64,000 bases of DNA from an uncultured Chloroflexia bacterium (GTDB taxonomy: Bacteria > Chloroflexota > Limnocylindria > Limnocylindrales > CSP1-4). Below, one piece after another: positions 1-64,000 of the stretch. Position 1 is the stretch's first letter, and each line of letters begins with the position of its first letter. Position numbers and translations under genes: made by a program. The notes beneath the pieces are model-generated. The model was not told where the DNA came from and did no database searches. It saw nothing but the letters and a program-made list of their open reading frames with translations. The stretch is from the NCBI GenBank assembly GCA_963726055.1, contig CAVSAP010000006.1, positions 1,319,345 to 1,383,344 on the forward strand. Reading direction: 5' to 3'.

Positions 1-284
1 ACCGCGGCCGCGCCGCGGTCGAGGGGCAAACCGGCCACCAATGCCTGGATCCGTCTATCGCCCTCGCGAAGGTGCTGGACCCACGCGGTCTCCTGGTCCA
101 CCACGTCCCAGACGGGGTTGGCCTGGACGAAGATCAGGGCTTCGATCTGGACCTCGCCCACGTCTAGGTCTGCGGGGACGAATGGGCGGTTCAGTTCGCT
201 GAAGCCTTGGAGCCAGGGGTAGTCGAATCGGTCGGTGTCCCAGAAGTGGATGTGGCTGTCCACCACGGCCTGTGCCGTTGTCAC
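1..284 (-). CDS. amidohydrolase-2 family protein, sugar-lactonase-like (N-terminal part only; gene runs off the window start)
   Basis: Not in the ORF track because no stop lies in the window. Reverse translation from GTG 284 gives VTTAQAVVDSHIHFWDTDRFDYPWLQGFSELNRPF... The DSHIHFW metal motif is typical of amidohydrolase_2 lactonases. GGAG lies about 9 nt upstream. Confidence 0.6.
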   Translation of the reverse strand, partial: MTTAQAVVDSHIHFWDTDRFDYPWLQGFSELNRPFVPADLDVGEVQIEALIFVQANPVWDVVDQETAWVQHLREGDRRIQALVAGLPLDRGAAA

Positions 285-348
285 GAGTCGCACTCCGAAG
301 CTGGGACGATGAGGTCGTCGACTGGATGTGTGCGGATGTGGGTTTCAC

Positions 349-427
349 GGGAGCACGTGGCCCGGCACTCACCGGTAGTGCCGGGCCCTTCGGATGCCCT
401 TTGAGCCGGCGTCCGAAGCGTGCTCCC
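349..427 (-). terminator. nested GC-rich hairpin 3' of the ABC-transporter operon
   Basis: Perfect 11-bp stem GGCCCGGCACT/AGTGCCGGGCC (359-369/377-387, 7-nt loop), enclosed by a 9-bp GGGAGCACG/CGTGCTCCC pairing (349-357/419-427). It lies just downstream of the binding-protein stop at 440. No U-tract. Confidence 0.45.
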
Positions 428-439
428 ATGCGGAAGGAG

Positions 440-1457
440 TTACTGCCAGGCTGACGTGAAGTCGGCCGCGTTGTCCTTCGTCACGAGCGTGGTGCCCGTG
501 TCGATGGCCTTCACGTAGTTCTCGCCCTTGAGCGACTTGACCGCCGCCTCGACGCCGAGGTTCGTCATCTTGAACGGCGACTGCGCCATCGTGGCTGTGG
601 TCTTGCCTGCCACGATGAGCTTGGCCATTTCCGGGTCACCGTCGTAGCCGAAGATCAGCAGCGGGTGCTGCTTGGACTCCGCGACCGCCACGGCACCCAT
701 CGCCGGGGAGTCGCACGCCGAGTAGATCGCTGTGAGGTTCGGGTACTTGGTGAGCAGGTCCTGCGTCACCGAGGCGCCGGTCTTGGTGTCACACAGGGTC
801 TGCTGAGCCCCCGATCACGACCTCGACGCCAGTACCTTCGAGCGCTGCCTTGACACCGTCGATGCGCTGGTCGAGGTTCGGCACGCCACGCACGGCTTCG
901 AGCAGACCGATGGTGTCGCCCGACTTCAGCTGGGTCTTGATGTACGCGCCGGCAGCCTCGCCGCCCTTGACGTTGTTCGTAGCCGCAACCGCATCCGGCA
1001 CGACACCGGGGATCGTGTTGTCGACGAAGACGATCCGGACGCCTGCCTGCTGAGCCTCATTGAGGGCATCGGTGACGCCAACGCCCATCGGGGAGATCAC
1101 GATCGCCTGGGCGCCCTTGGTGACAGCGTCCTGGATCTGCGCGATCTGGCAGGGCGTGTCGTCGTTGGTCTTGCACGCGTTGGTCGTGAGCTCGATGTCG
1201 TCCGGGTGATCGGTCTCATACTGCTTGGCCCCCGCGATCATGGCATCCCAGAAACCGCCCGTGGCCTTGGTGAGAAGAGTGACCTTGATCTTCTCGTCCG
1301 CGGCTGCGCTCGCACTCACGGACGGCGCCGCGGTACTCCCGGACGGCGCCGCGGTACTCCCGGACGGCGCCGCGGTCCCCCCGCCGCTGCTGCTGCACGC
1401 GGTGATGAGCATCGCCGCCGCTCCGAGCACGACCAGCGCCTTCAGTCGAGTCGACAT
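440..1457 (-). pseudogene. sugar ABC transporter substrate-binding lipoprotein (RbsB-like), one frame break
   Basis: ORFs 789-1520 and 440-769 are the N- and C-halves of one periplasmic sugar-binding protein (lipobox LITAC; VFVDNTIPG; IFGYDGDPE). The frames rejoin across the C5 run at 808-812. SD GAAGGAG precedes ATG 1457. Length is 3n+1. Confidence 0.8.
1320..1378 (-). repeat. 21-bp tandem repeat (2.8 copies) encoding the lipoprotein linker
   Basis: GGACGGCGCCGCGGTACTCCC occurs at 1320-1340 and 1341-1361, with a partial third copy. It encodes the repeated linker segment APSGSTA (three copies in ...TAAPSGSTAAPSGSTAAPSVS...) just after the lipobox. Confidence 0.9.
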
Positions 1458-1516
1458 GTGTGTTGCTCCTTCTTGTCGGATCTGCCGCACGTGCCGTGCG
1501 TCCAGGTGGTGAAGCT

Positions 1517-2314
1517 TCAAACGGTGATGCTCCCTCGGGCCCCGACGATCCAGGACACGAGTTGCTCTTGGTTGTCCGCGGTCGCCGGCGCCTCGCCGAT
1601 CTTGCGGCCGCGGCGCATGACCATCGCCCGGTCCGCGACCGCCATCACGTGATCCATGCTGTGAGAGATCAAGATGACCGCGACGCCGGAGGTTCGGAGC
1701 CGATCGACCAGCTCCAGGACCCGCGCCGACTCCCGAAGCCCGAGGGCGGCAGTCGGCTCGTCGAGGATGACGAGCTTCGAGGAGAACGCCACGGCTCGCG
1801 CGACCGCCACCGCCTGGCGTTGGCCCCCCGACATCAGCGCCACGTCAGCATCGAAGTCAGGGAGCCGGATCTGCAAACGGTCGAGAAGGTCTTTGGTACG
1901 GGTGGACATCTCCTTCTGCTTCATCCACTGGAGACCGCGTGGCAACCAGGACGGCCCCGCCACTTCGCGGCCGGCGAAGAAGTTCGCCGTCGGGTTGAGG
2001 TTGTCGAACAGGGCCAGGTCTTGGTAGACGGTCTCGATCCCATTTGATCGGGCATCGGCCGCCGAGGTGATCTGCACGGGGGCCCCGTCGATCTGGATCT
2101 CGCCTCGGTCGAGTTTGTGGACGCCGCTGATGCACTTGATGAGGGTCGACTTGCCGGCGCCGTTGTCGCCGAGCAGGGCGAGAACCTCACCGGCGCGGAC
2201 CTCGAGGTCGACGCCCTCGAGTGCAACCACGGCCCCGAAGGTCTTGGTGGCACCACGAACGCGCAGGACGGGTTCCACGTCGGAGGGCACCACGACGTGA
2301 ACGGCGTCAGTCAT
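1517..2314 (-). CDS. sugar ABC transporter ATP-binding protein
   Basis: Walker A GDNGAGKST, signature MSGGQRQ, Walker B LVILDEPTA. ATG 2312-2314 overlaps the permease stop (ATGA). Confidence 0.9.
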   Translation of the reverse strand: MTDAVHVVVPSDVEPVLRVRGATKTFGAVVALEGVDLEVRAGEVLALLGDNGAGKSTLIKCISGVHKLDRGEIQIDGAPVQITSAADARSNGIETVYQDLALFDNLNPTANFFAGREVAGPSWLPRGLQWMKQKEMSTRTKDLLDRLQIRLPDFDADVALMSGGQRQAVAVARAVAFSSKLVILDEPTAALGLRESARVLELVDRLRTSGVAVILISHSMDHVMAVADRAMVMRRGRKIGEAPATADNQEQLVSWIVGARGSITV

Positions 2315-3424
2315 GCGAGCCTCGCCTGCATGCTTCGGAACCGGTTCTCGACGAGGGCCCGCAAGACGTCGAGCTCGACCGCGACGAGGACGACCACTCC
2401 CACCGCGATGTACTGGAAGTTCGGGTCGAGACCGAGCAGGTTGAGGCCGTTGCGCATGACCCCGAGGATCAACGCACCTGTCAGGGCGTTCAAGACACCG
2501 CCACGGCCGCCCAGGAAGCTGCCGCCGCCGATGATCACCGCGGCGATGGCGGCGAGCTCCATGCCCTGCCCCGGTGAACGGCGAGCCGGCGTTAGCGGCT
2601 CCGACGAAGAGCATGCCGCCGATGGCCCCCGACAGCCCGCTCATGACGTAGACCGAGATCAACGTCCCGTTCATCGGCACGCCCGTGCGGACCGCGGCTT
2701 CGGGGCTGCCACCGACGGCGTAGATCCATCGTCCCCAGACCAGCTTGTGCAAGATGACGGCACAGACGACCGCGAAGACGATCACCACGAGCGTGGCGTA
2801 GGGGAACCATCCGATGTCGCCCGCGCCCGGGATCCCAGGGATACGTCCGCCGCCGAGCAGGTGCACGATCTCCGGGGAGCCCAGGACGGTGGAGCCACCG
2901 GCGATGTAGAGGGCGAGGCCGGCGCAGATGCTCAAGGTGGCGAGGGTGGCGATGAAGGGATGCGGCAGACGCCCCCACACCAGCAGCAGCCCGTTGACCA
3001 GACCGACGGACAACCCCGTCAGCAAGGTGACCCCGATGGCCAGCCACGCCGAGTTGGTGTCGCGGTAGACGACAGTCACCATGACGCAGCACAACGAGAC
3101 GTTCGAGCCGATCGACAGGTCGATGCCCCGGGTCAGGATCACGAGGAGCTGGCCCAAGGCGATGATGCAGACACCGGCGGACTGCTCGAGGACGTTGCCG
3201 ATGTTCCCGAACGTCATGAAGACGTGGCGCTCGGTGGCCGCCCAGAGGAACAGCATCATCAGCGCCAGGATGAATAGCGGCCCCGCCTTCAGCGCCAGCA
3301 GGACACCCTTGATCGCGCGCGACGATCGGTCGTTGGCCGTATCCGGACCCCTCCCGATCTCAGGCTCTGGTGCGACGTCGGCGACGTCGGCAGCAGTGCG
3401 AGTCACCGACTCGTCGTCGAGCAC
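2311..3424 (-). pseudogene. sugar ABC transporter permease (RbsC/AraH type), one frame break
   Basis: The upstream part of ORF 1517-3424 (multi-TM, ...GIDLSIGS...) continues in ORF 2311-2562 (ELAAIAAVIIGGGSFLGGRG). There is a 1-nt break near 2560-2575. GTG 3424 is preceded by AAGGAGG. Length is 3n+1. Confidence 0.8.
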
Positions 3425-3459
3425 GTCGCGCCCTCCTTGTCCTGCATCGTCGCGGACTA

Positions 3460-3605
3460 TGCCAGGACGTGATCAGCAGGAGGAGGATGAGCGCCGGCCC
3501 CGCGCGCAGGCTGAGTAGCACGCCTTGCAGCAACCGGTAGGTGCGGTCGACACCGCCGGCGGGCCGCGCGTCTCTGGGTTCCACGGATTCAGCCAGCTCG
3601 GCCAT
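3460..3605 (-). pseudogene. remnant: N-terminal ~48 codons of a second, paralogous ABC permease
   Basis: ATG 3603-3605 lies 2 nt after the fucD stop. MAELAESVEPRDARPAGGVDRTYRLLQGVLLSLRAGPALILLLLITSW parallels TM1 of the permease at 3424 (GVLLALKAGPLFILALMMLFLW). The reading frame degenerates at about 3460, just before the SD and GTG of the complete permease. Confidence 0.5.
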
Positions 3606-3607
3606 CC

Positions 3608-4918
3608 TCAGTTCACCAGCGCCTCGTCGCCGGACCAAACCGGGCCGTGCGGGTACTCGTATTCGGCAAGCGACGACGCGAGCATCTCGATGCTGTAACC
3701 GGGCGCCTCGGGTAGCACGTAGTGCCCGTCGACGACCGTGGCCGGATGCGCGAAGTGCTCGTGCAGATGGTCGACCCACTCGATCATGCGGCCGTCGGTC
3801 ACGCCGCTCACGCTCAGGTAGTCGAAGGCCGCCAGGTGCTGCACGTACTCGCACAGCCCAACGCCGCCGGCATGCGGGCAGACCGGGACACCGAACTTTG
3901 CCGCGAGCAGAAGGATCGCGATCACCTCGTTCACGCCCCCCACGCGGCACGCGTCGATCTGCAGGACGTCGATCGCACGGGCTTGCAGCAGCTGCTTGAA
4001 GATGATTCTGTTCTGCACGTGCTCGCCGGTCGCGACGGCGATCGGCGCGACGGCAGCGCGGATGCGCGCGTGTCCGAGGACGTCGTCGGGACTCGTCGGC
4101 TCTTCGATCCACCACGGGTCGAACGCCGCGAGCTCGCCAATCGCAGCGATCGCCTCGTCGACGTTCCACACCTGGTTGGCGTCCATCATCAGCCTGCCGC
4201 CGGCCCCGAGCGCGTCGCTGATGAGACCCGCGCGCCTGAAGTCCGACGCGGGGTCACCGCCCACCTTCATCTTCACGTGGTGGAAGCCGTCGAGGCGCGC
4301 GAGGCGGACGAGCTGCTCGACCTTCTCGTCGTCGTAGCCGAGCCAACCCGCTGACGTCGTGTATGCCGGGTAGCCGCGCGTGCGCAAGACATGCTCGCGC
4401 TCCTCTCGCCCCGGTGCCGCTGCGCGCAGCAGGTCGACGGCTTCCTCCGGCGTGATCGCGTCGGCGATGTAGCGGAAGTCGACGGTGGAAACGATCTCCT
4501 CGGGGGAGAGGTCGGAGAGCAGGCGCCAGACGGGCACCCGCCGCGTCTTTGCCCAGAGATCCCAGACGGCGTTCACTATCGCCGCCGTCGCGAGGTGGAT
4601 GACGCCCTTCTCGGGTCCGAGCCAGCGGAGCTGGTCCTCGGAGGCGAGGCTGCGCCAGAAGCCGGCGAAGTCGCCGGTGATGCCCTCGAGCGTGCGGCCC
4701 ACCACGAGCGGCTCGAGCGCACAGATCGCGGCGACGCAGACCTCGGTGCCACGGCCGTTCGTGAACGTGAGCCCATGGCCAGAAAGATCGGGGTCGTCGG
4801 TATTCAGGACCACGTACGCGGCGGAGTAGTCAGGGCTGCGGTGCATCGCGTCCGACCCGTCGAGCGTGCGCGAGGTCGGGAAGCGGATGTCGTGCGCGGA
4901 GACGCCGACGATCTTCAC
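3608..4918 (-). CDS. fucD: L-fuconate dehydratase-like enolase-superfamily enzyme
   Basis: Intact 436-aa ORF. Mandelate racemase/muconate-lactonizing signatures are present (KMKVGGDP, MMDANQVW, IEEPTSPDD, ATGEH), and the overall layout resembles FucD. Confidence 0.8.
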   Translation of the reverse strand: MKIVGVSAHDIRFPTSRTLDGSDAMHRSPDYSAAYVVLNTDDPDLSGHGLTFTNGRGTEVCVAAICALEPLVVGRTLEGITGDFAGFWRSLASEDQLRWLGPEKGVIHLATAAIVNAVWDLWAKTRRVPVWRLLSDLSPEEIVSTVDFRYIADAITPEEAVDLLRAAAPGREEREHVLRTRGYPAYTTSAGWLGYDDEKVEQLVRLARLDGFHHVKMKVGGDPASDFRRAGLISDALGAGGRLMMDANQVWNVDEAIAAIGELAAFDPWWIEEPTSPDDVLGHARIRAAVAPIAVATGEHVQNRIIFKQLLQARAIDVLQIDACRVGGVNEVIAILLLAAKFGVPVCPHAGGVGLCEYVQHLAAFDYLSVSGVTDGRMIEWVDHLHEHFAHPATVVDGHYVLPEAPGYSIEMLASSLAEYEYPHGPVWSGDEALVN

Positions 4919-4929
4919 GTCACGCCGCC

Positions 4930-5040
4930 ATTGGTCTGTTGATTCGCCGTACGGACTTCGACATGGCGGGGCATCGAGGGCAGACTAGGGAAATTGGTCT
5001 GATCTTTCAAGCCCGGGCGCGACAGATATAAGCTCATCAT
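4930..5040. promoter_or_regulatory. divergent promoter region with two direct ATTGGTCTG copies and a TATAAG -10-like box
   Basis: ATTGGTCTG occurs at 4930-4938 and 4993-5001. TATAAG at 5027-5032 ends 8 nt before ATG 5041, which could mean a leaderless start. This is the only AT-rich patch between fucD and the plus-strand operon. Confidence 0.3.
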
Positions 5041-5181
5041 ATGAATGCTGCTCGCTACGTCGGCAACGGAGCGCTCGAGGTGGTCGACACGGAGGCGCCG
5101 CAGCCCTCGCCCGGCGAGGTGCAGCTCGAGGTCGCCTACACCGGCATCTGCGGCACAGACCTCCACATCCTCCACGGCGCC
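5041..5181 (+). pseudogene. remnant: first 47 codons of a zinc alcohol dehydrogenase paralog
   Basis: MNAARYVGNGALEVVDTEAPQPSPGEVQLEVAYTGICGTDLHILHGA matches the N-terminus of the complete ADH at 5606 (...GEVELEVAYTGICGTDLHIVHGA), with about 50 nt near-identical at the DNA level. Similarity stops abruptly at about 5181. Confidence 0.55.
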
Positions 5182-5609
5182 TCGACGAAGCGGACTTCAC
5201 GGCGCTCGAGAAGTGTCTGGCAGACATGGACGCAGCCGAGACGACGCAGGCCTTCATTGCGGCTGACGAAGGGTTCCACCGCATCGTGGTGACGGCATCC
5301 GGGAACTCGACACTCGCGTCGCTGATCCAGAACCTGTCAGGCGGGACCTTGCGTGCCCGCCTCTGGCGCTCGGTCAGGGAACGAGATGCGATCGAGGTGA
5401 CGAAGCGTCGCCACTGGGATATCTACAACGCGCTGCGCGATCGAGACGCCAAGCGTGCGGCTGCTGCCGATCTGATTCACCTCTCCGAGGGCGAGCAGTG
5501 GCTCCGCCAGCTGATGCAGGCCGAGGACGCGCTGACTGTTCTCGCGACCGAGCCGCCCGACACGGACCCGAGCGGGAACGGAGAAGAGAACGCAGGAAGC
5601 ACCCGGTGA
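5181..5609 (+). pseudogene. GntR/FadR-family regulator, FCD ligand-binding domain only (no winged-helix DNA-binding domain)
   Basis: The frame of ORF 5226-5609, extended upstream, reads LDEADFTALEKCLADMDAAETTQAFIAADEGFHRIVVTASGNSTLASLIQ... This is FCD-domain-like. The HTH and first FCD helix are absent, replaced by the ADH fragment in another frame. Confidence 0.6.
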
Positions 5610-6637
5610 CGGGCCTGCTCGCAGCATGCTACGTCGGCGACAGAACCGTGACGCTGCTCGAATCCGAGCCGCGACGACCCGGCGCGGGAGAGGTCGAGCT
5701 CGAGGTCGCCTACACCGGTATCTGCGGCACGGATCTCCACATCGTGCACGGCGCGATGGACGCGCGGGTCTCGCTGCCGACTGTGCTCGGACACGAGATG
5801 TCAGGGTCGATCGCAGCGGTCGGGGACGGGGTGGCCGAGTGGTCGGTCGGCGATCACGTCACCGTCATGCCTCTGGACTGGTGCGGCAACTGCCCGGCTT
5901 GCCTCGCGGGCCACACGCACGTCTGCCACAACCTGAACTTCCTCGGCATCGACTCGCCGGGGTCGATGCAGGCGCGCTGGGTCGTTCCAGCGAGAGTGCT
6001 CGTCGCGCTGCCGCCGGATCTCCCGTCCGAGGTGGGCGCGATGGTCGAGCCGACCGCCGTGGCGGTGCACGATGTCCGGCGAGCGGCCCTCCAACAGGGC
6101 GAGAAGGCCGTCGTCGTCGGAGGCGGGCCGATCGGCCTGCTCGTGGCGTGCGTTGCGCGAGCGGCCGGGGCGGACGTGCTCGTTCTCGAGTTGAGCGAGC
6201 AGCGGCGAGCGCTCGCTGAGCTGCTCGGACTGAGGGCCGTCGATCCGGCGAGCTGCGACGTGGACGCGTTGGTCGCGGACTGGACGGACGGAGCCGGCGT
6301 GCCGGTCGGCTTCGAGGTGTCCGGCGCCGTCGCGGGGCTGGATCAGGCCATCAACCTGATGGCCGTGCGCGGACGGCTCGTCGTCGTCGCGATCCACGCG
6401 ACGCCGCCGCCCGTGAACCTGTTCCGAGTCTTCTGGCGCGAACTGACCCTCATCGGTGCACGCGTGTATGACCGCTCAGACTTCGAGGAGGCGATCCGAC
6501 TCCTGCACGAAGGCGCCGTTCCGGCAGCGCAGATGGTCACGCGGATCGAGCCGTTGAGCAGCGTCGCGGCGGCCTTCGACAGCCTCGAGGCCGGCGAAGC
6601 GATGAAGATCCTCATCGCCTGCGGCGAGGGGAGCTGA
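5606..6637 (+). CDS. zinc-dependent alcohol/polyol dehydrogenase (MDR family)
   Basis: GTG 5606 overlaps the upstream stop (GTGA). Motifs seen: GICGTDLH, GHEMSG, CGNCPAC structural-zinc motif, GGGPIGLL Rossmann fold. Confidence 0.85.
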   Translation: MTGLLAACYVGDRTVTLLESEPRRPGAGEVELEVAYTGICGTDLHIVHGAMDARVSLPTVLGHEMSGSIAAVGDGVAEWSVGDHVTVMPLDWCGNCPACLAGHTHVCHNLNFLGIDSPGSMQARWVVPARVLVALPPDLPSEVGAMVEPTAVAVHDVRRAALQQGEKAVVVGGGPIGLLVACVARAAGADVLVLELSEQRRALAELLGLRAVDPASCDVDALVADWTDGAGVPVGFEVSGAVAGLDQAINLMAVRGRLVVVAIHATPPPVNLFRVFWRELTLIGARVYDRSDFEEAIRLLHEGAVPAAQMVTRIEPLSSVAAAFDSLEAGEAMKILIACGEGS

Positions 6638-7398
6638 TGGGGATGTTCGACCTCACCGGGAAGCTCGCAGTGGTCACGGGGTGCAGGCGCGGCATCGGGT
6701 TGGCGATGGCCGAGGCTCTGGCCGGCGCAGGAGCCGACATCGTCGGCGTGAGCCGGCAACTCGAGGCCGAGACGAGCGAGGTGCAACAGCGAGTCGAGGC
6801 GTTCGGCCGCACGTTCGCCGGTCACCGCGTCGACTTTGCCGATCGTGTCGCGGTGCAGCAGTTCGCGTCGGAGCTCGGCTCGGGTGGGCGCGCAGTCGAC
6901 ATCCTCGTCAACAACGCTGGGACGATCGCTCGCTCGGCGGCTGTCGACCACACCGATGACGACTGGGACACCGTGCTGGAGGTGAACCTGACGGCCCCGT
7001 TCGTGCTCACGCGCGAGCTCGGGAAAGGGATGGTTGCCCGAGGCTCCGGCAAGGTGATCTTCACGGCGTCGCTCCTCAGCTTCCAGGGCGGGATCCGGGT
7101 GCCGAGCTACACCGCCGCGAAATCGGGGATCGCCGGCCTCGTCCGCGCTTTCTCAAACGAGTGGGCCGCGCACGGCGTGAACGTCAACGGCATCGCACCG
7201 GGTTACATCGAGACCGACGTCACGCAGGCGCTCCGAAACGACCCAGAGCGCAACCGGTCGCTGCTCGAGCGGATCCCAGCCGGACGCTGGGGCAGACCGG
7301 ACGATCTCGCCGGGGCTACGGTCTTCCTCGCTTCGCGCGCAGCCGACTACGTGTCCGGAGCGATCATCCCTGTCGACGGTGGGTGGCTCGGGCGATGA
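6637..7398 (+). CDS. kduD: SDR oxidoreductase, 2-dehydro-3-deoxy-D-gluconate 5-dehydrogenase-like
   Basis: MFDLTGKLAVVTGCRRGIG, NNAG, YTAAK catalytic motif, PGYIETD. The ATG overlaps the ADH stop (TGATG). Confidence 0.7.
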   Translation: MGMFDLTGKLAVVTGCRRGIGLAMAEALAGAGADIVGVSRQLEAETSEVQQRVEAFGRTFAGHRVDFADRVAVQQFASELGSGGRAVDILVNNAGTIARSAAVDHTDDDWDTVLEVNLTAPFVLTRELGKGMVARGSGKVIFTASLLSFQGGIRVPSYTAAKSGIAGLVRAFSNEWAAHGVNVNGIAPGYIETDVTQALRNDPERNRSLLERIPAGRWGRPDDLAGATVFLASRAADYVSGAIIPVDGGWLGR

Positions 7399-8036
7399 GC
7401 AGCGACGGCGTCCTGGAGCTCCTCTGCTCGAGACGCGTGATACCCGTCGCGATGTTCGCCGAGCTCAACACGGTGCTTCCGGTTGCCGAAGCGTTGGAAG
7501 CCGGCGGCCTACCGGTGGTGGAGGTCACCTTCCGGACGCCGATTGCAGCTGCTGCAGTTCGAGCGCTCGCTACGACCGGCCACATGCTCGTCGGAGCGGG
7601 GACGATCGTTCGTCCGGATCAGGTCGACCTGGCGCTCGATGCCGGCGCGCAGTTCATCGTCTCGCCCGGATTCAGCCCCAAGGTCGTCGAGCGCTGCCAA
7701 GCGGTCGGCCTTCCTGTGCTACCCGGCGTGACGACTGCCACCGACGTGATGGCAGCACTCGACCTCGGGATCGACCTGCTGAAGCTCTTCCCCGCCGAGG
7801 CGAGCGGTGGTCTCGACTTGCTGCGCGCGTTGCAGGGCCCGTTCCCGGACGTGCGGTTCGTGCCGACCGGCGGCGTGAACAGCGAAAACGCCGCGGAGTA
7901 CCTGAGCCTCCCCTCTGTCGCCGCGATCGGCGGGAGCTGGATGGTGGCGCCCGCGCTCGTGGCCGCGCGCGACGTCGAGGCGATCACCCGTCTCACGGCC
8001 GAGGCTGTCAGCCTCGCGAAAACGCTCGTGACATGA
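7395..8036 (+). CDS. eda: 2-dehydro-3-deoxy-phosphogluconate (KDPG/KHG) aldolase
   Basis: ATGA overlap with kduD. Motifs VVEVTFRTP, GAGTIV, KLFPAE, PTGGV are typical of Eda. Confidence 0.85.
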   Translation: MSSDGVLELLCSRRVIPVAMFAELNTVLPVAEALEAGGLPVVEVTFRTPIAAAAVRALATTGHMLVGAGTIVRPDQVDLALDAGAQFIVSPGFSPKVVERCQAVGLPVLPGVTTATDVMAALDLGIDLLKLFPAEASGGLDLLRALQGPFPDVRFVPTGGVNSENAAEYLSLPSVAAIGGSWMVAPALVAARDVEAITRLTAEAVSLAKTLVT

Positions 8037-9136
8037 CCGGTCTGACGATCCGCCCCGCCGAGGACTGCGCCTACGACCTCGTCGCTCTCGGAGAGATCAT
8101 GCTGCGCCTCGATCCCGGTGAGAAGCGCGTTCGCACCGCGCGGACGTTCGAGGTCTGGGAGGGCGGCGGAGAGTACAACGTCGCCCGCGGCCTGCGTCGA
8201 TGCTTTGGGCTACGAACAGCAGTCGTGACCGCGTTTGCGGACAACGACGTCGGGCGGCTGCTCGAGGATCTCGTCCTCCAGGGCGGTGTCGACGCCTCCT
8301 TCATCAGGTGGACGCCCTGCGACGGCGCCGGGCGCACGGTCCGCAACGGCATCAACTTCACAGAGCGCGGCTTCGGCGTACGCGGCGCACTCGGGGTCTC
8401 CGACCGCGGCAACACTGCCGCCGCCCAGCTCGCGACCGGAGATATCGACTGGGACCACCTCTTCGGCGTCCTCGGCGTCCGCTGGTTCCACACCGGAGGG
8501 ATCTTCGCCGCGCTCTCGGCGACAACTCCGGACGTGGTCGAGGAGGCGGTTGCGGCGGCGGCGCGCCACGGCACGATCGTCTCGTACGACCTCAACTACC
8601 GCCCAAGCCTCTGGGAATCGATCGGCGGAGTCGAGCGTGCGCAGGAGGTCAACCGACGCCTTGCCCGGTACGTCGACGTGATGCTCGGCAATGAGGAGGA
8701 CTTTACGGCGTGCCTCGGCCTGCGCGTCGGAGGGGCGGATGGAAGCCTCAGTGAGCTCGACTCGGCGTCGTTCCGTTCGATGATCGAGCACGCGGTCACT
8801 GAGTTCCCGAACTTCGCAGTGGTCGCTACGACGCTGCGAGCCGTTCGCAGTGCGACCGTTAACGACTGGTCAGCGATTGCCTGGTCCCGCGACGACGGCT
8901 TCGTCGAGGCGACACCGCGCCCAGGGCTCGAGATCCTGGATCGGGTCGGAGGCGGAGACAGCTTCGCTTCCGGGCTCGTCTACGGGCTGATTGAGCTCGG
9001 CGATCTACAACTCGCCGCAGAGTACGGAGCCGCACACGGCGCGCTCGCGATGACGACCCCAGGCGACAACTCGACAACAACGCTCGCAGAGGTGGAAGCG
9101 CTCGTCAGAGGTAGCGGAGCTCGCGTTCGGCGTTGA
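8033..9136 (+). CDS. kdgK: 2-dehydro-3-deoxygluconokinase-like PfkB sugar kinase
   Basis: ATGA overlap with eda. PfkB motifs are present (GEIMLRL, GGGEYNVA, DRVGGGDSF). Confidence 0.75.
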   Translation: MTGLTIRPAEDCAYDLVALGEIMLRLDPGEKRVRTARTFEVWEGGGEYNVARGLRRCFGLRTAVVTAFADNDVGRLLEDLVLQGGVDASFIRWTPCDGAGRTVRNGINFTERGFGVRGALGVSDRGNTAAAQLATGDIDWDHLFGVLGVRWFHTGGIFAALSATTPDVVEEAVAAAARHGTIVSYDLNYRPSLWESIGGVERAQEVNRRLARYVDVMLGNEEDFTACLGLRVGGADGSLSELDSASFRSMIEHAVTEFPNFAVVATTLRAVRSATVNDWSAIAWSRDDGFVEATPRPGLEILDRVGGGDSFASGLVYGLIELGDLQLAAEYGAAHGALAMTTPGDNSTTTLAEVEALVRGSGARVRR

Positions 9137-9315
9137 GGCCGATGACCATCGCAAGACAACGAGACAATGGCGGTGTGAGTGCTCGACCACGCGTGGTCAC
9201 AATGGTCACGCTCGTCGTTCGTTCGGGTTCGTTCGTGTTCGGCCGGATGTGAATATGACCTGCAAATTGGCGCTTTCAGCGAACGGGGCCCGAACGGGTG
9301 CGAACGCTGCGCTCA

Positions 9316-9358
9316 CTTGCCATGCAGAAGGTCGTGGGTTCGAGTCCCATCATCCGCT
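9316..9358 (+). pseudogene. tRNA-Gly(GCC)-derived 3' fragment or degenerate tRNA
   Basis: CTTGCCATGCAGAAGGTCGTGGGTTCGAGTCCCATCATCCGCT contains a GCC anticodon loop, an intact T-arm (GTGGG/TTCGAGT/CCCAT), the acceptor 3' strand CATCCGC and discriminator T. There is no D-arm and no matching anticodon-stem 5' strand. A possible 5' acceptor strand CCGGATG sits about 110 nt upstream (9243-9249). Confidence 0.5.
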
Positions 9359-9435
9359 CTACAAAGTCCTGCTTAGATCCAGATTTGTCGTCAGCGGAGG
9401 CTATTGCCGCGAGAACCGACGTCGACCAGGTTGGA

Positions 9436-9843
9436 TTAGCGATCCCCCTCGATCGACATGATGTTCCCGTCGGGATCCTTGAACCAGGCGACCTTGCCGC
9501 CGCCGGCGCGGGGTGAGACCCCCTTGTCGTCGGTCCCGTAATCGAAGCCGCTCTCGAGCACGCCTTCGTACTGCTCGAAGGTCACGCCGTTCGAGGTCAG
9601 CTCGTCCACCACCAGCTCGACGTCGTCGACGTACCAGGCCACCAGGGTCGCGGTCGAGTGGCCGGCGTGGTCCGGAGACGGGTAGACAACCAGCGACTCG
9701 ACACCGCCTGACGCATAGACCTTGCTTCCGTCAGCGTCGGTTCGTACCACCGAGAGACCGAGCGTCTGCTCGTAGAACTCCTCCGCCCGTGTCATGTCGG
9801 TGACCGCGATGAACGCGTTCAGTCTGTAGCTGCTCAAGCCCAT
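9436..9843 (-). CDS. VOC/glyoxalase-family protein
   Basis: ATG 9843 is preceded by GAGGAGGA. The sequence MGLSSYRLNAFIAVTDMTRAEEFYEQTLGL ... AWFKDPDGNIMSI follows the glyoxalase-fold pattern. Confidence 0.75.
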   Translation of the reverse strand: MGLSSYRLNAFIAVTDMTRAEEFYEQTLGLSVVRTDADGSKVYASGGVESLVVYPSPDHAGHSTATLVAWYVDDVELVVDELTSNGVTFEQYEGVLESGFDYGTDDKGVSPRAGGGKVAWFKDPDGNIMSIEGDR

Positions 9844-9939
9844 TTGATCCTCCTCGTTTCGGAGCACGCGGGAACTCACGAGAACGTCACCGATTTCTGC
9901 AACCCTGCCCGACACCGGCGCGCCGCTTCGGAAGCATGA

Positions 9940-10780
9940 TTACCGGACAGTCGCGTCGTGCGAGCGGGCAACATCGAGCGACAGAAGCTCCTCACCGAAC
10001 ACGATCTCGCCAGCAAAGACTGTGGCTACATCTCGGACTCCCTCTTCGCGGACGCCCGGGGAGTCGAGGTGTGCATTGATGTGGGTTAGGACGAGTGTCC
10101 GGACACCTGCTTGCGCCGCGAGCAGTCCGGCGGAGGTCGTGCCAGTCATCCCCCCGGCCTCGCCGTTGGCCTTCATCGCGGCATCGGTGTCCCAGCACAT
10201 GCAGATCATCATGTCCGCGCCGCCTGCGAGCTCGATGACGCTCTCTACCGGTGCAGTATCGCCTGTGAAAACGATCGATCCGTGTTCGGTGTCAACACGG
10301 TAGGCGAGTGACTCCAGGTGCGGCTGCACATGAGTGGCGGGCGCGACAGACCGCCTTCGCGAGGACGAGTCGGCGTGCGCCGTGCGTGGTCGTGCCGCCG
10401 CGGTTCGCGAAGCCGGCTCCCGGATGTTCCACTCGGGCACTCCAGTCCCAGACGAAGGCGCCGTCGGGTGCAGCGAAGAGCTTGCGTGTCAATGACACCG
10501 TAGGCGGCGGTCCGAACACTCGCAGCGGCGATTGATCGACGTCCTGGTCCCAGCGGGTCAAAACGAAGCACGGATAGTCCGCGTTGTGATCGAAATGGTG
10601 ATGGGTGAAGAGCAGCATCGAGACGGCGGCTGCACTCCCTCCGGCTCGGGTCAGCTTGTATGTGGTTGCCGGCCCGCAGTCGATGAGGATGGTCCGGTCT
10701 TCCACCTCGAGCAGATAGGCGGAGCCGAATCTATTTGGTGCTGGTGTCGGAACACCTGCGCCGAGAAGCGTCACTCTCAC
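9940..10780 (-). pseudogene. MBL-fold metallo-hydrolase, one frame break
   Basis: ORF 10292-10780 carries HHHFDH; ORF 9940-10440 carries the C-terminal half (FTGDT..., LVLTH). The frames switch at about 10330-10400. Length is 3n+1. Confidence 0.75.
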
Positions 10781-10928
10781 CAGGGCGATGATACGGGGCG
10801 AACCTGTTCAAGACGGTGGCTGACGCCGCTCGTTCGGCGGTGACCGTGTACGATCGCCCCCCTTTCGTTCCGGCCGAATCGCCCTCGACCGTCGCGAAGA
10901 CAGAGAACCTCGAAACAGGGGGAAGCAG

Positions 10929-13025
10929 ATGACTTCGAGGAAGCACCGGTCGCGGGCGCGGGCTGTCGTCGCGCTCGTCGCGGTCACGCTGACGGGCTCG
11001 CTCGCGGCCTCGGCCGCGGCGGAGATCCCGCCGAACGTCGCCAAGCACCCGGCGCTCCAGCCGCTCGACGCGCAGAACTGGGTCGACCAGGCGGAGCTGA
11101 CGTGGGACGCCTACACGCAGATCCGGCCTGCCGCCTGGAACGACGACTCGGCATCGACCGGCAGCCAGAGCCAGTACCGGACGGCGGTGATCCTGGTCGC
11201 AGTTCCAGGACCAGCCCTTCCTGATCACGCAACCGGCCGGAACGCATCCGTTCGGCAACCCGCAGCCCGGCTGGCAGCCGGTCGCGCCGGAGGAGGTCGC
11301 CGACTGGTACCACGACTATTACTCGGTGCCGAATCAGTACAACGGCGGCCAGACCCTCCACGGCTACTGGATGGAGGACAGCCACGGCCGGATCGGCGTC
11401 AGCGTCGAGGTCTTCGGCCCGTACACGCTCCCGGGCAAGCTGCACGAGTACGGCATCCCCGACGGCAGCTTCAACGCCCCCGCGGCCAGGTACTGCCCGC
11501 AGGGCGACAGTTGCAACAAGAACATCCGCACTGACGGCGGGCCCTCTGGCGGGCCGACCATCGGCTGTCCCTCGGGCCTGTGCGGCTTCGACAACGGCTT
11601 CTACGTGACCGCCGGGCACGACGAGTCGTCGACCTGGCAGGAGTTCGGCGAGATGCTGTACGAGGACCGCGAGGACATTCCCGACGCGTTCGGGCCGCCG
11701 CGCAATGCCGACGGCAGCGCGCCGCTCAACGGGGAAGGCAACCCGATGCCGAACTGGGCCGACACGCGATACGTCGACTGGACCTCGTGGAAGGCGGCTG
11801 CGAACCACTGGCCGAACGCCAGCGGCGGCACCTCGACGCAGGCCGAAAGCTCCGGGCTGAGCGTCTTCGCCCACGAGTTCAGCCACCTGCGCGGACTGCC
11901 GGACAACTACAACAACCCGTTCGCCGACAACGAGCGGAACTTCACGGGTTACTGGGAGATGATGAGCCGCGGCACGTTCAACGGCCCCGGCGGCACGCAC
12001 AACCGCTGGCAGGTGCCGAATAAGGGCGGCTCGGGGCTCGGCCCGCACCACCTGCTCCACTTCAAGAACCAGCTCGGCGTCCTGACGCCGACCGACCAGA
12101 TCACGCTCGCGCGGGACACGCTCCAGGAGCAGGGCATCGCGGTCGTCCGGCTGAAGAGCAGGGAGCGGTCCCCGAACGGCGACCTCGTCGGCCTCACGGT
12201 CGACTTCGGCACCGGCGGCGACCTCGCCGGCACGTGCGCGAACCAGGGCTACACCGACGTCTTCTATTGCCCGAACCGGACCGGGCCGGGCTACCTGCAC
12301 TACCGCGTCGAGGTCGTCGACCGGGTCGGCAACGACTCGTTCGCGCCGGGCCACGGCGTCCTCATCTCGAAGAGCCGCAACAGCAGCACGCCGCGGGTCT
12401 GGCTGATCGACCCGCATCCGGAGGACATCGGGATGATCGACTTCTACCGCCCCGACGGCACGCCGGTGCCGGTCGTGCGCGGCGACCCGCGGCAGCTGAA
12501 CGACGCCACGTTCCACGCCGGCACGCGCTCCGGGCAGCGAGTACGAGTACGTCGACAACTTCAACCGGCTGCACTTCTACGTCCTCGCGAAGCACCGCGA
12601 CGCGAGCGGTGCCCTCTTCTACGACGTCGGCGTCCGCCGGCTCGACGGTGCGGGCCCGTTCACGAGGGCCGTCTCGCTCGCGCATCCGACGAAGCAAGGA
12701 CGCCGGCCCGGCTTCCTCGCGACCTGCACCTATCCCGCTGACGAACACGGGCCAGGCCGGCACGGGCGCCTTCGACTCGGACGTCTACCGTCTCGCCGCG
12801 GAGTCGAGCAGCGCCGACTGGAAGGTGATGCTGCCGAACGCGCTCGCCGCGGTCAAGGCCGGCCAGACGACGCAGGTGCCGGTGCACGTGCTGCGGGATC
12901 CGCTCACGGACGAGGGCGACGCGCGAACGACAGTGACGCTCAGGGCTACGTCCGAGGCCGACTCGACCAAGACGGTGACGCGCATGTGCAACGTGCACGT
13001 CCGCGACACGACCCACGCAGGCTAG
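10929..13025 (+). pseudogene. secreted M6-like (immune inhibitor A-type) zinc metalloprotease, three frame breaks
   Basis: Signal peptide, then HEFSHLRGLPDNY (HExxH). Continuity runs across ORFs 10929-, 11326- and 12234-, plus an unlisted frame reading SEYEYVDNFNRLHFYVLAKHRD. The breaks lie near 11200, 12535 and 12735. Confidence 0.8.
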
Positions 13026-13039
13026 GTGTCTCGAGCGAC

Positions 13040-13068
13040 GGTGCGAGGGCGGCCGCCGCCCTCGCACC
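13040..13068 (+). terminator. perfect 13-bp GC hairpin after the M6 protease
   Basis: GGTGCGAGGGCGG-CCG-CCGCCCTCGCACC begins 15 nt after the stop. No U-tract. Confidence 0.5.
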
Positions 13069-13090
13069 GCGGCCGTCTATCGTGGCGCTG

Positions 13091-13657
13091 ATGAGCGGCC
13101 GCGCCCGCGTTCTCCTGCTCCTCGGGCTCGCACTCCTCCTCGCCGGCTGCGGCGGCGACGACGAGACGCCGGGCGGAGCCGCAGATCTCCCCGGCCCGGT
13201 GCCCGCGGGAACGACGTTCAGGGACCCGCCGCCGGGTGCGCTTCCCGCGCCGCCGTTCGCCGCCGAGCTGCTCGACGGCACGCAGGTGAGCGCGGCCGAC
13301 CTCTGGCGGGAGCGCCCGCTCGTGCTCGTCTTCACGGCGAGCTGGTGCGATCGCTGCGCCGTCGTGCACGGCGATGCGGCGCGCGCGGTCGACGAGCACG
13401 GCGATGCGATCGGGCTGCTCGGGATCGTCGCCGAGGACGACCGCGAGCCCGCTCTCGGTTACGCGGAGGAGCTGGACCTCGGTCATCCCGTCGCCGTCGC
13501 CGGCGAGCGCGTCTGGCTGAACTACGCGGCGCGCGAGCCGCCCGTGGTCGTCCTCGTCGCGCGCGGCGGCAAGGTCCTGCGCGGCTGGTCCGGCGGCGTC
13601 GGCGCGAGCGTGCTGTCGCGCCGGCTCGCGGAACTGCTCGCACCGGAGCCGCGGTGA
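13091..13657 (+). CDS. TlpA/redoxin-like thiol-disulfide oxidoreductase lipoprotein
   Basis: Lipobox LLLAGCGG and the thioredoxin-fold motif SWCDRC. Confidence 0.7.
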   Translation: MSGRARVLLLLGLALLLAGCGGDDETPGGAADLPGPVPAGTTFRDPPPGALPAPPFAAELLDGTQVSAADLWRERPLVLVFTASWCDRCAVVHGDAARAVDEHGDAIGLLGIVAEDDREPALGYAEELDLGHPVAVAGERVWLNYAAREPPVVVLVARGGKVLRGWSGGVGASVLSRRLAELLAPEPR

Positions 13658-14082
13658 CCGCCGCCGGGCGGTGCGTCGTCGTCGCCGCGCTGCTCGTAGC
13701 GGGCGGTTGCGCGGGCGGCGGAGGCGACACGCGCGAGACGCACATCCGGCTGGTGGTCGCCGACAAGAACATCCGCCGCGAAGGCGTCGAGTGCGCGGGC
13801 GCACGGCCGTTCCAGCACGTCCACGCGGACGCGCGGTACCGGATCGTGGCCGGGGACGGCGTCATCGTCGCGGAGGGCACGCTCCCGGCCGGGCATGCGG
13901 AGAACGCGGAGCCCGAGATCGACTGGGAGGTGGAGCAGATCCCGACCTTCTGCGTCGTCGATTTCGAGGTCGACCTCCCGCAGCGCCTTCGCTACCGGCT
14001 CCGCCTCGACCGCGGCCGCCCGCTCGAGTTCACCGCGCCGCCGCGCGCGAGCGATGAGCCGATCGTCCTCGTCGTCGGCTGA
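13654..14082 (+). CDS. hypothetical lipoprotein
   Basis: GTGA overlap with the upstream gene. Lipobox LVAGGCAGG. No recognisable domain. Confidence 0.5.
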   Translation: MTAAGRCVVVAALLVAGGCAGGGGDTRETHIRLVVADKNIRREGVECAGARPFQHVHADARYRIVAGDGVIVAEGTLPAGHAENAEPEIDWEVEQIPTFCVVDFEVDLPQRLRYRLRLDRGRPLEFTAPPRASDEPIVLVVG

Positions 14083-14098
14083 CGTCGAGCGCGGCGGT

Positions 14099-14746
14099 TC
14101 AGACAGCCACCCGGGTGAACGTCAGATGCGTGACTCCGCTGGGCGAGGACATGGCCTCGACCTCGTAGTCCTTCTCTAGGTCCTCCAGTCCGTCCCACAG
14201 GCGTACGCCCCGGCCGAGCAGGATCGGGACCACCACGACGTGCATGTGGTCGACGAGCCCGGCGGCAAGGAAGTCGCGGATCATGGTGGCACCTCCGCCG
14301 AGGCGAACGTCCTGGCCGCCCGCGGCCTCGCGGGCTGCCTCGAGCGCCTCGGCGGGCGAGGCGTCGATGAAGTGGTACGTCGTGCCGCCCTCCATCTCGA
14401 TCGACGGGCGCGGGTGATGGGTGAGGATGAAGGTTGGTGTGTGGAACGGCGGGTTGGGACCCCACCAGCCCTTCCACTCCGGGTCCTCGTGCCATCCGGG
14501 CCAGCCGAACTTGTTGGCACCCATGATCTCGGCGCCGATCCCGACGTCGTGCTGCCGCACGAAGGCGTCGTCGATGCCGCCGGTGCCGCCGGGTTCGCCT
14601 ACCATCGTGTGCCACCACCGGGTGGTGAACATCCATTCGTGCAGCCGTTCGCCGGCGTGGCCGAACGGTGCCTCGAGGCTCTGAACGTCGCCGGTCCCGA
14701 AGCCGTCGAGCGAGATTGAGAACTGTTGGACGCGGGTGAGAGACAT
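14099..14746 (-). CDS. dihydrofolate-reductase-like (RibD C-terminal domain) family protein
   Basis: ATG 14746 with AAGGAG upstream. The pattern FSISLDGF ... GANKFG ... VVVPILLGRG is typical of the family. Confidence 0.7.
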   Translation of the reverse strand: MSLTRVQQFSISLDGFGTGDVQSLEAPFGHAGERLHEWMFTTRWWHTMVGEPGGTGGIDDAFVRQHDVGIGAEIMGANKFGWPGWHEDPEWKGWWGPNPPFHTPTFILTHHPRPSIEMEGGTTYHFIDASPAEALEAAREAAGGQDVRLGGGATMIRDFLAAGLVDHMHVVVVPILLGRGVRLWDGLEDLEKDYEVEAMSSPSGVTHLTFTRVAV

Positions 14747-14880
14747 CGTTCGACTCCTTCTGTCGGTCGAGCTTCGTTGGATCGGCTCAGCCATGATGGC
14801 GGCTCAATGCGCGAGGCACACGCTCAACCTCCTGAGAGCCAGAGTCTGCTGACCGCGGAACGCGTCCAGGCGGTGCGGAA

Positions 14881-15753
14881 GTGACTCTCGATCGTCAGAT
14901 GCTCAAGGAGCGGATCCACGAGCTCTATCGATCCGAGCACGACGCGCTGGGAGAGCGCGGAACGCTCGAACGCCTGGAGCGGGGGCGGGAATGGGACCTC
15001 GCGCCGACGCTCGCGTCCGGAGGCGTCGTGGTCTTTCCGCATGCCGGGGTGTCGGACTGCGGGCATCAGGTCGCGGCCGCGGTCCACGGCTGTCTCGACA
15101 GCGGCGCCGATCGCGTGATCGTGATCAGCGTCCTGCACGCGTTCACGGACGAAATGGAGGAAGCTCGCAGGCGCGTCTCGGCGGGTGACGACCCGTCCGA
15201 GTGGCCGTTCTGGGGGATCCAGGGGCCGGGTATCGACGGACGAGACGAGTGGCGCGACGACCACGCATTGATCAGCTTCCGCCACTTCTGGGCCGCGGAG
15301 ACGAAGCTGCGCGGGGTACGCGGCCCGGAAGTCGTCGAGCGATATCCGTACCTCGCAGGCGGCCACCCCGAGCGGCTGCCGGGTATCGAGGAGCTCGCCG
15401 CGCTCGCCGAGGACGCCGTGATCGTCTCCACCGCCGACCCCTTCCATCACGGGCTCGGTTACGGCGATCCTCCGGAGCGCGCACTGGCGCCCGACGACGG
15501 TGGGCTCGAGCTCGCCCGAGCGACGATCGAGGAAGGTATCGCGCTACTCGGCGGCGGCGACTACGCCGGCTACGACGCGCACTGCGTCGAGGCCAAGAGC
15601 GACGCGCGCGATGCAGCGGTCGTCTTTCGCTACCTCCGCGGAGAACTGCACGGCTCGATCCTCGACATGGCGTACACCGACGCCGCCGCGCTGTACGAAG
15701 CGCCGGATCCGACGTGGGTCGCCGCTCCGCTCGTCGAGTGGCAGCGCGTGTGA
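14881..15753 (+). CDS. hypothetical protein, Memo / class-III-dioxygenase-like
   Basis: VVVFPHAGVSDCG, DDHALISF and STADPFHHG resemble the Memo-family metal-site motifs. Weak call. Confidence 0.45.
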   Translation: MTLDRQMLKERIHELYRSEHDALGERGTLERLERGREWDLAPTLASGGVVVFPHAGVSDCGHQVAAAVHGCLDSGADRVIVISVLHAFTDEMEEARRRVSAGDDPSEWPFWGIQGPGIDGRDEWRDDHALISFRHFWAAETKLRGVRGPEVVERYPYLAGGHPERLPGIEELAALAEDAVIVSTADPFHHGLGYGDPPERALAPDDGGLELARATIEEGIALLGGGDYAGYDAHCVEAKSDARDAAVVFRYLRGELHGSILDMAYTDAAALYEAPDPTWVAAPLVEWQRV

Positions 15754-17006
15754 CTGAGCTCAACCGCCGTGACCTGTTCGCCCGCGCGGGGCTCATCGCG
15801 GGCGCCGCGGCGCTCGGCCGGGTCGAGCAGGCCGAGTCGGCGCCAGACCTGCGGGATTGGGCCAGCGTGCGGGCCCAGTTCGCGCTCGACCCGAGCCGGA
15901 TCCACCTCGCCTCGTTCCTCCTTGCCGCGCATCCGCGTCCGGTGCGCGCGGCCATTGAGCGCCACCGGCGAGGTCTCGACCGGAATGCAGTCGACTATCT
16001 GCACGCGAACGAGGAGCGGCTGACAAGTGAGGCTCGGGAAGCGGCCGGCCGCTACTTCGACGTCCCTGCAGCAGAGGTCGCTCTCACCGACTCGACGACG
16101 ATGGGACTCGGGCTCCTCTACACGCGACTCTCGCTCGCCGCCGGCGACGAGGTGCTGACAACCGAGCACGACTTCTACGCTACGCACGAAGCGCTGCGGC
16201 TCTCCGGTGCGCGGGTGCGGCGCGTACGTCTCTACGACGACCCGCGTCGTGCATCCACCGCCGAGATCGTCGACCGCCTCCAGCGCGGCGTCACGGGGCG
16301 GACCCGCGTCGTCGCGCTGACGTGGGTGCACTCGAGCACGGGCGTCAAGCTGCCGCTGCGTGCGATCGCGGACGCGTTGCCCGAGCGCGTGCTCCTCTGC
16401 GTCGACGGCGTTCACGGCGTCGGCGCCGAGGCGGCGACAATCCGCGAGCTGGGAAGCGACGCGTTCGCCTCGGGTTGCCACAAGTGGCTCTACGGGCCGC
16501 GCGGGACGGGCATTCTCTGGGCGAACGAAAGAGTTCGCGCACTGCTGCGACCGGCGATCCCGTCCTTCGACGACGGCGCGAGCTACGGCGCGTGGCTCGC
16601 GGGCAGCGTGCCCGCCGCGCGGCCCGACGGCGCCCGACTCACGCCCGGCGGGTTCCACTCGTTCGAGCACCGCTGGGCGCTGGCCGATGCATTCCGCTTC
16701 CACACGACGATCGAAAAGCAGCGCGTGCAGGCGCGCGTGCGGTCACTTGCGGCGCAGCTGAAGACGGCGCTCGAGGACGTGCGCGGGGTGCGGCTACGGA
16801 CCCCCACCGGCGCCGGCCTTTCCGCTGGACTCGTGTGCTTCGAGCTGGACGGCCTCGATCCAGACGAGGTCGTGCGGCGTCTGGCAACGCGGCGCATCGT
16901 CGCCAGCGTGACGCCCTATTCCCGCCGCTACGTCCGGCTCGGCCCAGGCATCGTCAACTCCCCCGCAGACGTCGACGCAGCCGTGCGCGCAGTGGCAGCG
17001 CTCTGA
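15750..17006 (+). CDS. class V-fold PLP-dependent enzyme with twin-arginine signal
   Basis: GTGA overlap. The N-terminus VTELNRRDLFARAGLIAGAAALG fits the Tat motif. SGCHKW carries the PLP lysine. Confidence 0.75.
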   Translation: MTELNRRDLFARAGLIAGAAALGRVEQAESAPDLRDWASVRAQFALDPSRIHLASFLLAAHPRPVRAAIERHRRGLDRNAVDYLHANEERLTSEAREAAGRYFDVPAAEVALTDSTTMGLGLLYTRLSLAAGDEVLTTEHDFYATHEALRLSGARVRRVRLYDDPRRASTAEIVDRLQRGVTGRTRVVALTWVHSSTGVKLPLRAIADALPERVLLCVDGVHGVGAEAATIRELGSDAFASGCHKWLYGPRGTGILWANERVRALLRPAIPSFDDGASYGAWLAGSVPAARPDGARLTPGGFHSFEHRWALADAFRFHTTIEKQRVQARVRSLAAQLKTALEDVRGVRLRTPTGAGLSAGLVCFELDGLDPDEVVRRLATRRIVASVTPYSRRYVRLGPGIVNSPADVDAAVRAVAAL

Positions 17007-17023
17007 ACTGGATCGACCCCGCC

Positions 17024-18532
17024 CTACAGGGTCAGGCGCACTTCCGACAACCCGGCGGCGAACGTCGACGCGAAGCGCATGAACCGGTAGACGTCACCGA
17101 AGGTCGTCGCCACTCCGAGTGAGACGCGAACGGCGCCGCCGCTCTCCACGCCCAGCGCTCGGAGGTGATCGCCGTACGCCGGCGGGTCGGCTCGCCGAAG
17201 CAGTGCCTCGGGAGCGACGCCGAAGGCCAGCTCCGCCGCGCCCGGGTTGCAGAAGCAGCCGGTGCGCAGTGAGACACCGTGCGCGGCGGCGCGCGCGTCG
17301 ACGGTCCGGACGTCCACGAGCCGCCCGTCCGGACGCACGAAGTTGAACGCGATCGTTCCACCGCGGCGGTACGTCGTCTGCGGCCCGTGGACCTGCACCA
17401 CCGGGCTGCCGTTTGCATGCCGCAGCGTCGCGAGCTCGTCCAGCAGCCAGTCGGTCAGGCAGCGGACGCGGGTGTGGATCGTGTCGATGCCGATTCCGTC
17501 GAGGTAGCGAAGCCCCTGCTCGACGGCCGGCAGCGCGAGGTAGTTCACCGTGCCGTCCTCGAACGCCGCCTCGCCGTTCGGCCAGCGCGTGCCAGTCACC
17601 CTGAACGCTCACGGTGGAGATGGTGCCGCCGGCGAACCAGGGCCGACGCAGCCGGGCCAGGGCCTCGTTGCGAACGAGCAGGCAGCCGACGCCGGTCGGG
17701 TACCCGAGGAGCTTGTAGAGCGAGACGCGGACGAAGTCCGGCTTCCACTCGCTGAGGTCGAGCCGGTTCGTCGGCACGAACGCCGCGCAGTCCACGAGCA
17801 CGTCCCAGCCGGCGCGACTGTGCCGTCGGCGATCCAGTCGAGCGGATGCTGGACGCCCGAGAAGTTCGACTGGGCCGGAAAGGCGAAGAGGTTGTTCCGC
17901 GCTGCGGTCTGCCTGCGCGCAGGCGCGGCCTCGAGCTGGCCGTCGTCGACGCGCAGCGACGGCGGCGTGCTGGGCAGGTAGGTCGTCGTCGCGCCCGACG
18001 CGCGTGCGAACTCGCGCATCCCGTTGACCGAGTTGTGGTTGTCGGAGGTGAGCAGGAAGCGGCTGCCCGGCTCGAACGGGTACGCCTCGCCGACGAGCTT
18101 GAGGGCACCGGTCGCGTTCGGCGTGAAGACGACGCAGTACTCGTCGGCGACGCGTTGAAGTAGCGCAGCACCGCCGTGCGCGCGCGCTCGACCAGCTCGG
18201 TCGTCGCCGCGGAGGTCGGGTTGATGGAGTGCGGGTTGCCGAGCACCGTGTGCCGCGAGCAGGTCGAGATGGTCGGAGAGCTGCGACTCGGCGTAGAGGC
18301 CGCCACCCGTGTAGTCGAGGTAGACCTGTCCCTGAGCGTCCAGGCGCCCGTACTCGGTCGCGCGGAGCCGGTCGAGACGAGAGGCGTCGAACTCGGCGTG
18401 GCGGCGGAGGAAGGAAGAGAGCGCGTGCGGCTCCTCCGCAGGCCCGTACGCGTTCCGCGTCGCCGCCGGCAACGGTGTGGAAGCAGCGGTCGCGCTCCTC
18501 TCCATCTGTGATACCGGACGGTGCTGGCCCAT
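17024..18532 (-). pseudogene. class V PLP enzyme of the Moco-sulfurase N-terminal (NifS-like) type, about 4 frame breaks
   Basis: Pieces lie in ORFs 17609-18553, 17596-18306, 17094-17801 and 17024-17599 (LGNPHS, SLYKLLGYPTGVG, RTGCFCNPGA). SD GAAGGAAG precedes ATG 18532. Confidence 0.7.
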
Positions 18533-18547
18533 CGGTTCTTCCTTCTG

Positions 18548-18580
18548 CCTCACCGGGACCCGTGGTGGGTCCCGGTGAGG
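18548..18580 (-). terminator. perfect 14-bp GC hairpin after the Ca-binding protein gene
   Basis: CCTCACCGGGACCC-GTGGT-GGGTCCCGGTGAGG sits between the stop at 18597 and the next start at 18532. No U-tract. Confidence 0.45.
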
Positions 18581-18596
18581 CGTGTCGTAGTTGCGT

Positions 18597-20378
18597 TCAG
18601 TTCTGGATCAGGATGTTGTTGCCCGGGCCGCCGTCGAGAGCGTCCTGACCGGGGCCGCCGCGGAGGAAGTCGTCGCCCTCGCGGCCGAACAGGCTGTCGT
18701 CTCCGAAGCTCCCGACGAGGGCGTCGTTGTCTGCGCCGCCGTCCAGCGTCAGTGCGACCGAGGTCGACCTGAGTGGCGATGCGTTGACGACGTCGTTGCC
18801 GGCCAACGCGTTGATCGTCAGCTTGTCGTTGGCGGGCTCGGCGTTGGCGATGTTCACCTGCGCCGCGAGGCCGGCCACGCGCACGGTGCCGTCTCGGCCG
18901 GCGACCCTGATCAGCATCCTTGCCGTTGGTGCCGTTGACGATCACCTGGTCGGGCTGGCCGTCGCCGGCTGCGCCGCCCAGCGTTGCAGGCGAGGTCGGT
19001 CTTCACGAGCTGCACGTCGGTGCCGGTGAGGTCATTGACCGTGACCGTGTCGGCGCCGCCGAGAGCGCGGAAGTCGACCGTCTCCACGTCGTTCGTGTCC
19101 ATCGTGATGTTGGCGACGTCGCGGAAGAAGCGCAGCCGCTGGCCGTTGGCGGACACGTCGATGCGCTCGCTGGCGTTGGCGCCGTTGAACAGCATGGTGT
19201 CGCTGCCCGCCTGGCCCTTCGACGATGTCGCTGCCGTCGCCCGGATCCCAGACGAACGTGTCGTTGCCGGCGCCCATGAACGCCACGTCGTTGCCGCGCG
19301 TTGCCGTCGTTCGAGTCGTTACCGTCGCCGCCGAGCAGGAGCTCGATGCCCCTACCGCCGGCGAGCGTGTCGTTTCGTGCGCCGCCGTCCAGCGTCAGGT
19401 CGATCACACCGGCTGCAAGTGCCGCTGCCGAGATCCCGTCGTTGCCGCCGAGACCGCTGACGACGAGCTTGTCATTCGGCTCGTGGTGTCTGGATCGCCA
19501 CGACGGCTGTCAGGCCGGACACGGCGACACCTGAGGCGTCTCCGCTCACGTCGATCGTGTCGTTGCGGTTGGTTCCGTTGACGATCACGCGATCGATCTG
19601 GCCGTCGCCCGCACCGCCGGGGGTGCCTGCCAGGTCGGCGCTGACGTTCGTGACGTCGGTTCCGCTGAGGTCGTTGACGGTGACGAGGTCGGCGCCGCCG
19701 AGGGCGTTGAAGTCGACCCGCTCGACGCCGTTGGTGTCCATGGTGATGTTGCCGACGTCCCGGAAGAACCTGAGGCGGTTGCCGTTCGCGGACAGGTCGA
19801 TGCGCTCTGCGGCGTTGGCGCCGTTGAACAGCATCGTGTCGGTGCCGGACCGGCCCCGGATGGTGTCGCTGCCGTCGCCCGGATCCCAGACGAACGTGTC
19901 GTCGCCGGCGCCCATCAGCGCCAGGTCGTCGCCCCTGTTTCCGTCGATCGAGTCGTTTCCGAAACCGCCGAGCAGCAACTCCGCTCCGGAGCCTCCGGCG
20001 AGGTTGTCGTTTCCGTCCCCGCCGTCGAGCGTCGTCGGGATGCTGTCGGTGAAGGCGCCGTTGGCCTCGTCGATGCGCACGAAGTCGTCGCCGCCCCGGG
20101 CGTCGACGACGATCCGCTTGACGTGCTCGCGCCGGACCTGGAAGTCGGCGGAGCCGTCGTCACCGAGGTCGATCTGGAGGATGCCGGGCTGACCGGCCTT
20201 CAGGCGGAGCGCGATTCTCGTCGCTCGCGGCCGTGCCCTCGACCTTCAGGACACCGCGCCTGAGCTGCGGGTGATTCTGGGAGCGCGCGGCCTGGCTCTG
20301 CTCGGCCACGACGCCGGCCGTGCCGGCGACGATGGCGGCCACGGCTGCGAACTGTGTGATGCGCGTGCGGTTCTTCAT
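18597..20378 (-). pseudogene. secreted calcium-binding repeat protein (hemolysin-type GGxGxD nonapeptides), several frame breaks
   Basis: MKNRTRITQFAAVAAIVAGTAGV signal peptide (SD GAGGAG). Repeats include LDGGDGNDNLAGGSGAELLLGGFGNDSIDGNRGDD. The reading passes through ORFs 20160-, 19472-, 19003-/19032-, 18911- and 18597-. Confidence 0.7.
18800..20080 (-). repeat. internal tandem duplication (~640 nt, ~213 codons) inside the Ca-binding protein
   Basis: CCGTTGAACAGCAT(G/C)GTGTC occurs at 19181-19200 and 19821-19840. At protein level MLFNGANA(S/A)ERID(V/L)SANG(Q/N)RLRFFRDV(A/G)NITMDTN... is repeated. Confidence 0.75.
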
Positions 20379-20460
20379 GCGGATGCATCTCCTCTCGAAA
20401 TGAGCAGGTGGGCTTGTTGCTCCCAAGGACGCCGTTCGCCGCCGTCTATTCCCGGGCTCT

Positions 20461-20994
20461 ATGCTCAGTCGGATGCACCGGCCGACTCAGGCCACCTCGC
20501 CGATGGATCGCGCGCTCGACCCCGCCCGGCTCGGAGACCACCTGGATCGGCTCTATCGAGCCGCCTGGGCGCTCAGCGGCGCCCGCGAGGATGCCGAGGA
20601 TCTCGTCCAGGAGACGTACGCGAGAGTGCTCGCCCGGCCGCGCCTGCTCCGCAACGAGGACGACCTCGGCTACCTGCTGCGCGCGCTGCGCAACACGTTT
20701 CTGACGAAGAAGCGGACCGAGGGGCGGCGCCTGAGTCCCGGCCCGCTACCCGACCAGCTCGACCTCGTGGCCGATCCGCAGGCGCGCGAGCCGCACGCGG
20801 CGCTCGAGGCCGGCGAGCTCTACGCCGCGATCGCCGCGCTCCCCGACGACTTCCGCGACGTCCTCGTCGCCGTCGACATCACCGGCCTCTCCTACAAGGA
20901 GGCAGCCAAAGCCCTGAAGGTCCGTGAGGGCACGGTGATGAGCCGTCTCTACCGCGCCCGCCAGCAGGTGGTGCGCCGCGTCGACGGCGGCTAG
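20461..20994 (+). CDS. ECF-type RNA polymerase sigma-70 family factor
   Basis: Region 2 DAEDLVQETYARV; region 4 LSYKEAAKALKVREGTVMSRLYRAR. The start is uncertain (ATG 20461, 20473 or 20503). Confidence 0.8.
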   Translation: MLSRMHRPTQATSPMDRALDPARLGDHLDRLYRAAWALSGAREDAEDLVQETYARVLARPRLLRNEDDLGYLLRALRNTFLTKKRTEGRRLSPGPLPDQLDLVADPQAREPHAALEAGELYAAIAALPDDFRDVLVAVDITGLSYKEAAKALKVREGTVMSRLYRARQQVVRRVDGG

Positions 20995-21695
20995 CTCAGC
21001 CGTCCGTATCGACGGTTCCGACGAGCACCCTCTCGCCTGACGAGGCCTGCTCGCTCGTCGGCCTGCTCGCGGGTGACGGTCAGGGTCGTGAAGTCTTTCG
21101 GCGACACACCCGCCCACAACGTGACGTCGCGGCCCTCGTTGAACGTCCCGATCGGCACGAGCACACCTGCGGCGTTCCGGAGCCACGCCTGGTAGAAGCG
21201 CCCGCCCTCGAGGCGGGGAAGCCCGGTGGCGTCGAGCTCGATCTTCCAGCCGGAATCCGTCTTGGTGAGCGTCGCCTCGCCCGTTGCCCCGGGCACCACG
21301 TCGGTCGGTGCAAGGGCAGCATGGAACTGCTCGCCGGACGTCTCTGAACCCAGGGAGCTGACCCCGACTGCGACGGCCAGCACTGCCGCCGCGGCTGCGC
21401 CGACCAGAGCGAGGCGGCGCTGCATCGGCATGCGACGCGCGCGTTGCGGCGCCTCGATGCGAGCCCGCAAGGACGCCGGGGCCTCGACCTCGGCTGCGGC
21501 GGACCGCGCCAGGTCGACAGCCCGCTGTTGCTCGGCGAGCCGGTCGGCGAGCTCCGGAGACGCAGCGACTCGTGCCTCCAGGGCGGCGCGACGCTCCGGT
21601 GCCAGCGATCCGTCTGCGAGCGCCGCGAGTTCGACGATCTCCTGATCGGCGTCGTGGTCTTGGCGTCGGCGTCTCACGGACACGGCGACACACAC
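20991..21695 (-). CDS. anti-sigma factor (RskA-like C-terminal domain)
   Basis: The layout is an N-terminal sigma-binding region, then one TM segment (LALVGAAAAAVLAVAVGV), then an extracytoplasmic domain (YQAWL...GTF). A frame change is possible in the last ~25 codons. The 3' end overlaps the sigma gene. Confidence 0.6.
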   Translation of the reverse strand: MCVAVSVRRRRQDHDADQEIVELAALADGSLAPERRAALEARVAASPELADRLAEQQRAVDLARSAAAEVEAPASLRARIEAPQRARRMPMQRRLALVGAAAAAVLAVAVGVSSLGSETSGEQFHAALAPTDVVPGATGEATLTKTDSGWKIELDATGLPRLEGGRFYQAWLRNAAGVLVPIGTFNEGRDVTLWAGVSPKDFTTLTVTREQADERAGLVRREGARRNRRYGRLS

Positions 21696-21803
21696 GGTAA
21701 CGCGCCGCTGCGCATGCGAGGTGAATCCACAGAAATGGCCCAGGAACTGGTCACATCCGGGAGGACCCCTTCTGGCCCCAGTTATTCCCCCGCGGGGTGG
21801 TGT

Positions 21804-22250
21804 CTAGCCGGACGCGATCTGCCCCCGGATCTCGCCGGCGCCGTTCGCCGTCGTGTGGAGGTTGACGTACGTTGCGCCGCCCAGGATCTTCTTGATCACG
21901 GCCGCCGATGCCGTCGACGTGCCGGTCTGCCCCGACTTGCACGGCCCGCACAGGCTGACGGCAGGCGCCGGGTTCGCTCTTCCTGCAAGCGCGGAATGGA
22001 TGTGGGCTGCTCCGACGGCGCCCGTCATCCCCTTGAACGTCAGCTTCCACCTGATCGACGTGCCGGTCACGGTGCCGGTGAAGGTGCCGGTGCCGCGTGC
22101 GCCCTTGGGCGCCGGAATCGACTGGTTGACCGTCAGGAACGCCGTCAGCTTCGTCGCGCTCGCTGCGCGCGGCGCCTCGGACGAGGCGAGCGCCGAGGCA
22201 GTCGCCACGGCCGCCAGCATCGCGAACAGGATGAAGGTTCCTCGTTTCAT
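21804..22250 (-). CDS. secreted CHRD-domain protein
   Basis: MKRGTFILFAMLAAVATASA signal peptide. AHIHSA and YVNLHT are CHRD hallmarks. Confidence 0.65.
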   Translation of the reverse strand: MKRGTFILFAMLAAVATASALASSEAPRAASATKLTAFLTVNQSIPAPKGARGTGTFTGTVTGTSIRWKLTFKGMTGAVGAAHIHSALAGRANPAPAVSLCGPCKSGQTGTSTASAAVIKKILGGATYVNLHTTANGAGEIRGQIASG

Positions 22251-22340
22251 CGTCTCCCCCTTTGTCGATCGCGGGCACACCCCGCGAGCCGTCACCTGGA
22301 ATTCGCCGGTTCGCGGCGAACGGTTTGACTGGAGGTTCCG

Positions 22341-23225
22341 TTACGGGCCCGCGGTCACCCAGATGGGCTGGATGCCGGCTGTGATCCTTCGAGCCGGGCC
22401 GCCCGCGGCAGGGACGACAAACAGCGACCGCCCTCGCGTGAAGACGATGTTCTTGCCGTCCGGAGACCACGACGGCTGGGAGTCGCGGCCATGAGTCAAC
22501 GACCGCACGCGGGCACCGGTGGCGGCGCTGTAGATGGCGATCTGGCCGGCGAACGCCTTCAGGGGAGCACGGGCGACGGCGATGTACCGACCGTCAGGAG
22601 AGGCGGCAGGCCCCCACAGGTCGTGATCCGGATCGACTGCCAGCGGTCGCGCGCACTCGTGGCTCGAGTTGGTTGCAAGCAGGCAGATCCCCTGCTCGAA
22701 CGGCTCGGCCCGCGCTGTCTCGTCGCGCATCAGGCGATTGCCGCGCCAACCGGAGGTCGCGGTGCTTCGCGCGACAACGTCCCGCCCGGTGCCGGAGACA
22801 CCCGTGAGGTAGAGAAACGGCGTCAGAACCTGAATCGGTGGCTGCGGCGGGGGCTGCGCGATGAGCTCGGGAACTTGCTCGATCGTCGCGAGCTGACGGC
22901 CGTCGGGTCGGATCAGGGCGACGAGCACGGGGCCGTTCTTCCGAAACGGGCCTTTCACCCGCCGGCCCGAGCGGTCGAGGACGTAAGCCTCGTTGCCGAA
23001 CACGACGCCCAGCCGTGACCCGTCTTTCGAGGCGGACAGCCAGCCGTAGCTCGGGCCGGGGCTGCGGCCGTTCTTCGTGAGCTGCGTCCGCCCCGAGCCG
23101 TCAGGCGCCACGCGGCAGATGTTGTCGCCGCAACGGAAGACGATCGAGCCTGGGCCGGGGGTAGCGGCGCCCCCGCTCCCGGCGAGTGCTCCTGCGGCGA
23201 GGATGCAGAGCAGACGAGCCACCAT
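22341..23225 (-). CDS. secreted TolB-like beta-propeller (PD40 repeat) protein
   Basis: Signal peptide followed by repeated SPDG / PSWSPDGK motifs. Confidence 0.6.
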   Translation of the reverse strand: MVARLLCILAAGALAGSGGAATPGPGSIVFRCGDNICRVAPDGSGRTQLTKNGRSPGPSYGWLSASKDGSRLGVVFGNEAYVLDRSGRRVKGPFRKNGPVLVALIRPDGRQLATIEQVPELIAQPPPQPPIQVLTPFLYLTGVSGTGRDVVARSTATSGWRGNRLMRDETARAEPFEQGICLLATNSSHECARPLAVDPDHDLWGPAASPDGRYIAVARAPLKAFAGQIAIYSAATGARVRSLTHGRDSQPSWSPDGKNIVFTRGRSLFVVPAAGGPARRITAGIQPIWVTAGP

Positions 23226-23318
23226 CCCAATCTACGCACCAAGTGGGGCATCTGGATCAGAGATTTCCTAAGGTGCCGACGTGTTGAGTCCCGTTCTCGG
23301 AGGAGAGGTGAGGTCACA

Positions 23319-26145
23319 ATGATTCTGCTGGGGTTTAGGCGAGCGCTGCTCGCCCTTGCAATCCTTGCGCTGGCGGTCACCGGCAGCGCAGCAGCGGCAG
23401 ACGACGACGGCAGAGGGATCGACCCCAACCAGGGCCGCAGCCTCGTCGAGGTCACGTTGCCGAACAAGGCGGCGGCGATCCGGCTGCAGCTCGCGGACGA
23501 CTCGTACGGCATCGACTTCAACGACCACTATCTGCGCAGAACCCGGACGGGTCGGTCACGGTCACCGTCTTCGGCACCGCCGAGGAGCTCGCCGAGTTCG
23601 ACGCCGCGGGCTTCGACCTCGGCACGACGATCGAAGGGCCCGGAGACGTGGCGTGACCGGCTCGCCGACCGGCAAGCCGATGTGCAGGCGGAAGAGACAG
23701 GCCGACGCGGCCGCGCTCGGGGAGACGGTCGGGATCGCGTCGCACGAGGACGAGATCGTCGTCCTCCGCGTCGACTACTTCGAGAACTACGCCGGCCGCT
23801 TCCTCTCGGTCGAGGCCAAGGACCGCCTCGGCGGCGCGACGCCGACGGGCTCGACGTACGTCGGCCCGAGCGCTCTCGCTCTCCTGGAACACCGGGCGGG
23901 CACGCCGATCAGCTCGACGCCGCGGGTGATGAACGTCAACATCGACCCGGACACGACTCCGGACACCTACATCGAGCACCGCGAGCTCGTCCGCATCGGC
24001 GACGCCGGCACTCGGTCTGCCGCCGCGGCCGACGATGATCCGGATCGGCTCGAGCACCGGAGCGTCCATCGAGGCTCCCGTGCAGGTCTGGCTCGGCGGC
24101 GGCCTGCCGCCGATGAAGAAGAAGTTCATGTCCGACTTCACGACGCGTTACATGGACCCGACCGAGGTCTACGACGCGCTTCGACGAGCTCGCGGCGGAG
24201 TTCCCGAACCTCGCCGAGATGATCACGCTGCCGAACAAGACGAACGGCTACCAGCGGCGGGCGCAGGCGCTGATGGCCGGCCTGACGAGCCCGACGGCCA
24301 CCGGGAACCTCGGGACCACCACTGCGACGCAGGCGGTCATCCTCACGTCGAGGGCCTGGGGCCACGAGGGCGGGAACGACCTCACGGCCGAGTTCGTCGA
24401 CCCGGGCATCGCCGACTCGCCGCTCTCGGTGACGCTGACAGGCAACGACCTTCGTGTCAGCCTCGCCACCGACTCGGCGGGCGCGCTCACCAGCACCGCC
24501 GCCCAGGTGGCGGCGGCGATCAACGCGCACCCCGGTGCGGCCGCGAAGCTCGTCGCCCAGACCTACCGCGGGAACGCGGGCGCGGGGATCACGCAGCCGC
24601 GGACGAAGGGCAACCTGTCCGACTTCCTCACCACCGCCGCGAACGCCCACGTCCCGCGCGGGCCGTTCGAGTACTCGGTGATGCGGATCGGCAAGCAGCG
24701 GGACGGCTCCAAGGTCGGCGTGTTCCTCTACTGCCAGCAGCACGCCCGCGAGTGGGCGACGCCGCTGACCTGCCTCGAGACGGCCGAGCAGCTGCTGCGC
24801 AACTACGCGATCGACGGAAGGACGCGGAAGCTCGTCGACAACCTCGACATCTTCATCCTCCCGTCGTCGAACCCGGACGGGGCGCACTACTCGATGTACA
24901 ACTTCAACTCCCAGCGGAAAACCATGACCAACTGGTGCATGATCGGCGGGCTCGAGACCGACGACCCGAACGCGCCCAACTTCTGGACGCCGCGGCCGAA
25001 CGCGCTGCCCGGTGGCAGCGCCCAGCCGTTCAACGACTCGGCGGCCCGCAACGCCTGGGGCACCGACATGAACCGGAACAACACGTTCGGGACCCTGATC
25101 GACGGCTACATCGGCGCCTCGACGTCGTGCGTCAGCGAAGTGTTCGCCGGCCCGTCCGAGGCCTCCGAGCCGGAGATCCGGAACGAGTTCTGGATCGCGG
25201 ACACGTTCGACAACATCAAGTTCTCGAACAACATCCACAGCTTCGGCGGCTACTTCATGTGGGCGCCGGGCACGTACCTGCCGGACCGCGGCGAGGGTGC
25301 GGCGGTGCACGCGAACATCGGCGTCGAGAAGTACTTCTTCGAGGCCGGCGACCAGATCCTGAACCGGATCAAGGAGGTCCGGGGCACGGCGATCCTGCCG
25401 GAGCGGACCGGTCCGATCGCGGACGTCCTCTACTCGGCGGCGGGGAACAGCGCCGACGAGCACTGGTACAACCGCGGCGTGATCGCGTACAGCTTCGAGA
25501 CCGGTGCCGACCGGTACGTCAATCCGACGCTGTCGGTCGCTTCGGCGGCGGGAGCGACGGGGATCCGGGTGAGCAACAGGAACGGCTTCGACATCGGCGA
25601 CGTCGTGAAGGTCGACGCCGGCACCGCGAACGAGGAGACCCGGACGGTCGCCTCGGTCGTGAACCCGAACCCGGCCAGTCCGGCCCCGAACGTGATCCTC
25701 ACCGAGGCTCTCGCTCTGGCGCACCCGGTCGGGGCGGTGGTTGCCGGCGGAGCGCTGCAGTCCGGCGTCGGCTTCCAGCCCGACTACGACGACGGAGGGC
25801 AAGTTCGAGGCGCTCGAGTTCGCGGCCGGCAACTACGGCCTGCTCGAGTCCGCGCTCGAGTACGCCCAGGACAACAAGCCGCCCAAGGTGGAGATGACCG
25901 GGCCGCCCACGTCGCGCACGCCGATCACGACGACGTTCCGGTACGTGAACGAGCCGTCCGTGATCCGCTACACGACCGACGGCTCGGAGCCCACCTCGTC
26001 GTCGACGCTGTGGGATTCGACCGGGCCGCGTGAGCCGGGCGAGGTCTTCCACGTCACGACGACCACCACCTTCAGGTGGATGGCGACGGACATGAAGGGC
26101 AACGTCTCCAAGGGGAAGATGAAGCACACGATCCTCGGTAGCTAG
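23319..26145 (+). pseudogene. secreted M14 zinc carboxypeptidase with C-terminal accessory domain, about 5 frame breaks
   Basis: Signal peptide. QQHAREW, SSNPDG and WGTDMNRN are M14 motifs. The reading passes through ORFs 23319-, 23356-, 24035-, 24219- and 25741-, with breaks near 23540, 23650, 24040, 24185 and 25795. Confidence 0.75.
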
Positions 26146-26154
26146 ACGGCATCG

Positions 26155-26188
26155 CTGTGAGCGGCCCGCATCGCCGGGCCGCTCACAG
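26155..26188 (+). terminator. perfect 14-bp GC hairpin after the carboxypeptidase
   Basis: CTGTGAGCGGCCCG-CATCGC-CGGGCCGCTCACAG begins 10 nt after the stop. No U-tract. Confidence 0.5.
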
Positions 26189-26208
26189 CACCGCCGTAGG
26201 ATGGGCTG

Positions 26209-27387
26209 GTGAAGCGACGGCTCGTCCTCGTCCTCTTACTCGGGTGCGCGGGCGCCGTCGCGCTGGCGTTCCTCGTGCTCCGCGCGAGGCGACGAACCGG
26301 CCGAGCCTCCGGTCGCGGTCGAGCTCGAGGCCTGCCGGAACCTCCTCCCCGATGCCTCGCGCGACTGCTGGACGCGGGAGTTCCAGGCTGCGGTCGAAGG
26401 CCGGGACGACCCGCAGACCTACGGTGGCTGCGATCACGATTGCCGCCACGAACGAGGGAGGCTTCCTCCTCTCGAGCTGCCACGGCTTGATGCACACCGT
26501 CGGCCGCACCTACGCGCGGGAGGCCGGAGTGACGCTCGCGAACCTGAAGGACTACCTGCCGCGGAGCAACGACCCGGGTTGCAGCGCCGGCTTCGCGCAC
26601 GGACTGGTCACCGGTGTCGGTGCGCAGATCGATCCGCGGCGTCCGGGCGAGGCGGCAGCCGTCTGCACGCAGGCCGGCACGCGCTATCAGCGCTACAGCT
26701 GCGTGCACGGGCTCGGCCACGCGTTCATGCGGATCTACGACGATCGGCTCGCACCGGCGCTCGACCTCTGCGGCGCCCTCGGACCGCGCGTGGCGCCGGA
26801 TTGCGCGCAGGGCGCCTATCACGACTACTGGTTCGCGGTCGTCGGCGCCGACGAGGCGAGCCTGCCGGACGGAGCGGTCACCGACCCACGCCGGCTCTGC
26901 GGCGCCCAGCCGACCGAGTTCGTGCGGCCGTGCTGGTACCGCGCCTTCGTCGACAACCGGCCGGAGGGCATCGTGGTCGACTCGCCGGAGCACCTCGACG
27001 TGCTCTGCGAAGGGCTCGACGGCCTCCAGCGCGAAGCCTGCGTGACCGGCGCGGCGGTGATCGGCCCGGCGGACCCGGCCGTTCAGCTCGAGCTCTGCGC
27101 CGGTCTCGAGCGATCCAGCCGATGCGGCCGGGTGCATCCGCGGCACGAAGACGCAGAACCTGCTCGGCCGTCCGGTGTCCGACTTCGTCCGGCTGATCGG
27201 CCGCTGTGAGCTCTTCGCCGGCGCGACCCGCGCCGGGTGCTACCGCTGGCTGGGAAAGGCGATCGCCGTGCTCACCGACGGCGCGTTCGAGCAGACCGGG
27301 TGCCCGAAGCTTGCGGAAGCCGACGCGCGGCGCAACTGCCGCGCCGGCGCGCGCACGATGGAGGACGCGCTCGTCACGTTCAGCTGA
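26209..27387 (+). pseudogene. Cys/His-rich membrane-anchored hypothetical protein, about 3 frame breaks
   Basis: N-terminal TM segment VKRRLVLVLLLGCAGAVALAFLV, then repeated C.HG.(G)H motifs (SSCHGLMHTVGR, SCVHGLGHAFMR). It ends in ORF 27175-27387. Confidence 0.45.
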
Positions 27388-27562
27388 CGGCGGGTCGTCG
27401 AACGGCAACCGCCAGGGGCATTCTCGGACGCTGGCCCAGAGCAGCGCTCTCCCCTCGCGGTTCGAGCGAGGCTGCCGCCGTCGGACCTGTCTCGATCGCG
27501 GGAATACGCGGCCCCTCCGCGGTGTCCTAGGGGGCATGGACATCAACGAAAGGGAGGGAGTC

Positions 27563-27805
27563 ATGACCGGCAAGAGCCAGCAGAACGAGCCGGAGCTTCG
27601 CGCAGCGAGGCCCATCATGTTCCGCGTACTCACCATCTTCGCCGCGATCGTCGCACTCGCCGTCTCGGCGGCACCCGCGTCTGCAGGGCTGTTGTCCTCG
27701 CCGCTCGGGGTGTCGGGGGCTACGGGAACTCGGTCGGGTGGCGAGGTCATTTCGGGCTTCATCATGAGTGACGGCCGGATCTGCAACCCCCGCTGGGGCT
27801 GCTGA
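27563..27805 (+). CDS. small secreted peptide precursor (80 aa) with C-terminal CNPRWGC
   Basis: SD AGGGAGGGAG lies before ATG 27563. The sequence is MTGKSQQNEPELRAARPIMFRVLTIFAAIVALAVSAAPASA followed by GLLSSPLGVSGATGTRSGGEVISGFIMSDGRICNPRWGC. Confidence 0.5.
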   Translation: MTGKSQQNEPELRAARPIMFRVLTIFAAIVALAVSAAPASAGLLSSPLGVSGATGTRSGGEVISGFIMSDGRICNPRWGC

Positions 27806-27920
27806 GGCCGCTCGCCCCGCTCGGCTCCGGTCGGGCGGGGCGTCTGCTCGAAGCCGCCGATCGCCACTCGCCGGGGGTGCGGATTGCAAATGCCCACGTG
27901 CAGGGGTTTACTCTCCGGCT

Positions 27921-28295
27921 ATGTTCGGCGTGCTGACACGGGCCAAGGCGGTAAAGAAGCGCACGCTGTCCCTCGCGCGGCTGAACGTCGAGCTTGCCAA
28001 GCTCGAGGGGAAACAGAAAGCGACGGCGATCGGGACAGGCGCAGGCCTCGGGGCCGGCGCGGCGGTTCTGCTCGTCTACGCAATCGGCTTCGCCTTCGCC
28101 GCACTCGCGGCGGGACTCAGCGAGGCCATCTCGCTCTGGCTGTCGCTGCTGATCGTGGCGGGAATCTTGTTCCTCGCCGCAGCAATCGCCGCATTCCTGG
28201 CGGTGCGCTTCGTTCGCAAGGCGTCGCCGCCGACGCCCGCGCAGGCACTCGAGGAGGCCGCCCGGACGCTGGAGACGTTCGAGGGCCGTGTCTGA
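27921..28295 (+). CDS. phage-holin-family (actinobacterial Holin-X-like) membrane protein
   Basis: An amphipathic N-terminus plus two TM segments (AVLLVYAIGFAFAALAAGL; LSLLIVAGILFLAAAIAAFLAV). Confidence 0.6.
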   Translation: MFGVLTRAKAVKKRTLSLARLNVELAKLEGKQKATAIGTGAGLGAGAAVLLVYAIGFAFAALAAGLSEAISLWLSLLIVAGILFLAAAIAAFLAVRFVRKASPPTPAQALEEAARTLETFEGRV

Positions 28296-28488
28296 CAAGC
28301 CCGACATTGCGGAGATCCGGAAAGAGATCGCCGCCGAGCGGCAGCGTCTCGATGACGATCTCAACGCGCTGCAAGCCGAGGTCCGCTCGCTCGTGCCGTT
28401 GGCCGCCGCCGGTCTCGCAGTTGTGGCGCTCGTGACGTTTCGCAAGAGCGCGAGTGCAGGGCTCCGGATGATGTGGAGGCTCATCTAG
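28288..28488 (+). CDS. DUF3618-like small membrane protein
   Basis: It overlaps the holin-family gene by 8 nt. SDKPDIAEIRKEIAAERQRLDDDLNALQAEV is followed by a C-terminal TM segment. Confidence 0.5.
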   Translation: MSDKPDIAEIRKEIAAERQRLDDDLNALQAEVRSLVPLAAAGLAVVALVTFRKSASAGLRMMWRLI

Positions 28489-28507
28489 ACCGGGCCAGGC
28501 CGAAGTC

Positions 28508-29373
28508 TTGTCTCTCACCCTCGCGACTTGCCCCCTAGTTGTGCGAGAGCGTTATCGTCAGCGCGTGATCCCGAGACCTCGTCCCAGTACGGATGGTGTG
28601 GCGTCGAGCGCAGATGGAACACGAATCGCCTGGTACGGTACGGCGGTGGCGAGCGGTCAATTCTGTTCGTGCCTACATGGAACATCGTCGATGCGCGCGT
28701 TGTCGGGCACCAGGTCGCCGCCCTCGAGTCGCACGCCACGGTCGTCACCTACGACCCGCGAGGGGCCGGCGCCAGTGACCGGCCGAAGCACGGCTACGAC
28801 TTTCCACTCCACGCAGCCGACGCGCTTGCGGTACTTGACGCCACGGGGATCGAGCAGGCGGCGCTCGTTACTGCGTCCAGGGGAGTGAACGCGGCGGTGC
28901 TGCTGGGCACCGACGACCCGGAGCGATTCGACCGCCTTGTCGTGGTCGCGCCGTACATGAGGCTCGAGGCCGAGCCGGCGCCTCCCAATCCCGAGTGGCT
29001 CGAGTCGCTACGAACCGACTGGCCTGGGTTCATGGTGCCGTTCATGCACAACGTCTTTACGGAGCCGGACTCGACCGATGTGATCGCCGAGATGATTGCG
29101 ATCGGCCTCGAGGCGACGCCGGAGGTCGTCGTCACCCAGGAGCTCGAGCTCGACTGGCGACCGACTGCTGGTCTGCTCGGGACGGTCGCCTGCCCGACGC
29201 TCGTCGTCCACGGCGAAGCCGACGCCCCGGTCCCGATCGAGCTCGCCGAGAGGATCGTGGCCGCGATGCCGAACGCCCGGCTCGAGCGGATTCCCGACGG
29301 GGGACACCGGCCCGATATCCGCAACCCGGAGCTCGTCAACCCGCTCCTGCTGGATTTCCTCCTCGACCTCTAG
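28508..29373 (+). pseudogene. alpha/beta hydrolase, one frame break near the N-terminus
   Basis: ORF 28508- (DGTRIAWY) continues in ORF 28528- (GGGERSILFVP..., VVHGEADAPVP, DGGHRP). The break is near 28635. Confidence 0.7.
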
Positions 29374-29680
29374 GCGCTCAGCGGCGCGCAGAACGTTCGT
29401 CGTCGAAGGGATCCTGAAGAAACGGCGCGTCCAGGTTCCCGGAGTGGCGCTGCAGCCGCGCGAGGAACCGCTCTTGCTCGTCGTGGGCCTGTCGCTGACG
29501 CACGATGATTTCGTGCTCTTCCCCTTGCGGACCGGGGCCGGGCACCGTCGCCGTTTGCCGGCGGAGCAACCGAGCAATCAGGCGTCTCACAGCGGTGACA
29601 GTTGTACGGGGCCTCGGTGACGAGCCGGTTGATCTCCACGACGCCCGCGCCGAAACCTCAATCCCGTTCGGTCGCAACCG

Positions 29681-32005
29681 ATGACACGAAGGTGGCGACT
29701 ACTGCGCATCCGCATGCCGACGATCGCAGGCGTCTGCTCTCCAGCCTGGGAGGGCTCGCCGTTCGGCATCGCTTTCCTGAACGCCGACGGTCATGTCGTC
29801 GACAGCAACGAGGCCATGCAGTCGATCACAGGCTACGACGCGGACGAGCTCGCGCTGATGCCGGTCGCGAAGCTACACGCACCCGGACGACAATCCGGAG
29901 AGCGTCGCGAACTTCCGCCGGCTCATCGCCGGCGAGACGGACTCGTACCGGCTCGAGACGCGACTCATCCAGAAGGACGGCGGCGCGGTCTGGGTCGACA
30001 GCTTCGTCACGGCGAGGCAGGAGGCGCCCGGCGCCCCGCGGACCGCACTCTCGATGGTCCAGGACATCACTTCGCGCAAGCTTGCCGAGCTGGCGTTGCG
30101 CGACCAGAACGCCCGCCTGTCGCGCGTGGTGGAGACCCAGGCCGAGATCGCCGCCGCCGACCTCGAGCTCGACGGCGTGTCGCAGCTGATCGCCAAGCGC
30201 GCGCAGGAGCTGACCGGCGCCGACGGCGCAATGGTGAGCATCCTCGACGGCGACGAGCTCTTGACCGCGGCGGCGATCGGAAACAACGCATCGGCGGCTC
30301 GGATCAGCGTCCCGCTCCTCCATCGGCGGGCGAAACGTCGGCTCGCTCAGCGTGGCGAAGGAGGCAGGCGTCGACGACGAGGATTGCCGCACGCTGGAGT
30401 TGCTCGCAGTCCTCCTCTCCATGGCTGTGAGCGTGGCTGCCGAGCGCGAGGCGCGACGCGAGCAGGTCGAGGCGCTCGCGCGCTTCGAGACCATCTTCGA
30501 GCGGGCGCCGATCGGCATCGGCCTCGTCAGCCTGGACGGCCGGCTGGTGAACACGAACTCGGTCATGCGCGAAATCAGCGGCCGGAGCGCGGAGGAGCTC
30601 GCGAGCCGGAATGTGGGCGAGTACACGGTGCCCGAGGACGTCGACCGCGTGGTCGAGCTCTTCGTGGCGATGCTCAACGGAGAGCACGACTCCTACCGGC
30701 ACGAGCATCGGCTCTACTCCAAGGACGGAGAGATCGTCTGGGTCGACTCGGCCACCGTGCTGCTGCGCGACGCGGACGGGAAGCCGCAGGGCGCTGTCTC
30801 GATGGCGCAGAACATCACGCAGCGCCGGGCCGCCGAGGAGCAGCTCCGTCAGTCGCAGAAGATCGAGGCGATCGGCCAGCTCACCGCGGGCATCGCGCAC
30901 GACTTCAACAACCTCCTGCTCGGAATGCTCGGCTACACCGAGCTGGCGCAGGCCGAGGTCGACGCTGACGGCCAGGCGGCCGAGTACCTGCGCCGGATCG
31001 AGTCGAGCGCGCAGCGCGCCGCCACGCTGACGGGCCAGCTGCTCGCCTTCGGCCGGCGCCAGGCCCTCCACCCGCGAGCCGCTCGAGCTGAACGCGCTCG
31101 TCTCCGAGACGGTCGCGATGCTGCGCCGCGTCCTCGGCGAGCGGATCGAGCTCTGACGGTGCTCGACCCCGCGCTCGATGCGGTTCGCGCCGACTCCGGC
31201 CAGATGCAGCAGGTGCTCCTCAACCTCGCGCTGAACGCGCGCGACGCGATGCCCGACGGCGGCACGCTGACGATCCGGACGAGCAACGCCGAAGTCGGTG
31301 CCGACGATCCTCGCAGCCTCGAGCTCGAGCCCGGACGGTACGTCGTCCTCTCGGTCGAGGATCAGGGCTGCGGGATGACGCGCGAGGTCAGCGACCGGAT
31401 CTTCGACCCGTTCTTCACGACCAAGAGCGTCGGCAAGGGGACCGGCCTCGGGCTCTCGAGCACGTACGGAATCGTGAAGCAGAGCGGCGGCCACATCGAG
31501 GTCGTGAGCGAGCCGGGCCGGGGCAGCACGTTCGACAGCTACCTGCCGGCCGTTCCTGCCGCGGCGCTCGCCGAGGCGAGAGCCCGTGGCGCCGGAGCCG
31601 CCGCGGGCGCTCAGCCAGGCGCCGGAGGGCGCCGGCCGCCGGATCCTCGTCGTCGAGGACGAGGAGGTCGTGCGGACACTGCTCGCACGGACGCTCGAGC
31701 GGCTCGGCTACGTGGTCGAGACGGCGGAGGAGCCCTCGGTGGCGCTGCCGAAGCTCCGCGAGCGCGGCGACGAGTTCGCGCTCGTGATCTCCGACATGGT
31801 GATGCCGAATACGACCGGAGCCGAGTTCGCGCGCCAGGTCGCGGAGTGGAAGCCCGAGCTGCCGTTCATCTTCATGTCCGGCTACACGGAGGACGTCGTT
31901 GCGCAGTCGGGTGCCGCGGGGTCGTTCCTGCAGAAGCCGTTCACCTCGGAGATGCTCGCGAGCACCGTGCGCGAGGCGCTCGAGCGGTCCGCCAAGCCCG
32001 CCTAG
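29681..32005 (+). pseudogene. hybrid sensor histidine kinase (PAS-GAF-PAS-HisKA-HATPase-receiver), at least 5 frame breaks
   Basis: H-box AHDFNNLL, N-box LNLALNARDAM, G-box GTGLGLS, receiver ILVVEDEE...DMVMP. Breaks lie near 29878, 30325, 31075, 31155 and 31580. The start is uncertain. Confidence 0.75.
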
Positions 32006-32009
32006 GCCT

Positions 32010-33699
32010 TAGATCAGGCGGATGCCCGTGACGCGGCGGATCTCGTCGATCGAGGAGATGCCTGCCAGCGCGATGCGCATGCCGTCGTCGCGGATCGTCG
32101 TCATTCCCTGGCGCATGCGCGGCAGCAAAGATCTCGGCTGCTGAGGCCTCGACGAGCGCGCGGACCTCGCCCTGCACCGTCATTACCTCGCGCAACGCGA
32201 TCCGGCCCGAGTACCCCGTCCCGTTGCATTGCGCACAACCCACCGCGGAGTAGAGGACGACCTCGCCCAGAATCTCCTTGGCGCTCTTGAGGCCGAGGTC
32301 TCTCGACTGCGCCGTATACGGGCTGCGGCATTCAGTGCAAAGCCGGCGGGCAAGCCGCTGCGCGACAACGCTGTTCAGCGAGCTCGCGATCAGGGAAGGG
32401 TCGACTCCCATGTCGCGGAGGCGCGCGATCGCGCTCGCGGCGTTGTAGGCGTGCAGGGACGTCAGGACGAGGTGTCCGGTCATCGCGGCCTGGATGGCGA
32501 TCGACGCCGTCTCGGCATCGCGGATCTCGCCGACGAGGAGCACGTCGGGATCGCTACGCAGGATCGTGCGGAGGCCGCGCGCAAAGCTCAGTCCACCCTT
32601 GACGTCGACCTCGATCTGGTTGATCCCGTCCAGCCGGTACTCGACCGGATCCTCGATCGTCATCACGACGCGTTCCGGTGTGTTCAGATGATCGACTGCG
32701 CCGTAGAGCGTCGTCGTCTTTCCGGAGCCGGTCGGGCCGCACACGATCACGGCGCCGTAGGGCTGCTCGATCGAGGTCTTGAACGCCTCCTCGCGCCATG
32801 GCCTCCATCTCGAGCTCGGCGAGCGTAGGTGTCCGGTCGCCGCGGCCGAGGATCCGCAGCACGATCTGCTCGCCGTGGGTGGTGGTGAGAACCGCGATCC
32901 GCAGATCGATCGGGCCGGAGCCGAAGAACGCTGAGACGCGCCCGTCCTGCGGCGAGCGCCGGTCCGCGATGTTCAGCTTGCCCATGATCTTCAAACGGCT
33001 GGCGACCGCGGGCTGCATGTGCTTCGGGATCGTCGCGAGCTCGCGCATCACACCGTCGACGCGGATGCGAACGATCATCTCATTGCGCTGCGGCTCGAAA
33101 TGAATGTCCGAAGCTCCCTCTTCGACTGCGGTTCTGAGCAAGGAGTTGACGAGGGTGATCGTTGGCGCGCTCGAGGCCATGTCGCGGAGGTCGTGAACCA
33201 CCTGGTCCTCGCTCGCGGCGGTCTGCTCGGTGTCTTCGGCGATCAGCTCGAGCGACTGCCGGTACGCCCGTGAGATCGCCAGGTCGATCTGCTTGCGCTC
33301 TGCGACCGCAAGCCGGAAGTTCGCCCCGAGAGCGAAGCGAAGGTCGTCCGCGTTCGCCAGGTTGGTGGGGTCGGTCACGGCGAGCAGCAGGACCCCGTCG
33401 TCGAGAATCCTGATCGGCAGCGCCTCGTAGCGGCGCGCGAGCGTTTCGGTCAGGAGGGCGACTGCGTCGCGATCGAGCTTCAATCCCTCCAGGTCGACGT
33501 ATTCGAGGCCGTACTGCTCCGCGAGCGCGCCTGCGATGGCGCGCTCCGTCGTGAAGCCGAGCTCGACGATGATCTCGCCGAGGCGCTTTCCGCTCTCAGC
33601 CTTCTCGGCCAGGGCGAAATCGAGCTGCTCCTGCGTCAGCACGCGGCCGTCGGTGAGCAGGCGGCCGAGCGGGACCCAGGTGAGCCCGGGGACGATCAC
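32010..33699 (-). pseudogene. GspE/PilB-family secretion ATPase, two frame breaks
   Basis: N-terminal MshEN-like domain (LGEIIVELGFTTERAIAGALAEQYG), Walker A GPTGSGKTTT, tetracysteine CTEC...CAQC. Breaks lie near 32790 and 32125. The true stop, TAA at 32010-32012, is reached only after the second break. Confidence 0.8.
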
Positions 33700-33818
33700 C
33701 GTGGGATCGGACTGGATGGGGGAGTCAACGGATTCGATACGCGCGTCATCGGCCGGACCGGCCCCGAAATCGACCCCAATCGAGTTAGGCCACTCGGCCC
33801 ACTCCGGCGAACGTGAAA

Positions 33819-33853
33819 CGCCTCGCGCCCCGCGCGTGGCGGGACGCGAGGCG
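33819..33853 (-). terminator. hairpin plus T-tract after the 362-aa hypothetical gene
   Basis: CGCCTCGCG/CGCGAGGCG 9-bp stem, followed on the minus strand by TTTCAC. Confidence 0.5.
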
Positions 33854-33864
33854 ATGCCCTCCGA

Positions 33865-34866
33865 CTAGCCTGTCGCCTCGTACTGCGCGAGGACCGTGAC
33901 CCCTGCGGAGGCGGCGCGGTCGATCGGGATCGGGCTGACTCCGGACGAGGCGCTGAAGTACGCACGGACGCCGGGGAGCATGCCGCCGGCGCTGCTGTAG
34001 CCCTTGCCGCCGCCGAGCACGGCGCCGCTGGCGTCGAAGACGACGGTGAAGACCGTCGCGCTCGAGAGCAGCTTCGTCGGATGGTCGTTCGTGATCTGGC
34101 CGACGACTGCCCCGACCCAGCCTGGATCGTAAAGCGCCTGCTGCACCAGTACGTCCGAGGTGGCCGGGCCGAGCTTGGCCGCCAGGTCCTGGCCGCCGAT
34201 CCGCGTAATGATCTCGAGCGTGGAGACCGGCGTGCTGTCCGGAATCGAAGTCGCGCCGCCGAGATAGAAGTCCGTACCGGCGCCGACGGCCCCGATCAGC
34301 TCGCTCTGCGTCGCGACGACGCGATTGGTCGAGTCGATGAAGTTGACGATCACCGAGACGCCGAGCGCGTCCTTCTCAGGAGAGTCGTTCGAGAGCACGA
34401 TCCCATAGCTGACCTCGCGCTGAATCGAGCGAACGCGCTGCGAGAAGCCGCTCTTCTTGACCACGACCCTGGCGGGCGCTGCGGGTGGCCCGACGACCGC
34501 GAAGCTCCGCGTGACCTTGCCCGCACGACCGCACTTGACGGTTGCACTGGCGGAGCCGATCCGCGCCTTCGCGGGAATCTTGAAGGTCCAGGAGGCGCGA
34601 TTGCCGCGGGCGATGGTTGGCTTGAGCGCCTGGGTCGCTCCGTTCGCGTAGCGGATGGTCGGGACGCAGCGCACGCCGCTAGGGCGCGCGGTCACCGACA
34701 GCGAGGCTGGCTGTCCCTGGAAGGCTTTCTGGGGAAGGAAGCGGAAGCCGACGCTCGAGCCGGCGTCAACAGCAGCCCCGGCAGAGGTGGTGAGAATGAG
34801 CCCTAAGAAAGCGGCTACGAGAACTGGGCGAGCGTGCACAGGAAAACCTCCATGGGGGAATTTCAT
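33865..34866 (-). CDS. secreted hypothetical protein
   Basis: MKFPHGGFPVHARPVLVAAFLGLILTTSAGAA signal-like N-terminus. Good GC3 throughout and no recognisable domain. The start could instead be 34935. Confidence 0.5.
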   Translation of the reverse strand: MKFPHGGFPVHARPVLVAAFLGLILTTSAGAAVDAGSSVGFRFLPQKAFQGQPASLSVTARPSGVRCVPTIRYANGATQALKPTIARGNRASWTFKIPAKARIGSASATVKCGRAGKVTRSFAVVGPPAAPARVVVKKSGFSQRVRSIQREVSYGIVLSNDSPEKDALGVSVIVNFIDSTNRVVATQSELIGAVGAGTDFYLGGATSIPDSTPVSTLEIITRIGGQDLAAKLGPATSDVLVQQALYDPGWVGAVVGQITNDHPTKLLSSATVFTVVFDASGAVLGGGKGYSSAGGMLPGVRAYFSASSGVSPIPIDRAASAGVTVLAQYEATG

Positions 34867-35027
34867 TTTCAGACCGTGCCGCCATGACGGATCTTGTGCG
34901 TCGCTGAGCGCGTGGGCATCCCCCTTCAGAGTCATCTTCCTTGTTACAACCAATACGCGGAATTGGGGATCCCCCGCGGGCGAACGTGGGCATCGACGCG
35001 GGGGGCGGTCCGGACGACTATCCGAGC

Positions 35028-36200
35028 ATGATGATTGAGCCTGCGGCGCTCACCTTGTCGGCCCCCACCGACCTCCAACTCCCACCCGTCACCGACATCG
35101 GTCGCGACGACGGTCTTGCGCTGGTGGAGAAGCAGGTCGTCGCCGCCGAGCAGGCGGTGACCGATTCGCGGTACGACGATGCGATCGCCTTGCTCGGTGA
35201 GGTGTCGATCGCCCCCGCGCAGTACCCGGATCTCGCGCTGCGAGCGCTCTTTGCCGGCTCCTGGGCGCGGATGTACCGCGGCGAGCTGGACGAGGCGCTG
35301 ACGATGCTGCAGACCGCGAAGGAGGTCGTGCACCGTCCGGGCTTCAACGACCTCGACCGCGCGCAGGTGCTCTGCCGGATCGGCGCTGTCCGCGTCAAGC
35401 GCGGAGCGATCTCGAGAGCCATCAACGACCTTTCCCTCGCGCTCGAGCTCTGCGAGCGCTCAGGCCGACCGTGCGACCGCCTCCGCGCTGAGATCTACGA
35501 CTGGCGGTCGCGCTGCTACCAGCGTCAGCGAGACTTCAACGCCGCGCGCGCCGACGTCGAGGCCGCGCTCGAGCTCGCCGACAGCATCAGCGACACGATC
35601 GTCGCGGCGGACATCAACTTCCGCGCCTCGTCGATCGCCGAGCGCGAAGGCAAATGGCTGGTCGCACGCACCTACGCAGAGCGCGCCAAGGATCTCTACG
35701 AGCAGGCCGGTGACCGGGCCAACGTGGGCCGCGTCCTGAACGATCTCGGTGGGATCCTGTTCCTGCTCGGCAAGCACGACGAGGCGATCGACTACCTCAA
35801 GGAATCCGTGTCCGTGCTCTTCGATGCTGCCGGCGACGTCGAGACCGGTTACGCCGTCTCCTCGCTCGCGCAGGTGTATCTGCGAACCGGCGACGCCACG
35901 CGCGCCGAGGAGCAGGCTCAGATCGCCCTCGGTCTGCTCGATGGCCGTGAGGACGTCCTCGAGGAGATCGGCAACGTCCAGCTCGTCCTTGGGCGTGCAC
36001 TGAGCCAGCTCGAGCGGCTCGACGAGGCCGAGGATGCGTTCGCGGCCGCAGAGGCATCGTTCTCGACCCGCGAGTCGATCAGCCTTCTCGCCGCCGCCTG
36101 GATGGCGCGCGGCGAGCTCGCCTCAGCCCGCGAAGACTCTGTCAGTGCTGCTGCGCTCTATCGCAAGGCGGCCGAAGCCCTCCAGGACTTCTACTTCTAG
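35028..36200 (+). CDS. TPR-repeat protein (~390 aa, no DNA-binding domain), Rap-like in size and layout
   Basis: Intact ORF with repeated 34-residue-like helical pairs (e.g. AEIYDWRSRCYQRQRDFNAARADVEAALELAD; VGRVLNDLGGILFLLGKHDEAIDYLKESV). The start is uncertain (ATG 35028 or GTG 34986). Confidence 0.6.
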   Translation: MMIEPAALTLSAPTDLQLPPVTDIGRDDGLALVEKQVVAAEQAVTDSRYDDAIALLGEVSIAPAQYPDLALRALFAGSWARMYRGELDEALTMLQTAKEVVHRPGFNDLDRAQVLCRIGAVRVKRGAISRAINDLSLALELCERSGRPCDRLRAEIYDWRSRCYQRQRDFNAARADVEAALELADSISDTIVAADINFRASSIAEREGKWLVARTYAERAKDLYEQAGDRANVGRVLNDLGGILFLLGKHDEAIDYLKESVSVLFDAAGDVETGYAVSSLAQVYLRTGDATRAEEQAQIALGLLDGREDVLEEIGNVQLVLGRALSQLERLDEAEDAFAAAEASFSTRESISLLAAAWMARGELASAREDSVSAAALYRKAAEALQDFYF

Positions 36201-36215
36201 GAAGGAGGTACCACC

Positions 36216-36311
36216 TTGCGAAAGATCACACCCCTCTCTGTTCTGATCTTCCTCGTCACGAGCGCCGCCTTCCTTGCGAAGGTCAAGTACGGCTTCTTCG
36301 GCGGTAAGTAA
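36216..36311 (+). CDS. 31-codon small ORF: signal-peptide-like hydrophobic N-terminus plus KVKYGFFGGK tail
   Basis: Not in the ORF track because it is too short. GAAGGAGG (36201-36208) is followed 7 nt later by TTG 36216. The product is MRKITPLSVLIFLVTSAAFLAKVKYGFFGGK with stop TAA 36309-36311. GC3 is about 83% (25 of 30 codons). Confidence 0.5.
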   Translation: MRKITPLSVLIFLVTSAAFLAKVKYGFFGGK

Positions 36312-36330
36312 CTCCCCACGTTCCTCGCGC

Positions 36331-36378
36331 GGGGTCGGGATTCTCGGAAGCGGATCCCGATCCCGCCACCCCCTTTTT
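36331..36378 (+). terminator. hairpin followed by T5 after the small ORF
   Basis: TCGGGAT/ATCCCGA stem (36335-36341/36354-36360) with flanking GGGGT/ACCCC, then CCCCCTTTTT ending at 36378. Confidence 0.4.
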
Positions 36379-36440
36379 GGCCCACCTCGCGGCTGCTGCT
36401 CACTCTGCGGTCTATCCGAACTCCCCAGGAGGTTCCCTAC

Positions 36441-37133
36441 GTGCTTCGCACTCCCCTTCGTACTGCGCTCGTCTCGATCGCTGCGGCTCTCACTGTGGTG
36501 ACATCCGCCGCTGCGATCACCGGGTCGACCCCGGACGGTGAAGCACATCCTTATGTCGGCGCGCTCGTCATCGATGGGTCGGTTGCCTGTTCAGGCGTGT
36601 TGATCGCTCCCAATGTCTTCGCGACCGCCGGCCACTGCGGCGCGGACGGCACCCGTGTCGAGGTCAGCCTCAACTCCAAGCTCGACGACAGCTGGACCCT
36701 CGTGCAGGGGACCCTCGAGGTGGACGCCGCCAGGCGTTCCGACCTCGCCGTGGTGGTTCTCGATGCTGCGTCCGTTGTCGCACCGGCCGCTCTGCCAACG
36801 GCCGACTCGGTGGCCACGCTCCGTCGCAAGGACGTCGTCACGAGCGTCGGCTACGGCTACTCGAGCCAGGCCGCGGACGGCAGCTGGGTCTACGACGGCC
36901 TTCGGCGCGTCGCCGACTCGCCCGTCGTCGACGTCACCAGGAAGATGCTGAAGATCTCGACCAGACGGGCGGGCCCGTGCATGGGCGACTCCGGCGGACC
37001 CCAGCTCAGGGGCAACGTCGTCCTCTCCGTGACGTCCGGCGGTCCGAAGGACTGCACGGGCCGCACCGAGGGCTATCGCCTCGATACGGCGTCCGCGCGC
37101 ACCTTCCTCGAGCAGTTCGTCACGCTTCCGTAA
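36441..37133 (+). CDS. secreted trypsin-like (S1) serine protease
   Basis: SD AGGAGG (36427-36432) before GTG 36441. Signal peptide present. Catalytic triad contexts are TAGHC, DLAVV and GDSGGP. Confidence 0.8.
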   Translation: MLRTPLRTALVSIAAALTVVTSAAAITGSTPDGEAHPYVGALVIDGSVACSGVLIAPNVFATAGHCGADGTRVEVSLNSKLDDSWTLVQGTLEVDAARRSDLAVVVLDAASVVAPAALPTADSVATLRRKDVVTSVGYGYSSQAADGSWVYDGLRRVADSPVVDVTRKMLKISTRRAGPCMGDSGGPQLRGNVVLSVTSGGPKDCTGRTEGYRLDTASARTFLEQFVTLP

Positions 37134-37137
37134 CGCC

Positions 37138-37195
37138 GGCGCGAGCAGCATCGTCGAAGCGGCATGGAAATGTTGCCGACGGTGCTGCTCGCGCC
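37138..37195. terminator. bidirectional terminator: perfect 13-bp stem with an inner hairpin
   Basis: GGCGCGAGCAGCA (37138-37150) pairs with TGCTGCTCGCGCC (37183-37195). The inner hairpin is CGGCA-N9-TGCCG. It sits between convergent genes. Confidence 0.55.
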
Positions 37196-37201
37196 GATCT
37201 C

Positions 37202-37354
37202 TTAGCCGCGCGGCGTCCCGGCGTCGCAGTGCTGGGGCTCTCCCTCGCAGCAGCCGAGCTTCAGGCGACAGCGTGGGCACTGCCAGGTGCCGTGGCGCCA
37301 GTCCATCGCCGCGCTGCAGCGGAGGCAGTGCTCGACGGCGACCGTTTTCTCCAT
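37202..37354 (-). CDS. small Cys-rich zinc-ribbon-like protein (50 aa)
   Basis: MEKTVAVEHCLRCSAAMDWRHGTWQCPRCRLKLGCCEGEPQHCDAGTPRG carries CxxC...CxxC. The SD is weak (AGGGG). Confidence 0.35.
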   Translation of the reverse strand: MEKTVAVEHCLRCSAAMDWRHGTWQCPRCRLKLGCCEGEPQHCDAGTPRG

Positions 37355-37364
37355 ACCCCTGAGC

Positions 37365-37424
37365 GTAAAAGAGACCCCGGACGGGGCCTCCGCAAACGCA
37401 ACGGGCGCCCACGAGAGGGCGCCC
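37365..37424 (-). terminator. two tandem hairpins downstream of the 21-codon ORF
   Basis: GGGCGCCC-ACGAGA-GGGCGCCC (37403-37424), then GAGGCCCCGTCCGGGGTCTC (37371-37390) followed on the minus strand by TCTTTT. Confidence 0.45.
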
Positions 37425-37436
37425 GGTTTCGTCGTC

Positions 37437-37502
37437 TTAGAGGAGCCAGACCAGCAGAAGGATGACGACAATGAGCGTAATGAGACCGCCACCGATGTAC
37501 AT
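37437..37502 (-). CDS. 21-codon hydrophobic peptide ORF
   Basis: Not in the ORF track. AGGAGG, then 5 nt, then ATG (37500-37502). The product is MYIGGGLITLIVVILLLVWLL, with stop TAA. Two hairpins lie downstream. Confidence 0.45.
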   Translation of the reverse strand: MYIGGGLITLIVVILLLVWLL

Positions 37503-37586
37503 TCGGGCCTCCTGTTTTTTGATTGACGCAGCTACAACGTCCGAGGCTGGGGAGGGGTTACGGAGGGGTCGCTACGATGGCGCGGC

Positions 37587-37657
37587 GGCGCCGTGGCCGA
37601 GTGGTTAGGCAGAGGCCTGCAAAGCCTCGTACAGCGGTTCGAGTCCGCTCGGCGCCT
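37587..37657 (+). tRNA. tRNA-Cys (GCA)
   Basis: Manual cloverleaf: acceptor GGCGCCG/CGGCGCC, D-arm GCCG-AGTGGTT-AGGC, anticodon arm GAGGC-CTGCAAA-GCCTC, 4-nt variable loop, T-arm AGCGG-TTCGAGT-CCGCT, discriminator U73. CCA is not encoded. Confidence 0.95.
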
Positions 37658-37786
37658 CTCTTGCCTGAGGAGCCGCTCCTCCTCAACGGACACGTTGCCG
37701 GAGTCGCGGCCGAACTGCAGATCCTGCTCTTGAGTTATGCGAACGAACGCCGACTGTTGCCGTTGTTGCCACGCCGGTAGGCGACG

Positions 37787-37981
37787 CTAGGGCATTCGGC
37801 AGACGATCTTGCCCGCGTACGGCCCGTTGCCGGGCGACGCATCCGTCTGCGTCACCAAGCACGTTCCGTATTTGGTTTCGATCGTCTCGCCTACCCCCGG
37901 GAGCCGCGGAAGCTCGACGTCCTGGACGTCTTTCCAGTCTGGCGTCTCAATCGTGATCATGAACCGTTTGATGGTCCACAT
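37787..37981 (-). CDS. hypothetical small protein (57-64 aa)
   Basis: MITIETPDWKDVQDVELPRLPGVGETIETKYGTCLVTQTDASPGNGPYAGKIVCRMP. No SD and no recognisable motif. It lies 37 nt downstream of the 38018 gene. Confidence 0.3.
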   Translation of the reverse strand: MWTIKRFMITIETPDWKDVQDVELPRLPGVGETIETKYGTCLVTQTDASPGNGPYAGKIVCRMP

Positions 37982-38017
37982 AATGCAGGACGACGTGGCC
38001 GGCCGTTCCTGCCTTCC

Positions 38018-38269
38018 CTAGGTGTATTTCACGTTCACACTTGAAATCACACGAGTGCCACGGTCTCGCACGGCGCGGAGTGTCGGGTCCCAACCCCCCG
38101 AGGCGTTGATCATCAGGTAATTGGTGAGGTGACCGTACTCGTGCGCCGTCGTGCCGCGCGGTGGCGGCTTCTTTGACGCGCCCGCCGATGCGACGGGCGC
38201 TGCCGAGACGGCGAGCGCCGTGATGGCGGCGAGGATGCTGAGTGAGCGGATCATCACGTTGCCTGTCAT
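38018..38269 (-). CDS. small secreted protein (83 aa) with an HEYGH motif
   Basis: SD GGGAGGAAG before ATG 38269. MTGNVMIRSLSILAAITALAVSAAPVASA is followed by GASKKPPPRGTTAHEYGHLTNYLMINASGGW... The leader is nearly identical to that of the 27563 gene. Confidence 0.45.
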   Translation of the reverse strand: MTGNVMIRSLSILAAITALAVSAAPVASAGASKKPPPRGTTAHEYGHLTNYLMINASGGWDPTLRAVRDRGTRVISSVNVKYT

Positions 38270-38385
38270 GACTTCCTCCCTTCGTTGATGTCCCTGCTCG
38301 CTTGGACACCGGGGAGGGGCTGCGCATTCCCGCGCATCGTCGTTCGAGCCGGTCAACCTACGCCGGAATCCGCTAAAGTCCGTTC

Positions 38386-38871
38386 ATGTCCCAGATCGTC
38401 CTCTACACGGCGAGCGAGGTCGCCGAGCTGCTGCGCCTGAACCATCAGGTCGTGCAGCGGAAGCTCCAGGCAGGAGAGATCCCGGGATACCGCATCGGCC
38501 GCGACTGGCGGGTCGAGCAGTCGCAGCTCATGGACTGGCTCGAGAAGCACTCCAACCAGCGGCGCACCACGTCGGACGCCGAGAAGGTGCTTCGGGCCTT
38601 CCTCGACGATGACGGCCGGCTGCGCTCGATCCCCGTCTCGCGCGCCAAGCGGGCCGTCGTCCTCGAGTACCTCGCGGACCAGCTCGAGGCCAGCCGGACG
38701 TACCGCGAGCGTGATTTGAACGCGGTGTTGCGGCGGTTCCACGACGACGTCGCGACGCTGCGGCGAGAGCTCGTCGGCGCCAAGCTGGTCGTGAGGACGA
38801 CCGCCGGCGTCTACAAGCTTGCAGCCAGGAGCGACGCACGACGCTCGGCCCGCTCGCTACGGAAGGTCTAG
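38386..38871 (+). CDS. excisionase/MerR-type HTH fused to a DUF2087-like domain
   Basis: LYTASEVAELLRLNHQVVQRKLQAGEIPGYRIGRDWRV is an excisionase-family HTH. The C-terminal LRSIPVSRAKRAVVLEYL...YRERDLNAVL resembles DUF2087. Confidence 0.6.
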   Translation: MSQIVLYTASEVAELLRLNHQVVQRKLQAGEIPGYRIGRDWRVEQSQLMDWLEKHSNQRRTTSDAEKVLRAFLDDDGRLRSIPVSRAKRAVVLEYLADQLEASRTYRERDLNAVLRRFHDDVATLRRELVGAKLVVRTTAGVYKLAARSDARRSARSLRKV

Positions 38872-39798
38872 TCCGGAGAGGAAGCCGGCGACCATCGGCA
38901 GGAAGCCGGGCGCAAGCTGCTCGGTGCGCGGCACGGCCGGATCGGGGTCGGCGGTGAACAGGCCGTGGTCGGCACCTGGAAAGACCGCGAGGCCGTGCGG
39001 GTCGCCCGGGAGCTTCGGCAGGTTCGCGGCGTAGACCTCTACGCTCGGTCCGACCGGGACGAGCGTGTCCGCGGCGCCGAAGAGCGCCAGCACGGGGCAG
39101 GGGACACCGTCGGAGCACCGGAGCCGGGTCGAACCCGATGAGACGGCTGAGGAACGAGAGCGCCGGCAGATTGTCGAAGTACTCGGTCGTACCGGCGTAC
39201 CAGCTCCGGTCGGCCAGCCGGAGCTGGTCGGCCAGCACGTCCTCGACCGGCTCTCCGGCGCGCAGCCGGCGGGTGCGCTCGTCGATCCACGTCATCGCCT
39301 CGGCGATCGCGTCGGGATCGGTGCCTCTCGCCTGGAGCTCACGCTCGATCCGGTCGCGGTCCTGCGCCTCGGGAGTGACCCCGGGACCGGAGACCGAGAC
39401 GACGAAGTCCACATCTCCCTCGGTCGCTGCGAGCAGCGCCACCCAGCCGCCCTGGCTGAACCCGAGCAAGCCCGACCGGTCGGCCGCTGCACGCGGGATG
39501 GGCGCGCAGAACGGCGAGCGCGGCGAGCGACTCGCGGGCGCGGTCCTCGAACGTCTGCTCCAGCCAGTTGCCCGGGCGAGCCGCCGCACCCAGGCTTGTC
39601 GTGGGCGAGTACCACCGCGCCGCAATCTGCAAAACGCTCCGGCCACTCGCCCCAGTCGTCGCAGGCGCCGTCACCGGATCCGTCGACGAGGACGATCCCG
39701 GGGAGGGGGCCGGGTGCGTCCGGGACCCACATGAGCGCCCGCAGGTCTCCGATCGCGGTCGGCACGGAGGTCCACTCTTCGCTGGCTGTCGTGATCAT
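38857..39798 (-). pseudogene. alpha/beta hydrolase (dienelactone-hydrolase-like), about 3-4 frame breaks
   Basis: Nucleophile elbow GFSQGG. Pieces lie in ORFs 39292-39798, 39339-39674, 38528-39646 and 38857-39093. Confidence 0.65.
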
Positions 39799-40400
39799 GC
39801 GCTCTCCTCAGGGTTGTCGGTTGTCGGGTCGAGCTCGAGCGGCGTGCCGGCGAGCAGGATCCGGACGAAGCGGGTGTCGGCCGGCCAGTCGCTCCGGTCG
39901 GACAGGCGCCGCACGTACGGCGCGAGCGCCGCACGAAGGTCGGCGCGAATCGACTTCAGCTCGTCGACCGTGACCGGAAGGGTCGCGCCGCCCACGAACG
40001 ACGACTCCCGCCAGGCCTCGGATGCGTCGTCTGCCGCGAGCCAGGCGAGGATCCGGTCGGCTTCTCGCTGGACGAAGACGCGCTCGAGCTGATCGGCGGC
40101 CGGGCCTGCATCGGCCGACCAGCTCTGCTCCAGGTCGGTGAGCCGCCAGGGACGCTCGCGGGAGTCCTCGCTCGGCGTGGCCTGCTCGACGAAGCCGTAC
40201 TTCGCGAGCTGGCGCAGGTGGAACGAGCAGCTCGCCTGGCTCGTGCCGAGCTGCCGGGCACACGCGGCAGCAGTGGCCTGGCCGAGCGACCCGAGGAGCT
40301 CGACGAGGTCGAGGCGGAGTGGATGGGCGAGGGCACGGAGCGCGCGAGGGTCGGTGATCTGCACAATGCCAAAGATAGCTTTGACATAACGAGATGTCAA
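39795..40400 (-). CDS. ArsR-family winged-helix transcriptional regulator
   Basis: LAHPLRLDLVELLGSLGQATAAACARQLGTSQASCSFHLRQLAKYGFVE. The stop overlaps the hydrolase start. Confidence 0.75.
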   Translation of the reverse strand: MTSRYVKAIFGIVQITDPRALRALAHPLRLDLVELLGSLGQATAAACARQLGTSQASCSFHLRQLAKYGFVEQATPSEDSRERPWRLTDLEQSWSADAGPAADQLERVFVQREADRILAWLAADDASEAWRESSFVGGATLPVTVDELKSIRADLRAALAPYVRRLSDRSDWPADTRFVRILLAGTPLELDPTTDNPEESA

Positions 40401-40427
40401 ACAACTCTTTGGTGTTTCCTCTCGCTT

Positions 40428-40944
40428 CAGGCGCCGAAGGCGATGACGAGCAAGGCGACCAGCACCCCGCCGGCAGCGCGATGCACAGGATCGCCGAGAG
40501 CGCGACGACGGCCAGGAAGCCGGGCGTGAAGACCTTCAGCGGCAGCGCCACGCCGGCGAGGTCACGCACCGAGCCGAAGGCGCCGCGCAGCCGCCAGAGG
40601 TGTAGCGGCAGGCCGCGGGCGCGAGTCGTGCGCGTCTGGCCCGCGACTCGGGTGAGCTCGACGAGGCGCTCCTGGCCGTCTCTGGGCATCCGGCGAAGAC
40701 GGTCGGGGAACGCAAGCAACTGCTGGACGCTCTGCGCGAAGAAGAGAAGGATCGCAGGAGGCGCGAGGAAGAGGATCGTCAGCACCGCCTCATCCGCGTT
40801 GTAGCCGTTGCGCTGGAGCAGGATGACGAGCACGACCGCGGCGCCGACGGCGACGAGCGCCAGCCGGCGAACGAACCGGACGAAGCCGCGGATCAGCCCG
40901 CCGAGGCCGGCGAGCTGATCGGTCGAGACCGTGATCCGCGCCAC
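40428..40944 (-). pseudogene. hypothetical multi-TM membrane protein, frame break near the C-terminus
   Basis: TM segments LALVAVGAAVVLVILL, VLTILFLAPPAILLFF, FLAVVALSAILCIAL. A frame change at the C4 run 40465-40468 restores the ending ...GVLVALLVIAFGA. Confidence 0.4.
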
Positions 40945-40972
40945 CCGTCGGACGTTAGCGCGACCGCGCCCT

Positions 40973-41260
40973 CTAGCTGGTTGCGACGTCCTCCGTCGGG
41001 CCGGTGACGGCGAGCCCGGCGGGGCAGAGCCAGTAGCGAACCTCGCCGCGCAGGTCGCCCTGCCGGCACGCGTCTTTGGAGAGGTCCGGATACGTACTCG
41101 CGGCTCCCGGCTTGCACTCCCACCACTGAACACCCTTGGGGGCAGCGGCTGCGAGCGGTGAGCACGACCCGAGCTCGGCGGCTCGGTCGAGCAGGCCTTG
41201 GCTGTTGGCGGCAGCGGCGGCGGAAACGATCAGGGCGGCGGCGACTCCGTAGCGAAACAC
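40973..41260 (-). CDS. small secreted 4-Cys hypothetical protein
   Basis: AAGGAG SD before GTG 41260. Signal peptide MFRYGVAAALIVSAAAAANS. Confidence 0.45.
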   Translation of the reverse strand: MFRYGVAAALIVSAAAAANSQGLLDRAAELGSCSPLAAAAPKGVQWWECKPGAASTYPDLSKDACRQGDLRGEVRYWLCPAGLAVTGPTEDVATS

Positions 41261-41341
41261 GGGGAGAACTCCTTGTCTGCCGCAGACCTGGGAGGGTTTC
41301 GCTCTGCATCGGCATCCTCGCCGGAGAACTCGATCACTCGT

Positions 41342-41815
41342 TCAGGCACTCTCGAGCCGGCTGCGCCACGCCTCGCCGGCTGCTCGGCCCTCCGGGGTCG
41401 CCAGGAAGTGATCGAGCGGGACGTGGAGGAACACGCCGTCCGCCTCGGCCAGGAGCTCCTCGCCGTCTCGAAGCGCCGCCGAGATCTCGATTCTGCGCCC
41501 GCGCTCGGCGGTCACGCGCGACGAGATCTGCAGCGGGCGGTTGATCGGAGCGGGTCGGCGGAACCGGATCGCGATGCGGGCGGTGACGGTCGGAAAGCGG
41601 TGCCAGGTCGCAAGGAGGCCGCAGGCCTCGTCGAGCGCGGCCCCGACGATCCCGCCGTGCGCGATTCCCGGTCCGCCCTGGTGGTGGACGCCGAACGTCA
41701 CCCCCGACTCGTACGTCTGTGCGCCCTCCTGCAGCGGGGAGTGCCATCCGCAGTCCGAGCTCGTTGATCGCCGCAGCCGAAGCACGACGGGTCGTGATGA
41801 GGCGGGATGCGTGGA
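41342..41815 (-). pseudogene. PaaI-type hotdog thioesterase, N-terminal frame breaks, start unclear
   Basis: GPGIAHGGIVGAALDEACG lies in ORF 41342-41785. The upstream CFGCGD and INELGLR segments sit in two other frames (41740-41800). Confidence 0.55.
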
Positions 41816-41822
41816 GGTTCGG

Positions 41823-42707
41823 CTATGCCGCGAACGGAAGCTCGATGTCGCTGACGTCGAGCCCCATGCTCGAGGCCATGCGAATCCCGTCGCGGACGTC
41901 GTCCTGCAGGCGGCGAATGTCCGTCTCGCGCATCACGTTCGCCGATCCACGCGCGCTCCTTCGGCCGCCAGAGCGCATGCTCGACGAAGATCGGCAGCAG
42001 CCGGTTGGCGGCCTTGACCAGTCGGTCCTTCTGCTTCTTCGGTCGCCCCCTCGAGGAGGACGCGCTCGTACGCGACGCCGGCGCTGTGGTGGATGCCGTC
42101 GTCGATCGTGAGCCGGTTGCAGAGATCCTCGAGCAGCGTGCCGCGCGACGAGCGGGCGATCAGCCGGAAGCGGGGGATGATCAGGCGCTCGAAGAAGACC
42201 TGCATCTGGAACACCTTCTCCTCGAGCGTGTCCGCCTCGAGCGTCATCTTCGCCAGTTCGTCGAGGTGGGGGTCGCGCTCGGCGACGCCGCCGGCCTGCT
42301 CGACGAGCTTCAACCACGCCTCGACGTGCCGGGCCTCGTCCTGCACCATCGTCGAGTAGTAGAGCTTCGCCTCGTGGTGCGGCGCGAGATTCAGCAGCTG
42401 GCCCGCCATCGAGACCGCCAGCTCGTCTGCCTGCAGCTGCTGCGTGATCACCGACCGCCAGACCGCGTCGCGCCGCTCCTTCCTCTCCGGCGAGGCGCCG
42501 ACGCGGGTCTCCGGGATCGGCGGGATCTCGCCCCACGGCCATGTCCCGCACCTGCCACTCCTGCTTCTTCGCCAGCTCGTAGAAGCGGAGCACGCCTCGG
42601 GCCTTGTCGTTGTGGGCCGCATCGTCGGCTGCCGCTCGCTCGGCTTCGATCAGCGGCTCGTACGTCGCGTCCGCGTTGATCGGCTCTTCGATCTCCTCGA
42701 CTGGCAT
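41823..42707 (-). pseudogene. ferritin-like diiron protein (AurF-like oxygenase fold), three frame breaks
   Basis: MVQDEARHVEAW and TIDDGIHHSAGVAYE form two E...ExxH-type motifs. Breaks lie near 42545, 42030 and 41950. Confidence 0.55.
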
Positions 42708-42728
42708 CGCGGGCCAGTTTATCCCCCT

Positions 42729-43948
42729 TCAACGCATTCCTCCGCGTTCGTGGTGGGCCTTGAAGAAGTTCTCGGAGCCTGCGGTCGCCATCGCCGAGGA
42801 GGCCGAGATCTCGAGCGCGAGCGCCGCAGCCGCGATGATCTGGGCGAAGCGGTGCACCTTGCCGCTGCCGGCGCAGTCCAGGAGGGCGAGCCACGAGCGG
42901 GCGTAGGGGAGCGTCGTGCCGCCGCCGACCGTGCCGACCTCGAGCCCGGGGAAACGGATCGCCGCGTGCAGGCCGCCGTCCTCGGTTCGGTGTGCCGTTC
43001 CGTGCGCCATCGAGCTCGTCCCGATCATCCCGAGGTCCTGGCCGGTGCACGCGAAGATCGCCGCGATCGCAGAGGCCGGCGTGAACGCGACCGACTGCAT
43101 CCCGGAGGCGACGGCGCCGTGCGTCCCCGCCCACGAGAGCTCGAGCAGGTCGTCGACGGTGGTCCGCAGCACGCGCCGGACGGTCTCGGCATCGAGCGTC
43201 GCCTCGGCCAGGACGGTCTTTCCGTGCCCGGACTGGAAGAACTCGAACGAGGGCTTCTTGTCGCCGCCCATGTTCGCCTCGAGGATCGCGCGCTCCGGCT
43301 TCACGGGCGCCTGCTGGAGCACGTAGCCCATGTTCAGCGCGTAGCTGTTGCGGGTCATCATGTTCGGCCCGCACGCGTCGCCGGTCGTCCAGGCCCAGAG
43401 CACGTGACACATCGGCCCGACGACGTGCGTCTTCACCTCGCGGAGCTTCGCCCGCTTCGAGAGCGACGGGTCGTCGAGGGCGGCGAGGAAGGAGCGCAGG
43501 TCGTCGACCGGAGCCTTCCAGCCACCTTGCAAGAGTGATGGCGTCCTCGGTGTTCTTGCAAATAAAGCACGATGCACGTGTCATTCTGTCGTGCAAGCAC
43601 ATATGTTCTGAACCCGCCGGAGGTCGCCGCAGCCTTCATCCCGCGTGACATCGAGGCGGAGAGGCCGCCCTCGGTGTGAGCCAGCGGCACGAGGATCTCC
43701 TCCTGCGCGCGACCGGTCTCGCGCAGCGTTCCCTCCGGCTCCTCGAGCTCGTAGGCACCGAGCTCGACGACGAGCGGTCCGACGACCGAGACGGGGATGA
43801 CGGCGGCGCCGGTGTGCGACTCCTGCGCGCGGCTCCAGGCTTCGTCGTCGAGGGCGAGCGGCTCGTCGCCGACGACGCCGCGGATCGCCTCGCGGCGCGC
43901 ACTGATCGACTCCGCGTCGTTCCGGCGCGGCCACTTCCGCAGCTCCAT
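42729..43948 (-). pseudogene. hydroxymethylglutaryl-CoA reductase-like protein, two frame breaks
   Basis: EGGLSASMSRG, DRMTRAS, DACGPNMMT and GTVGGGT are HMGR-type motifs. Breaks lie near 43600 and 43500. Confidence 0.65.
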
Positions 43949-43958
43949 GGCGTCAAGC

Positions 43959-44528
43959 CTACGGGGTCGCGGCTCGCTCGCGCTTCGCCGCGCGTAGCTG
44001 CCGAATGACGTCGCGGATGCCCTTGGGGGACGACAGCCCGACGACGGTGTCGAAGAGCGGAAAGTCGGCCGGCCGGACCTGGATGCGCAGTTGCGGGCGT
44101 ACCGGGGCGGGGTTCACCCATTCGTTTCCCCACTCGCGGCGAAAGCCGGCGCGCGGCAACGCGTAGACGACGCCGTTCGTGAACGTCGACGGCTCCGCTG
44201 GGTCGCCGTAGACCGCGAAGAGGTAGAAGCGGCGACGTCGCGAGCCTCGTCCGAGGTGCGTGCAGGCCGTGAGAACGCCTTCGACGCGATCCCGTGCGAC
44301 GACGGCGTAGAAGATCGGCCAGATGCCGTCGTCGCACGCGACGACGGCGAGCAACGCCGTGTCGAGGTCCCGAGCCGGCTGTGGCTCGAGCACCTCCAGC
44401 GTCCTGTGATTCGAGCCGTGCAGGAGCAGCCCGTGACGATCGACGAGGTGGGTCAAGAGCTGATGCACCGGATACGGGCACTCCGTCGTATCGATGGTTC
44501 CGTCCCCGGCTCGGGCGGCGGCGATCAA
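43959..44528 (-). CDS. hypothetical protein
   Basis: 189-aa ORF from TTG 44528. The same frame stays open and looks coding up to 44702 without a canonical start. Confidence 0.4.
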   Translation of the reverse strand: MIAAARAGDGTIDTTECPYPVHQLLTHLVDRHGLLLHGSNHRTLEVLEPQPARDLDTALLAVVACDDGIWPIFYAVVARDRVEGVLTACTHLGRGSRRRRFYLFAVYGDPAEPSTFTNGVVYALPRAGFRREWGNEWVNPAPVRPQLRIQVRPADFPLFDTVVGLSSPKGIRDVIRQLRAAKRERAATP

Positions 44529-44735
44529 GCGCTCGAAGGTCGCGGTCCGGGTGCCGTCGGTCGCGTCCCGCGGGACTTCTGTTGCGCCGACGACGTTGAT
44601 GCCGAGCCGTTCGCCCAGGTGCCAGACCCCGATCCCGACGGAGCGCAGCAGGGCGAGCGCGATTCGTTGCAGCCGTGGGCCGGAGCGCTCGATCGCAAGA
44701 AGCTAGCAGCGCGGTCGCCGTTATCCTCACCCGCC

Positions 44736-45593
44736 ATGGGAGCGACGCTGATGGACGGAAAGGCGCTCGCAGCGCGGATCCGCGCGGAGGTCGCGCGCGA
44801 GGTGGCTGCGTTCCCGGGGCCGATCGGCCTGGCGACCGTGCTCGTCGGCGACGACCCGGCCTCGGAGGTCTACATCCGGCTGAAGCACAAGGCGACGCTC
44901 GAGGTCGGAATCGAGGCCCGCGACCTGCGGCTGCCCGCGTCGACGAGCGAAGAGGAGCTGCTCTCGCTCGTCGCCGAGCTGAACGCAGACGATGCGATCG
45001 ACGGCATCCTCGTCCAGCTGCCGCTCCCGGACGGACTCGACGAAGGCCGCGTGATCAATGCGATCGATCCGGTGAAAGACGTCGACGGCATCCATCCGCT
45101 GAATGCGGGCCTGCTTCTCGCCGGCACGCCCGCGCACGTGCCCGGAACGCCGCTCGGCGTCCTCGAGCTGCTCGACGAGTACGGCGTCGAGCTCGAGGGA
45201 GCGGACGCGGTCGTGATCGGACGCAGCAACATCGTCGGGAAGCCGGCGGCGCTGCTGCTCCTGCACCGGCACGCGACCGTCACGATCTGCCATTCGCGCA
45301 CGCGGGACCTCGCCGCGGAGACCTCGCGGGCGGACGTGATCGTCGCCGCGGTCGGAGTTCCGGGGCTCGTCCGGGCCGAGATGGTGAAGGACGGAGCGGC
45401 GGTGATCGACGTCGGAATCACGCGGACGGAGGACGGTCTCGTGGGCGACGTGGCGCCGGATGTTGCGGCCCGCGCGGGTCTCCTGACGCCGGTTCCCGGC
45501 GGCGTCGGACCGATGACAATTGCAATGCTCCTGAAGAGCACAGTGCGTGCCGCGCGATACCGTCGGAAGGAGCTTGCACATCCCGTCACATGA
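44736..45593 (+). CDS. folD: bifunctional methylenetetrahydrofolate dehydrogenase/cyclohydrolase
   Basis: Full-length FolD pattern: [17 protein letters not shown]...[29 protein letters not shown]. Confidence 0.9.
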
Positions 45594-45670
45594 GGCTATG
45601 GTTCGCGCGCTTTATCAAGGTCGGCGGCTCGGTGCCCGGGCCGTCGCTTCACTGCAAGGAGGAAAGACAG

Positions 45671-45871
45671 TTGGCTCAGGGCACCGTTAAGTGGTTCTCG
45701 AACGAGAAGGGTTACGGGTTCATCGAGCGTGAGGGTGGCGAGGACGTCTTCGTGCACTTCTCCGCGATCACGATGGACGGCTACAAGTCGCTGACCGAAG
45801 GTCAGCGGGTGGAGTTCGAAGTCGTCCAGGGCCCCAAGGGCGCCCAGGCGGCGAACGTCACGGCCGCCTAA
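45671..45871 (+). CDS. cspA: cold-shock protein
   Basis: AAGGAGGA SD before TTG 45671. [15 protein letters not shown] (RNP1) and VFVHF (RNP2). Confidence 0.9.
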
Positions 45872-45898
45872 GACCTCTTTCGGAATCGAGCTTGCAAA

Positions 45899-45928
45899 GG
45901 GCTCCCCGAGAGGGGGGCCCTTCCTTTT
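45899..45928 (+). terminator. intrinsic terminator after csp
   Basis: GGGCTCCCC-GAGA-GGGGGGCCC (one mismatch) followed by TTCCTTTT. Confidence 0.6.
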
Positions 45929-45943
45929 GGAAGGATGGACGGA

Positions 45944-46224
45944 ATGGCAATCACACGCGAAGAGGTGCTCCACGTCGCCAAGCTGGCGCGGCTCGAGCTG
46001 AGCGACGACGAGGTCGAACGGCTGACCGAGCAGCTGGGCGCGATCCTGGAGGCGGTCTCCAAGGTCAGCGAGCTCGATCTCTCCGACGTGCCGCCGACCT
46101 CGCACCCCCTGGAGCTCGTCAACGCCTGGGCGCCCGACGAGCTGCACGAGTCGCTGTCTCTCGACGAGGTCTTCGCGAACGCGCCCGCGCGCGAGGGCGA
46201 TCTGTTCAAGGTGCCGCCGACGTC

Positions 46225-46228
<4 letters not shown>
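45944..46228 (+). CDS. gatC: Asp/Glu-tRNA amidotransferase subunit C
   Basis: [31 protein letters not shown]... SD GGAAGGA. Confidence 0.85.
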
Positions 46229-47672
<1,444 letters not shown>

Positions 47673-47676
<4 letters not shown>

Positions 47677-49078
47677 AGCTGGGAACCCGTCGTCGGGCTC
47701 GAGATCCACGTCCAGCTGAAGACGCGGACGAAGATGTTCTGCCGCTGCGCGAACGGCTTCGGCGGCGGGGAGAACGCGCAGACCTGCCCCGTGTGCCTGG
47801 GCTTCCCCGGCGCCCTGCCGGTCGCCAACGCGACGGCGCTCGAGTGGACGATCAAGCTCGGGCTCGCCCTCGACTGCGAGATCGCGGACCGCGCCGTCTT
47901 CGCGCGCAAGAACTACTTCTACCCGGACTTGCCCAAGGGCTATCAGATCTCGCAATACGATCTACCGTCTTGCATCAACGGCAAGGTGCTAGTGCCAACC
48001 CCGGACGGCGACCATGAGGTCGGGATCGTCCGCGCGCACCTCGAGGAGGATGCGGCGAAGACGACCCATGTCGGCGGCCGCACCGGCCGGATCGGCGGCG
48101 CCGACTACTCGCTCGTCGACTTCAACCGCGGCGGCACGCCGCTCGTCGAGATCGTCACCGGTCCCGACATCCACTCCTCCGAGGACGCGCGCCGCTTCCT
48201 GCAGCTGCTGCGGCAGACGATCGTCGAGCTCGGGATCTCCGACGCCGAGATGGAGAAGGGGACGCTGCGCGTCGATGCGAACGTCTCGGTCCGGCCGGCG
48301 GGATCTTCGGAGCTGCGCACCCGCTGCGAGCTGAAGAACATGAACTCGTTCCGTTTCGTCGCGCAGGGGATCGACGCCGAGGTCGCGCGGCAGATCGCCG
48401 TCTACGACTCCGGCGGAGAGGTCGTGCAGGAGACCTACGACTTCGACGCCGGGAGCGGCGCCCTGACGGCACGGCGTTCGAAGGAGGAGGCCGACGACTA
48501 CCGCTACTTCCCCGAGCCCGACCTCGTCCCGATCGAGCCGCCCGCGGAGCTGGTCGAACGGCTGCGCGCCGAGGTACCTGAGAGCCCGGCTCGGCGGATC
48601 CGGCGGATCGAAGCCGACCTCGATCTCGACCGGGCCGTCGTCCTCGTCACCGGCGGCCTCGACCGGCTCTGGCAGGCGACGGTCGCGGCCGGCGCCGAGG
48701 CCGTGCCGGCGGCGAACGTGATCGCGAACCGTCTGGCCGGCGATCGACGCGGACGCCGTCGATCCGGTGGAGCTCGCGAAGCTCGTCGAGGCGCGGGACC
48801 GGATCCCGCGGACCGCGCTCGACGAGGCGCTCGGGAAGGTCGCTGAGCCCGGCTTCTCGGCCGAGTCGTACCTCGCGCAGGAGGCCGTCTCCGACACGGC
48901 CGAGCTGGAGCCGATCGTCGTCGCGATTCTCGACGCCAACCCGGGCCAGGTCGAGGCCTACCGCGGCGGCAAGGAAGGGCTGCTCGGCTTCTTCGTCGGC
49001 CAGGTGATGAAGGAGACCGGGGGGAAGGCGAACGCGCGGGCGGTCAGCGAGCTCGTGCGCGAGAAGCTTCAGGCCTGA
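47673..49078 (+). pseudogene. gatB: Asp/Glu-tRNA amidotransferase subunit B, two frame breaks
   Basis: WEPVVGLEIHVQLKTRTKMFC follows the gatA stop in-frame with no start codon. GTG 47673 (GTGA overlap) is 1 nt out of frame. The second break, near 48735, joins ORF 47734- to ORF 48767-49078. Confidence 0.85.
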
Positions 49079-49105
49079 GCGCGCCGAGCGGATAGCCTCC
49101 CGCCC

Positions 49106-49586
49106 GTGAGCCCTCAATTCCGCAAGGTCGCACTGATCGCGGCGGGGCTGGGGTTGCTCCTCAGCCTCTTCCTTGCGCTCAGACCCGACGACGACGAGAC
49201 GGCCGGGACGACGACGACTGCCGTCACGACGCACCGCGCCCGCGACGACAACGCCCACGACGGAGACAGAGCCGCCGGCGACGACGACCGAGCCGCCGGC
49301 GACGACCGCACCGAAGCCGCCGGAGGTCGTCACGATCAGGATTACCGTGTCCGGCGACACGGCGCCCGAGGTGCGGCGGTTCTCGGTCAAGCAAGGGCGC
49401 AAGGTCAAGCTCGTCGTCACCTCCGCGCTTGCAGATCACGTGCATCTGCACGGCTATGACCTGATGGCCGACGTCGCTCCCGGCTCGCCCGGAACGATCA
49501 ACTTCACGGCCACCGCGCCGGGTCTCTTCGAGATCGAGCTCGAGGATCGTGGTCTCCCCATCGCCGAGCTCGAGGTCCGTCCCTGA
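49106..49586 (+). pseudogene. membrane-anchored cupredoxin-like protein, one frame break
   Basis: An N-terminal TM segment, a Thr/Pro-rich linker (EPPATTT repeat), then a VHLHGYD beta-sandwich-like C-terminus in ORF 49173-49586. Confidence 0.5.
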
Positions 49587-51077
49587 CGCTGCTGGCGCAC
49601 GGAATCGGCGGGGTGCGCGACCTGCCGGTTCCGCTCTGGATCGTCCTGTGGGCCGCGGGAGTCGTCCTCGTCATCTCCTTCGTCGCGCTTGGGGCGCTCT
49701 GGAACAGCCCGCAGCTCGACCGGCGGCGGGTTGGGCATCCGTTGCCCGCAGGGCTCGAGCGGTTTCTGCGTTCTCGCGTCCTGCACGGGGTCCTCGGCGC
49801 GATCTCGGCTGGGCTGCTCGTTCTCATCTTCCTGACCGCGCTCATCGGCGAACCGTCCTCGGCTCAGAACATCTCACCGACCTTCATCTGCGTGATCTTC
49901 TGGGTCGGCCTCGTACCGGTGCAGGTGCTGTTCGGGGACGTCTGGCGGGTGCTCAACCCGTGGCTCGCGATCGCGAACGGCGTCGAGTGGCTCTGGCGCA
50001 AGCTCGGACAGGACTGGACGCCGCCGCTGGCGTACCCCGAGCGACTCGGAGTCTGGCCTGGCGCCTTCCTCCTCCTTTGCTTCACGGCGCTCGAGCTCTG
50101 CTATGCCGAGCCGGCGAGCCCGCGGGCGCTGGCGCTCGCGATCGCGCTCTACAGCTACGCGATGTGGTTCGGCATGGCGGCGTACGGACGGAGAGAGTGG
50201 GACGCGCACGGGAACGGCTTCACCGTCTACTTCGGCCTGCTGGCGCGGATCGCCCCATTCGGCGAGCACGAGGGTCGGCTCGTGCTGCGGCTGCCGTTCT
50301 CCGGCCTCTCCGGCCGCGAGGCGACGCCGGGCATGCTCGCGTTCGTCGCGGTGATGCTCGGCTCCGTCGGCTTCGACGGCCTCAGCGGCACGTCGTTCTG
50401 GCAGGACCTCCGTGCCCGCGTCGAGGATCCGTACATCCTCGACCAACCGGGCCGCGCCGAGCTCTTCACGACGGCGCTCTCGCTGGCCGGGCCTGCTCGG
50501 TTGCGTGCCTGATCGTCGCGTTCGCGTACCTCGGGGCAGTTCGGTTCGTCGGCGCGCACCGTCGGCTCGGACCGCTCATTCGTGCCTGAATTCATCCAGA
50601 GCCTCGTGCCGATCGCGCTCGTCTACGCGGTCGCGCACTACTTCACGCTGCTCGTGATCCAGGGCCAGTACGCGATCCCGCTCGCTTCGGATCCTTTCGG
50701 CTTCGGCTGGGACCTGTTCGGCACCCTGGACTACGCGCCGAACATCGCGCCCTTCGCGCCCAACACCGTCTGGTGCGATCCAGGTCGGCGCGATCGTCGC
50801 CGGCCACGTCGCGGGTCTTACCGTCGCGCACGACCGCGCCGTCACGATCCTGCCCGACCGCGACGCGCTCCGTTCCCAGTACGCAATGCTCGGGTTGATG
50901 ATCGTCTACACGGTCGTGGGGCTGATGCTTCTGTCGCTGGGGCTGATCGCCCACGGCGGCACCGGCGGCGCGATCGCAGAGGTGCTGATCGTCGTCAGCA
51001 TCGCCGCGATCTTCTTCGCCGTCTGGCTGCGCGAGCGGCGGGCGGGCCGCTCGGACAGCGACGAACCGCCGACCTAG
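49583..51077 (+). pseudogene. polytopic membrane protein, at least 3 frame breaks, non-canonical start
   Basis: LTLLAHGIGGVRDLPVPLW... continues through ORFs 49613-, 50582- and 50886-51077. The only start-like codon before the AHG motif is the CTG within CTGA at 49583. Confidence 0.45.
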
Positions 51078-51628
51078 ATCAGGCCGCAGTAACGAGCCGT
51101 GTTCGGCCACGGGTAGAAGCCGCGCCCGCTTCTGTGCGCGCGCTCGGCGACCCACATCTGCTCGACCGCCGTCCAGCGGTCCGCCGTGCCCTTGCGGCGC
51201 AGGAGCTCGGGGCCGTACGCGCGCTGGAAGCTGATGTCCATCTGCAGCCCGCCGTAGTAGCCGTTGCCGGTCCGCGTGCTCCACCCCTGCGCGGGACTAC
51301 GCTCGTAGCGGTGGATGCAGAGCCAGGCCCCGCGGTGCGGTGGATTCGCGGCCTGATGCTCGGCTGCGCGCGCCCTCGCTCGCCAGAGATCGCGGATCCG
51401 CTCGACGTACTTCTCGTCGTCGACCCGTCGCTCGCGGTAGCTCGTGGGCGTCTTCGGCTTGTGCATCAGGGACTGCCAGCGCCAGGTCTCGACCCGAAAC
51501 TCGTCGATCTGCTCCAGCTGCGCGACCCGCGTCGAGGACGCGGACGCTGCATTCGGCTGCGGGAACGCGCCCGCGCCGAGGGAAAGTGCGCCCAGAAGCA
51601 CGAACAGGCGCACGGATAGGGTTCTCAC
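51074..51628 (-). CDS. secreted transglycosylase-like (Rpf-like) domain protein
   Basis: AAGGAGAA SD before GTG 51628. Signal peptide present. WLCIHRYE...GNGYYGGLQM matches the Rpf/transglycosylase-like core. Confidence 0.7.
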   Translation of the reverse strand: MRTLSVRLFVLLGALSLGAGAFPQPNAASASSTRVAQLEQIDEFRVETWRWQSLMHKPKTPTSYRERRVDDEKYVERIRDLWRARARAAEHQAANPPHRGAWLCIHRYERSPAQGWSTRTGNGYYGGLQMDISFQRAYGPELLRRKGTADRWTAVEQMWVAERAHRSGRGFYPWPNTARYCGLI

Positions 51629-51636
51629 TCAGTTCT

Positions 51637-51753
51637 CCTTGCTCGGGAACACGGTCGGCGGTTCGGGTGCGGAAAAGCCGCAGTGGCACCCGGACGGCAC
51701 GTCTATTGCGTGCGCAGGGTAGCAGCAAGGTTGTTTGCAAACGGTAAGTCTTG
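51637..51753 (-). promoter_or_regulatory. structured 5' leader of the rpf-like gene with an SD-sequestering helix
   Basis: On the transcript strand CCUUGCU (51724-51730) can pair with AGCAAGG (51637-51643), which overlaps the SD. The pair encloses 80 nt with hairpins GCACG-CAAUAGA-CGUGC and CGGGU..GCGG-CUUUU-CCGC-ACCCG. Confidence 0.35.
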
Positions 51754-52428
51754 CTACGTGCGGACGACCGTCCCCGCGTACAAAAGTCCTGCACCTAGGG
51801 CTACGAAGACGGCAGTCTGCGCCGCGCCGAGCCCGGCGAGCGCGCTGCCGGCGGCCGCCACGGTGAAGCCCGCGAGCAGCAGAACGTTGCCGACCGGGCG
51901 ACGTCGCAGGCCCGCGACGGCGACCCCGATCAGCGCCAGCGAGCCTGCGGCGTTGCCGGCGATCGCCAGCACCCGGGCAGGGAAGAGGCTCAGGTGCTCC
52001 TGCGCTTCGGGGATCGCGGTGCCGGCGATCGTTCCGTGCAGAGGCACGCCAAGGGCAACGCCGGCCGCAAGTCCTGTGTAGACCAGCGCGATCGGCCCGG
52101 CGGCGCGGACACCGATGCCGAGCAGCGAGCCGGTGCCCAGGAGCGCTGCGGTCAGGAGCCCGCCGCAGAGGTAGTAGGCGCGAAACACACCGTCGTTCCA
52201 GCCGGCGGCCGCACCCCACGCGATTGCCGCCGCCCCGAGCGCGTAGGCGGCGAGGCCGGCGCTCCAGGCCAGAAGCTGCGGCTCACGCCGCTCCCGCCAG
52301 CGCGACGCAAGCCGACCGGCGAGCCGCAACGTCAGGAGCGCCGCGGCGAAGGCGAGGAGCGCTTCCACGCCGAGAGCGTAGTGAGATTGTGTTTCTGAAA
52401 CACAAGCGACCTCGCCCCGCGCAACCAT
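51754..52428 (-). CDS. polytopic membrane protein (hypothetical)
   Basis: Six or seven hydrophobic segments rich in Ala/Gly/Leu. The start is uncertain (ATG 52428 or GTG 52377). Confidence 0.5.
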   Translation of the reverse strand: MVARGEVACVSETQSHYALGVEALLAFAAALLTLRLAGRLASRWRERREPQLLAWSAGLAAYALGAAAIAWGAAAGWNDGVFRAYYLCGGLLTAALLGTGSLLGIGVRAAGPIALVYTGLAAGVALGVPLHGTIAGTAIPEAQEHLSLFPARVLAIAGNAAGSLALIGVAVAGLRRRPVGNVLLLAGFTVAAAGSALAGLGAAQTAVFVALGAGLLYAGTVVRT

Positions 52429-52463
52429 GCGGGCGAGAGGGGCCTTGTGTTTCTGAAACACAA
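52387..52463. promoter_or_regulatory. two identical 19-bp palindromes (TTGTGTTTC-T-GAAACACAA), candidate operator pair
   Basis: Exact copies at 52387-52405 and 52445-52463. They flank an imperfect GC-rich inverted repeat and sit between or overlapping the divergent membrane-protein gene and the aminotransferase-serA operon. Confidence 0.55.
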
Positions 52464-52500
52464 AGTGCTCCACGTCTCGGCGCCACGCTAGGCTGCGGCG

Positions 52501-53655
52501 ATGGCGCAGAAGCGGTACCTGTTCACGCCCGGACCGACCCCGGTGCCGCCGCAGGTGCTCGCCGCGCTCGCCGAGCAGGTGATCCACCATCGAGCGCCGG
52601 ACTTCCGCGAGGTGTACGCACGGGTGCTCGGCCGGCTGAAGGAGGTCCACCGGACCTCGTCGGAAGTGCTCCTCTTCACGTGCTCGGGCACCGGTGGCTT
52701 CGAGTCGGCGATCGTCAACCTCTGCTCGCCGGGCGAGCGCGTGCTCGCCGTCTCGGCCGGGTCGTTCGGCGAGCGCTGGGCGGCGATGGCGCGCACGTTC
52801 GGCTGCGAGGTCGAGGAGCTCCGCTACGCGTGGGGCGAGACTCCGACCGCAGAGGATCTCACGCGCAAGCTCGCGGAGATCGACCCGGTCTCGCTCGTCT
52901 TTCTCGTCCACTCCGAGACCTCGACCGGCGTCGTCGCGGACATCCAGGCTCTCGCCGCGGCCGCCAAGGAGGCCGGCGCGCTGGTCGTCGTCGACGCCGT
53001 CTCGAGCCTCGGCGCCGTGCCGCTGGAGATGGACGACTGGGGCCTCGACGTCGTCGTTTCCGGCTCCCAGAAGGCGCTGATGACGCCGCCCGGTCTCGCG
53101 ACCGCCGCCGTTTCGCCGGCTGCCTGGGAGCAGGTCGCCCGGTCGACGATGCCGAGCTTCTACTTCAACTGGGAACGGACGCGGAAGGCGCAGGAGCTGG
53201 TCGACAGCGCCTTCACCCCGGCCGTGTCGCTCATCGTCGCGCTCGACGTCGCGCTCGGACTGCTGCTCGATGGCGGCCTCGACGACGCGTTCGAGCGCCA
53301 CCTACGCCTCGGCCGCGCCTGCCGCGCCGGGATCAAGGCGATGGGCCTCGAGCTCTTCTCGCCGGACGAGGATCGCTCCGCGGTCGTCACCGCGGTCCGG
53401 ATGCCCGACGGGATGGATTCCGCCGAGCTGGCGCGCGCGCTCCGCGACCGCCACGGCATCACGATCGCCGGCGGCCAGGGCGAGCTGAAGGGCGTGATCT
53501 TCCGGATCGGCCACATCGGCTGGTACGACGAGTTCGATATCGCCACCGCACTCTCCGCCGTCGAGCTCGTGCTCGGCGAGCTCGGTGCGCCGATCGAGCG
53601 CGGGGCCGCGGCGACGCGGGCGCTCGAGGTGTACGCGGAAGGGGCGAAGGTCTGA
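52501..53655 (+). CDS. class V aminotransferase (serine-glyoxylate / phosphoserine aminotransferase-like)
   Basis: YLFTPGPTPVP..., SGSQKALM (PLP lysine). Intact at 384 aa. Confidence 0.85.
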   Translation: MAQKRYLFTPGPTPVPPQVLAALAEQVIHHRAPDFREVYARVLGRLKEVHRTSSEVLLFTCSGTGGFESAIVNLCSPGERVLAVSAGSFGERWAAMARTFGCEVEELRYAWGETPTAEDLTRKLAEIDPVSLVFLVHSETSTGVVADIQALAAAAKEAGALVVVDAVSSLGAVPLEMDDWGLDVVVSGSQKALMTPPGLATAAVSPAAWEQVARSTMPSFYFNWERTRKAQELVDSAFTPAVSLIVALDVALGLLLDGGLDDAFERHLRLGRACRAGIKAMGLELFSPDEDRSAVVTAVRMPDGMDSAELARALRDRHGITIAGGQGELKGVIFRIGHIGWYDEFDIATALSAVELVLGELGAPIERGAAATRALEVYAEGAKV

Positions 53656-55208
53656 AGGTTCTCGTACGGGAGACGATCGCGCCGGCGGGCGTCGAGCTCC
53701 TGCGCGCTCGCTTCGACGTGGACGAGGACGCCGACTCCCCGCTCGAGGAGATCATCGGCCGCTACGACGCGATCGTCATCCGCTCGGCGACGAAGCTGAC
53801 CGCCGACGTCATCGATCGCGCGGAGCGCCTGAAGGTGATCGGCCGCGCGGGAGTCGGGATCGACAACGTCGACGTCGAAGCGGCGACGCGCCGCGGGATC
53901 GTTGTCGCGAACGCTCCCGACTCGACGGTCGTCTCCGCCGCCGAGCACACGATCGGCCTCCTCGTAGCGCTCGCCCGCAACATCCCGCAGGCCCACGCCG
54001 CATTGAAGGACGGGCGCTGGGAGCGGTCGCGCTGGGGCGGGGTCGAGCTCGCCGACAAGACGCTCGGCGTCCTCGGCTTCGGCCGGATCGGCAGGCAGGT
54101 GGCCCGTCGGGCCCTGGGGCTCGGCATGCACGTGATCGGCTACGACCCGTTCGTCGTGCCCGAGCGCTTCCGCGAGCTCGGCGTCGACTACGCCGAGAGT
54201 CCGGAGTCCGTCCTCGAGGCCGCCGACTTCCTCACGCTCCATCTGCCGCTGACCGAGGAGACGCGGGGCTTCGTGGGCGAGGACGCGCTCGGGAAGATGC
54301 GCGACGGCGTCCGGATCGTCAACGCCGCACGCGGCGAGCTCGTCGACGAGGCGGCGCTCGCAGCGGCGGTCCGCTCCGGCAAGGTCGCGGGCGCGGCGCT
54401 CGACGTCTTCTCCGCCGAGCCCTACGAGGGCGAGCTCCTGGAGTTCGAGAACGTCATTGTGACGCCCCATCTGGCCGCGTCGACCGATGAGGCTCAGGAC
54501 CGTGCTGGCCTGATCGTCGCGGAGCAGGTCGTGGCTGCGCTCGACGGCGGCCTCGTCACGAACGCGGTCAACATCCCGGTGATCGGCTCCGAGGATCTCG
54601 AGGTCCTCGGGCCGTACATCCCGCTCGCGGCGAAGCTCGGCCGGCTTGCGGTCGAGCTCGCCGGCGGCCATCCGCGCCGGATCGCTCTCTCCTTTCACGG
54701 CGGGATCGCCGATCACGACACGCGGCTGTTGACGGTCGCGGCGCTGAACGGCGCTTTCCAGGGCCGGGTCGAGCAGGGCGTCAACTACGTCAACGCGCCC
54801 GTGATCGCCGCGGAACGAGGGATCGAGGTGACCGAGCAGCGCTCGAGGAAAGCGCGCGACTACACGAACCTGGTCACCGTTGCGGTCGACGAGGTCGAGG
54901 TCTCCGGCACGACGATCGGCCCCGAGCCGCGCCTCTTCCTCGCCGGTGCTTTCGGGTTCGCGATCGACCTCCAGTTGTCTCCGCGGATGGTCTTCTTCCG
55001 CTACGACGACATCCCGGGCGTGATCGGGCGCGTCGGGACGATGTTCGGCGAGGCGGGCGTGAACATCGCGAACATGGCGGTGTCGCGGACGAAGGAGGGC
55101 GGCAAGGCGCTGATGGCGCTCGCAATCGACTCCGAGCCGCCGGCGGAGCTCGTCGAACGAATTCGTACTGAGGGCTTCGACGATGCCCGGTTCATCGTCC
55201 TCGGATAG
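53652..55208 (+). CDS. serA: D-3-phosphoglycerate dehydrogenase
   Basis: (L)KVLVRETIAP..., GFGRIGRQVA, ASB and ACT domains at the C-terminus. The only start-like codon is CTG 53652 within the CTGA overlap with the upstream stop. Confidence 0.85.
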   Translation: MKVLVRETIAPAGVELLRARFDVDEDADSPLEEIIGRYDAIVIRSATKLTADVIDRAERLKVIGRAGVGIDNVDVEAATRRGIVVANAPDSTVVSAAEHTIGLLVALARNIPQAHAALKDGRWERSRWGGVELADKTLGVLGFGRIGRQVARRALGLGMHVIGYDPFVVPERFRELGVDYAESPESVLEAADFLTLHLPLTEETRGFVGEDALGKMRDGVRIVNAARGELVDEAALAAAVRSGKVAGAALDVFSAEPYEGELLEFENVIVTPHLAASTDEAQDRAGLIVAEQVVAALDGGLVTNAVNIPVIGSEDLEVLGPYIPLAAKLGRLAVELAGGHPRRIALSFHGGIADHDTRLLTVAALNGAFQGRVEQGVNYVNAPVIAAERGIEVTEQRSRKARDYTNLVTVAVDEVEVSGTTIGPEPRLFLAGAFGFAIDLQLSPRMVFFRYDDIPGVIGRVGTMFGEAGVNIANMAVSRTKEGGKALMALAIDSEPPAELVERIRTEGFDDARFIVLG

Positions 55209-55632
55209 AGGAGCCGGCTGGGTCTGGGCCCAGTTCACGCTGATGGCCGTCATCCTCGCGCTCGGCGTGCTGCCGCCGCGCTGGCCCGAGTGGGTGCGCG
55301 TGCTCGGCGTCCTGTTGCTGCTCGCCGGCGTTGCGGTCTTCGTCTGGGCCGCACGAACGCTCGGCGGCTCGTTCACCGCGTACCCGCGGCCCCGGCCGGA
55401 GGGCGTACTCGTCGAGGATGGCCCGTACCGGTTCGTGCGGCACCCGGTCTACAGCGCCGGCGTCCTCGTCCTCCTCGGCTACGGATTGCTCACGAGCGTC
55501 GTGGCGACCGCGGCGGTTCCGGCGATCGCGGTCCTGTGGTGGCTGAAGTCGAGGGTCGAGGAGCGGCATCTGGCGGCGCGCTTTCCGGCGTACGCCGACT
55601 ACAGGCGCCGGGTGCGGCGCCGGATCTTCTAG
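55183..55632 (+). CDS. isoprenylcysteine carboxyl methyltransferase (ICMT)-family membrane protein
   Basis: GPYRFVRHPVYSAG...EERHLAARFPAYADY. The start is uncertain. Confidence 0.6.
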   Translation: MPGSSSSDRGAGWVWAQFTLMAVILALGVLPPRWPEWVRVLGVLLLLAGVAVFVWAARTLGGSFTAYPRPRPEGVLVEDGPYRFVRHPVYSAGVLVLLGYGLLTSVVATAAVPAIAVLWWLKSRVEERHLAARFPAYADYRRRVRRRIF

Positions 55633-55656
55633 CTTCCCGGACGATATTCTCGGGCC

Positions 55657-56142
55657 GTGAGCGCAGCCTGGCCGGAGCCGGTCGAACGGGTCGCCGCCTA
55701 CCTTCGGGGGGCGGGCGCCGAAGCGCGGCTGGAGGAGCTCGAGTCCGCCACGGAGACCGCCGAGGACGCGGCACGTGCGGCGGGGTCCCCGCTCGCCCAG
55801 ATCGTGAAGTCGATCGTCGTCGTCTGTGACGACCGCGCGGTGATGGCCCTCGTTCCCGGCGACCGCCGTGCCGACCTGGACAAGATCGCGCGCGCCGCGA
55901 ACGCAGCGGCGGCGCGGATCGCGACTGCTGCTGAGGTTCGGGACTCGACGGGCTTCGCGCCGGGCTCTGTCGCTCCGTTCCCGTTGCCGAAGGTCGAGCT
56001 CGTCCTGATCGACCAGGGCCTGCTCGCCCACGAGACGGTCTGGATCGGCGCCGGGTCGCCCACGCACCTGGCGGCCTTGAGCCCCGGCGACCTGGTTCGA
56101 CTCGCCCGCGCCCGCCCGATCGACGCCGTCCAGGAGGCATGA
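55657..56142 (+). CDS. YbaK/EbsC-type aminoacyl-tRNA deacylase
   Basis: IVKSIVVVCDDRAVMALVPGDRRADLDKIA...GFAPGSVAPF. Confidence 0.7.
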   Translation: MSAAWPEPVERVAAYLRGAGAEARLEELESATETAEDAARAAGSPLAQIVKSIVVVCDDRAVMALVPGDRRADLDKIARAANAAAARIATAAEVRDSTGFAPGSVAPFPLPKVELVLIDQGLLAHETVWIGAGSPTHLAALSPGDLVRLARARPIDAVQEA

Positions 56143-56171
56143 GCGGAAGCTAGACGGGCGGCTCCAGTACG

Positions 56172-57119
56172 ATGCGCACTGCGATGCGCGAGACCAGCAC
56201 GATCTGGATGAACGGCGAGTTCGTCGATTGGGCCGACGCAAAGGTTCACGTCGGCGTTCACGGGCTGCACTACGGCACGGGCGTCTTCGAGGGCATCCGC
56301 TGCTACGAGACGCCTGATGGTCCGGCCGTCTTCCGGCTCCGCGAGCATCTCCAGCGGTTGGACAACTCGGCGAAGCTCCTCTACATGGACCTGCCGTTCA
56401 CGGTCGACGAGATCCGCACGGCCATTCATGAGCTGGTCGGCCGGAACGGGCTCGCCGAGTGCTACCTCCGCCCGTTCGCGTTCTACGGCTACGGCGAGCT
56501 CGGGGTGAGCACGAAGGGCAACCCGGTCGAGGTCGTCGTCATGAGCTGGCCGTGGGGGAACTACCTCGGCGACGAGAACGCGGCCACGGGCATTCGCTGC
56601 AAGATCTCCTCCTGGAAGCGGATCGGCGCGAACACCATTCCGCACGTCGCGAAGGCGACCGGCATCTACCTCAACTCGATGCTCGCGGTGCACGAGGCGC
56701 AGAACGCCGGCTACGACGAGGCGATCCTGCTCACCGACGACGGCTTCGTCGCCGACGGCTCGGGCGAGAACATCTTCGTGGTCAAGGACGGCAAGATCTG
56801 GACGCCGCCGCTCTCCACCTCGATCCTGCCCGGGATCACGCGCGACAGCGTCATCCAGATCGCCCAGGATCTCGGCTACGTCGTCGAGGAAGGGCACATC
56901 ATCCGCTCCGATCTCTATCTCGCCGAGGAGATCTTCATGACGGGTACCGCCGCCGAGGTGATGCCCGTGAGCTCGGTCGACGATCACGAAATCGGTGCCG
57001 GCCCGATCACGCTCGAGTTGCAGAAGGCGTATCTCGACACCGTGCGCGGCAAGTCGGACCGCTGGGGTCACTGGCTCGACCGCGTCGCGGTGGGCGACAA
57101 GACTCCCGCCCAGGCGTGA
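56172..57119 (+). CDS. ilvE: branched-chain amino acid aminotransferase
   Basis: IWMNGEFV, GLHYGTGVFEGIR, KATGIYLNS, GITR, TGTAAEV. Confidence 0.9.
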   Translation: MRTAMRETSTIWMNGEFVDWADAKVHVGVHGLHYGTGVFEGIRCYETPDGPAVFRLREHLQRLDNSAKLLYMDLPFTVDEIRTAIHELVGRNGLAECYLRPFAFYGYGELGVSTKGNPVEVVVMSWPWGNYLGDENAATGIRCKISSWKRIGANTIPHVAKATGIYLNSMLAVHEAQNAGYDEAILLTDDGFVADGSGENIFVVKDGKIWTPPLSTSILPGITRDSVIQIAQDLGYVVEEGHIIRSDLYLAEEIFMTGTAAEVMPVSSVDDHEIGAGPITLELQKAYLDTVRGKSDRWGHWLDRVAVGDKTPAQA

Positions 57120-58239
57120 GAGCGGCCACGCGGCCGATCCCGCTCTCGTCGCCGTATCTCGACGAGCGCGACGAGGAGCTCGTGCTCGAGGTACTCCGGT
57201 CCGGCCGTCTCTCGCTCGGGCCGGCGATCGACCGCTTCGAGGAGCTCTTCGCCGAGAAGGTCGGGGCGCCGTACGCGGCTGCCGTCTCCTCGGGCACGTC
57301 TGGCCTGCACCTGCTCGCGGTGATCGCCGGCCTGGGGGAGGGGGACGAGGTGATCACCTCGCCGTACTCCTTCGTTGCCTCGGCGAATTGCTTCATCCAC
57401 GAAGGTGCGACGCCCGTCTTCGCAGACGTCGACGAGCGGACGATGAACCTCGATCCCGCAGCCGTGGAGGCCGCGATCACGGAGAAGACGAAGGCGGTCG
57501 TCGCGGTCGACATCTTCGGCTATCCCGTGTGAGCTCGACCCGATCCGCGAGCTGTGCGCACAGCATGGCCTGACGCTGATCCAGGACTCCTGCGAGGCGC
57601 TTGGCGCCGAGTACAAGGGCAGGGTCGTGGGCTCGCACGGCGTCGACGCAGTCTTCGCGTTCTACCCGAACAAGCAGATGACGACCGGCGAGGGCGGGAT
57701 GGTCACGACGTCGTCCGAGGAGACCCGGCCTTCAGCTCGTCAGCCTGCGCAACCAGGGCCGCACCGACGGCGGCGGCTGGCTCGACCACGGTCGCCTGGG
57801 CTTCAACTACCGGATCGACGACGTGCGCGCGGCGCTCGGGATCGGCCAGCTCGAGAAGCTGGACCGGATCCTCGCCATGCGCCAGGCCGCGGCGGCGCGC
57901 TACGGGGAGCTGCTCGCCGGCGTCGAGGGGCTCGAGGTCCCGCTCGCCGACGACACCGACCACGTGCGTTCGTGGTTCGTCTACGTCGTCACGCTCGCGC
58001 GCGGCACCGACCGCGAGCGGGTGATCGCAGAGCTCGAGCGCCAGGGGATCGCGACGTCGCGCTACCTGCCCTCGATCCACCTGCAGGCCTACATGCGCGA
58101 GCGCTACGGCTTCAGCGAAGGTCTCTGCCCCGTCTCGGAGGATCTCTCGCAGCGCACGCTCGCGCTGCCGTTCTTCACGGCGATCGAAGCGGAGGACCAG
58201 GAACGCGTGGCCGAGGCGTTGACGGCCGCCCTGGCCTAG
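57116..58239 (+). pseudogene. DegT/DnrJ/EryC1/StrS-family sugar aminotransferase, three frame breaks
   Basis: GTGA overlap with ilvE. Motifs SSGTSGLHL, FYPNKQMTTGEGGMV (PLP lysine), LALPFF. Breaks lie near 57525, 57725 and 57800. Confidence 0.75.
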
Positions 58240-59060
58240 GCGAGGCGCTCGTCGCCTGGGCGCTGCTCGGGCTCGAGGCGACCGCGACACTCGTCACCTA
58301 CTCGCGCCTGCCGCCCGAGGCGCTGTACAACGTCGACCAGGCGGGCGACCTCGCCGCCGGCCTCGGCCGCACGCTTGTCCTCCTCAACTATCCGTTCGCG
58401 CTCGCGGCAATCGGGCTGGCTGCGCTCGCGGGCGGGCCGAGACTGCTCGTGTGGCTGTCAATCGGGCTCTGCCTGGTGACGGCCGTCCCGGGTGTCGTCG
58501 ACCAGAGTGACCTCGATGCGCGCTGGATCAACGTGCTGCCGGCCGTCGGTGTCGGGCTTGCGCTCTGGCTGACCGTCACCGCCGCCCGTCGCCGGGGCGC
58601 CGGCTTCACCGGCCGCGCGCGCGGCGACCCGCTTCGGCTCGTGCTCGCTGTACTCCTTGTCTTCATCGCGCTGCCGTGGATCGCGGCCGAGACCGGCTTC
58701 TACTTCCCCGGCGACTTCTTCATGGGCGAGGAGGTGCCGCCCGTCCGAGACGCGGGCCTCGCCGCCGTGCACCTCGGCTTCCACCACGGCGGCGGCGGCG
58801 TCGTGCTCGCGTTGATCGCGCTCCTCCTCTCGCGTGTGCCGGCCGGCCGTGCGCTGCGTGCGTATCTGTCACTGCAGCTCGTCTACGGGGTCGCAAACGC
58901 GTTCCAGGACGCCTGGAACGAGCAGCTCTGGAAGCGAGACTGGGTGGGGTGGCATGCACCGGGTGTCCTCAAGCCGGAGCTCACGCTCGGCTGGCTGGGC
59001 ATCCTTGTCGTCGCCGGCGCCGTCTACTGGCTCTGGTTCCGCCCGCCGCGTCAGGGATAA
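58239..59060 (+). CDS. polytopic membrane protein (hypothetical), start unresolved
   Basis: The C-terminal 270 codons of ORF 57627-59060 hold 6-7 TM segments. No canonical start lies near the DegT stop. Confidence 0.4.
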   Translation, partial: GEALVAWALLGLEATATLVTYSRLPPEALYNVDQAGDLAAGLGRTLVLLNYPFALAAIGLAALAGGPRLLVWLSIGLCLVTAVPGVVDQSDLDARWINVLPAVGVGLALWLTVTAARRRGAGFTGRARGDPLRLVLAVLLVFIALPWIAAETGFYFPGDFFMGEEVPPVRDAGLAAVHLGFHHGGGGVVLALIALLLSRVPAGRALRAYLSLQLVYGVANAFQDAWNEQLWKRDWVGWHAPGVLKPELTLGWLGILVVAGAVYWLWFRPPRQG

Positions 59061-59067
59061 TCGACGC

Positions 59068-59416
59068 ATGGACGGTCGCATGGTCTTCCTCGGCTTCGGC
59101 AAGTGGGCGCGTGCCGACAAGATCTACGCGCTGCAGCCGATCACGCGGCGACAACCGCGGCGGCGGCCAGAGGACGCTCGTCTGGGTCGAGGGCGTCCCC
59201 GACCCGATCGTCGCCTCCCGAACCGAGCGGACGATCCTGCACGACATGGGCCAGGATGCGACCGGCTCGCCGCTTCTCGACGAGGCGCTCTCGCTTGCCG
59301 AACGGTTGGCGGAGGACGCTTCCACCGGCCGGGTCGACCTGGCCGATCTCGGTCGCCGGGCACGCAAGCTGCTCGAATCGTCGAGCCGGCCGCCCGAGGG
59401 CTCACAGCTCTTCTAG
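59068..59416 (+). pseudogene. DUF370 (RemA-like) protein, one frame break
   Basis: MDGRMVFLGFGKWARADKIYALQPI in one frame continues as ...GGGQRTLVWVEGVPDPIVASRTERTILHDMG in ORF 58676-59416. The break is near 59145. Confidence 0.5.
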
Positions 59417-59418
59417 AG

Positions 59419-59994
59419 ATGCTCTCGCGCGAGTTCTTCGCCCGGAGCGTCCACGAGGTCGCGCCGGAGCTGATCGGCGTCACGCTGCTCGTGAACGGAG
59501 TGGGCGGGCCGATCGTCGAGGCGGAGGCCTACGAGTCGGCGGTCGACCCGTCGGCGCACGGCTTTCGTGGGCGGACGCCGAGGAACGCGTCGATGTTCGG
59601 CCCGCCCGGCCGCGCGTACGTCTATCGCTCGTACGGCATCCACTGGTGCCTGAACCTCGTCTGCGAGGGCGAGGGGAGCGCTGCGGCGGTGCTGATCCGC
59701 GGGCTCGAACCGGTCCACGGGATCGAGCTGATGGAGAAGCGCCGCGGTCTCGTCGATCCGCGGCTGCTCTGCGCCGGCCCAGGCCGGCTCTGCCAGGCGC
59801 TCGGCGTCACGCGCGACCACGACGGGCTGCCGCTCGACGAGCATCCGTTCGAGCTGCTGCCGGCGGACTCGGCGCGGACGGTCGTCGCCGGACCGCGAAT
59901 CGGCATCAGCGTCGCGACCGACCTGCCGTGGCGCTACTGCGCTGCCGGCTCGCCGTACCTCAGCCGGCCGCTACCGCCGCCGCGCCGCTCCTAG
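59419..59994 (+). CDS. mpg: DNA-3-methyladenine glycosylase (Mpg/AAG family)
   Basis: FFARSVHEVAPELIG, VEAEAY, DPSAHGFRGRTPRN, MFGPPGRAYVY. Confidence 0.8.
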   Translation: MLSREFFARSVHEVAPELIGVTLLVNGVGGPIVEAEAYESAVDPSAHGFRGRTPRNASMFGPPGRAYVYRSYGIHWCLNLVCEGEGSAAAVLIRGLEPVHGIELMEKRRGLVDPRLLCAGPGRLCQALGVTRDHDGLPLDEHPFELLPADSARTVVAGPRIGISVATDLPWRYCAAGSPYLSRPLPPPRRS

Positions 59995-62417
59995 CGACAA
60001 CGAGCTCGACCTTTACACCGGGAGCAGCCGCGAGGCCGGCGCGAGGCTTCTGCTGGAGGATCGTGCCAGGCTTTCCGACGACCCAGCTGATCCTGGGCTC
60101 GATCTTCAGCTTCTTCAAGCCGCAGGCGTGCGTCGGTGAGCGTCCCGCCGACGAGGTCGGGGATCACTCCCTGGGTCGCCTTGGAGACCACGAGGATGAT
60201 CCGGTCGTAGGAGGATCGGTAGCCGGCCCTCGGTCGCTGGTCGACGACGATGCCGGGCCTCTGCAGCGGCGCGGCGGGCGCGTAGACGAGCTCGGCCGTC
60301 AACGGCTGCGCCGCGACCCGCGCCTGCGCCTCGGCGAGTGTCAGCTTGCGCACGTCCGGCACCTCGACCTCGTTCTCGAGGCAGTTCGCCGTACGGCTCG
60401 GGCCCTTGCCTGCGAAGTAGACGACCTCCTTTCGCGAGCGGCAGAGGCCGTTGTCGAGGAGCAGCCGGTCACCGCGGCGCACGACGAGCTTCGGCGCCAC
60501 GTACGGCGTGCTGGGATAGGGGAATCCCTCGGGCGGCACACCCTTGAGCGCTTTCTCGACGAACGTCTTCCAGATCAGGGCCGGGAAGCTGCCGCCCGTG
60601 ACGGCCTTGCCGTTGAACTCGGTCAGCATCGGCTTCAGCGTCGTCGGGTAGCCGACCCACACGGCGACGACGAGCTGCGGCGTGTAGCCGACGAACCACG
60701 CGTCGCCGTAGTTCTCGGTCGTGCCGGTCTTGCCGGCCACGGGGCGATCGACGAGAGCGGCGCGCTTGCCGGTGCCGAGCCGCACGGCCTTCTGCAGGAT
60801 CGCGTTCATGATCCCCGCCTCGGTGGCGGTGAGGGCCTCGAACTTCGTCGGCGCGTTGTATCGCGTCCGGCCGCGCTCGGTGACCTTCGAGATCACGCGC
60901 GGCTTGTTGCCGAACATGGCTCCGTCGACGCGGCGGCCGCCGTAGGCGAGCGTGGCGTACGCCCGGGCGAGCTCGAGTGGGTTCACCGCCTCGGCGCCGA
61001 GACCGATCGCGAAGTAGCCGTCGAGCTTGCTCCGGATCCCCATGCGCTTGGCGGTCTCGGCCACGTGCTTCGAGCCGACGAGCTGTGTGAGCTGTGCGTA
61101 GACGGCGTTGTCGGACTCGATCGTCGCGCGCTCGAGGTCGATCGAGCCGAGATAGGAGTCGTCGTAGTTGCCGACGACCCAGTACTTGTCGCCGAGGTTG
61201 ATCGTCTGCGGCTTCGACTCGAAGTGCGTCGCAGGAGAGATCCCCTCGCGCAGCGCCGTCGCGAGCACGAACGGCTTGAACGAGGACCCGGCTGGCGGAC
61301 GCCCTGCACGGCGAGGTTGAACTGGCTCTTGCGGTAGTTGTTGCCGCCGACCATCGCCTTCACCGCGCCGCTGCGCGGATCGATTGCGACGAGGGCGGCC
61401 GACGGGCCGTCAGGGTTCGTGAGCCACTTCGAGATCGCGTCGCGCGCCTTCTGCTGGAGACCGAGGTTGATCGTCGTCCGCACCTTCAGGCCGCCGCCGA
61501 AGACCTCTGCCGAGCCGTACTCGTCGATCAGCTGCTGCTTGACGTAGTTGACGAAGTGCTGCGCCGGCCCCTCGGTGCCGGGGAGCCGCACGTCCTCGGG
61601 CTTCGGAAGCTTGGCGCGCGTTCGCGTCCGCGTACTGCTTCGGCGTGATCGTCGACTCCTCGAGCATCGCCTTCAGCACGAGCTCACGCCGCATCAGCGC
61701 GGCGTTCGGGTTGCTGACCGGGTCGTAGCGGCTCGGGTCGGCGGGGATGCCCGCCAGGAGCGCCGCCTCGGGGATCGTCAGGTCCTGGGCGCCGTGGTGG
61801 AAGTACGTCAGCGCCGCCTGCTGCACCCCGTAGGCGCCGTTCCCGAAGTAGATCGTGTTCAGGTACTCCGTCAGGATCCGCTTCTTCGGCCAGTGCTTGT
61901 CGTCGCGCTCGAGCTGCCACGCGAACGCTGCTTCGCGCACCTTGCGGGCGATCGTCTTCTGATCGCGCTCGAGCCCGTTCTTCACGAACTGCTGCGTGAT
62001 CGTCGAGCCGCCCTCGACCACCTTCTTCTGCTTGATGTCCGCGACGAGTGCGCGCCCGATGCCGCGCAGGTCGATCCCGTCGTGCTCCCAGAAGCGCCGG
62101 TCCTCGATCGCCACGATCGCGTGCCGCATCGGGTCGGCGATGTCGTCGTACTCGATCAGGGTGCGCGCCTCCGAGCCGCGCAGGACCGCCAGGATCTTCG
62201 TGCCGCTCGAGTCGTAGATGTAGCCGTTGACCTGGTTGTCGAGCTGCTTCTTCGGGTCGAACTTGCCGGCGTCGATCTCGCTCGCGATCGCGCGGATCAG
62301 CCCGAACGTGAACGACACCGACCCGAGGAGTCCGAGGACGGTGAGGAGCGCAAGGAGGCGAAGCCTGCGGATCCGGCGACGAGGGCGCGCCGGTCTGTTC
62401 TTGCTGAACGACCGCAA
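59960..62417 (-). pseudogene. class A penicillin-binding protein (transglycosylase/transpeptidase with C-terminal PASTA), three frame breaks
   Basis: GT51 motifs EDRRFWEH and GGSTITQQ; transpeptidase motifs SSFKP (only after the frame change), SDN, KTGT. Breaks lie near 61610, 61290 and 60110. The corrected stop at 59960 overlaps mpg. Confidence 0.85.
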
Positions 62418-62441
62418 GGACGGGATTGTAGCCGCGTCGGT

Positions 62442-64000
62442 CTACGAGGCTGCGATCACGGCCAGCACGTCGTCCGCGTAGCGCTCGAGCTTCGTCGGCC
62501 CGAAGCCCTTCACCGCCGCGAGATCCTGCTCGGAAGCGGGCTTCGCGGTTGCGAGCTCTCGAAGCGTCGCGTCGTGCAGCACGACGAATGCCGGCACCTC
62601 GTCCGCCCGCGCGCGCTCGAGCCGCCAGGCACGAAGCCGCTCGAAGAGCCCTTCGTCGGCCGGCCCCGCCGCGGCCGGGGAGCCGATTCGCGGCAGGGAC
62701 ACACCCGGATGCGCGCGGAGGAGACGGAAGCCGTCCTCGCTCTCGAAGGACTCGAGCGCACCCGAGACCTCGAGCAGCTGGATCCAGCGCTTGATGTCGG
62801 CCTGGCTGGCCGCGGCGAGCACGCCGAAGTGGGAGGAGCGCTGTGCCGACCGCGGCGCGCTCATCGAGCCGCGGAGCATCGCCGCCAGACCTGTGCGCCC
62901 GAGCGGCCAGCGGAGGTCGAGCGCGGCGCGATGGATGGCTCCGGCGACGTCGTCCGGTAGCGGCGCGACGGCGGCCGGCTCGTCGACGGGGCGCCGCGAG
63001 CGGCGAGCAGACGTCGCACATCCCGCAGTCCTTCGCCAGGTCTCGCCGAAGTGCTCGGCCACCTGCCGGTGGCGGCAGCCCTGCGACTCGGCGAAGTGCA
63101 CGAGCCGGTCGGTGCGCGCGAGCGCCTCGCGCTCGTAGCGAGCGAGGAGCGCGTCGATTCGTGCAGCCGCGTCGGCCGGTGGATCCGGCACCTCGATCTG
63201 CATCGCCCGGCCGGCGTCGAAGCCGCGGCGCACCAGTCCGACCTGCTCCAGCATCCCCACGAGCACGCGGGGATCGGGCTCGTCGCCGAGCTCCTCCGGC
63301 GCCACCTCCGAGCGGCCGCGAAGCCGCGCGTAGACCGAGCGGAGGTCGTCGACCGTCGGGATGTCCGAGCGCGCGAAGCGGCGCAGCTGCTGCGCATCCG
63401 CCCGGCTCGCGAGCAGGAGCGTGTCCGAGGCGCGGCCGTCCCGGCCCGCGCGCCCGACCATCTGCACGTAGCTCTCGAGCGACTCGGGGTAGTTGTAGAG
63501 CGCCACGAGGCGGATGTCCGGCTTGTCGATCCCCATCCCGAACGCGGTCGTGGCGACCACCGTCTGGATCCGGCCTTCGATGAAGGCTTCCTGGGCCGCG
63601 GCCCGCTCGGCCGGCTCGAGCCCCGCGTGGTAGTGGACGGCCGCGAGGTCGTGGGCACGCAGCGTGCGCGCGAGGCTCTCGCAGCTGCGACGGGAGCGCG
63701 CGTAGACGATCGCCGACGAACCGCGCAGCTCGTGCAGCCGGCGGACGAGCGTCCGCAGCCGCGCCTCCTCGCCGTCGACGATCTCGACGTCGTAGCGGAG
63801 GTTCGGCCGGACGACGCTCGTGCGAACGATTTCCGGCTCGCGGCCCAGGGCGTCGGCGATCTCCCGCTCCGTCGCCGGCGTCGCGGTCGCCGTCATGCCG
63901 AGGATCGCGGGCCGGCCGTTTCCACGGCTCAGCGCGTCGAGCGCGCGGCGGATGAAGAGGTAGTCGGGGCGGAAGTCGTGCCCCCACATGCTGACGCAGT
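62442..64000 (-). pseudogene. recQ: ATP-dependent DNA helicase RecQ (C-terminal ~520 codons; gene continues past the window end), two compensating frame breaks
   Basis: CVSMWGHDFRPDY, TATA, YHAG, ATTAFGMGIDKPD, GRAGRDG, HRDC domain at the C-terminus. The zinc motif DCGMCDVC is readable only in another frame between about 63045 and 62988. Confidence 0.85.

What the first reader, a model, noticed from the sequence alone, without database searches (positions are those of the whole stretch)
35028..37133. Rap/Phr-like cassette: TPR protein, 31-codon exported-peptide ORF, then secreted S1 protease
Seen in sequence. An intact ~390-aa all-TPR protein with no HTH ends at TAG 36198-36200. Immediately after the stop sits a near-perfect SD (GAAGGAGG, 36201-36208), then 7 nt, then TTG 36216. 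This opens a 31-codon ORF, MRKITPLSVLIFLVTSAAFLAKVKYGFFGGK, which is absent from the ORF track because it is short. Its layout is a charged n-region, an 18-residue hydrophobic core, a possible TSA/A cleavage site and a polar C-terminal tail. GC3 is about 83%, and a hairpin plus T5 follows. A trypsin-like protease with its own SD and signal peptide comes next. Established knowledge: RRNPP receptors (Rap, NprR, PlcR, PrgX, AimR) are TPR proteins whose cognate pro-peptide gene lies directly downstream. The pro-peptide is Sec-exported and trimmed by extracellular proteases to a 5-10 aa signal taken from its C-terminus. Rap proteins are ~380 aa and lack a DNA-binding domain. As far as I know these systems are described in Firmicutes and their phages, not in high-GC Actinobacteria. 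Inference: this may be an analogous peptide-sensing module with a dedicated processing protease.
Basis: partly seen in the sequence, partly recalled or inferred. Interest (0 to 1): 0.7.

Follow-up and report, generated by a model that had tools for sequence, protein, structure and literature searches.

The report
Peptide-signalling-like cassette in soil Actinobacteria
A repeat-protein gene, a 31-codon gene for an apparently exported peptide and a secreted protease gene form a cassette conserved across an uncultured group of soil Actinobacteria, and its layout matches the peptide "quorum-sensing" pairs so far described only in Firmicutes.

Summary
The window holds a 390-aa all-TPR protein (35028-36200), then GAAGGAGG, 7 nt and TTG 36216, which opens a 31-codon ORF. 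A strong hairpin follows, then an S1 protease with its own SD and signal peptide.

The micro-ORF is a real, conserved gene. An SD-led small ORF sits just after the receptor stop in about 76 of 80 related genome loci and 28 of 30 metagenome loci, all Gaiellaceae, Gaiellales or Thermoleophilia. Each has a basic N-terminus, a hydrophobic leader and a C-terminal hexamer G-[FLM]-x-[DGH]-G-x. That hexamer ends 0.2% of background ORFs.

All relatives outside the window's clade carry an N-terminal XRE-type HTH. The family is therefore HTH-9TPR regulator plus downstream pro-peptide, which is the RRNPP signature. The window's clade has lost the HTH, as Rap did, and is the only one linked to the S1 protease.

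The protease has a chymotrypsin-type pocket. A Tyr precedes the hexamer in 23 of 23 protease-linked loci.

By sequence and fold the TPR domain is generic, so homology to Rap or NprR is not shown. Peptide binding, export and re-import are all inferred.

Verdict: a likely RRNPP-like peptide-sensing module in Actinomycetota. I found no report of this. I rate it a new variant of a known kind.

The parts
35028..36200 (+). Receptor candidate: a 390-aa cytoplasmic protein of about nine TPR pairs. It has no HTH and a disordered but conserved N-terminal tail (MIEPAALT..LPPVTD).
   Evidence: Translation. Pfam TPR_12 8.6e-23, TPR_2, TPR_1 and TPR_MalT, with no HTH. AF2 model: pLDDT 88.9, 18 helices, residues 1-26 disordered. 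Over 100 homologs at 65-100% identity. Homologs at 48-56% identity carry an XRE HTH.
36201..36208 (+). Shine-Dalgarno sequence GAAGGAGG of the micro-ORF, directly after the receptor's stop codon.
   Evidence: Sequence. An (A)AGGAGG(TG) is kept 6-9 nt upstream of the small-ORF start in about 70 of 80 loci.
36216..36311 (+). Pro-peptide gene of 31 codons with a TTG start. It has an n-region MRK, a 15-16-residue hydrophobic core, TSA/A or SAA/F candidate cleavage sites, and the tail AKVKY-GFFGGK.
   Evidence: Translation. Orthologous ORFs in L001, L003 and L004 were called as genes by other pipelines. pN/pS is 0.15-0.29 against close relatives. The start position is shared, with ATG or GTG in relatives. 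Motif statistics.
36329..36378 (+). GC-rich hairpin (36329-36366) followed by T5 (36374-36378). Probably a partial terminator or attenuator between the peptide and protease genes.
   Evidence: MFE -31.2 kcal/mol, z = -2.5. Hairpins of different sequence occur at the same place in about half of the HTH-less loci; in the others the protease SD follows within 20-50 nt. The T5 run is absent from the nearest public contig.
36427..36432 (+). Shine-Dalgarno sequence AGGAGG of the protease gene.
   Evidence: Sequence. CCAGGAGGTT is conserved ahead of the protease in related loci.
36441..37133 (+). Secreted S1 (chymotrypsin-fold) serine protease, 230 aa. The signal peptide ends AAA|ITGS. The catalytic triad is intact, and the S1 pocket has G189/G216/G226.
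   Evidence: Pfam Trypsin 1.9e-19. PDB relatives are factor D, trypsin and kallikreins. Triad and pocket residues come from an alignment with 18 orthologs and chymotrypsin. Present in 7 of 11 HTH-less genome loci and 15 of about 17 HTH-less metagenome loci, and never next to HTH-type receptors.

Best explanation
The window carries a three-gene cassette: an HTH-less nine-TPR protein, a 31-aa pro-peptide and a secreted S1 protease. It is a clade-specific derivative of a Gaiellales/Thermoleophilia-wide two-gene module, which consists of a cytoplasmic XRE-HTH + TPR regulator followed at once by a translationally coupled small pro-peptide gene.

Most likely mechanism, with each step marked as shown or inferred:
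1. Receptor and pro-peptide are co-transcribed and co-translated. The gene layout is shown.
2. The pro-peptide is exported through its N-terminal signal-like leader. This is inferred. Relatives have textbook AxA signal peptidase sites.
3. The conserved C-terminal hexamer G-F-x-x-G-x (GFFGGK here) is released. This is inferred. In this clade the co-encoded chymotrypsin-type protease may do it by cutting after the invariant Tyr (KVKY|GFFGGK).
4. The short peptide is taken up again and binds in the concave groove of the TPR superhelix. This is inferred from the architecture and from the fold being closest to peptide-binding TPR superhelices.
5. In the HTH-bearing relatives, binding would switch DNA binding. 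In the window's HTH-less protein the output must be a protein-protein interaction, as for Rap, or peptide sequestration. Both are inferred, and the partner is unknown.
For: 1. Conserved pairing. Among 80 genome loci with 48-100% receptor identity, 74 have an SD-led ORF of 28-80 aa with a basic n-region and a hydrophobic leader 5-105 nt after the receptor stop. Two have leaderless mini-ORFs, three have none and one contig ends. Among 30 metagenome loci, 28 have the small ORF. Nothing else in the neighbourhood is conserved.

2. Anatomy of the peptide.
- Many relatives have canonical Sec leaders with AxA sites, for example MLRKMFSLGALVVVAVTFGVGNASA|QPKK....
- A spacer of 0-35 residues, hypervariable in length and composition, follows the leader.
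- A hexamer then lies 0-4 residues from the C-terminus: GFSDGR, GFPDGP, GFFDGH, GFQHGH, G[LM]WDGP or GFFGGK.
- Some precursors carry the hexamer two or three times (L054, L055, L057, L063). Some loci carry two tandem peptide genes (L030, L052). Both patterns are known for Phr-type pro-peptides (PMC11343458, abstract seen).
- The motif is 59 of 80 at the focal position against 0.2% background.

3. The micro-ORF is under purifying selection: pN/pS is 0.15-0.29 against close relatives.

4. Peptide tail classes follow receptor clades on the tree.

5. Receptor architecture.
- All six distant homologs tested have HTH_31/HTH_3 above the Pfam cut-off, plus TPRs.
- The AF2 models are confident, with pLDDT 88.9 and 90.8, and show about nine TPR pairs.
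- The best structural matches are TPR superhelices solved with linear peptides in the groove (LGN/Pins, TMt 0.8). NprR, RapI, RapJ, PlcR and phi3T Rap are within the top 50, with TMq up to 0.62 and TMt up to 0.75.

6. Four of the five RRNPP signature criteria of Bernard et al. 2023 are met.

7. Protease link.
- The protease is present only in the HTH-less clade.
- Its triad is intact and there is no Asp189; the pocket is G189/G216/G-A-S-T226.
- Tyr precedes the hexamer in 23 of 23 protease-linked loci, whereas an aromatic residue does so in only 4 of 49 HTH-type peptides.
Against: - No direct evidence exists for export, cleavage, uptake or binding. SignalP and complex prediction could not be run.
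- The window's own peptide has no spacer and a 15-16-residue hydrophobic core flanked by Lys/Arg on both sides. It could remain a membrane anchor.
- The receptor shows only generic TPR similarity. No RRNPP-specific Pfam or NCBIfam model hits. In a profile search of PDB sequences, PlcR (6.5e-5, HTH part only) and RapJ (6.6e-4) rank far below designed TPRs and LGN.
- The receptors are unusually well conserved (65-100% identity over hundreds of metagenomic proteins). They are mostly single-copy, chromosomal and absent from viral contigs. Typical RRNPP systems diversify fast and are often carried on mobile elements.
- The match between peptide class and receptor clade, and the Tyr/protease correlation, are both confounded by shared ancestry.
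- No oligopeptide permease is encoded in the window. This says little about the rest of the genome.
- The output partner of the HTH-less protein is unknown.
Confidence: 0.55

Rival explanations
1. The small protein is a stable single-pass membrane protein that is neither cleaved nor re-imported. Either the upstream (HTH-)TPR protein merely co-regulates it, or it tethers or modulates the TPR protein at the membrane. The conserved C-terminal hexamer would then serve an extracytoplasmic or membrane-proximal function unrelated to signalling.
For: - In the window and several classes the peptide is only 28-32 aa, with a 15-19-residue hydrophobic core and hardly any spacer.
- The window's peptide has positive charges on both sides of the core.
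- The strong conservation of the receptors looks more like a housekeeping regulator than a fast-evolving pherotype system.
Against: - Relatives in the same family have unmistakable cleavable leaders (AxA), followed by long, variable, low-complexity spacers and the same terminal hexamer, sometimes repeated two or three times. This is hard to reconcile with an anchor whose tail works at a fixed distance from the membrane.
- Two loci have leaderless 10- and 13-codon ORFs that keep only the motif: MLVKAYSDGH and MADSVREGFHDGR.
- A cytoplasmic TPR cannot reach an extracytoplasmic tail, and the cytoplasmic n-regions are only 3-12 residues long.
Confidence: 0.2
2. The small gene encodes a secreted effector, either bacteriocin-like or a RiPP precursor. 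The HTH-TPR protein is simply its transcriptional regulator, or the TPR protein is a maturation scaffold, and no feedback sensing of the peptide takes place.
For: - The peptide has a leader plus a conserved C-terminal core, and some precursors repeat the core.
- There are weak NCBIfam hits to a RiPP-associated TPR protein, HaaT, at 32 bits against a cut-off of 1125.
- A protease lies next door in the window's clade.
Against: - No modifying enzyme (radical SAM, cyclase, YcaO), dedicated ABC exporter or immunity gene is conserved near any of the loci. The neighbours are unrelated housekeeping genes.
- The leaders look like Sec signal peptides, not double-glycine or RiPP recognition leaders.
- The HaaT hit reflects generic TPR similarity.
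Confidence: 0.1
3. Nothing functional links the genes. The TPR protein is a generic scaffold, the 31-codon ORF is a chance ORF, and the protease is an unrelated neighbour.
For: The TPR domain is generic by every sequence and fold comparison. The micro-ORF was not called as a gene on the public contig of this organism.
Against: - The ORF, its SD and its start position are conserved across receptors down to 48% identity.
- The ORF is under purifying selection.
- The motif is enriched about 380-fold over background.
- Other pipelines called the ORF as a gene in three related contigs.
- The protease is linked in about 80% of HTH-less loci.
Confidence: 0.03

Closest known systems
NprR/NprX and QssR-type systems (RRNPPA 'clan B': non-degenerate HTH-9TPR receptors with a Sec-exported pro-peptide gene next door; Bacillota)
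   Same: - The wider family shares the architecture: an N-terminal XRE-type HTH, about nine fairly canonical TPR pairs and a length of 445-460 aa.
- The small SD-led pro-peptide gene is directly adjacent on the same strand.
- The pro-peptide has a signal-like leader and a conserved short motif near its C-terminus.
- Foldseek places NprR (5dbk_B) at TMq 0.61 / TMt 0.75.
   Different: - The phylum is Actinomycetota (Thermoleophilia/Gaiellales), not Bacillota.
- No family-specific sequence similarity was found; generic TPRs score higher.
- The peptide motif G-F-x-D-G-x is new.
- The receptors are highly conserved and chromosomal, and none was found on viral contigs.
- No function has been tested.
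Rap/Phr (Bacillus): HTH-less TPR receptors derived from an HTH-bearing ancestor, with the Phr pro-peptide gene immediately downstream and extracellular proteases releasing a C-terminal penta- or hexapeptide
   Same: - The window's protein is about 390 aa, all-helical TPR and without an HTH. It belongs to a monophyletic clade that lacks the HTH its relatives have. PMC12700828 describes HTH loss as the founding event of Rap.
- The pro-peptide gene lies directly downstream.
- The conserved short unit is at the peptide's C-terminus.
- Secreted serine proteases are implicated in maturation.
- Foldseek places RapI at TMq 0.62 and RapJ-PhrC at 0.56.
   Different: - There is no hit to Rap-specific models, and no evidence of a Rap-like N-terminal three-helix bundle or of phosphatase or anti-activator targets.
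- Here the N-terminus is a conserved disordered tail.
- The protease is encoded inside the cassette. Subtilisin, Epr and Vpr are unlinked in Bacillus (my own knowledge).
- The protease is an S1 enzyme with a chymotrypsin-type pocket, not a subtilisin.
- The pro-peptide has essentially no spacer.
Rgg/SHP, PrgX/cCF10 and leaderless communication peptides (RopB/SIP)
   Same: - Several classes of the small ORFs are very short (28-32 aa) and mostly hydrophobic, with the presumed active part at the C-terminus.
- Two loci encode leaderless 10-13-residue peptides. These resemble the leaderless communication peptide class (PMC10518010, abstract seen).
   Different: Those receptors are five-TPR-type with degenerate repeats. 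Their peptides are exported by PptAB and processed by Eep. No such genes are linked here, and there is no sequence similarity.
LGN/Pins TPR domain (eukaryotic)
   Same: It is the best structural match (TMq 0.71, TMt 0.83, rmsd 3.2 Å for 4wnd_A). It is an eight-TPR superhelix that binds extended linear peptides along its inner groove.
   Different: It is a eukaryotic scaffold with no biological relationship. The similarity shows only that the fold is a canonical peptide-binding TPR superhelix.

Membership tests
RRNPP(A)-type quorum-sensing pair (signature of Bernard et al. 2023, PMC10075063) | The pro-peptide is a small protein of 10-100 aa. | tested here: met
   31 aa in the window; 28-68 aa in relatives.
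RRNPP(A)-type quorum-sensing pair (signature of Bernard et al. 2023, PMC10075063) | The pro-peptide is secreted, either through a Sec/SPI signal predicted by SignalP or as an SHP-like peptide via PptAB. | tested here: inconclusive
   SignalP was not available. By inspection the window's peptide has an n-region MRK, a 15-16-residue h-region and TSA/A or SAA/F sites. Relatives of the GFSDGR class have textbook AxA sites (VGNASA|Q, GPAAA|K). The window's own peptide could also be a membrane anchor.
RRNPP(A)-type quorum-sensing pair (signature of Bernard et al. 2023, PMC10075063) | The receptor is 250-500 aa long. | tested here: met
   390 aa in the window; 445-460 aa for the HTH-bearing relatives.
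RRNPP(A)-type quorum-sensing pair (signature of Bernard et al. 2023, PMC10075063) | The receptor harbours TPRs detectable with HMMs. | tested here: met
   TPR_12 8.6e-23, TPR_2 6.6e-17, TPR_1 1.3e-13 and TPR_MalT 5.1e-12, all above their cut-offs. AF2 shows 18 helices.
RRNPP(A)-type quorum-sensing pair (signature of Bernard et al. 2023, PMC10075063) | The receptor and pro-peptide genes are direct neighbours. | tested here: met
   The gap is 15 nt on the same strand, with the SD directly after the stop. The arrangement is conserved in about 76 of 80 and 28 of 30 loci.
RRNPP(A) superfamily as a homologous protein family (Rap, NprR, PlcR, PrgX, Rgg, AimR ...) | Detectable sequence or structural relatedness to known subfamilies that exceeds relatedness to generic TPR proteins. 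| tested here: not met
   - No RRNPP-specific Pfam or NCBIfam model hits.
- phmmer against PDB sequences finds no RRNPP protein.
- A profile search finds PlcR at 6.5e-5 (HTH region only), RapJ at 6.6e-4 and another Rap at 3.8e-3, below CTPR, LGN and KLC.
- In Foldseek, RapI and NprR reach TMt 0.74-0.75 against 0.8 for LGN.
Common ancestry is neither shown nor excluded.
RRNPP(A) superfamily as a homologous protein family (Rap, NprR, PlcR, PrgX, Rgg, AimR ...) | The mature peptide is re-imported (Opp) and binds the TPR groove of its cognate receptor, switching the receptor's activity. | not testable with these tools
No SBP_bac_5/Opp gene lies in the 64-kb window, which is uninformative for the genome as a whole.
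Rap family proper | No DNA-binding domain; an N-terminal three-helix bundle plus TPR domain; acts on response regulators such as Spo0F or ComA. | tested here: inconclusive
   The absence of an HTH is met. The N-terminus is a 26-residue disordered conserved tail followed by TPR-like helices. No Rap-specific model hits. The targets are unknown.
Peptidase family S1 (chymotrypsin fold), for the downstream gene | Trypsin-fold domain with the catalytic triad His57/Asp102/Ser195. Trypsin-type specificity additionally requires Asp189. | tested here: met
   Pfam Trypsin at 70.8 bits against a cut-off of 20.6. The triad is conserved in the window and in 17 of 18 orthologs. Residue 189 is Gly, 216 is Gly and 226 is Gly/Ala/Ser/Thr, so the fold membership is met but trypsin-type specificity is not.

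The most novel reading that the evidence does not exclude
The Gaiellales HTH-9TPR + pro-peptide family is a working cytoplasmic-receptor peptide quorum-sensing system and a true, deep relative of the Bacillota RRNPPA receptors. With its non-degenerate TPRs it would be a candidate outgroup. Within it, the window's clade would be an independent replay of the NprR-to-Rap transition: the HTH was lost and a dedicated, co-encoded chymotrypsin-type maturation protease was gained, which cuts after the invariant Tyr to release the GFFGGK pheromone. This would put RRNPP-type signalling in a second phylum and in some of the most abundant uncultured soil Actinobacteria.
Probability: 0.25. Interest if true: 0.85.

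Novelty: new variant of a known kind. Interest (0 to 1): 0.72.

Why it matters
Peptide quorum sensing through cytoplasmic TPR receptors (RRNPP/RRNPPA) is described as specific to Bacillota and their mobile elements. Actinomycetota are described as using small-molecule signals (PMC10075063; PMC12700828).

If confirmed, a conserved HTH-TPR + pro-peptide family across Gaiellales/Thermoleophilia would matter in four ways.
1. It would extend this signalling logic to a second phylum and to a dominant, almost uncultured soil lineage.
2. It would provide predicted peptide 'codes' (GFFGGK, GFSDGR, GFPDGP, G[LM]WDGP and others). These can be synthesised at once for binding assays, reporter assays or cultivation trials.
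3. It would offer a candidate remote relative with non-degenerate HTH-9TPR architecture. The cited structural-phylogeny paper leaves open where the RRNPPA tree roots and whether the ancestor had five or nine TPRs.
4. It would show a second, independent case of a DNA-binding receptor turning into a Rap-like HTH-less one, here coupled to its own protease.

Tried and rejected
- Rap/NprR/AimR membership by sequence: Pfam, NCBIfam, PADLOC and PDB phmmer/hmmsearch gave only generic TPR and HTH hits.
- Fold-level membership: two AF2 models and two Foldseek PDB searches put generic TPR superhelices first and RRNPP proteins within the top 50. This is suggestive, not discriminating.
- Programmed readthrough or fusion of the TPR ORF and the micro-ORF, which are in the same frame in the window: rejected. 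The offset between stop and start varies (16-26 nt, all three phases) in relatives, and each micro-ORF has its own SD.
- Link to type IV pilus or secretion: the divergent PilB-like ATPase and a secreted 324-aa protein lie upstream, but are conserved in only 5-6 of the closest loci. Treated as not part of the module.
- RiPP reading: no modifying enzymes in any neighbourhood.
- Mobile element or phage origin: no relatives in viral contigs, and the neighbours are housekeeping genes.
- Operator search: HTH-type loci share a conserved upstream element, AAGTCAAGTRGnnTTGTGAAGT ... TATAGTTCAC. It is absent from the window, with 0 matches at up to 3 mismatches, so it gives no handle on the HTH-less cassette.
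- Taxonomic reach beyond Thermoleophilia: a profile search of 1.84 billion representatives found 390 at E <= 1e-30, but the distant ones are unnamed metagenomic proteins.
- A terminator call by the simple scanner failed. Folding shows the hairpin, but the T-run is not conserved.
- I could not run SignalP or a receptor-peptide complex prediction.


Full report
**1. Observation**

- The TPR ORF runs from ATG 35028 to TAG 36198-36200 and encodes 390 aa.
- GAAGGAGG lies at 36201-36208. After 7 nt comes TTG 36216, which opens a 31-codon ORF ending at TAA 36309-36311. It encodes (M)RKITPLSVLIFLVTSAAFLAKVKYGFFGGK.
- GC3 is 0.81 for the micro-ORF and 0.86 for the TPR gene.
- A 15-bp GC-rich stem at 36329-36366 folds at -31.2 kcal/mol, z = -2.5 against dinucleotide shuffles. 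T5 follows at 36374-36378.
- AGGAGG at 36427-36432 precedes GTG 36441. This opens a 230-aa Pfam Trypsin protein (E = 1.9e-19) with a signal-like N-terminus.
- The TPR protein hits only TPR-class models and no HTH. The longest possible N-terminal extension adds no domain.

**2. Source organism**

The window is 97.7% identical to contig CAWJYW010000019.1 of an uncultured Gaiellaceae MAG. Gaiellaceae belong to Actinomycetota, class Thermoleophilia, order Gaiellales. Most differences inside the TPR gene are third-position changes. The public contig keeps the hairpin but lacks the T5 run. Its annotation did not call the micro-ORF.

**3. The micro-ORF is a conserved gene**

- The TPR protein has more than 100 database homologs at 65-100% identity. 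All that carry a source name are labelled Gaiellaceae or Actinomycetota.
- In three contigs with receptors at 83%, 75% and 65% identity, other pipelines called a 31-36-aa gene directly downstream. The products are LRKITPMSVLVFLVTSAAFLAKVRYGFFGGK, VRKLTPITVLLFLVSTAAFLGKAKYGYSLDGFFGGK and MHKLTPMAALMALVAAAAFVAKVKYGFHTGN.
- I fetched 80 loci from species-representative genomes, with receptor identity of 48-100%.
  - 74 have an ORF of 28-80 aa starting 5-105 nt after the receptor stop. It has a basic N-terminus and a hydrophobic leader, almost always behind (A)AGGAGG(TG).
  - Two have leaderless mini-ORFs.
  - Three have none; in one of these the receptor's own C-terminus is disrupted.
  - One contig ends.
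- Of 30 metagenome loci, 28 show the same arrangement.
- Start codons at the homologous position are ATG, GTG or TTG.
- The stop-to-start offset varies in all three phases. This excludes readthrough, although the two ORFs are in frame in the window.
- Against close relatives the micro-ORF has pN/pS of 0.15-0.29.

**4. What is conserved in the peptide**

The peptides share a layout.
- First come an n-region with Lys/Arg and a hydrophobic core of 15-19 residues.
- Next comes a spacer of 0-35 residues that is hypervariable in length and composition.
- Last comes a hexamer G-[FLM]-x-[DGH]-G-x, lying 0-4 residues from the C-terminus.

The hexamer variants found are GFSDGR (13 distinct peptides), GFPDGP (7), GFFDGH (5), GFQHGH (5), G[LMF]WDGP (9) and others. 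The window's clade has GFFGGK/H or GFH[DVT]G[RNH].

The longer forms have canonical signal-peptidase sites, such as ...VGNASA|QPKK and ...GAGPAAA|KPS. Four precursors carry the hexamer two or three times, for example ...QQGFSDGRLAGGFSTGGFSDGRLVR. Two loci carry two tandem peptide genes.

A strict form of the motif ends 59 of 80 focal ORFs, against 15 of 7694 (0.2%) other ORFs of 20-80 aa in the same loci. In the whole window it occurs only at 36216-36311. Peptide classes follow receptor clades on a neighbour-joining tree.

This is the pattern expected of an exported pro-peptide whose functional unit is the C-terminal hexamer. Tandemly repeated units and duplicated pro-peptide genes are known for Phr-type pheromones (PMC11343458, abstract seen).

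**5. The receptor family carries an HTH everywhere except in the window's clade**

Reading the receptor ORFs to their 5' ends showed that the homologs in L016-L084 are about 445-460 aa. Each carries an N-terminal XRE/Cro-type helix-turn-helix, for example ...LGERVRQLRIARGLTQTELAGERFSKEYVSQIERGKTRPT.... Exceptions are a few cut by a contig end or disrupted by an apparent frameshift.

Pfam HTH_31 and HTH_3 are above their cut-offs in all six homologs tested. This HTH-TPR form is very abundant in soil metagenomes: 7694 proteins at E <= 1e-10 in a capped search. Sources name them 'XRE family transcriptional regulator' or 'TPR protein' of Gaiellaceae.

The HTH-less proteins (L005-L015 plus about 20 metagenome loci) form one clade. 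In them the HTH is replaced by a conserved tail, MIEPAALT..LPPVTD. AF2 predicts this tail to be disordered.

The family-wide module is therefore an XRE-HTH + roughly nine TPR pairs + a downstream pro-peptide. The window holds a Rap-like derivative that has lost DNA binding. The RRNPPA literature describes exactly such an HTH loss as the founding event of the Rap subfamily, inside the clan of non-degenerate HTH-9TPR receptors NprR/QssR/Rap (PMC12700828).

**6. Only the pair is conserved; the protease is clade-specific**

- tblastn of all window ORFs against the 79 other genome loci finds the receptor in 79. It finds the protease in 6, the PilB-like ATPase in 5 and the upstream secreted 324/362-aa protein in 6.
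- Neighbours of HTH-type loci are unrelated housekeeping genes: acetyl-CoA synthetase, MFS, TetR, UvrC, SOD, CBS and a lysyl-PG-synthase-like protein. None is an ABC exporter, an Opp, a radical-SAM enzyme or a protease.
- Within the HTH-less clade the S1 protease follows the peptide gene in 7 of 11 genome loci. It does so in 15 of about 17 metagenome loci with enough flanking sequence.
- It follows either after a GC-rich hairpin of varying sequence or with its SD only 20-50 nt from the peptide stop. In this clade the cassette is thus effectively a three-gene operon.

**7. The protease**

- Signal-peptide cleavage at AAA|ITGS would directly create the Ile16-type N-terminus. This is an inference from the sequence.
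- The triad His57/Asp102/Ser195 is intact in the window and in 17 of 18 orthologs.
- Residue 189 is Gly (trypsin has Asp), 216 is Gly and 226 is Gly/Ala/Ser/Thr (the chymotrypsin reference sequence came from my memory).
- The residue just before the terminal hexamer is Tyr in 23 of 23 protease-linked loci (...KVKY|GFFGGK). In two HTH-less loci without the protease it is Phe or Asp. Among 49 distinct peptides of HTH-type systems it is aromatic in only 4.
- This fits a protease that releases the hexamer by cutting after Tyr. The correlation is confounded by shared ancestry, and the enzyme might also cut after the Phe residues inside the hexamer.

**8. Comparison with known systems**

*How it works.* The published RRNPP signature has five points: a small pro-peptide, Sec secretion, a receptor of 250-500 aa, TPRs and direct adjacency (PMC10075063). 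Four are met. Secretion is plausible by inspection but was not formally predicted.

*Membership as a homolog.* This is not established.
- No RRNPP-specific model hits.
- phmmer against PDB sequences finds LGN/Pins and designed TPRs only.
- A family profile finds PlcR at 6.5e-5 (HTH part only), RapJ at 6.6e-4 and another Rap at 3.8e-3. All lie far below generic TPR proteins.
- Confident AF2 models (pLDDT 88.9 and 90.8) match LGN/Pins-peptide complexes best, with TMt about 0.8. NprR (TMq 0.61 / TMt 0.75), RapI (0.62 / 0.74), RapJ-PhrC, PlcR-PapR and phi3T Rap fall within the top 50.

The fold is thus a canonical peptide-binding TPR superhelix of the NprR/Rap size class. Common ancestry with RRNPPA is neither shown nor excluded.

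*Differences from typical RRNPP systems.*
- The phylum is different.
- The receptors are very highly conserved.
- They are usually present as one copy per fetched genome; two MAGs contributed two loci each.
- They lie on the chromosome and are absent from viral contigs.
- The peptide motif is new.
- The protease is encoded within the cassette.

**9. Literature**

Full-text searches for RRNPP together with Actinobacteria, Actinomycetota, Gaiella, Thermoleophilia or Streptomyces found no report of such a system outside Bacillota. The RRNPP_detector paper screened Firmicutes and viruses. It states that Actinomycetota typically use small-molecule signals. The 2025 structural-phylogeny paper treats RRNPPA as a Bacillota family. 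It names the search for a remote outgroup as the way to settle the root.

**10. Verdict**

The discovery that the wider family is HTH-TPR sharpens it.

The claim of Rap homology is not supported. The protease is a clade-specific addition with chymotrypsin-type rather than trypsin-type specificity. Every mechanistic step beyond gene organisation is inferred.

My estimates are:
- about 0.55 that this is a peptide-sensing pair working in the RRNPP manner;
- about 0.2 that the small protein is an uncleaved membrane partner or target;
- about 0.1 for a secreted effector without feedback;
- about 0.03 for no functional link;
- the remainder for mechanisms not considered here.

I rate it a new variant of a known kind, with interest of 0.72.

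Noticed in passing
window 37165-37206 (+); L001 7053-7148; L003 6317-6424; L013 just after the receptor gene: There is a second conserved micro-ORF. In relatives it reads MEMLLTVLLVLMIPGLLTYL(V/R)PE..., 30-35 aa, hydrophobic with an acidic tail, and lies after the protease or after the first peptide gene. In the window and its public contig it is truncated to 13 codons (MEMLPTVLLAPIS* and MEMLLTVLLVLIS*), so it looks like a decaying remnant. Its function is unknown.
   Followed up: partly
window about 37440-37505 (-), with terminator-like hairpin 37425..37402 (-): A 21-codon hydrophobic ORF, MYIGGGLITLIVVILLLVWLL, sits behind a GGAGG and is followed by a 9-bp GC hairpin. The same mini-gene lies downstream of the receptor in L013 and L015. 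It may be a small membrane protein or a type-I-toxin-like gene.
   Followed up: no
window about 37202-37351 (-); also in L015: A Cys-rich ORF of about 50 aa, MEKTVAVEHCLRCSAAMDWRHGTWQCPRCRLKLGCCEGEPQHC, resembles a zinc ribbon with two CxxC pairs. It has no Pfam or NCBIfam hit.
   Followed up: partly
window 37587-37658 (+) and 37660-38400; L085 12672-14064: tRNA-Cys(GCA) lies just after the cassette. Exactly there, the window and the 97.7%-identical public contig differ by an indel of about 1.4 kb; the contig carries collagen-like and GerE-type genes that the window lacks. An HTH_17/DUF2087 gene follows at 38386-38871. This looks like a tRNA-adjacent variable or integration spot.
   Followed up: partly
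window 31941-33699 (-) and 30352-32031 (+), compared with L085 7020-8765 and 4714-7023: The PilB/GspE-like ATPase (MshEN c-di-GMP-binding domain + T2SSE) is split into two overlapping ORFs in the window but is intact (581 aa) in the public contig. The PAS histidine kinase is 559 aa here against 769 aa there. These are frameshift-type differences between the two versions of the sequence.
   Followed up: partly
L018 5684-5705, L019 5690-5711, L025, L026, L031, L033, L034, L037, L044, L048, L052, L079, L108, L110 (upstream of the HTH-TPR genes): A conserved element, AAGTCAAGTRGnnTTGTGAAGT, is followed about 16 nt later by TATAGTTCAC and then, about 10 nt further on, by the start codon. It looks like a -35/-10 promoter for a nearly leaderless mRNA, overlapped by direct GT(C/G)AAGT repeats that are candidate operators for autoregulation. 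It occurs once per locus and is absent from the window.
   Followed up: partly
L072 (19 nt after the receptor stop) and L029 (135 nt after): Two HTH-type loci encode only leaderless mini-peptides that keep the motif: MLVKAYSDGH (10 aa) and MADSVREGFHDGR (13 aa). They are reminiscent of the leaderless communication peptides of RopB-type systems.
   Followed up: no
window 35028-35105 (receptor residues 1-26): The HTH-less receptors share an N-terminal tail that is conserved but predicted to be disordered (EPAALT...LPPVTD; P19, P20, V21 and D23 are invariant in 16 sequences). It could be a docking motif for the unknown output partner, or an autoinhibitory pseudo-ligand for the receptor's own groove.
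   Followed up: no
window 33865-34953 (-): A divergently transcribed 324-362-aa protein has a signal peptide and no family assignment apart from a weak FxLYD-domain hit. It is conserved next to the receptor in six of the closest loci, together with the PilB-like ATPase.
   Followed up: partly
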